In this document: positions 1 through 36,005 of the stretch, piece by piece
Numbering within the stretch: the stretch's first letter is position 1
Layout: every line of letters begins with the position of its first letter
From: Dicyema japonicum
Lineage: Eukaryota; Animalia; Dicyemida
DNA: 36,005 nt
Reading direction: 5' to 3'
Assembly: GCA_011109175.1 (NCBI GenBank)
Contig: RDEW01000107.1
Location: 1-36,005 of the forward strand
Made by a program: the position numbers and the translations under genes
The notes under the pieces: generated by a model
Seen by the model: the letters and a program-made list of their open reading frames with translations, nothing else
Database searches by the model: none
Told to the model about the DNA's origin: nothing

Positions 1-429
1 TCAGATTAAGATCGAGATTGACCCAGAACTCCCACTCTCCAATATGTAACCTGTTCATCTGAGAAATTGCAGTCGCGAAAAGATTTATACTTTCCGAGAC
101 GGAACGTGCAAATTTTAATAAGCTAAAAAAAAAGTTTTCTTTTTAGCGGGTCTAATCAACACTAGGAATCATAGTGAACGCGAAAGTCTGCGTATCATAA
201 TTAGCTTTTTCTTAAATTCGAAATATTGACCCGCACATGTGACGTTGTAAAGAAATCTTTCGTTTTAGGCATAATGAACTACAATAAATTTATGGTTTCG
301 CGTTTTGTATTTTCTGACTATTCGAACTTTCCTGATAAATTTACTAAAAAAATTATTTTGATGTCTATAATATGACTAAATTGTATGATATCGTACTTTC
401 CGAAGAACCATGTCAGTTATCGCTCCCCA
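1..429. repeat. Dispersed duplicated segment, copy A (paralog 26432-26862)
   Basis: Aligns co-linearly by eye with 26432-26862, from tcagattaagatcgagattg to gaagaaccatgtcagttatcgctcccca, with scattered substitutions. Both copies end in the 3' tip of the SINE. Confidence 0.9.
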
Positions 430-612
430 AAGGCAGAACACACACTTTATTGAAGCAAAGAACAGTAATAATAGCTAATCGAAAGAGGATCAAGGTCTTC
501 ACTTTTTTGTTTTTTTTGGGTATGTACTTTTAAACTATTGAGTTGCACAGTGTTTGTTTACTGATGAAGGCGTCACTTTTCAAGCCCTTTTTAGCATCGT
601 AGATGCGTGGAA
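405..612 (-). mobile_element. tRNA-derived SINE, 3' two-thirds (5' part lost in N gap)
   Basis: Homologous to 981-1202 and to the reverse complement of 19910-20140 (core catctacgatgc...gtgacgccttcatcagt, A-rich tract, tail gtgttctgcct.tggggagcgataac). Confidence 0.8.
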
Positions 613-980
613 NNNNNNNNNNNNNNNNNNNNNNNNNNNNNNNNNNNNNNNNNNNNNNNNNNNNNNNNNNNNNNNNNNNNNNNNNNNNNNNNNNNNNNNN
701 NNNNNNNNNNNNNNNNNNNNNNNNNNNNNNNNNNNNNNNNNNNNNNNNNNNNNNNNNNNNNNNNNNNNNNNNNNNNNNNNNNNNNNNNNNNNNNNNNNNN
801 NNNNNNNNNNNNNNNNNNNNNNNNNNNNNNNNNNNNNNNNNNNNNNNNNNNNNNNNNNNNNNNNNNNNNNNNNNNNNNNNNNNNNNNNNNNNNNNNNNNN
901 NNNNNNNNNNNNNNNNNNNNNNNNNNNNNNNNNNNNNNNNNNNNNNNNNNNNNNNNNNNNNNNNNNNNNNNNNNNNNNNA

Positions 981-1290
981 ACCATATCAGTTATCGCTCC
1001 CCACAGGCAGAACACAGACTTTATTTAAGCAAAGAACAGTAATAATAGCTAAGCGAGGGAGGGAGGATCAACAAATGCTCTTTACTTTTTTGCAATTTTT
1101 TTTTCTTGGGTTTATGTCCTTTTAGACTATCCAGTTCCACAGTGAATGTTTACTGATGAAGGCGTCACTTGCCAAGCCTTTTTTAGCATCGTAGATGCGT
1201 GGAATATTCCAATAGGTGAACATCAGCGAGAATCGAACCCGTGACCAAAGTCACTTTGCCCGACACCTAACCAGTATGCCACCTGACTAA
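981..1290 (-). mobile_element. tRNA-derived SINE, full-length copy
   Basis: Minus strand starts agtcaggtggcatactggttagg (A-box) ... gggttcgattctcg (B-box), followed by a ~240-bp non-tRNA body shared with 19829-20140. Confidence 0.85.
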
Positions 1291-1666
1291 ATTGTATAAT
1301 CGCATTAATGAAATTTGCTAATAAAAAAGCCAAATGATAAACAGGTCATTTAGTGAAATATACATTCAATCTTAGAAAGCATTAATTGAATAATTAGTCA
1401 TTATTTTACCTATAATACATAGTAATTATGCGTGTGACCAGAATAGTTATATGTCTATCGAAATACAAAGTTTAGTCACTATCATTCTCAAAATATTTTG
1501 ATGCCTGGCCAATTTCAGAAGCTATGTTTTCCTTCAGTTGATCATCGTGGATATCTAGCGAAAGAACTCATCGTCAATTACTCGACAGGGATCAAAACTA
1601 CATGAATTATAAACTAAATATTAGTCGAATAATGAATTTGTAAGTCATTATTATAATGGAATAATA

Positions 1667-2513
1667 TTAATAATTGAATTTGCCAATCGCTAATGAATAA
1701 TAACGCCTTCTTCTTTTATATTGTAGTATGAAAGCGATAGCAATGATCAGGATAATAACACAAATTCCTATTAAATATTTGATTTCTAAATTAAAATTAT
1801 TATTACTGAGAGGATGAGAGTTTATTTTATTTAAAGTAACATGAGTTGTTCTATAACTTTGAGTTGTAGTTGTAGTTAATTTTTTATTCAAATGAGGTGT
1901 TGACTTGAATCGAAGATCTCTTTCAAAATCACACCCGTGGGCTAAATGTCAGAAACAATAATAACCTTTTCCTGTAAATATTGTATTATTATCTGTTTTA
2001 AATAGTTGCATTTTCATATCTTTTATTTTTATAATTCCATAATTAGGAATTGTTACAACTATTTCACTGCAGTTATAATAACCGTTAATTAAAATTTTCG
2101 AAGCTGGAGTATACATAAATGTTTGACGTGAAATCAATGTTAATTCCCAGAAAACAAATATTTTTTTCGATACAATGTTAAATAATATTCTGAAATTTAT
2201 ATCATTTTTAATCCATTTAAGGTAACCAAATAAATGTTCACTAAAATAATAATTAAAAGATGCGTCGATTAAATTATCATTTTTAATCTTTTATTAAATA
2301 AAATGTGATTACAGTATTATTAATTTTGTGTTCAACTTCTATTATTCCACTGAATAACGATACAACTTTATCGTTCTTTACTCCACCCCACAAAGGTACA
2401 TCATCATACAACTTTTCAAAAGTATCAACATTCCACAACACATCAGTATTGCATACTAAACACGTATATATTCCTATTATTAATTTATTTTGTAAACCTA
2501 GTAATTGGAACAT
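1667..2513 (-). CDS. LAMP-like type-I membrane glycoprotein, copy 1 (~257 aa, 3-4 exons)
   Basis: ATG at 2511-2513. Introns at 2288-2312 (25 nt) and 1942-1965 (24 nt), plus a probable in-frame 24-nt intron at 2474-2497; the spliced length of 774 nt is divisible by 3. Translation includes ...NGYYNCSEIVVTIPNYGIIKIKDMKMQLFKTDNNTIFTGKAHGCDFE..., a Thr-rich stalk, a TM segment (YLIGICVIILIIAIAFILQ) and the tail YKRRRRYYSLAIGKFNY. The pattern Y-x-C...I-x-D-x-x-x-Q-x-F...F-x-G...C-D matches the C-terminal half of the LAMP domain. The gene structure is solid; the LAMP label is by motif only. Confidence 0.75.
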
Positions 2514-2683
2514 TCTCACNNNNNNNNNNNNNNNNNNNNNNNNNNNNNNNNNNNNNNNNNNNNNNNNNNNNNNNNNNNNNNNNNNNNNNNNNNNNNNNNN
2601 NNNNNNNNNNNNNNNNNNNNNNNNNNNNNNNNNNNNNNNNNNNNNNNNNNNNNNNNNNNNNNNNNNNNNNNNNNNNNNNNNNN

Positions 2684-4034
2684 GAGTATCTTGATACCTG
2701 TACAGAAGGCGAATAAACCAAGATCTAAGGTGGAGAACCTCCGTCCGGTCATATTAATGAATTCACTTCGGAAAATTCTGGCGAACATAACATTACAAAG
2801 GATGGAAGGACGCCTAGATACTTTTCTGTCGCTATACCACAGCGGATTCTGAAAAGGAAGATCTACTTCCGATGTTTTGTGGTCCCATAAGTGGAGATCT
2901 GCGGCCGTTCAAAAGTTCAAAATATCTACAACCATCCTCGGAATCGACATTTCGAGGGCCTTCGACTCTGTCGACAGACGGAGGCTAATACTGGTTTTGG
3001 AAAGTTTCCTAGACGCTTCCACTGTCAGAATGGCCACCACCCTCCTAGCTGATACTTGGCTCACTGTATGAGTCGAGGGAGCCTTGTCTCGCCGATTTGA
3101 GACGACTGCTGGCACTCATCAGGGAGACCCATTATCACCTATACTTTTTGTCATATACCTTGAAGCTGCTTTACGGGAGTCAAAACCGATAATGGGTGAA
3201 AAGACAAACATTATTGCGTATGCTGACGACGTAGACTTTATTTCAAACGACAAAATACCGCTCACCCGCTTGATGGAAGAAGTGTCTGGATGACTAGCCG
3301 AATGGTTCCTAACAGTAAATCCGGACAAGACTGACGAAACTGAACTCAAGAGGGAAAAAACAAGGACGGAGGAGTACTGGCGCAAATGCAAAAAGCTTGG
3401 CTCCCTCCTAGGAGACCATGAAGAAATTATGAGAAGGAAAACCCTACCACAAACTGCCCTCTCCAGATTAAAGAACACCTGGCTCACAAAAAGGGCCTTG
3501 ACATTATAACAAAAACTCGATTATACAACTCGCTAGTGAAACCCATACTACTATATAACGCTGGTACTTGGGCCTGCTCAAGAAATGAACTGAGGAGGCT
3601 TAATGCGTTTCATAGAGACCAACTACGGCATATGATGTTCGAAAGAAGTGATACGAGGATGTCATCTAATCTTTTTTATAAGAGGACGAAGACCTTCAGA
3701 AATTTCTAATGAAATTCTGGATACACGATGGAGGCTTTTCGGCCATATTCTGCGACTGGACCTAGATGCCTCCGCGAACGTAGCCATGGAGGATTACTTC
3801 ATGTTGGAGGTCCCCCGTTTCCGTGGTCGCCCAAGGACGACACTGGCAGTCGTTCTCGACGAGGACCTCAAAGAAATGGGACGGCATCTTGGAAGTGGAG
3901 AGGATCTTGACTGGTTGCGCACTGCGGCTTTGAATAGGAGGAAGTGGATGAAACTAACCAGTGATTTGCTAACTCGTGTTGCACATGCTTTGTCAAGTCC
4001 TATGACATAGCGATAAGTGCTTATAATAATAATA
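2684..4034 (+). mobile_element. Non-LTR retrotransposon (LINE, RTE-like group), RT and 3' end, inactivated
   Basis: RT motifs LRPVILMNSLRK, LGIDISRAFDSV, QGDPLSPILF, YADD, then RWRLFGHILR and FRGRPRTTL. In-frame stops at 2850, 3069 and 3291 plus frameshifts. Ends in a (TAA)n tail at ~4022-4034. Clade assignment is tentative. Confidence 0.9.
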
Positions 4035-4798
4035 NNNNNNNNNNNNNNNNNNNNNNNNNNNNNNNNNNNNNNNNNNNNNNNNNNNNNNNNNNNNNNNNNN
4101 NNNNNNNNNNNNNNNNNNNNNNNNNNNNNNNNNNNNNNNNNNNNNNNNNNNNNNNNNNNNNNNNNNNNNNNNNNNNNNNNNNNNNNNNNNNNNNNNNNNN
4201 NNNNNNNNNNNNNNNNNNNNNNNNNNNNNNNNNNNNNNNNNNNNNNNNNNNNNNNNNNNNNNNNNNNNNNNNNNNNNNNNNNNNNNNNNNNNNNNNNNNN
4301 NNNNNNNNNNNNNNNNNNNNNNNNNNNNNNNNNNNNNNNNNNNNNNNNNNNNNNNNNNNNNNNNNNNNNNNNNNNNNNNNNNNNNNNNNNNNNNNNNNNN
4401 NNNNNNNNNNNNNNNNNNNNNNNNNNNNNNNNTTACTTCTATATCAGTACTTGAGACATCAGTATTCATACAACACTCTTATTTTATTTAAATTTAATAA
4501 ATTTAATAATAAACTATTTTTGTATTTACAAAAACTAAAACAAAAATAGAGTTAGGGGGCCGTATCCCTGGCTATTTATCTCCGAACTGGAGGTAAGAAG
4601 AGATAATTATTATATAAATTATTGACTGTATAAATGATAGCATGCGAGTAGAACATAGATAAGTCACACTAGAAGGCTCACGGGAAGCTGAAATCGATAT
4701 TGAAAATGCCGACGGAAGGCATGTGATTTGAAGATGCTGCCTGCTCGAGGGTTAGAAAGACGGAATTGTTATCAGCATGGACGGTCGAAACTATTTCA

Positions 4799-5052
4799 TA
4801 TGAAGAGCCTGGAAAATCAGATTGATATGATACACATGTTAGTTTGTAAGTTTCTTAAACGAAAGATTCGATAAAAACAGTTGTTTTTTGTGAGTGCCGC
4901 ATAAGTTTTACATTATATGTATGTTTATGAAGAGCCTGGAAAATCAGATTGATATGATACACATGTTAGTTTGTAAGTTTCTTAAACGAAAGATTCGATA
5001 AAAACAGTTGTTTTTTGTGAGTGCCGCATAAGTTTTACATTATATGTATGTT
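4799..5052. repeat. Perfect tandem duplication, 127-bp unit x2
   Basis: atgaagagcctggaaaatcag... begins at 4800 and 4927, identical by eye; may be an assembly overlap. Confidence 0.9.
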
Positions 5053-5796
5053 GATCAAAAACTCAAAAAATTAAAAAATAAAAATTAATAAAGATTCTCC
5101 CACTGGTTACTTGGTCGAAGGATTCTCTTCCTTTACTCTGTTCCTTATCTGCTCTTATTCTACTAGAGTAGCGTCATGTAATTAACTCGTCTCAGGTGAC
5201 TACCAGATACTAAAAAATCCTTCACTCCATTAGAGAGATTCCTACAAATTGAAAAATTCGATGTTTTTTACTTTTCCGTTCGTTCTTGATGGACCTGTAT
5301 GATACTAGAAGGTTTCTCTGTATCCGGATCCTTTGTGCGCCTGAGACGTCCTATGCTAAAACTTCAAGTTTTTAATATCTCCTGATGTCTCCTGATCCCA
5401 ACCCCTCCTCCATACCACGAGAATATGAAAGGGAAGAGTTTTTATTTGTCATAAAGCATTTTGGAAATTTTTAAGATTTTGTAGATAGAGTATATACTCG
5501 AAATTTGTATTAAGGCCGTTCGCTACAGTTAATTAATACAAAACTTTTGGGAGATTCTAGCATAGCAACAGACTGTCAACCTTAAATCCACCAAGTGGAC
5601 CATATGAGGTATAAATTTTGAAGAAATTTAACTTTTTTGTTCAAAAATGTTAAGAACCAGCTTATGTGCACAATTCTAATAATATGCTTCTTTAACAGAG
5701 ACTATATTCCAACATTCATGAGTAATGTTTATCCTAAAATCTCCAAAATCGAACTCGTTGAATTTCCACCAAAAAATTCTTAAATTCCTTAGAATC

Positions 5797-6374
5797 TAAG
5801 ATGTCGCATTGACTGTTACTAAAACCACAAAATTTACGTTAAATTTACTCAGAATCAGTACCTCTCCCGAACAAAGCAATTTTACAGCTTTCATCTACAT
5901 ACAGTCTAATTTTCTCTTCCAAGTTATCCATCACTATGATACCCTCTCCATAAAGTTTCAAGATATCGAAAATAAAAAAAAAATTAGATAAATCAGTCAA
6001 CCAACTCAACATAGTTTAAATCCGAGTTTCAGAACCTCCACTCTAACAGTTAAACGGATAATTCTAACAGACATATCTACTACAGTTAACTCAATCTGTC
6101 CAATCCTCCCATCATCCCTGCATTTTGTGCTACAATGAAAAACATGCAAAACCAAGTGTCTACAAACTTTAGAGGCCTTCTGCACAGATTGGGCTAAATA
6201 ATGCATGAAATCAACAGAGAAGAAAAAATCCTGCATTTTGTGCTACAATGAAAAACATGCAAAACCAAGTGTCTACAAACTTTAGAGGCCTTCTGCACAG
6301 ATTGGGCTAAATAATGCATGAAATCAACAGAGAAGAAAAAATAGTTAAATAAGTGACAGCAGTTCGCCATTTCC
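5797..6374. repeat. Direct repeat upstream of PIGO (paralog 9900-10366), with an internal 113-bp tandem duplication
   Basis: taagatgtcgcattg...gcagttcgccatttcc is nearly identical to 9900-10366. cctgcattttg repeats at 6117 and 6230 only in this copy. Confidence 0.92.
6009..6123 (-). pseudogene. Decayed thrombospondin type-1 repeat (TSR) exon, copy 1
   Basis: Same frame as the paralog at 10114-10228: MQG*WEDWTD*VNCSRYVC*NYPFNC*SGGSETR.../KLC, with one extra W-to-stop change. Confidence 0.45.
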
Positions 6375-6602
6375 GGAATAACATGGGCCCAGCGTCGAAG
6401 GCCGTGAACTTTTTACTGGGGTTCCTCTCCAACTAATCAGTCTCATAAACATATCACAGCCTCGATCGTTATCCTCTTATCCACAGCCTTTTTTGCTGCG
6501 TAAATCTTGTCCGAAGAGTAAACTTTATAATATTTAGCGCAAAACGGTAATCAAAGCCGCCAAATTTTCTTAATAAAAGTGTTAATCATAAATCGTTCGC
6601 AA

Positions 6603-9293
6603 ATGTTACTGCTTAAATGGGCGTTTTTAATAATTTTTTATGCAATTAATTACAGGAGCTTTTCTGGTCATCTTATTAGTCTTCGGTATACGAAAAAACA
6701 TCTCAAGGGAATCAGTAAAGACGAGGAACCACAAAATCCCAAATTTAGAAAATCTATCGTGATTATTATCGATGGACTCAGATTTGATTCAGTTTTGGCC
6801 AACAGCACCAGAAATGCGACATACCTCAATCGACTAACGAACCTATACAAAGTTCAATTAAATGAGCCCCAGAATACACGTGTTTATTCATTCAGCGGTA
6901 GATTTCCTGCCATGACCAGTAATCGGTTACGTTCAATTTTCAAAGGAATTTGGCATGGATTTGGAGATTTTGGATATATCCAAGATAACCTATTTAATCA
7001 GTTCCGATTAAATGGCAAGAAATTGGCCTTCGTTGGTGGAGTATCGTGTCCTAATATATTCGGACGTCCCTTTGAAGTAAATATTAGCATATATGACAAC
7101 GATCTCGACGATATCTTCAGAATTGATGATCTCATTAATGAGAGCTTTATTGAATTTATAAAGCACAACACTTCTGACGTTTATGTAGCTCATTTTCTTG
7201 GAATGGATCACCTATACCACCTATTGGGTCTCAACCATCCAGAAATTCAACACCGTCTTGAGTTTTATGATCGTTTTATCGGGTAAGGGTCATTTTAACT
7301 AGTTCAGAAAATTATTGCCTTTAATTGACGAAGAAACCGTATTGTTCGTTCTAGGGGACCACGGATCTGTTCCAAATGGGTCTCACGGAGATAACCTCGA
7401 GGAGGAGGACAGTGCCCTGTTTATATATAGTAAAAAACAGCTATCACCCACTCCATTGAACATTGTGATCTTTGATTTATTAATCTAGAACGAAATTCAG
7501 CGAATTGAACAAGATCAATTCGCTCCCACCATGGCTATGTTAATGGGAGTAAACATTCCCTTCCAGAACATGGGGACCTTTATTAAGGATATCGATTATG
7601 GCGGCATCTCGGTATTCATTATTTTAACAAATTTAGGAGTTCAACTTGAGTAGAATAAATAGTAAGCAAATTATCAAGTTCTACAAATCGTTAAATCTAA
7701 TTTCGTCCCCATTTGAAAAAAATAAAATTATGAAGGACATCAAAGAGGCTGAATTCAAGACTGCCATTGGAGATTTCGATGATGCGACTGAAATATATTT
7801 ACGAATAATGAAACGAATAAAGGATCTGCTTTACACTAAGTGGAGCCTATGTGATGGTTCAGAACTACCATATCACGTGGTTTTTACGTTCTACGTTAAT
7901 TTGGGAATTTTAATTCTGTATATCAACAAGATCCCTCCAATATTGATGAGTTTGTTGGTTGGAACATTTGGAGTTGCTCAATTTTTCTTTCCCCTCATTC
8001 CATTCCTCATTTCTTTCTGCTTAACGGCAGTATTCGTCGCTATTACACTTTACAGGAAACTGAGTCCCATCACGATTGGGTCACTTTTGGGAATATTCTA
8101 TGCACTGTTCATTTATGTCTATTTATATCGGATGGAAATTAACAATTTTAGCTCAATGTGGCTGGTCCTTACCTCATTCGCTTTGGTTTTGGTTTGCAAT
8201 GTAAGGCCTCGCCTTAAAAATGAATGGATTATCTCCGGTTTGTCAGGCACGTTGATCCTCTTCCTTATAATCTGCTCGAGTTTATTCCGATATTGTGAAA
8301 AATGGCCGTGCTCTGGTAATCTGTACTCGACTGAAGTATCTACTCTATCTTCAGGCCAACTCATTTCCGTCTACATATTGGTCTTCATAATACTGATTGG
8401 GGGACAATATTCCATCATAAAATTCGAAATATTGCCTGCGGTAAAATTTTTTGCCTCAGTCGCCTTAATCTTCATGATTTTGTTTGATTTTCACTATTTG
8501 AGATATTTCGACGATTACATACAAATCAGTTTCTTCCGACAACGTTACTTGTCATTTTTGTTTTACTTTTCGCTAATTATGGCATCAATAACCGTCCCAC
8601 TTAGTGCCATATATTCATTGGTTATGAAGAAACCGATCAAATTGATGAAATATTACAACTCATTTGCTGTTATTGCCACTCTCTTGTGCATTTTTGTCAA
8701 CAATATACTTATCAATTACCATTTTGTGCTTTATTTCCTAATCATATTCGTTTACATCAATTTTATTAGGAAATTTGCAGTAAAAAACAAAAATATTGAG
8801 TTGTTGAACTTTCATAACACGTTCTTTGATGTTAGTTTTTGGTTTTTCCTGACTCTATCGTTTTTCTACGCGACTGGACATGACCACTCATTTACCACCA
8901 TTCATTGGAGTGCCTCGGCATTTCTTTTAAGAGGAGATTACTATAAAATCATAGGTTTGATGTTTATCTAATCAAGTCTTTTTGAACTTCATCGAATTGT
9001 CCACTTTTGTCATTCTGGGGTCTCTATTTTTGCCTTACACGGTTAATCACGAGTCCTCGTACAAACTTCAAGAGTATTTCAAATTGACCTGTCTTCATTT
9101 CATCCTCTCTAACATATTAGTTTTAATTATAGTGAAGCTTTTAGATTGGATCATCGATATTGCAGTTTGTAAAGTACAAATGCGATTCTGCTAACAACCC
9201 CAGACTGCATTTTGCCTTTTACAACGACGAAACATACTATATGATTTCGAACAGAATGTCCCTGTTTTGTGTTGGATTAGTTTCGCTTATTAA
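6603..9293 (+). CDS. PIGO: GPI ethanolamine-phosphate transferase 3 (PIGO/GPI13-like), ~854 aa, 6 exons
   Basis: Exons 6603-7282, 7308-7464, 7489-7611, 7637-8954, 8977-9173, 9204-9293 (2565 nt, in frame); introns of 25, 24, 25, 22 and 30 nt. Alkaline-phosphatase-superfamily motifs IIIDGLRFD, FPAMTSNRL, HFLGMDHLYHLLGLNHPE, VLGDHGSVPNGSHG, EQDQFAPTMAMLMGVNIPFQNMG. Multi-TM C-terminus with FYATGHDHSFTTIHW. HPE and TGH..F..IHW favour PIGO over PIGG. The last intron and exon are less certain. Confidence 0.9.
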
Positions 9294-9361
9294 CTATGCT
9301 TATTAACTTTATTTTCTTGGTTATTAACCGCAGATCAATGATTTATGGTTAATTGCGACAA

Positions 9362-9541
9362 GCTAGCTTAAAGTACAATGTATACTTGGGAGATAAAAGT
9401 TAGCATCAACAACCTGAGCCTATATGCGCAGTCTAGAATAGATTATTTTAAATAGCTTAAAGTACAATGTATACTTGGGAGATAAAAGTTAGCATCAACA
9501 ACCTGAGCCTATATGGCAGTCTAGAATAGATTATTTTAAAT
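9362..9541. repeat. Near-perfect tandem duplication, ~89-bp unit x2
   Basis: agcttaaagtacaatgtatacttggg... occurs twice; the copies differ only by single-base indels (atgcgcag vs atggcag; homopolymer T length). Confidence 0.85.
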
Positions 9542-9627
9542 ATTTTGGGTTTCTCAGTGGTTGCAGATAAATAGTGAGAACCTTTTAAGGGATATTTTGC
9601 GTCTCTTTTTATTTATTTATTTTATTA

Positions 9628-9771
9628 CCCCAGGATCACTGTGTTAAAGGAAAAGGATATAGTTTCTAACTAAATTAGTCTTTACTATAGCCCACCTCAT
9701 TAGAGGCAATTTCCCGTCTCTTTTGTATCATTTAATTAAAGAATCTTAAAAATTTCTTAGTGTTCTTGGGG
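9628..9771. mobile_element. MITE (144 bp) with imperfect terminal inverted repeats and TA flanks
   Basis: Left end ccccaggatcact vs reverse complement of right end ccccaagaacact; TA on both sides (9626-9627, 9772-9773). A related left end lies at ~32579-32610. Confidence 0.7.
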
Positions 9772-9899
9772 TAATAAAAAAAATATCTTGTTATGCAAAT
9801 ATGGATGCTATCTGTATTTGATTCTAAGTAAGTTGCTAATTCACTCGTTGATTTGAAGATCAATCTTACACTGGCTAATTCGTATCTTTTCGTCCTCCT

Positions 9900-10366
9900 T
9901 AAGATGTCGCATTGACTGTTACTAAAACCACAAAATTTACGTTAAATTTACTCAGAATCAGTACCTCTCCCGAACAAAGAATTTTACAGCTTTCATCTAC
10001 ATACAGTCTAATTTTCTTTTCCAAGTTATCCATCACTATGATACCCTCTCCATAAAGTTTCAAGATATCGAAAATAAAAAAAATAAAATTAGATAAATCA
10101 GTCAACCAACTCAACATAGTTTAAATCCGAGTTTCAGAACCTCCACTCTAACAGTTAAACGGATCATTCTAACAGACATATCTACTACAGTTAACCCAAT
10201 CTGTCCAATCCTCCCATCAGCCTTGCATTTTGTGCTACAATGAAAAACATGCAAAACCAAGTGTCTACAAACTTTAGAGGCCTTCTGCACAGATTGGGCT
10301 AAATAATGCATGAAATCAACAGAGAAGAAAAAATAGTTAAATAAGTGACAGCAGTTCGCCATTTCC
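9900..10366. repeat. Direct repeat downstream of PIGO (paralog 5797-6374)
   Basis: 467 bp nearly identical to the upstream copy; I counted roughly ten small differences. Confidence 0.92.
10114..10228 (-). pseudogene. Decayed thrombospondin type-1 repeat (TSR) exon, copy 2
   Basis: Translation MQG*WEDWTDWVNCSRYVC*NDPFNC*SGGSETR[1-nt shift]FKLC fits the TSR consensus GGWxxWxxWxxCSxxC...G.G...RxRxC, but has three stops and a frameshift. Confidence 0.5.
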
Positions 10367-10399
10367 ATCAGAAATTGCTAACAAACAAACNGACAACAC

Positions 10400-11100
10400 C
10401 ATGGAGCAGATCACCTTCAACATGGAGCTGTTCCCGTTTTTTGGATTAATTTGATTAACCCATACATCCTACCAAAAGCATCCTGTCCAAAATCCAACAC
10501 CTCAAACATACCCCGCCTCTCAGTATTAAAGAACATTTTAATATGCGGCGACCTAAATGCCCGACACCCCGTTAGGCTTGCTTCACAATTTCTGACAGCT
10601 GAGGCGAGTTCATCGCAAATGGTCTTGTTAATATAATTATCCTGAATGACTTTAAATTAGACACAAGAATCCCAATCCCATCGTCCTTTTTAAGAAGATT
10701 TCGGAGACTCCGGACATTGCAGACAGAAGCGAAAAGTTTCAAGAACTATAAGAAGGTTGACTGGCATGGCATCTCTAACTTCGTTGATATGGAATTGGTC
10801 AAAGGACTACCATCCCATAAACGTTCAATAGATGAAGCTGCAAAAATCATAAGTGTGGCCATTCAAAGGCTGACAACATATTTATTCCTTTTTTTTATAC
10901 CTACCCTCAATTTCCGGACACTTACACTCATAATACGAAAAAACCTTATGAAAAAATGCTATCCGACGGAGTTGAAATCTATCGGAAAACAAAATAAAAG
11001 TATCAACAAAAACATAATAGACCACTAGGCTCAGAGATGGTGTCTGTCATCAATGAGTCTTGAAAGCTCGAAAACCGGAGGGAGAAACTGCTTCGTACTT
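10400..11100 (+). mobile_element. Degenerate APE-type LINE (jockey/I-like) fragment
   Basis: ILICGDLNARHP (AP-endonuclease GDxNA motif) and NYKKVDW...SIDEAAKII (post-endonuclease linker); multiple frameshifts. Confidence 0.6.
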
Positions 11101-11899
11101 GCAGAAAATATTATTTGTCAAGACACCCGCACTTGTTTATTTCATTATTAACCAAAAGCACAGTTGCTGAACACATTAATAAAATGTCTTTGAATTTGAA
11201 AAACCAATTAAAGGCTGAATTGTTAAAATTTGACTATTTCATTCAATTGTCGACTTTGTTGGAATTGTACAATTTGCAATCCTTTTAGAGACTGTGATTC
11301 AGATTTTAACATTAATGTAGAATTTCTCGAACTGAGACCAATTCACGAGACTACGACAAGTTAAGACATCTTTGTTAAACTACTAAAAATTCTTTGTCTA
11401 TGGGCTTGATTTGAAGAAGCCTGTACGTTTTTGCTCATAGTAAACTGCTGATATGAATAATCAGTTCAGCGAGATTCCTTCTTATACTCGAGTCCTCTGG
11501 TTATCATTTCACAAAGTTGTCTAAAGATTTTATTTGTTGGAATTCCTGCTTTCCTTTCATATCTTCCTAGAAAGTTCTCAAAAATTTGAGACAAAAATCA
11601 TTACTATGTTGGGTTCGACATATGTTTTTGAACAACTTCTATTTATGAAATTGACAAAAACTGGTCAAAAAGCAAGACTCACTGATGAAAAATCATCCGC
11701 TTAATAAAAGTCGGAACCACACGAATGGCTGCGTCCGACATATCAAAAATTGTATCCAAAAAAGAAAATTAAAGGGTGGTGATTAAATAATTAAGTTTCT
11801 CTTATTCTTTGTTTTTTATTAAAATAAATATATGCTTAAAAAATACATATCAGAACTAATCTTCCCTTGATAAGAAATTATTATAAATGCGGCCCTCGA

Positions 11900-12400
11900 A
11901 GAGAAATGAGTTTGACACCTTTTTTCTAGGCTCATTCTTCGCCAGTCCTGAAAGCCGCCGATTAACTAAAAACTCAAACATGCTCGGGCCATTAATTCTC
12001 GATGTCTCAACAGAGATTGGCTGAAAACCGAACGGGTACTTGCTCTTTTTCGAATCTTCAACATAAAGTCATCTTAGAACTCACGCGCAACGATGACTTG
12101 AGCAGATTCGCATTGGAGAAAAAAATCCGTTAACGTTGAATTTCAAGCAAAACACCTCGCTTAACTTCATGAGATGGTCTTTACGCCATCTAGCTTCTTC
12201 CCATCATCTCCATCGAGACAGTCGGGTTCCCTAAAGCAAGTAAACCCATCGTATTCGCTAGCTTCATTGCTTTCATGAAGTTTACCCTTTTGTTTATTTC
12301 TATAGGAATTTTGTCCATTTGAGCTCTCGGACGCAAAGAGTCTCCCATTGCACGCTCGGTGGAGTCTCCAAGTCCAATCCTAGTATATTTTCAAAGAGCA
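11900..12400 (-). mobile_element. CRE-like non-LTR retrotransposon, restriction-like endonuclease (RLE) relic
   Basis: Broken frames give FREPDCLDGDDGKKLDGVKT and FQPISVETS, matching the CRE consensus EP..L...DGKRPDG.T..PW and F.P.AVET.G. Confidence 0.65.
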
Positions 12401-13095
12401 CTGAAATCACGGATGAGATGAGGAAATTAGTAAAAATATTAATTATTTCAATTTATTATTATTTTTATAAATATTTAAATAATATAGTCCATGCTTTTCT
12501 TTATCGTGTCTTGTACTTTCTTTAGTGGCCATTTTTAAACATTTTGGTCAATCCGGAAAGTAACATAATATTGCCAATTTCGGATCATGGCATACATTAA
12601 AAACAAATTCGATGTTTTACATGATGATTTGATAGGGACATATGAATTATAATGATTTCCTATCTTTCTGATAAACTCTATATACTTGTTCAAATTTTTT
12701 TGTTTAACTTTAGCATTACATTTCTGCACGGATCTCCGTCCTTCACTGACTTGTGTGGACTTAATGATGGAATACCGAGCAAAGTTGAGGGACCTTCTTG
12801 GACGTGTAGGATTCCACATTTATCTTGCTCGGTCTTTGAAATATTTTAATTCGTTGAACATACATCAATGATTACTGTGACTTGTGGTTTCTCTTTCTTA
12901 AGGTTGATGCTGAAGAGTCCATTGAGGTGAGGTATCTACCGCTTTCATATACGAAGAGAGTTGTCCCGTCAGGTCTTTTGTCGACTGAGGCCAGTCCTAG
13001 ATACAAATGATCATTGAACTGGGAATCTGGAAGCTTCAACTCTCCACAATATTTTTAATGGATCTGTGATCAAAGTGTCAGGTTTTACATTATGA
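12237..13095. repeat. Dispersed ~860-bp duplication, copy A (paralog 22466-23335), built from CRE-like fragments
   Basis: Co-linear alignment starting at gcaagtaaacccatcg; the minus strand contains KRPDGTTLFVYESGRY (RLE-like) near 12940-12990. Confidence 0.85.
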
Positions 13096-13469
13096 AATGA
13101 TTCTATGTATGATAATAAAATTTTTAATATCTACCTAAAATTCATCCAATTTGCAATCAACTATAAAAAACAGCATTAATAGTCAATATTCGAAGAACCG
13201 TACAAGGATACTAAAAAAATATTCAATGTCCAACAACCACAAAAAGTCTATATTTTGTAATCAGAAAACGTTAAGTGTAAAAAATTGCATCCGCTGCCTT
13301 ATGTTATTCGTAAGTGGAATAATTCCTAATTTGAGTGAGGTATTTCCACTGACGTTTTTTTTAGGAAATTATGGAATTTCAATTCGATCATTGTTCACTT
13401 CCTCTTCATAACCTGCAGCCTAATAAACAAATGACGCACTTTAATTATCCATTTTGAACTATTTTTGTC

Positions 13470-13680
13470 CAACAACAGCCTGCCGCCAAGAGTAGTCATG
13501 TATTCATCAGTTACAAATCAGCCTGGGCAGAACTCACACTTTATCCAAGGCATTGAAAATGTTCTTGACTTCTCGTTCTTTTCTTTTTTGCTTGTGTGTG
13601 AGTGCTAAGACAATCTGCTCCAGCAGTGATGAAACACTAATAACGGCGTCACTCGTCAGCCCACTCGTTCTCTGTCCAAT
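13470..13680 (-). mobile_element. Diverged, 5'-truncated SINE copy
   Basis: ggcagaactcacactttat...gcttgtgtgtgagtg...ggcgtcactcgtca matches the reverse complement of the SINE core and tail. Confidence 0.6.
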
Positions 13681-13899
13681 CAAGAATAAATATCCTTAAT
13701 CTTTTCATTAAGCTAAACATCAGACTGTTGAACATCGACTTCGTTTCTATACAAGACATTCATAAAGTTCAGAGTTTTTTTAACTAAATTAATTTTTATT
13801 TTTTTCATTTAAAAAGTAAGTAATTTTTTATTTAAATTTATAACAGTTATTACACGTTGCGTGTGTTTTTTAGCATCTTGGGATCAAGACTTTCAGGCA

Positions 13900-14370
13900 A
13901 CGACGAGAGTAGAACATTTCCTAACTGTTTGCTTTTGTGGCTGAACGAAATCGAAGGACTATCAGCCGTTAGAAATCCGTTAAATTCCTATTCATCTGTG
14001 ACAAGAAAATGTTAAACAAGTCAATTGAAGCTAAACAATGTGATAAAAGGATTAACCTACTGAAAAGATTAATGAATCAATGGAAAATCAGGAACGATCC
14101 CGTACATAAAACGCTTTACATTGAGCCATTCATTTCATATGCATGTGCCACATGGGGACCCTACATATCGTGAACTAGTTTTAGAAATCGCGACTACTCA
14201 AAATGGCTTTTTGGGGAGTCAGAGAAATAGTCTACAGACAAAAAGAACATGATACCGACAACCTTGAGGGAACAACAGAAGAGGCTTGATCAACGTGATA
14301 GGTAGACAACCTGACCTAAACGAGCTGTTTAGGATTAACAGAAGAAAAATCAAGTCACCTGAGATTTGTC
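13900..14370 (+). mobile_element. Degenerate LINE, post-RT fragment (jockey-like)
   Basis: LYIEPFISYACATWG resembles the LY...IRP.L.YA...W motif of jockey/I LINEs; heavily frameshifted. Confidence 0.4.
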
Positions 14371-15214
14371 GACATCATATAGTTTGTTTTTTAGTTTAAC
14401 GATGGTCATTGAATGCAGTAGTCTATTAATTTATTTTACTTGTTTTCCATGAAAATTCATTTATGACAACGATGAAATTAAAAATTCTGTGTTATTCGCT
14501 CGATTTAGGTAGTGAGTGAAGAAATGATTGTGTCCAGACATTAAGCCAGCAGTAGGTATTGGGAAAAATTTTTATGTTTCTTCATGGAAATTCTTAATTA
14601 CACGGTGGCAACGCTTACTATAGCGAAAACGGACAATGTCCCCTGAGAACGTCCGTCATTGGTAGCTACGTTCCTGTTAGCCACCAGGTTCTGTCACATT
14701 GATATGACTTGTTGGTAAATAAAGACAATATAGAAGTTGGTTTAGTCTTACATCCGAATGTTGACGAGGATATTAGACAATAGTCTTTAAAATATCGGTT
14801 TCATACATGTGAGTGTCAATCATCGTTACATTTGATTCCCTGTAGATAAACTTCAGAATTTTTAAAATTGTGTTGTTTGCACCATCATAAATCGGTATGT
14901 TAAAGATTTAAATTTTTGAAGCATCTCTCCTTACAAAAATCACGATACAGACTATTTAGCACTGAACTGAGACTTAATCACATTAAATATGTTAGATTTA
15001 ATTATAATTGGAATAAGTAAGGAAAAGTACGGTGATGCGATCAACAAAATCGTCCTTGAGTTTCTTGTACTTATTAGTTCATGGGAATCCGTTATTAACA
15101 ATTTCCTAAGAGAAATGTCGTCAGTCACTTAGCAAACTAAAAATTATATATTTTTGTTCGTTATTGACCAAAAAACGTTTTATTAAATAAGGTACCGTTT
15201 GCCACACGTTTAGA

Positions 15215-16060
15215 AAATTGCTTCACTAGGCGTCTGCTTTGCGCATCTGTCCGTAGATCTTCTAGGTCTTTTGCAGATTTAAGTTTCCCTCCAATTCCAT
15301 TAAGATCCTTCTTTAAACCATGGGGAGGGTGCTTCTAGGCCTTCCTCTGAACGATGGTTTGTTCTCATTGTTAAAGTAATTGTACATTATTATATTTGCA
15401 GAGGCGTTTATGTCCATTCTAAGCACGTGCCCAAACAATCTCCTCTTGATTTAATTATGTCGATGCTTATTGGACTCGATTGTGCCTCAGAGTATAACTT
15501 CTTACTTAAAATCTTCCTGGATAAACCTAGGCCCATTAAATTGCGTAATTGTATTCGATGAAATATATCCATTTTCTTGAGCTCTATCTCTGTGACCCCC
15601 ATGTACCCGAGTTGTACATAAGCACCGGGTTTATTTATGAATTGTATAGTCTTAATCTTAGCTTTGTTTTTATTAGTTTTCGTCCACTTTATATCTTCTG
15701 CTTTTTCTTATACATGGCAGTGGCTAGAACTTTTCGATGCATCCTCACTATCACCAAGTAAGGATCCCAATTTCCTTTTTTTCCTCCAACTTTCGTCAAT
15801 ATATTTTAATTCCCTTCTGATTCTTGTGTGTTCAGTCTTTTCCTGATTAATTCGCAGACCAATTCTTAAATTCTCCAGGGATTTTCTCTAAAGCAAGTTT
15901 AAGTTTCAGATCATTTTCTGACAAAAAATCTATGTCATCTGCACATATAATCTCCATCTGCATGCATCTTTCACATTTTGTTCTAGAGCTCTCAATGCCG
16001 CTTCCATGTATACGACGAATGACCATCTTCCCTTATGTAGTCAAAAAATCATTATGTTGG
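15215..16060 (-). mobile_element. Degenerate RTE-like LINE, RT to 3' end
   Basis: Minus strand has EIICADDI (degenerate YADD, ~15935-15958), KLYSEAQSSPISIDIIKSR and SFRGRPRSTLP; related to 2684-4034. Confidence 0.7.
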
Positions 16061-16097
16061 AAAGGATTTAGTTTACTGAACCATATGAACCACTCTT

Positions 16098-16136
16098 TAC
16101 TAAACACGTATATATTACTATTATTATTAAATCTAG
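16098..16136 (-). pseudogene. 39-bp remnant of the LAMP-like gene 5' end
   Basis: tactaaacacgtatatattactattatt...taaatctag matches 18815-18861 (tactaaacacgtatatattcctattatt...taaacctag) with one small deletion. Confidence 0.6.
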
Positions 16137-16140
16137 GATC

Positions 16141-17170
16141 CATAATATTTACCACCTCCCGAATACCATTATTCAAGATTACTCAATTAGTCTCAATGGT
16201 GTTGGCTTGGGCTCTTTCATTAAATATCAAAATTCCTTTCTTGATCCTTCGCCGTGTTCACCTTCCACTATAACAGTGACAAACTGGAATGTCAGATATG
16301 ATCTAGCTCATCACGACAACAAATCATCATTGCTATATCGTCCCTCATACAATGAGGCAAACCTTTGTTAGCTATAAAAAGGCGAAATAGGAAGTTTTGA
16401 GGCAAAGTCCAATAATTGGACCAGTAGAATAGAATAATTGAATAGAATGGAATAATTGGAATAGAATGGAATAATTGGACCAGTAGCAGTTGGACCGCCA
16501 ATATTTGGTGGACGTGGAGGTGGTGCCACTGGTGCTACATTCATGTTCTCAAGTCGAATGAGTTTAAAGGAGAAGATCCACATTACAAGGGCTATATTAC
16601 AAGACGAAGGAACCTATTGCACTGCAAGGGACTCTCCTCAAGGCGAAGAAACGTATTACAAGTCGAATGAACTTATTCTACTAGACAACATATTACAAGG
16701 TGGAGAAACATACTACGGGCCGATTGGACATATTCTACAAAAACGAAGGAACCTTTTGGGGAATTCGAATTGGGATCTACACGGGACTTTGTTAACCACA
16801 TCATCGGTCCCTGCAGGACGGTTTAGGACCACCGTGGAATAACATAATGGGGAAAGGGCATACAAAAGGAGAACTAACTGGAGATGGGCGTACTGGCTTT
16901 GTACCTACAACGTTCTGAAGATAAATTAGTAATTGGATGGACATCAAGGATAAGTGTACCCGGATGAACAGTCCAGGCCAACCGGCGGACTGGTAGTTAC
17001 CTATTCCATAACTTGTTGTTAAATTTATTTTCATTTCATTTTTTGAGGCAAAATGGAAAAATCCTTAAATTACTTATCTATAATAAATTACTTCCACAGA
17101 TATTAGTGGCCTTTTTTTACTCCTTATATTGTCGACTAACAAAAAATTAATATCCAAAGGATATATCTAG
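16141..17170 (+). pseudogene. Decayed unknown gene family 'X', copy A (split by the 634-bp insertion)
   Basis: 16141-16406 plus 17041-17170 align in order with 19097-19620; anchors are cataatatttac.acctc, gatatgatctag, aaaaatccttaa.ttac and ttgtcgac. Confidence 0.55.
16407..17040. mobile_element. 634-bp orphan insertion flanked by a 12-bp direct repeat (TTTTGAGGCAAA)
   Basis: Identical 12-mers at 16395-16406 and 17041-17052. The sequence is absent from the paralogous locus at ~19.5 kb and is GC-richer than its flanks. No TIRs or poly-A were seen. Confidence 0.65.
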
Positions 17171-17815
17171 GACAAACGAAAGTGGTGTTTGTCTTTGCAT
17201 TACCATGCACCTCACTTGGGACACTATTGGATAACGACGCAAACAAGGGTTGGGGTTTCCGACCGCCTCGAAATAGATGTTTGCACGATACATCGCTGTA
17301 AATTTGAAAGAATGGTCCACACGAAAGGTCGTCACGCTATTTCCTGCCGGAGGAGTGATAGAAAAAGTCCAATACACGCTGCAATCTACGAAGTAATTGT
17401 TGGGTAATTGATGCTACTGGATTTCCTGTTCAATTGTAGCCATTCGGAATCGACCCGTTTAACGAAATACCGGACGAAACTACTCTCTTCCCATGGGAAT
17501 GCTGTAGATACCAAGGACGCCACCTCTGTGATAGCATCTCTCTTCAATTTTGTTTTGCCAGCAACTAACCCAGGCTTTTCTTCGGAGAAAGCTGGGATCC
17601 CAAAGATGAGGAAATACGTATGTCTCTGTTAACAGTTTATCTTTGAACCAGTGGCTGTGGGAACGTCAGGAATCATAGGAAACAGGTTACTTGTCCTACT
17701 AAACAGAATCGGTTCCCTCATTGCAAAAAAATAATTGGAGACAAAAGACCTGGCACATTGAGCACACTTTTTTTGCAGATCATCAGGGGAATTGCTTTCT
17801 CGATTATAAGAGCAC
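17170..17815 (+). mobile_element. CRE-like non-LTR retrotransposon relic (zinc knuckle plus RLE)
   Basis: DVCTIHRCKFERMVHTKGRHAISCRRS (CCHC knuckle), PDETTLFPW, KDATSVIAS, FIFEPVAVGTSG; frameshifted. Confidence 0.8.
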
Positions 17816-17964
17816 CAGTAGTTGTTAACTGTTAGTTTTTGCATTAACCTGTTTTTATTTAAATAAGAATGTAGTCACTTAATTAGTCCAGCTAATATGA
17901 AAAAATAGTGAATGAACCCAATATTATTAAAACCCAAAATACCCGATAATTAATTATGAAGTAA

Positions 17965-18873
17965 CTATAATTGAGAATATCTTCTGTTATATTTAAACGA
18001 GAAAATAATAGTAACAATCAATGAGAATGAAACAGTTACAACTAGAGCTATTATATATTTGTTTTCTAAATTTAAATTAATATTACTGAAGGCATCAAAG
18101 TATGTTAAAATTCGAGTACTATGAGTCGTAATAGTCTTTAATTTCGTACTTAAAGGAACATGTGATGTTAATTTTTTTGATTTGAATTCTACAAATTATA
18201 TTTTATAGTACTTCTTATATGACTATGAGTTGTAGTTAATTCTGTATTCAAAAGGGGTGGTGAATTGAATCGGAGATCTTTTTCAAAATCACATCCCTGG
18301 GCTAAATATCAGTTAAAATAATTACCATTTCCTGTAAATATTTTATTATTATCTGTTTTAAAAAGTTGCATTTTCATATCTTTTATTTTAATTGTTCCGT
18401 AATTAGGTTTTGTTATAACTATTTCACTGCAGTTATAATAACCGTTATTTAAAATTTTCGAAGCTGGAGTATACATATATGTTTGACGTGAAATCAATCT
18501 TAATCCATACGAAACATACATTATATTTGATACAATGTAAAATAATATTTTGAATTCTATATAATTTTTCTGCCATTTGAGGTAACCAGATAATTGATCA
18601 CTAATATAAAAATCAAAATATGCGTCGATTAAATTTTCATTTTTAATCTTTTATAAAATAAAATGTGATTACAGTATTATTAAATTTATGTTCAACTTCA
18701 ATTATTCCACTGAATAACGATACAACTTGATCTTTTTTTAATCCACCCCACAAAGGTACATCATCATACAACTGTTCAAAAGCATCAATATTCGGCAACA
18801 CATCTCTATTGCATACTAAACACGTATATATTCCTATTATTAATTTATTTTGTAAACCTAGTAATTGGAACAT
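17965..18873 (-). CDS. LAMP-like type-I membrane glycoprotein, copy 2 (~270 aa, 4-5 exons)
   Basis: ATG at 18871-18873. Introns at 18648-18672 (25 nt), 18302-18325 (24 nt) and 18189-18211 (23 nt), plus a probable in-frame 24-nt intron at 18834-18857; the spliced length of 813 nt is in frame. Ends ...NLENKYIIALVVTVSFSLIVTIIFSFKYNRRYSQL*, i.e. TM, basic residues and a C-terminal YxxL. Reading frame and shared introns are conserved with copy 1. Confidence 0.8.
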
Positions 18874-19096
18874 CTCACAGCAATTGTTCTAATTATGAAT
18901 TAAATCTTTTATTTAAATAAAATGGTAACTATTATTTTTTATTAAAATAAAGAATATTTTTATATTTTTTTGCTGCAATGAGATCCTCCGAACATCTTGA
19001 GATTTCGAACAAATCTGAATCTACTACTGAACATCAATAGAACTTAACCAAAACACGTGATGTAGACGACTTTCGATGTTGTTCTCTGCCATGATG

Positions 19097-20310
19097 CATA
19101 ATATTTACTACCTCTCAAAAACCAAGATTCATAGACTACTCAATTGGTCTCATGTTGGTTGCTTGGTCACTCTTATTCATATATATCTCCCTCTGCAACT
19201 ATCGCAACCATGTATTTCAACTCACTTTCTATGACCTCAATGCTAATGACCCACACTGTCAATTGATTTAGTCCTCGAATGTTAGAACAGAACATCATTC
19301 CGTTATGTGTACAATCGCAATTAACAAAAAAATGTGGGACTGTTCCTGGAAATCCAAACACGTTTCTTGATCTCTCGATGTTTTCTTTTTGCATTTAAAA
19401 CATTGATTAACTTAAATATCATATATGATCTAGAACGTGACGACAACCCGATCATCATTGACATCCTAATACATTCAGATATCTATAAAAAGTCAGAAAT
19501 TGAAAAAAAATCCTTAATTTACTTCTTCATAAATAATTTACCTTTTTAGATAATTGTGGAGTTTCTTTATTTTTCCTATTTTGTCGACAAGAAGAAATTA
19601 ATATACAAAGGATTTATTGGGACACAATCCTACTTTAATGGTTAAAATGGTTTGATAGTAATTCATCCAAATTCTTGCTTTAGCCCTAAATGATGAATAT
19701 TTTCTAGGTAATAAATGTCTTAAAAGTATATAAAATTGACTTTTAACCATCTTTATTTTAACGAACATATATAACAACTTTATTTCTTTATTTTAACGAA
19801 CATATATAACAACCATCTTTATTTTAACGGCCGGGTGGGTTAGTGGTTAGGTGTCGGGCTTAAGTGGCTTAAGCTACGGGTTCGAAACTCGCTGCTGTTC
19901 ACCTGGTGGAAGGTTCCACGGATCTACGATGCAGAAATGGTTTGACGAGTGACGCCGTCATCAGTGAATACTCACTGCGGAACTGGATTTGTCTAGAAAG
20001 GACACTCACACAAGAAAAAGAAAAAAAAGAAGTGAAGATCATTCCTTGGTTCTACGATTAGTTAAAATTAACTGTTCTTTACTTAAATAAAGTGTGTGTC
20101 CTGCCTATGCGGAGCTATAAAATACTATGGCTCTCGTGAAAAGGCTTTATTATTATATATAACAACTCTTCACTGAGCCAAGCGAAAATTAATTGCTTTA
20201 GAGTGCATGCAGGGCATTCAAACGTCCAATAATAATGTCTAAGGATCCTTACAAAGTTTTTATAAGTACTACCATCATTTATGCTTTTCTAGCTGGGTTT
20301 ATGAATATCG
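19097..20310 (+). pseudogene. Decayed unknown gene family 'X', copy B (interrupted by the SINE)
   Basis: Signal-peptide-like MLVAWSLLFIYLPLQLS from 19152, fragments such as IYDLERDDNPIIIDILIHS, and a terminal hydrophobic TTIIYAFLAGFM; many stops. Homologous to 16141-17170 and 23965-24375. Confidence 0.5.
19829..20140 (+). mobile_element. tRNA-derived SINE, full-length copy
   Basis: ggccgggtgggttagtggttagg (A-box) ... gggttcgaaactcg (B-box, 19878-19891), then core, A-rich tract and tail. It is absent at the paralogous position in 24190-24240. Confidence 0.88.
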
Positions 20311-20479
20311 GTCCCTTTCCTGCAGGAGCTACATAAAAAATCACAATTGAGAACTAAATAGAGCTGATAAATTTTTCTAATACTTAAAATCAAATCAAAA
20401 ATACAAGGTAACATTGAAATACGAAATTACAATATCCTCAAAAATCTCTGACCCCAATCTTCATAATTTAACTTACTCG

Positions 20480-20770
20480 AATCCACAAAGAACAAACGTA
20501 TCCGGAGAACTTCAACTGATATCCAAAAAACACGCAGGAGAATCCCATCTCTACATCTCTACGAAAGGTCATAATTGTCGAGACAGAAGCTAATTACTCC
20601 AGTGGTTACCGGAGAGAAGAATCTGCTATCTCAGAGAGGATAGTTGTCTGGATATATCTTTTGTTTGCTAAAGCAAGTCTGAGAGATTCCAACCGAATCA
20701 GGAATCCACCATTTTTCAGTCATCACGCAATACAGACAATTCCACGGATCTTACAAAGTATCTCTTTTCA
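20480..20770 (+). mobile_element. Degenerate LINE fragment related to 10650-11000
   Basis: Weak similarity of agaatcccatctc...gagacagaagc to 10666-10731 (agaatcccaatcccatc...cagacagaagc). Confidence 0.3.
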
Positions 20771-20936
20771 TTTTTGTCAAAATAAAGATTTAAATCATGA
20801 GCTTGAATGGAAGAAAGATGATATAGCTATAAAAATAAAAACTACCCGTTATTCAAATAATATATATCTTTATTGAGGATTAACATTATATTCGGCTAGT
20901 GATGATAAAAGTAGTAAAGCATGGAAAATTTAGCCT

Positions 20937-21202
20937 AACGGCTATTACAACTGCAGTGAAATGGCAGTGATTATTCCTAATTATGCAACAGTAAAAATAA
21001 AATATGAAAATGCAATTTTTAAAACAGATAATAATAAAATATTTACCGGAAATGTTACTTGTAATAACCGACATTTAGATCTCGGATGTGGGATTGTAAA
21101 ATCTGAAAATCACAAATAGCTGTTTGTGTAACTGCTGCATTCACATTGATTGTCACTACTATTTTTTTGTTTAAATCTAACAGAAGATTTTCTCAATTAT
21201 AG
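20937..21202 (+). pseudogene. LAMP-like copy 3: 5'-truncated, stalk deleted
   Basis: NGYYNCSEMAVIIPNYATVKIK, then a compensated -2/-1 frameshift, FKTDNNKIFTGN, an intron remnant ending ccgacatttag, and AVCVTAAFTLIVTTIFLFKSNRRFSQL*. An in-frame TGA precedes the TM. The 3' flank to ~21290 matches the reverse complement of 17880-17965. Confidence 0.85.
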
Positions 21203-22465
21203 TTACTTCATAATTAATAATCGGATATTTTGGGTTTTAATATAATATTGGGTTAATTCACTATTTTCTCATTATATGGCGACTAAATCGATTTTTACTT
21301 CGTGATTAAACATTTGTTGGTGATGCACGCTGACAGTTAATAATTTTATGTTTTAGAAAGAAAATTGCTAACAAATATTTAAAGGTTGCTTTTAATCAAA
21401 GGCGATTACTCCAGATTTGGAAATGCATTTCCACTCATGGTTTGTAAAAAAATGCACTTAAGCGGCCAACTACTTTCTATTTTATTAACACGGTTAATTG
21501 GCTTTAAATTTCTCTTCCTTCCCTGTGATGTTGTCAATGGATCCATCTTACTCAGGAGACGCCAAAGCCTGACCGGTATTCAAAAGGTTCTATCTATTCA
21601 TTCCTCTGGGAGAAAATTTACCTCCCTAGCGAAGAATCAAGGAATTGGTTAGTTCGGTCTTACCTTTATTATATTATGTCACGGTCATCCCGTACGTGGT
21701 ATCAGCCAACACGTGGTCAATGATTTTAATCATTTAAAAAAATAATTATATATTTTTGTTCGTTATTGGATAATGATTAAAAATATATATTTTTATTTTA
21801 AAATAATTATTTTTTAGTTTTTTGAAAAAAAAATTGAAGAATGGGTACAGTATCAAAATACTTAGTTTTTAATATATAAATTGTTTCTTAATAATAATTA
21901 ATTTAAATTATTTAAAAAATATTTAGCACGCTTTTATTAAAACTCGACTGATGGTTTTTGTTCTTAGATTGTTTTTTCACGATCTGAAAATAATTAAGGA
22001 ATTTAAAGGAAACTTTTCAAAAATTTTATACATATGGCCCTCCGTTATTATTACACACGGATAACGGAAAAGATTTTAAAAATAAATTGATGACCGAAAT
22101 GTTGATGGAGCTTAGGGTCAAATTTGCCTTTGGGAGACCGCGTACTCCATGGATACAAGGTCAAGTAGAGAGGTAAAAAAGAAATTATAAATTTAGATCT
22201 AACCAAAAAATATAAAAAGGCACTTCGGTGGTGTGGTGTGATCAACAATAATCTCAGATGGAAAATAAAGAACGAGGAACAAAACCACTACGGACAAATC
22301 GGTATGTCTTTAATGTGGATAATCGAATAAAAGGAAATTAGGAATAAACTGCACACTATGTGAATCATTCGTATATTTGTAATGCTTAAAAATGAGTAAA
22401 GCTTGCGCCGAGACGCTGTCGAGTTGGCTGTGCCCCTCTTGTATTGGAATGGAGGCCCCCAGAAG

Positions 22466-23335
22466 GCAAGTAAACCCATCGTATTCGCCAGCTTCCTTGC
22501 TTTCATGAAGTTTACCCTTTTGTTTATTTCTATAGGAATTTCGTCCATTTGAGCTCTGGACGCGAAGAGTCTCCCATTGCACCCTCGGTGGAGTCTACAA
22601 GTTCAATCCTATTATATTTCAAAAAGCACTGAAATCACGGATGAGATGAGGGAATTAGTAAAAATATTAATTATTTCAATTTATTATTATTATTATAATT
22701 ATTTAAATAATATTTTTTTAACATTTAAGTCCATGCTTTTCTTAATCGTGTTTTGTACTTTCTTTAGTGGCTATATTTAATCATTTTGGTCAATCCGGAA
22801 AGTAACATAATATTGCCAATTTCGGATCATGGCATACATTCAAGACAAATTCGATGTTTTATATGATGATTTGATAAGGTCGTAAGAATCATAATGATTT
22901 CCTATCTTTTTGATAAACTCTATATATTTGTTCAGATTATTTTTGTTTAACTTTAGCATTACATTTCTCCAAGGACTTAACTGCCTTGTGTGGACTTAAT
23001 GGTGGAATACCGAGCAAAGTTGAGGGACCTTCTTGGACGTGTGGGATTCCACATTTATCTTGTTCGGTCTTTGAAATAGTTTCATTTGTTGAACATACAT
23101 CAATGATTACTGTGACTTGTGTGTTTCTCTTTCTTAAGGTTAGTGCTGAAGAGGCCATTCAGGAGGGGTATCTACCGCTTTCATATACGAAGAGAGTTTT
23201 CCCATCAGGTCATTTTTTTGGCTGAGGCCAGACCGAGATACAAAAGATCATTGAACTGGAAATCAGAGGGCTTCATCTCTCCACAATATCTCTTTAATAG
23301 ATCTGTGATCAAAGTATCAAGTTTTAAATTCTGAT
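22466..23335. repeat. Dispersed ~870-bp duplication, copy B (paralog 12237-13095)
   Basis: Co-linear with 12237-13095; contains a (TTA)n tract at 22681-22696. Confidence 0.85.
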
Positions 23336-23364
23336 ATGATTATATGTTGTTACGCGCACGTATT

Positions 23365-23650
23365 ACTAATGTCGAATCGACGAACAAGGATGGAACAAGC
23401 AACCTTGGCCGTTCGCTTTGGTGGACTCGGAATTCTCTCACCATCTGATTTAGCACACCCGGCATATCAATCCTCATTGGACTCCAATCAGAATTTGATC
23501 ATGATGATTCTCCAGCTCCCATCAGAGTCGTCAAAGATCGAAGATTTGGTACACCCTAAAGTCAAACAACCCGGGCAGAGAGACCTTTATGAGTCTGTCT
23601 GCGAGGATAAATACGAGAGGCTTTTGAAAATATCTAACCGAAAATTGCTT
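23365..23650 (+). mobile_element. CRE-like retrotransposon fragment (post-RT region)
   Basis: MEQATLAVRFGGLGILSPSDLAHPAYQSS matches the CRE W.QA.LP...GGLG.R...LA.PAF.SS motif. Confidence 0.75.
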
Positions 23651-23659
23651 CTCTAGACG

Positions 23660-23965
23660 TTTCCATCGACGTCTACTTTGCTCATCTGTCCGTAGATCTT
23701 TTAGGTCTTCTGCAGATTTAAGTTTTCCTCCAATTCCATTAAGATCCTTCTTTAGAGCATGGGGAGGGTGCTTCTAGGCCTTTTTCTGAACGATGGTTTG
23801 TTCTTATTGTTAAAGTAATTGTACATTATTATATTTGCAGAGGCGTTTATGTCCATTCTAAGCACGTGCCCAAACAATCTCCATCTTGATTCAATAATGT
23901 CGATGCTTATCGGCCTCGATTGTGCCTCAGAGTATAATTTCTTATTTGAAATTTTCTTGGGTCAA
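23660..23965 (-). mobile_element. RTE-like LINE 3' fragment
   Basis: Near copy of 15240-15535 (PSFRKRPRSTLPML...). Confidence 0.75.
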
Positions 23966-24375
23966 CCTAGGCACATTATATTCGTAGCCTTTTTTTACTC
24001 CTTATATTGTCGACTAACAAGAAATTAATACCCAAAAAATTTATCTGGGACTACAAATTTTACTTTAATGTGAAATCTTTAACCTCATCCGTGAAGAGAC
24101 GCTTAAAAATATCTGATAGTAATTCAACAAATGTCCTGCTTTATCTTTTAATAATGAATATTTTCAGGCAATAAATGTACTAAAATATTTGGAATTGGCT
24201 TTTACCCATCTCTGTTTACTTCAAACAGAACGACTCTTCACTAAGCCAAGCGAAATTCAAATGCTCGAGTTCTGGCAGGGCATTCTAACGGCCAAATAAT
24301 AATAATATTTAACACTCATTTACAATGAGTTTACAAGGACTACCCTTATTTATGCTCTCCTAGCTGGGTTTATGG
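23965..24375 (+). pseudogene. Decayed unknown gene family 'X', copy C (3' half, SINE-free)
   Basis: Matches 17105-17170, 19560-19760 and 20160-20305; ends TTLIYALLAGFM. Confidence 0.5.
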
Positions 24376-24724
24376 GACCCTCGAAGAGAACAAGATACTT
24401 GACGCAAACCTGAGATTATCGTTAACAGAACTGTTACTCTCGGTAATTTCAGAACATCTCTGTCAATAGGCACAGCCATATGCGAAGTTCAAATGCAATT
24501 GAAACGAGACATAAGTGGTCTCCAAACGTGTTATAACTTTTTAGCATTAAATATCAATTTGTCATTTTTGATTCAATCAGTTTTTTAATTCTTTTTCTGA
24601 ATCAACCCGGATGATAATCATGGATTTATGAATATATCAAATCTTTTTTATATCATTCAAATTTGTATGTAAGGTATAAATAAATATCTGTGTTGTCATA
24701 TTTTTTATCATAAAAATCAAACCA

Positions 24725-24905
24725 TTACCATTACGCCCCCATTGCTGTGGAGACAACTGGAACTGTACGCGCGAAGACGAACGCCTTTCTCCACATCATT
24801 GGAAGCAAACTCGCCTCAAAAAGTGCAAGCTACAGGAGGGATACTGGTTGAGGCAGAGGCTCGAAATGGCGATTATGAGGTAGCGCCTTCGCCATTCTGT
24901 CGTCG
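24725..24905 (+). mobile_element. CRE-like 3'-end fragment
   Basis: YAPIAVETTGTV...FLHIIGSKL...YWLRQRLEMAIMR matches the CRE C-terminus F.P.AVET.G...WL.QRISIAIQRGN. Confidence 0.7.
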
Positions 24906-25524
24906 TAATTATTGCCTAATTTTCATTATTTAAAAATTATTTTAATAAAAATCAAATAAACTAAAATTGTTTTTCTTAAAGAAATAATTAATGATTGATC
25001 GAGATCCTCTGACATTTCGTCAAATTGCTTAGCTTTGTGTCTCTAGAATTAGTCACAATTCACCTTGTGTTCCAATCACTTTCCTTTTTCACTTTGATTT
25101 AAAAGTGAAATTCTTGCTTCACTCACAATTTCCTAAAATTTTTGTAACTAATAGTTAGTTAGTAAAATGGCCTCACTTGCTTGTAGGAGTCTAGCGGCAA
25201 TTAAGAAGGATGCAGCAAATGCTGTCGATTCTATAGATCGGTTATTCTTGTAGACAGACAGTAATATTTTAGGAAATTAAAAAAGTAATTTACATTCAAC
25301 TCGGAAAATTTGTAAAAGGCTATGTTAGATTTCGAGTGCATCTTATTTTTATGGAAGATTAATATTAGACATTTAATTTTTACAATCGTATTATTGTAAC
25401 TACACATATTTTAAAGTATACCGCTTTTTTGTTTCTGAATGCAATATCTTAGTGATATTCTTTTAACTACTGTTTAGGTAACTAAAATTTATTTAAGAAA
25501 GAAAATAGAGTAACGGTTATATAG

Positions 25525-25980
25525 AAGCTGCCCAGACTGCGTGGCTATTCCTTCTCAGGATAGCGAGCGAGATTCGCTAGAACAACCAGCAGCGCTCACG
25601 AGCGTCTCCTTTTCGAGTAGCGATCCGAATTCCTAGACGACTAAAGAATTCCAGCGTCGCAGTCGCAAGGGAACCAGACGTCTCAACGGTGAGTGGAACA
25701 ATCAAAAAATCCTTGGACAGGAGCGCGTACTTTTCCCGTTTCATCTTCTCGGCCTTCTCAGCGGCAGAACAGGGTCCAGAGGCACTCTGGAGTAGGTTGA
25801 AAGAGGCAAATGTGTCGTTGCAGGTAACATCCCAGACAAGAGGTTTCTCAGCTTCAAAAAGGAAGTTTGTCATCTTATCTGGTCGTTTCCCGTCCCCCGC
25901 AAAAGCCGACAGGTTCGAGCACGGAGAGTGTCGGCGGAGTCCAAAGCTCGCATAACGACTTTGTTCAAGGCCATTGGTAA
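25525..25980 (-). mobile_element. CRE-like non-LTR retrotransposon, RLE domain and 3' end (best-preserved copy)
   Basis: LEPVGFCGGDGKRPDKMTNFLFEAEKPLVWDVTCNDTFAS...KREKYALL...VPLTVETSG...ERCWLF*RISLAILRRN. Confidence 0.9.
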
Positions 25981-26299
25981 CTCTCTGGTAAGGGAATAAA
26001 TTTTGTCTTTAGCAACAAATTTATGCAATTTTCTCCACAGACGAATAACGTTAAATAAAATACTTGATATTCGTACTTCACTTGGATATTCTTTTCAATA
26101 AACTATGGAATAATCTCTTAGATTGGTAGAACTCAATTATTACTTTTATTCTGAAGACTGGAAAGCAAAAGGGAGATCGAGCCATCCACAGTCATAACTC
26201 ACTGATTTGCTCGAAAGCAAAACTCCATTAAAAACTAATACTTTAGGTGATACTCCATCACTTCCACAATCAAAATTTAACACGAATTTAGTCTTGAAC

Positions 26300-26430
26300 A
26301 CGTCTTCAACATTTAACTGTGGACTTCTTAATGCGAAGCCACCGACAGAAATAGTTTTCATTGACATGAAAAGGCATTCGACACTGCGTCGATTAAACAT
26401 CTCATTGCCTAAAACTACTCCACTACCAAA
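26300..26430 (+). mobile_element. LINE reverse-transcriptase relic
   Basis: VFIDMK[shift]AFDTA resembles the RT F.D..KAFD motif; short and degenerate. Confidence 0.4.
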
Positions 26431-26431
26431 A

Positions 26432-26862
26432 TCAGATTAAGATCGAGATTGACTCAGACCTCCCACTCTCCAATATGTAACCTGTTCTTCTGAGAAATAG
26501 CTGTCGCGAAATGATTTACACTTTCCGAGATGGAACGTGCAAAATTTAATAAGCTAAATTAAAAAAGTTTTCTTTCTAGCGGGTATAATCAACACTAAGA
26601 ATCATGGTGAACGAGAGAGTCTGCGTATCATGATTGGCTTTTTCTCAGATTCGACGTATTGACCCGCACATGTGACGTTTTAAAGAAATCTTTCGTTTTA
26701 GGCGTGATGAGCATCAATAAATTTACGGTTTCGCGTTTTGTATTTTCTGACTATTCAGACTTTACTGATAAATTTACTAAAAAAATTATTTTGATGTCTA
26801 TAATATGACTAAATTGTATGATATCGTACTTTCCGAAGAACCATGTCAGTTATCGCTCCCCA
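26432..26862. repeat. Dispersed duplicated segment, copy B (paralog 1-429)
   Basis: Co-linear with 1-429; ends at the N at 26863. Confidence 0.9.
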
Positions 26863-27066
26863 NTGGAGATATAGTCCGTGATGTCACCAGCCGCTCTTTC
26901 CCATAGTTAATAAATAATATTTTGTTGTTAATAAATTTTTCACATTAAAAAAATAAAAAAATTCAAAATTTTATTAAAAAACAATTTTAAATTAAGAAGA
27001 CTCTCGAATCAGATTCCACGTGCATATATTTTATGTGAACAGATATATTCAGAAAGTCAATATATG

Positions 27067-27260
27067 AAGTTCCGCCAACCTTGCATATTTTTCATTTTTC
27101 CTTTTAACCAGGAATTGGCATACGAGGACTTATCCCGTAAGCAAGATTTAGAGCAAAATTACGCGTTTTCTCAAATTTCTTTATGACTTTTTTTGAGTCT
27201 TACCATATTTCTAAACCAATAATTTTGCAAGAAATATTTCGGAATTGTAGACATAACAAA
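27067..27260. repeat. Diverged interspersed repeat (paralog ~32950-33140)
   Basis: agttcc.ccaaccttgca.atttttc...cgtaagc...agagcaaa...gttttctca.attt occurs at both loci. Confidence 0.65.
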
Positions 27261-27434
27261 CAAAGGTCTCATTACAGTCGTCACAAGTTATTAATTTTTA
27301 AATTATTCTTCATTAACAGCATGCATTTATTACTACAATGCGACCCTGAATTAGGATAGACGCCAGTTGACGCATTTTATGAGTTTTTTAATCAGCATTT
27401 TGGCTGAGTAAAATGAAAACTAAAATTTTGGGGT

Positions 27435-28030
27435 ACAGTAAAATTGTGCGGCATCAATTTCTAAACTACATTTCGCGCCTAACCACCTTGTTTCATTGCA
27501 GTCGCTTATGTCGACGATAAATGCAAGTGGGTCACTGAAGTTGTCTAATGTTCTGATGCCAGGATACATCCTGTTGAACTGGCGATTCTGTTTAACTGTG
27601 GCGATAGTAGAGGATCGGATGAAAAGAAATACCAAGTCTATAACTCTCTTTCTAAGAAGAGAAAGGTCCTTGAGAAAATATAGAATTAGTTAAAATTCTA
27701 CGACGCTCACTGAATTTGTATACAACAAAAAGACCATCCTACCAATGGTCCAGGACAAGGACCTCAAACAGATTGAGAAGCAAATCAGAGATGAAGAGGA
27801 TTTAGATAGACCACTGAAGATTGCTTGTGGCAGGAACATAAGAAAAGGTTTCTCGGTTGCACATGATTTGCCATGACCACAACATTAGTGATAATATTGA
27901 GTGGCTTGAAGCACGTGATGCTCATATATTGAATTTGTATTTCTGCCAAAAAATACAACTCCCTACATGTAACCGTTAGATATGGGGATATTCGAGACCT
28001 TCAAAGATTATGATTCCAATTCCAAATCCT
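27435..28030 (+). mobile_element. pogo/Tigger-like DNA transposon relic, internally deleted
   Basis: TACAGTAAAA-type terminus at ~27435, N-terminal MKRNTKSITL, and DDE_1-like LPKNTTPYM*PLDMGIFETFKDY at ~27945-28015. Confidence 0.6.
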
Positions 28031-28133
28031 TAGTCAAATTCAGAATATTGAAAATTAATTTAAACAGTATATTTTAAATAAAATAATTAATTATAACAAA
28101 ATGAAGAAATAAATAAATAAAAAATAATCTCAG

Positions 28134-28548
28134 TCGACATAATCGACGTTGCGTCTTCTCTAACGATTGCAACGTAGTTCAACTGGAGAAGCCACTGGGT
28201 CTCACGTGTGTCGTGGATTTTGAGTGTAACCAGACGTACCAGCTTTTTGCAGAATCCAAGGGATTTCCCACTTATTCCTCCAGTGATCTTAGCTACAATG
28301 GGACAGAACGTGAATCTGTCAACAGCACTTCGTATTTTTTCCTTGACCTTATTAGTTATCCCGATCCCAACAATGTTGAATGGACAAAGGGCATTGATGA
28401 ACGCAGAATATCAATAAGTTACAGAAAGATTGTAATTCCGACAGGCCATTTTCCTTCTCCTCTGTCAAGGCAGACTGGTTCCAATATGGAAGGGAAAAAT
28501 AGTTCATTTTTAAAACTAATACTTTGTCAGTTAATCATGATTATTTAA
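28134..28548 (+). CDS. Orphan exon or fragment of a Cys-containing, N-glycosylated protein
   Basis: The frame stays open upstream of the track start to a ctcag acceptor at 28129-28133 (RRCVFSNDCNVVQLEKPLGLTCVVDFECNQTY...). Sequons NQT, NGT, NST, NSS. No upstream exon or ATG found, so it may be a pseudogene. Confidence 0.4.
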
Positions 28549-29181
28549 GAAATCTAAAAATACGTATTTTTTTTCTGGCAGTTGATTCGTATTTTTCGTT
28601 ATTAAAATGAAACACAAAATAAAGTTTAAAGACCGCAGTCCTAACTGAGTGACTATTTCTTTCAGAATTGCACGGAAATCCATTTTTTTATTACTAGCAA
28701 TATAGCCACTTTTATTATCACCCAATACAAGTGATTTCTGATAGATAATCTTCCAAGTTCTTTCTCTCTCATCACAGGAGAGATTTAACTGAAGAAATAA
28801 TTAAAAAAATACAGTCGACACTCGCAAATTGACCATTTTTGGTTTAAAATTTTGTGGCCAATTTGAAAAAATAAAATCAATAAATTTGAAAACAGTGAAC
28901 AAATAATTTTTTAGAAAATGCCTTAAATTAAAAAACGAATTTATGTTTTATTAAAATAAAATTTAATTTTTAAATGTTTTTCTTTGCTTCGATAATTCCT
29001 GCTGTGTACCTTCTTTTTGAAGAAATTAGAGAAACTTCATGTTCATTCTCAACATTGGCTAAGAGTTCCCTTTCCATTGCAGCTAATCTAACTAAAATAT
29101 ATTTTTTGTATACGTGTTTTATTTTTTCCGATTCTTGTTCATTATTTTCCGAATATTCTGAATAATTTTCAATTCCATTAA

Positions 29182-29577
29182 ATGCTGCCTTGGTAGGCAT
29201 TATTCATGGTGAGTTAATTATAGTTGATTTAACCGAAGAACATTGTAAAAGAAGGTTTCAATCTCTTCGTAGTCAAATAAAACGCATTCAATGAAAGTCA
29301 CTCTTATTTAAATAGTCATGTTAATGGCATCCGAACAAGAACAAAGATATTTGTAATGATGAATTTAATAATATAATGTATTATGCAACATTAGGACATC
29401 TTCGCGAAAATAATAAAAAATATAAGAGTGCTGACCCACAGACATTTTTGCCAGAAAATTTCATTTGTTAGAAAAGCACTGACAATACTTTCCGAAAGCC
29501 AGAATAATGCTACAGCTAATAGATTAGAACTGTACTTGACTTGTGTGAAGAGCATGTCGTCTAATCGTGAGAATTAG
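29182..29577 (+). pseudogene. Small secreted Cys-patterned protein family, pseudogene copy
   Basis: Starts ATG CTG CCT (MLP, as in the 31467 copy) with an early stop. Intron remnant 29209-29238, then DICNDEFNNIMYYATLGHLRE...LYLTCVKSMSSNREN* across several frameshifts. Confidence 0.85.
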
Positions 29578-30377
29578 TTAGCTAATGGATAATTTTACTT
29601 CCTCAGTTAAAATCGTTATCAATAAATTTTCTATTCATTAAATATAGGATTAAAATAATTAGTGCCATTAGGAACAAATCAGGCTAGAGCAGGTCAAAGG
29701 AAATAATCATCCCTTGGACATCGTTTGCTACGTCTAATTGTCTTCGATCTGATTTGTTCCTAATTCTTTTGTTCTAACAAGTAAAACAAGCCAAATAAAG
29801 TATCTTGTACAATTTACTAAACTGATCCGTGATAGTTAAATTAATCCAAATGATCATTACATCAGGTATAATTTAGATTATAAACTTTTTTGTTCTTTAT
29901 TAAGTTTTCTTTGTTGTTTTGTATTGTCGTGAAGTACTAATATTGCATAAAATAACTTTATCATTTAGGATAGTGACTTCCAGTTCTATTCGTTAAGTCA
30001 ACAATATTATTTACTTTTAGATTTCTTTTTGTGTTCAATATGCTCGAGTCAGAAAGTATTCTTTTCTGTTTATCGAGTTTTATGAATTATTATGGTTTTC
30101 GGAAACTCTAAAAAATAACATTTTTAGGATTTTATAATTCTTGATATTTCATAATCTGATATCACAATCATCATATATACAGTAAGATAGCTACTAGTTC
30201 TCTTTCCTTTTTTTACTGTAGTGGTATGTTCATATGATCCACATGTTCATGTGTGTCCAGTTCAAAGGTGGCTCGAAAAAGGGTCATTTATCTCCTACTG
30301 AGGTATCACGCAGTCATTACTATTCTGGTTCTAATTGTTGAATGTTCCGCACATTTATGATGATTTGGTATTACGAT

Positions 30378-30560
30378 TGACGCTGTCATCAATAAATGCT
30401 TCACTGCAGAACCAGATCTTTCAAGTAAGACTGACACTCAGGAAAAAAAAAAAAAAAGTTAAAGGACATTACTTGGTTCTCTTCCCTTAATACGGTTCGT
30501 TACTCTAACAAAGTGTGTCCTGTTTATGCAGAACTATAAATAACAAGATTTCGCGAAAAG
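30378..30560 (+). mobile_element. SINE copy, core and tail (5'-truncated)
   Basis: gacgctgtcatcaataaatgcttcactgcagaac...A-run...aaagtgtgtcctgtttatgcagaactataaa...cgcgaaaagg aligns with 19950-20145. Confidence 0.7.
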
Positions 30561-31134
30561 GTTGTTAATATTAATTTTTATTATATCGATAAAAATATAT
30601 TTGAGTCGATTTTAGCTTAATTTAACATTTCTAAACTCAAAGTGAATTAATGACATGAATGTTACGATGGTGACTTATCCATATTCTCTATTGCAATAAA
30701 TGTATGGGTTAGCTTCTTGATGAATAAAGCGCCTTTTCTTCTTCGTAACGTGAACTTGGACGAGGTAAAGTACTCAAAAACATCGGAAACCAGAGGTTCT
30801 AAACGAAGCACTGTCTTATGCTCGTAATATCTGAATTAAATCCCGTAAGCCAAAAAATTAAAAATCTTCCAAGAACTGTCATAATCGTGAATGGTAGCTA
30901 AAATTTTCAACTCACGTTTATTCTGTAGACATAGTCCTTCTCTCAGTGGAATAGAAATTCGAAATTTCTTTGCTTTAAAAAATACTTGAAAGTTGAATAT
31001 ATCTCTAGCAAGCAACCTTCTCGGAGGCGTGCAAAGAGCTGTCATTAGCTTCTACACGTAAACGAAACAGGAATTAAAATTTATTTAACTCAACAATAAT
31101 TATTGAATAATCACATTAGCAAGATGTTCCAATG

Positions 31135-31240
31135 TTATAAATGATATAGTTCCAGGTTCGAATTTTGCTGATGTACATTCCAAAAAAAGGTTTCTCGCAT
31201 CTGCGATGCTTATGGTTTGACGGGTGATTTCTTGAAAGAT
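31135..31240 (+). mobile_element. SINE 5' fragment (B-box and start of core)
   Basis: caggttcgaattttgctgatgtacatt...gcatctgcgatgc..atggtttgacgggtga aligns with 19878-19955. Confidence 0.55.
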
Positions 31241-31435
31241 AGGGTCAAAAATATCTCAATACCCGATAGTTAAAAGGTTTTAATGGAAATTGGGGATTAC
31301 CACATATTGGAGTCTTAGTTTAAGCAACTTGATGGGTGATACTAATCATGTTATCGACATCAGGTAAGATATATTCTCAGCTGTATGTCGTGTGAGAGCA
31401 AAATAAATTTATAAATATGCATTCACATCTTATTT

Positions 31436-31445
31436 TATATAAAAG
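31436..31445 (+). promoter_or_regulatory. TATA-like element upstream of the secreted-protein gene (conserved in the paralog at 33897-33906)
   Basis: tataaaagaac...acgttagc.aa.taATG is shared by both intact paralogs, with the TATA core about 30 nt before the ATG. Confidence 0.5.
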
Positions 31446-31466
31446 AACATTTACGTTAGCCAAGTA

Positions 31467-31908
31467 ATGCTACCTTTTATGATAAGATTGATTTCTTTAC
31501 TAATACAGAAAAGACTTCTGGACCCAGCTCAAATATTACCAAGTAATTAAATTATAGGTAATTTTAATAGTTCAACAATGTGAAAGAAGGGCTATTTTTA
31601 TTCTGGTGCAATTTTACAAATGGATACTAAGTCACTCTCAATTAAAAAATCACATTAATGGTATTCGAAATGAAAACAGGGATATTTGTAATGAAGAATA
31701 TAATAATATAATGTATTATGCAACATTAGGGCATCTTCGCGAACTTAATGAAGAATTTAGAAGGGATAACCCAAAGACTTATTGCCAGAAAATTCCTTAT
31801 ATTCTTGAAGCACTGTCAATATTTTCAGATAACCAGAATGCGACAAATAATGGATTTGGACTTTACTTGGCGTGTGTGGAAAGTACATCGTCTAATGTTG
31901 AGAATTAG
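31467..31908 (+). CDS. Small putatively secreted helical protein, 4 Cys (137 aa, 2 exons)
   Basis: Exons 31467-31542 and 31571-31908, intron 28 nt (GT-AG, phase 1): MLPFMIRLISLLIQKRLLDPAQILPIQQCERRAIFILVQFYKW...DICNEEYNNIMYYATLGHLRE...TYCQKIPY...LYLACVESTSSNVEN*. The N-terminal hydrophobic stretch is weaker than in the paralog. Confidence 0.8.
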
Positions 31909-32399
31909 TTAACTAGTTGATAATTTTACTTTCTCGGTTAAAACGTTATCAATAAATTTTCTATATTCATTAAAATATCAGGATTATAATATTTAGAAGG
32001 TATAAGCAACAAATCAGGCTACAGCTGCCGAACGGAAGATCGTTATAAAAAATTAAAATAATTCCAATGACCAAGGGTAACCAAACTAACTAACTCATTG
32101 ATCCTGATTTGTTCCAACGTTCCAGAAGTTGTCTCCAGGAAACAGATTGTCCCGGGGAAGAATAGTTGGATCCTCTTGATGCCGGACAGGCATTATGCAT
32201 CTCCTCAGTAAAGTGATCCATTGATGCCATCGACTCCATGAATTTTTTTGGGATTCCATGAATTTTTTCTTGTTTTTCTGCACCTCTCCTTGGCAAATCA
32301 TATCATAGCGTTTACTGCACTGAACAGAGACTTAATCGCTAGTAATGTGTCAGATCTAATTAAAATAAGATTTCCTAAGAAAAATCTGTTGATGCAATC

Positions 32400-32496
32400 A
32401 ACAAAGTCGTCTTTGAGTCTCTTGTACATATTAGTCTATTGGGAGTTCCCTTTTAACAATTTCTTAAGGGAAATGTCGTCAGTCGGTTAGCAAACT
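32400..32496. repeat. Short dispersed repeat (paralog ~15045-15140)
   Basis: tcgtc.ttgagt.tcttgtac.tattagt...ttaacaattt.ctaag.gaaatgtcgtcagtc..ttagcaaact occurs at both loci. Confidence 0.7.
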
Positions 32497-33149
32497 CTTC
32501 AGCTTTATCATGCGGACTGAATGCCGAATTTTTAGCATTTTGCTGATTTCATTTATTTGGCTCCGAATTTTTTTTAATTTTATTGCCCAAGGATCAATGT
32601 GTTAAAAGAGAAAAAATGTTCTGCTGACTAAGTGATCTCAAATCATTAAGAGATCGCAGATTTGAATGCATAGCTAATCTATTTGCAGGGGGAACATGCT
32701 AGAATTATCAACTGCGTTTACTGTCCTCCCTTATCAACAACGATTAATTGGTGAGAAGATTATTTCAGTACGTCTACTTTAAGTAATTAAGTTATGTGCG
32801 AAAATAATAATATGAACGGTAGGGTTTGTCAACAGACTTCTACACAGACAGCCTCACAAGAAATCAACAAACTCATGGTTATATTTGAAACTCATGGTTA
32901 AGTCTCAAATACTTTAGTTCGGTCTTTGTAACCTCGAATAAGATTTTCGATAGTTCCACCAACCTTGCAAATTTTTCCTTCCACCACAGAAAAATGGTAC
33001 ACGAAAATTTACCTCGTAAGCTTGCTTCAGAGCAAATTGCAAGTTTTCTCAGATTTTTTGAAAATTAACTGTCACCTTTTTGGTTCGTACCGTTTTTCTT
33101 AACCGTTGAACATTCAAGGAAATATTGGGAAGTAGATGATATTAAAAAT

Positions 33150-33590
33150 GGTATCCTACTCGATTTTAACTTTCTAACTCATAACAGAGCGTTTGTAGCT
33201 TTTTTCTTTCGTATTTCGGAATGATTCATGAAAATACCTCCCTGGTCAATTGAGAGGGCAAGGTATTTCAAAGCCTTCTTCTGAGATATGTTTTGTAACG
33301 TGTTCTTTATTTAATTAGCCTCCTGCTTCCATTTATCCTCACCACATTACGCTTCTCATCTGCGACTAAAAGAAAGTTTTCATTACACAAATCTTCGATC
33401 AGTTCCATGTATTTCTTAAACCGTTGGGTTTAAAGAGACATGATAAGTTATGACATCATCAGCGTACATCAAGATTTCTGTACGTGGGTTTTCTTGGGAA
33501 GGCAATTTATTTTTCAGTTTTCTTGGAAGGCATTACAATGTTAATAAAAGTGGACTGAGAACTGAATCCTATCGACACCTCTGTTCAGTC
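33150..33590 (-). mobile_element. LINE RT relic
   Basis: Minus strand R*DSVLSPLL (QG.VLSPLLF) and EILMYADDV (33452-33478). Confidence 0.65.
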
Positions 33591-33927
33591 AAATTTCACG
33601 AGAATCATATTTTAAAAATTAAAAATTGAATTATTATCCTTATTTTTGACTACATGGCGCCATGTGTGCTATATAGCTAGTTTGTCATAATATTTTCCTT
33701 CCTTTCGATGGCGTCTTTGGAATCACTTTACTGAGGAGACGCTTAGATTTTCATTAATGGGATTATTGGTTTTAGAATCAGGATTGATAATTATATCAAT
33801 GTTCTCGATTATATATCAGATAAAATATATTTTCTAGGCTGTTTGATGTATGAAGGCAAAATATTTTTTTAATTTTGCAATGGCACTGGCGCGTTAAATA
33901 TAAAAGAACACATACGTTAGCAAAATA

Positions 33928-34415
33928 ATGTTAACTTTACTGATGACATTGGTTTCTTTAGTAATTAACAGCGTACCAATAAATTCAACTCAAAGATTAC
34001 AAGGTAATTTAATTATAGTTGGATTTTACTAGATCAACAATGTGAAAGAAAGGCTATTAGGCTTGCAGTGCGAATTGACGAATGTAGGGGATTGATCTTG
34101 GAATTAAAATCCAGCGTTGATGCTATCCGAAATGAGAACGAAGATAATTGTAACGAAGAATATAATAATTTAATGTATTATTGCACATTAGGGTATCTTC
34201 GGGAACATTATGAACATTTAAGAAGGGATAACCCAACGACTTATTGTGGGCAAATTCCCTATCTAAAGATAGCACTGTTAATGATTTACGATAACGTGAA
34301 AGCCACAAATACAAGATTAAGAGAGTACACTACATGTGTAAATAGTAGCACACGTAAAAATATGAATAGTACATTGGAGACTCGATTTAATTTATTAAAA
34401 GTTTCCTATTCATAA
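33928..34415 (+). CDS. Small secreted helical protein, 6 Cys (152 aa, 2 exons)
   Basis: Exons 33928-34003 and 34033-34415, intron 29 nt (GT-AG, phase 1, same position as in the paralog): signal-like MLTLLMTLVSLVINS-VP, then ...DQQCERKAIRLAVRIDECRG...DNCNEEYNNLMYYCTLG...TYCGQIPY...EYTTCVNSS...VSYS*. Confidence 0.85.
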
Positions 34416-35789
34416 AGATTATGGGACTAATACATCTCTGGGCTTAGAAAAATTTGAACTCCCATACAATGATCCTGTGACTGTCGTTTCAAATTTTTCA
34501 AAACAATTTTGTCAATGTTCAAAATAGTGAAAGTTCTGTGACGAAAATCCATTCTATAAACTTCGAATAGTTAATTGTGATTAGCTTTCATCTGTGAAAT
34601 AATTGATCAATTTTTTGAAGTTGATGGAAGCTGTCAAAGTTTCACCAATAGTTCTGTTTAATCTATGGCTTGCGACATATTATTCTTGAAAATAATCATA
34701 CACATAAAAAGACAAATCAATTTGGGATAAAAAATAGTCTGAAAGAAAAATATAGTCAGAGAATATAAATAGGGACAAATCAGGTAGTGAAAAATAATCC
34801 ATATTCATAGGTTACCAAAATAAAACATATATTAGACATTTTGATAAAAACCTTCAACACTATATGATTTATCCGATAATATAATCTTCAAGAAATCGAA
34901 TGATAATACAATACAATAGATATAAAAAATACAATGACATAAAAAAGCTACCGACCACAAGAACGTGGCGACGTCATTCCAAATAATATGACAATGTATT
35001 AAAAAATTCGCCATATTGCAAAAATATTTTTGGAAATAAATAAGTATTAAATTAAAATAAATTAATCCAAATTGACTAATTTAATTTATAAATCTAACTA
35101 TAATTTATGTTCTGGGTGGGGCCATCTAGTGCTATGTGGATAATTGGCTGAAGATTTCTATTTGTTTTGTCTCTTCCCTCTCTTTCCCTTCCTATTAGAG
35201 TCGCATCATGTGAAGGAATCTTTGAGAGTCTGAAGCGAAGAAGTTGTGCATGTCCACGTTTGCTGGGTGTTTCAAGTCAATTCTCACTACTCCATATAGT
35301 TTTCGTGATCTTGCTTTAGATCTCCCAGTGGTGTTAAAACTATTTTTAGTGTCTTCGTGGTCTTTTGAGATTATAATTTAGTTTTAATTTAAAGCAATTT
35401 ATTACAAAACAATTAAAAATAGCCAAGCTGAAATAATTGAGTGGCTGTATTCCCTGACAATTACGAGAGAAATCCTTTGAAGCAGCCACTCTGTTTTCAA
35501 GCGCTCGTTACTTTAGAAATATTTAATTACTAAAATATTGAACTTTATTTGAATTATTTAATAAATACAATAATATTGAACATTTTTTGAAGTACATGGT
35601 AGCCAGCATTTTCCTTTAATAATTTTCTTCGGCGTTACCTAGTAGTGAGCCGAGTTTTTTTTTTGTATGTCTCCAGAGTTGTTCATTTCTTGACTTGACT
35701 GGTAGTCCATTTTTGCAATGTTTATGTGCAGGTTCCATTTATTTAAAATTCAACCCACTTTATTTAACCAATAATAAAATGTTAATATT

Positions 35790-36005
35790 TAATAATCAAC
35801 AACCATCCTCGTCTGCCTGTTCGCCAGCCTCCTCAGACAGGTTCGATTCTGGTTGCTGAAACAACTCCGAGAGCGCCTTGTCCAATTGAACCCTCTGCGC
35901 ATATGGTATCTCCGGGCTCTGCCTCCTATACTTCAGTGTCAGGCTTTCTAGGGTCAGCTATAATACAGTAGACTGTAAATAGGCCTGGAGCTTCCTATCT
36001 ACCCC
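35790..36005 (-). mobile_element. 3' end of an R4/Dong-like RLE non-LTR retrotransposon (runs off the window)
   Basis: GVDRKLQAYLQSTVL*LTLESLTLKYRR resembles the AYIQ..VL..T.E.I....RR C-terminus I recall from R4/Dong-type ORFs; GC-richer than the flank. Confidence 0.4.

Follow-up and report, generated by a model that had tools for sequence, protein, structure and literature searches.

Small, secreted, lineage-specific protein families with quick turnover are known in many parasites. Dicyema japonicum is a parasite of the octopus kidney, and dicyemids are animals of about 30 cells that switch between asexual and sexual reproduction in a density-dependent manner. We know of no molecules that have been assigned to the dealings of dicyemids with their cephalopod hosts or to this reproductive switch, and text searches of the literature found no paper on secreted proteins of dicyemids. 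Here we describe a family of compact genes from D. japonicum and compare it with the protein systems that it resembles most.

Conotoxins are encoded by venom-peptide gene superfamilies, and their mature peptides are knotted and 10–40 residues long. Superfamilies of this type grow through gene duplication and combine a conserved signal, conserved untranslated regions and a fixed cysteine framework with a diverged mature part, as does the D. japonicum family. In contrast to the short knotted peptides, the family codes for a predicted helical bundle of about 110 residues with two presumed disulfides; moreover, it has no sequence similarity to conotoxins, and statistics did not show an excess of amino-acid change in it. 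To our knowledge, dicyemids have no venom apparatus. Schistosome micro-exon genes likewise are parasite-restricted orphans with no homologs outside their lineage, with signal peptides (putative in our family), tandem arrays and fast divergence. They are built of many tiny symmetric exons, whereas our family has two ordinary exons and one micro-intron, and no sequence relation between the two was detected.

With saposin-like proteins, the family members would share small size, helical structure, stabilisation by disulfides and a place in the secretory pathway. However, the fixed saposin pattern comprises six cysteines, and saposins form four to five short helices, as opposed to the four cysteines and three long helices of our family; no saposin was among the listed Foldseek or VIA-align matches. 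The trypanosome haptoglobin-haemoglobin receptor, ISG65 and helical outer-surface proteins of Borrelia share the general fold class with the family, but these weak structural matches (Z 6–7, Foldseek E >1) lie within the tool's stated noise for helical bundles, and the proteins differ from the family in size and are not similar to it in sequence. Judged from the predicted model, the resemblance is hence one of fold class only. Finally, Euplotes pheromones are secreted, polymorphic, disulfide-stapled three-helix bundles, as predicted for our family. These cell-cell signals typically have about 40 residues with six cysteines, their organism is unrelated to dicyemids, and we know of no sequence relation between them and the family; they may illustrate a possible signalling role by analogy, and no more.

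Three copies in the window

The window, i.e., the whole stretch of DNA that was analysed, comprises 36,005 nucleotides of contig RDEW01000107.1. Its plus strand carries three direct repeats with spacings of 2335 and 2462 nt (Table 1). The original prediction for this DNA had placed three same-strand paralogs about 2.3–2.5 kb apart and had called two of them intact genes of 137 and 152 amino acids with a phase-1 micro-intron. Both statements hold, and both intact copies gave stop-free two-exon models. Exon-2 matches inside the genome reached E = 1e-25 to 1e-65, chance similarity is therefore excluded. LINE-like fragments are also present in the window.

Table 1. Coordinates of predicted gene features of the three copies in the window.
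Feature	Position	Strand	Remarks
Copy 1, pseudogene remnant	29206..29626	+	from alignment with the intact C35 counterpart and with C80
Copy 1, intron remnant	29209-29238	+	same alignment to the C35 counterpart and C80
Copy 1, exon-2 remnant	29239-29577	+	same alignment to the C35 counterpart and C80
Copy 1, 3'UTR, AATAAA	29621-29626	+	
Copy 2, proximal promoter block	31397..31466	+	conserved across distant paralogs
Copy 2, exon 1 (76 nt), with the start codon and coding for a signal-like hydrophobic peptide	31467..31542	+	
Copy 2, intron (28 nt), GT..AG, phase 1	31543..31570	+	position and phase recur in 9/9 modelled paralogs
Copy 2, exon 2 including TAG stop, four-Cys helical domain	31571..31908	+	coding part 31571-31905
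Copy 2, 3'UTR block, terminal AATAAA at 31951-31956	31909..31956	+	conserved across paralogs
Copy 3, TATA-like element (TATAAAAG at 33899) and short leader	33899..33927	+	
Copy 3, exon 1 (76 nt)	33928..34003	+	
Copy 3, intron (29 nt), GT..AG, phase 1	34004..34032	+	
Copy 3, exon 2 including TAA stop	34033..34415	+	coding part 34033-34412

Copy 1 is a dead gene. It lacks exon 1 and promoter, and no homology to its intact counterpart is seen before 29206. The remnant contains three frame-shifting indels and one 3-nt insertion, changes frame three times and reads through frames 2, 0, 2, 0. The earlier assignment as a frameshifted pseudogene was thus correct, but the ATG at 29182 that had been included with it is unrelated sequence outside the gene.

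Copy 2 has the full set of gene signals and a weakened signal core. Its promoter block contains ATTCACAT at 31421 and TATAAAAG at 31438-31445, 29 nt ahead of the ATG. Retention of the intron leads to in-frame stops, and the spliced model has 137 codons and no internal stop, with cysteines at precursor residues 29, 65, 97 and 127 and a glycosylation sequon at residue 115. The hydrophobic core is broken by an arginine at residue 7.

Copy 3 has a good signal, i.e., 13 uncharged hydrophobic residues at the N-terminus without interruption, and an aberrant 3' end. Upstream of the TATA-like element, a ATGCACAT-like block is found in degenerate form. The spliced model of 152 codons contains the four framework cysteines and two extra ones at precursor residues 43 and 76. 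From about 34348 the tail diverges from its relatives; the usual family stop is lost and about 15 codons are added. We found neither AATAAA nor ATTAAA within 200 nt downstream of this copy.

A family of compact genes in the genome

With a family-profile search of the D. japonicum assembly, we found about 30 loci in tandem clusters, of which roughly one third are open. Copies lie on at least 14 scaffolds. Most loci are broken, in differing manners, by stops, frameshifts or truncations. The predicted plan of exon 1 (64–91 nt), a single phase-1 intron (26–30 nt) and exon 2 (roughly 330 nt, range about 300–380 nt) is common to nine paralogs with protein identity down to about 30%, and intron retention produces in-frame stops in seven of these nine modelled paralogs. 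With two exons and a single intron the genes are not of the micro-exon type. Introns below 30 nt are the norm in the published D. japonicum genome. Introns of about 28 nt hide first exons from ORF-based annotation, and the family is a clean example.

In the conserved core promoter, a TATA-like box is located about 29 nt before the ATG, and a short conserved 3'UTR ends with AATAAA in most members. Only the 60–70 nt preceding the ATG and about 55 nt following the stop can be aligned, farther flanks cannot (identity 0.57 versus 0.24). Both blocks are less diverged than exon 2. The promoter motif occurred 13 times in the genome, compared with no occurrence of a reversed control; at 12 of the 13 sites a family member or remnant follows closely downstream, and the remaining one (C2:1061561) is a stranded promoter without a gene. 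This genome scan, in which co-regulated non-family genes were sought, thus returned nothing but members, remnants and the one stranded promoter, and the motif is family-specific. The about 30 clustered loci, their varied breakage and the stranded promoter support the birth-and-death evolution that had been proposed from the window. The family would have expanded by tandem duplication and lost copies by frameshift, nonsense mutation and deletion.

The D. japonicum genome consists of 49% repeats, and this, together with the spread over scaffolds and the LINE-like fragments in the window, might suggest a mobile element or satellite repeat, with the reading frame as passenger or accident. However, Pfam detected a transposon domain in none of the members, an RNA family search of the repeat unit gave no match, and the only find in the search for terminal inverted repeats around the unit was a 16-nt AT-rich match. 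Moreover, copies form local tandem arrays rather than dispersed insertions, and distant copies align only over the gene, promoter, intron and poly(A) signal included, and not over the flanks. From the missing transposon domain, the lack of meaningful inverted repeats and the unalignable flanks of distant copies, we rejected a transposon origin and regard the repeat explanation as a whole as extremely improbable.

We searched for relatives with a profile of 13 family sequences against 1.84 billion protein representatives and found none. A word-based protein search returned no relative either, Pfam gave no match to single exons or to all 13 aligned members, PDB sequences gave none with single-sequence and profile queries, and the best score in the ESM Atlas (0.81) was at chance level. 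These blank searches strengthen the earlier claim of a lineage-specific family. Protein collections contained no family member, but they were equally blank for a neighbouring 441-amino-acid frame used as control and are hence uninformative on expression. Such families as a phenomenon are ordinary; this one is without detectable relatives elsewhere. Taken from sequence comparison, the compact units are likely to be real protein-coding genes of a family that is confined, as far as seen, to D. japonicum.

Predicted protein, evolutionary rate and possible role

The alignment of 13 members (A1) is almost gap-free, and internal gaps comprise only whole codons. Core motifs CNEEYNN, YCxQIPY and CVxS are conserved, and the N-terminal third is diverged without gaps, both as described in the original prediction. 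The cysteine pattern given there was incomplete, since a further conserved cysteine directly follows the intron (CER/CKR), which results in a four-cysteine framework. Cys2, Cys3 and two further columns are invariant in all 13 members, whereas Cys4 is found in 12 and Cys1 in 11 of them. The copy-3 subfamily usually has two additional cysteines, one of which copy D has lost. Two cysteine-rich families were tried and discarded: saposin-like proteins (SapB; six cysteines versus four framework cysteines, no SapB match in the 13 members at E up to 1) and PBP_GOBP odorant/pheromone-binding proteins (no Pfam match, only four cysteines versus a six-cysteine pattern). This agrees with the earlier reading of the spacing as neither saposin nor odorant-binding protein.

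AlphaFold2, run on A1, i.e., on 13 paralogs, gave a model with pLDDT 91.9 and pTM 0.79 and helices at 2–35, 40–65 and 70–110. The mature part of about 110 residues is hence predicted with high confidence to be an antiparallel three-helix bundle. Cys1 opens helix 1, Cys2 sits in the loop between helices 1 and 2, and Cys3 and Cys4 belong to helix 3, the former at its start and the latter close to its end. Two disulfides (Cys1-Cys3 and Cys2-Cys4), paired by topology and not by coordinates, would clamp both ends of the bundle. Hydrophobic columns in helix 1 mostly follow a 3–4 spacing, as in helical bundles; in a permutation test of helical periodicity in hydropathy and conservation, results were mostly non-significant and only helix 3 conservation reached p = 0.008. 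Foldseek found nothing below E = 1 in the PDB. The best score in an exhaustive VIA-align comparison was Z 9.3 (PorM), followed by generic bundles, all within the tool's stated noise for helical proteins. The combination of AlphaFold and Foldseek suggested at the outset thus yielded a confident three-helix bundle and no specific structural match. Compared with cytokines, which have four helices in an up-up-down-down arrangement, the model has three long, kinked, antiparallel ones. No cytokine chain was among the listed Foldseek or VIA-align matches; the only cytokine-related entry listed was a designed Alphabody co-crystallised with interleukin-23 (5mj4_C), and its Z of 6.7 is in the helical-bundle noise range.

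Secretory precursors have an N-terminal hydrophobic core of about 7–15 residues followed by a polar region, and this arrangement is present in the family, interrupted in copy 2 by Arg7. In the nine modelled paralogs, an uncharged run of 9–15 residues begins at residues 1–4, and their best 11-residue windows, with a mean Kyte-Doolittle hydropathy of 2.0–3.0, start at residues 2–4 and are followed by polar residues. The hydrophobic stretch itself (10–13 residues) is too short to span a membrane. Further hydrophobic segments were not found in family members, and a C-terminal KDEL-type or hydrophobic tail is absent from all members examined. We read the exon 1 product as a putative cleavable signal peptide with a short polar linker. 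Secretion is plausible, given the hydrophobic N-terminus, the presumably paired cysteines and the absence of a retention or anchor signal. Alternatively, the genes could encode a real, non-secreted protein with the hydrophobic N-terminus as a membrane tether or as part of an intracellular helical protein: a positively charged n-region is missing, copy 2 carries Arg7 within the hydrophobic stretch, and generic helical bundles are frequent inside cells too. The short run cannot provide a membrane span, though, and it starts at the same residues as signal peptides do; four cysteines placed in pairs at the bundle ends would be expected chiefly in an oxidising compartment, and neither another hydrophobic segment nor a retention motif was found. 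We hence consider a non-secreted protein improbable.

Divergence is greater in the mature coding part than in promoter, signal codons or 3'UTR. Maximum likelihood omega was 0.65 over all columns, 0.99 in helix 1 and 0.52 in the rest (residues 37–104). These values support the rapid evolution that had been proposed. In the dN/dS comparison across paralogs, pairwise Nei-Gojobori omega ranged from 0.6 to 1.6 with no value clearly above 1 given the counts, and in no pair was dN significantly higher than dS; an excess above 1 was thus not significant. Both ends of the bundle would stay conserved, and helix surfaces, above all those of helix 1, would change at an about neutral rate.

An omega near 1 together with many broken copies would also fit a family in decay. 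The genes may then be relics, once functional and now free of selection, with open copies open only through youth. Stops, frameshifts or truncations in most of the about 30 loci point in this direction, as do omega of 0.65 overall and of about 1 in helix 1, and both open copies in the window are blemished, copy 2 by the arginine in the signal core and copy 3 by the altered 3' end. Nevertheless, open members that have diverged to 30–35% identity differ only by whole-codon gaps and retain four cysteines, the CNEEYNN and YCxQIP motifs, intron phase, promoter and poly(A) block. A frame of 111 codons at about 31% G+C would be open by chance in about 1 of 10,000 cases (estimate from base composition), and omega of 0.52 at residues 37–104 is below neutrality. 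Decay of the whole family is therefore unlikely in our view, although a shade less so than a non-secreted product.

Because the bundle ends are conserved and the helix surfaces, helix 1 above all, change at a near-neutral rate, we favour the reading that these genes encode a binding protein that acts outside the cell and would meet a changing partner through its variable helix faces. Given life on octopus renal epithelium, a host-facing role is a tentative first guess; signalling between parasites or some other extracellular role has a similar likelihood. One may go further and picture secreted, disulfide-clamped three-helix ligands found only in dicyemids, with variable faces and haplotype-specific working sets that reflect an ongoing molecular dialogue, a scenario that we put forward as rather doubtful. 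If it were true, the dialogue could be with octopus renal epithelium, with attachment or immune or transport modulation as the outcome, or with other parasites, e.g., as the density signal by which nematogens become sexual rhombogens. As an orphan, apparently exported and fast-changing family that has a promoter motif of its own and a fold predicted with confidence, these genes offer concrete candidates for in-situ, proteomic and binding work.

A sequon is located at one alignment column in 7 of the 13 members and is replaced by lysine in the copy-3 clade; chance sequons are frequent in a protein so rich in Asn.

Gene copies in the window and their common architecture

On the + strand, the stretch from 29.2 to 34.4 kb contains three related units whose starts are 2335 and 2462 nt apart (copies 1, 2 and 3, i.e., types A, B and C). 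Copy 2 comprises 137 codons with no internal stops, and copy 3 has an open frame of 152 codons. Both introns are in phase 1 and precede the first conserved cysteine by two to three codons. When we re-read both copies, the protein lengths, intron sizes, intron phase and motifs given in the original prediction were all correct; its cysteine pattern is corrected by a fourth conserved cysteine directly after the intron. Two additional cysteines are usual in copy 3 and its subfamily, where copy D is without one of them.

Coordinates of gene features in the window
Feature	Position	Strand	Remarks
Copy 2 promoter block	31421–31466	+	
Copy 2 exon 1	31467–31542	+	76 nt
Copy 2 intron	31543–31570	+	28 nt, GT..AG, phase 1
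Copy 2 exon 2	31571–31905	+	followed by TAG
Copy 3 promoter block	33899–33927	+	
Copy 3 exon 1	33928–34003	+	
Copy 3 intron	34004–34032	+	29 nt, phase 1
Copy 3 exon 2	34033–34412	+	followed by TAA

Copy 1 had been described as a frameshifted pseudogene, in a cluster given as beginning at 29182. It is indeed frameshifted, as its exon-2 remnant carries three indels that shift the frame, plus an insertion of 3 nt (reading order frames 2, 0, 2, 0), but that start has to be given up. Copy 1 is homologous to its intact counterpart elsewhere in the assembly only from 29206 onward, a few bases ahead of the intron remnant. It has no exon 1 and no promoter, and the ATG at 29182 is part of unrelated sequence. 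Copy 3 becomes sharply unlike its relatives from about 34348, directly past the last cysteine. Here the usual stop of the family is missing and the frame stays open for about 15 more codons, in sequence that is 3'UTR in the other copies, with no AATAAA or ATTAAA within 200 nt downstream.

All nine paralogs that we modelled follow one plan, down to about 30% protein identity. A first exon of 64–91 nt encoding M-[LF]-x-L-[LF]-I-[ST]-... is followed by a phase-1 intron of 26–30 nt and by an exon beginning near C-E-R. Intron retention leads to in-frame stops in seven of the nine. Two loci, copy A on scaffold C35 (L004) and the copy on scaffold C348 (L007), have a micro-intron of 30 or 27 nt that contains no in-frame stop, and retention would therefore only add 9–10 residues rather than truncate the protein. 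The protein alignment of 13 family members (A1) is almost free of gaps, and internal gaps are whole codons only. Four columns are invariant, Cys2 and Cys3 among them; Cys4 occurs in 12 and Cys1 in 11 of the 13 sequences.

Conservation extends beyond the coding sequence. About 60–70 nt upstream of the ATG are conserved even among the most distant members, with an element of the ATGCACAT type and, 27–30 nt before the ATG, a TATA-like box (TATAAAAG/TTTAAAAG); the position of this box would imply a 5' leader no more than a few nucleotides long. The ATGCACAT element itself contains an upstream ATG, and this argues for a transcription start downstream of it. Past the stop, about 55 nt are conserved, with AATAAA at their end in most members. 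The flanks 70–270 nt further out cannot be aligned (identity 0.57 in the blocks versus 0.24 in the flanks). Genome-wide, the promoter motif was found at 13 sites, compared with none for a reversed control, and 12 of these sites are directly upstream of a family member or remnant. The thirteenth is a stranded promoter without a gene, C2:1061561. In this locus (L044, C2:1061401–1062400) the motif stands at position 161 as ATGCACAT..ATATAAAAGA, and unrelated sequence comes after it, as if a solo promoter had remained once the gene body was lost.

We also considered a mobile-element origin and rejected it: neither a transposon domain nor a terminal repeat was associated with the gene unit, and no RNA family matched it.

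The family across the assembly

The published D. japonicum assembly comprises 67.5 Mb in 377 scaffolds, with a mean intron length of 38 bp, 49% repeats and 1.24% heterozygosity (PMC6736024). In the 67,542,437 bases and 377 pieces that we searched, exon 2 of copy 2 matched 31 places, and the 13-sequence profile A1 yielded 37 matches at about 30 loci. Tandem clusters are located on C35 (1.183–1.208 Mb, plus 1.258 Mb), C2 (1.048–1.062 Mb), C1, C374, C80 and C10, and single copies on C348, C13, C112, C359, C356, C246, C334 and C268. Complete two-exon models were obtained for nine members; the C35 twin of copy 2 is a tenth, and the C13 copy is apparently complete, too. The other loci are damaged by premature stops, frameshifts or missing halves, and further damage includes a nonsense codon in place of Cys1, an exon 1 frameshift and a heavily degraded copy on C334. 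This varied damage, together with the stranded promoter, is the pattern of birth-and-death. The original prediction had proposed such turnover from the three window copies, and it is borne out by about 30 loci, tandem clusters and varied damage outside the roughly ten members that are intact. The main rival explanation sees the whole family as a decaying relic, and the conservation shared by open copies that are very distant from one another makes it less likely.

The window lies on C10, a 78.6-kb scaffold, the first 34.3 kb of which (window 1–34350) are collinear with C35:1,161–1,193 kb on a 1.4-Mb scaffold at 94–98% identity. The same array is present in inverted orientation on C80, a 26-kb scaffold (1–26204). 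Most simply, the three versions are probably uncollapsed haplotypes, because the sequenced sample was pooled and heterozygous and a haplotype-merging step was used (PMC6736024); a recent segmental duplication is a possible alternative. Copy counts for anything in the window are therefore inflated by this redundancy. The working gene set differs among the three versions. Type A is dead on C10, open on C35 and has a stop six codons early on C80; type B is open on C10 and C35 and damaged on C80; type C is open on C10, broken on C35 and not present on C80.

Predicted protein, rate of change and putative role

The exon-1 peptides contain an uncharged hydrophobic run of 9–15 residues, starting from residue 1–4 and followed by a polar stretch, with a mean 11-mer hydropathy of 2.0–3.0. 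As judged from its length, this run would match a signal-peptide core and be too short for a membrane span. In copy 2, as in its twin on C35, the hydrophobic core is split by an Arg at residue 7. A C-terminal retention motif or hydrophobic tail was found in no member.

AlphaFold2 modelling on A1 gave a confident prediction (mean pLDDT 91.9, pTM 0.79) of three long antiparallel helices, 2–35, 40–65 (kink at 51–52) and 70–110 (kink at 87). Of the four cysteines, the first lies where helix 1 starts, the second in the loop between helices 1 and 2, the third where helix 3 starts, and the fourth close to the end of that helix. From this topology, rather than from coordinates, we infer that Cys1 would lie beside Cys3 and Cys2 beside Cys4, i.e., two clamps, one per bundle end. 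Hydrophobic columns in helix 1 (7, 10, 14, 17, 21, 24, 28 and 31) are spaced by 3–4, as in a bundle core; columns 8, 12 and 20 are strays. Most of the formal periodicity tests did not reach significance. Of the 13 members, 7 share a glycosylation sequon at one column of the alignment, across the deepest split, but we give it little weight because sequons are frequent by chance in an Asn-rich protein.

The rapid evolution originally proposed is seen in a maximum likelihood omega (codon model, family tree) of 0.65 over all columns; helix 1 (residues 1–36) has 0.99 and the remaining columns 0.52. Pairwise Nei–Gojobori dN/dS ranged from 0.6 to 1.6, and no pair stood convincingly above 1 when the counts are considered. 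Mismatch rates pooled over every pair of the nine modelled paralogs were 0.15 in the 3'UTR block, 0.23 in the promoter block, 0.26 in the first 14 codons and 0.26 in exon 2, the last being an underestimate because its alignment needed many gaps. Between A and Z, exon 2 outpaces its surroundings, with mismatch rates of 0.24 (0.34 in a codon-based alignment) compared with 0.12 in the promoter, 0.07 in the signal and 0.07 in the 3'UTR. The mature part thus changes fast, on average near the neutral rate, with the cysteines, the frame, the motifs at both ends and the regulatory blocks retained. These rates fit a mix of strongly constrained sites and sites that may change freely or adaptively; positive selection is not proven.

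Conserved ends, variable helix faces and working sets that differ among haplotypes or duplicates suggest a protein that binds a changing partner outside the cell. Our first guess, albeit a tentative one, is that it faces the host at the octopus renal epithelium; signalling between parasites or some other extracellular role seems similarly likely. Nothing supports the label "toxin".

Searches for relatives and neighbouring sequence

Pfam gave no match with single exons or with all 13 members. PDB sequences (single sequence and profile) and a word-based search of 5.8 billion clusters gave none either, and a profile search of 1.84 billion representatives returned zero matches at E up to 0.001. 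The best ESM Atlas score, 0.81, was at chance level. Foldseek with the model found nothing below E = 1. An exhaustive structure search reached a top Z of 9.3, followed by designed three-helix bundles and a spectrin repeat, and at Z 6–7 by various helical surface proteins, parasite or bacterial. These are generic helical bundles, inside the range in which the tool is uninformative for such folds. The results support the lineage-specific orphan family that had been suspected, and we consider it likely to be a real, quick-turnover family of putative exported, disulfide-stabilised, predicted three-helix proteins.

A control query with a neighbouring 441-residue frame from the same window was likewise blank; the collections thus cover the proteins of D. 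japonicum itself poorly, and relatives could well exist in other dicyemids. This multi-hydrophobic frame, which had no match in the word-based protein search, is one of two long open frames on the + strand at window 6579–8971. The other, of 235 aa, resembles the Pfam family type I phosphodiesterase/nucleotide pyrophosphatase only weakly, below threshold (E 0.0025). Three N runs (window 613–979, 2520–2683 and 4035–4432), either assembly gaps or masked stretches, sit in a region with LINE-like reading-frame fragments on both strands at about 2.5–4.0 kb.
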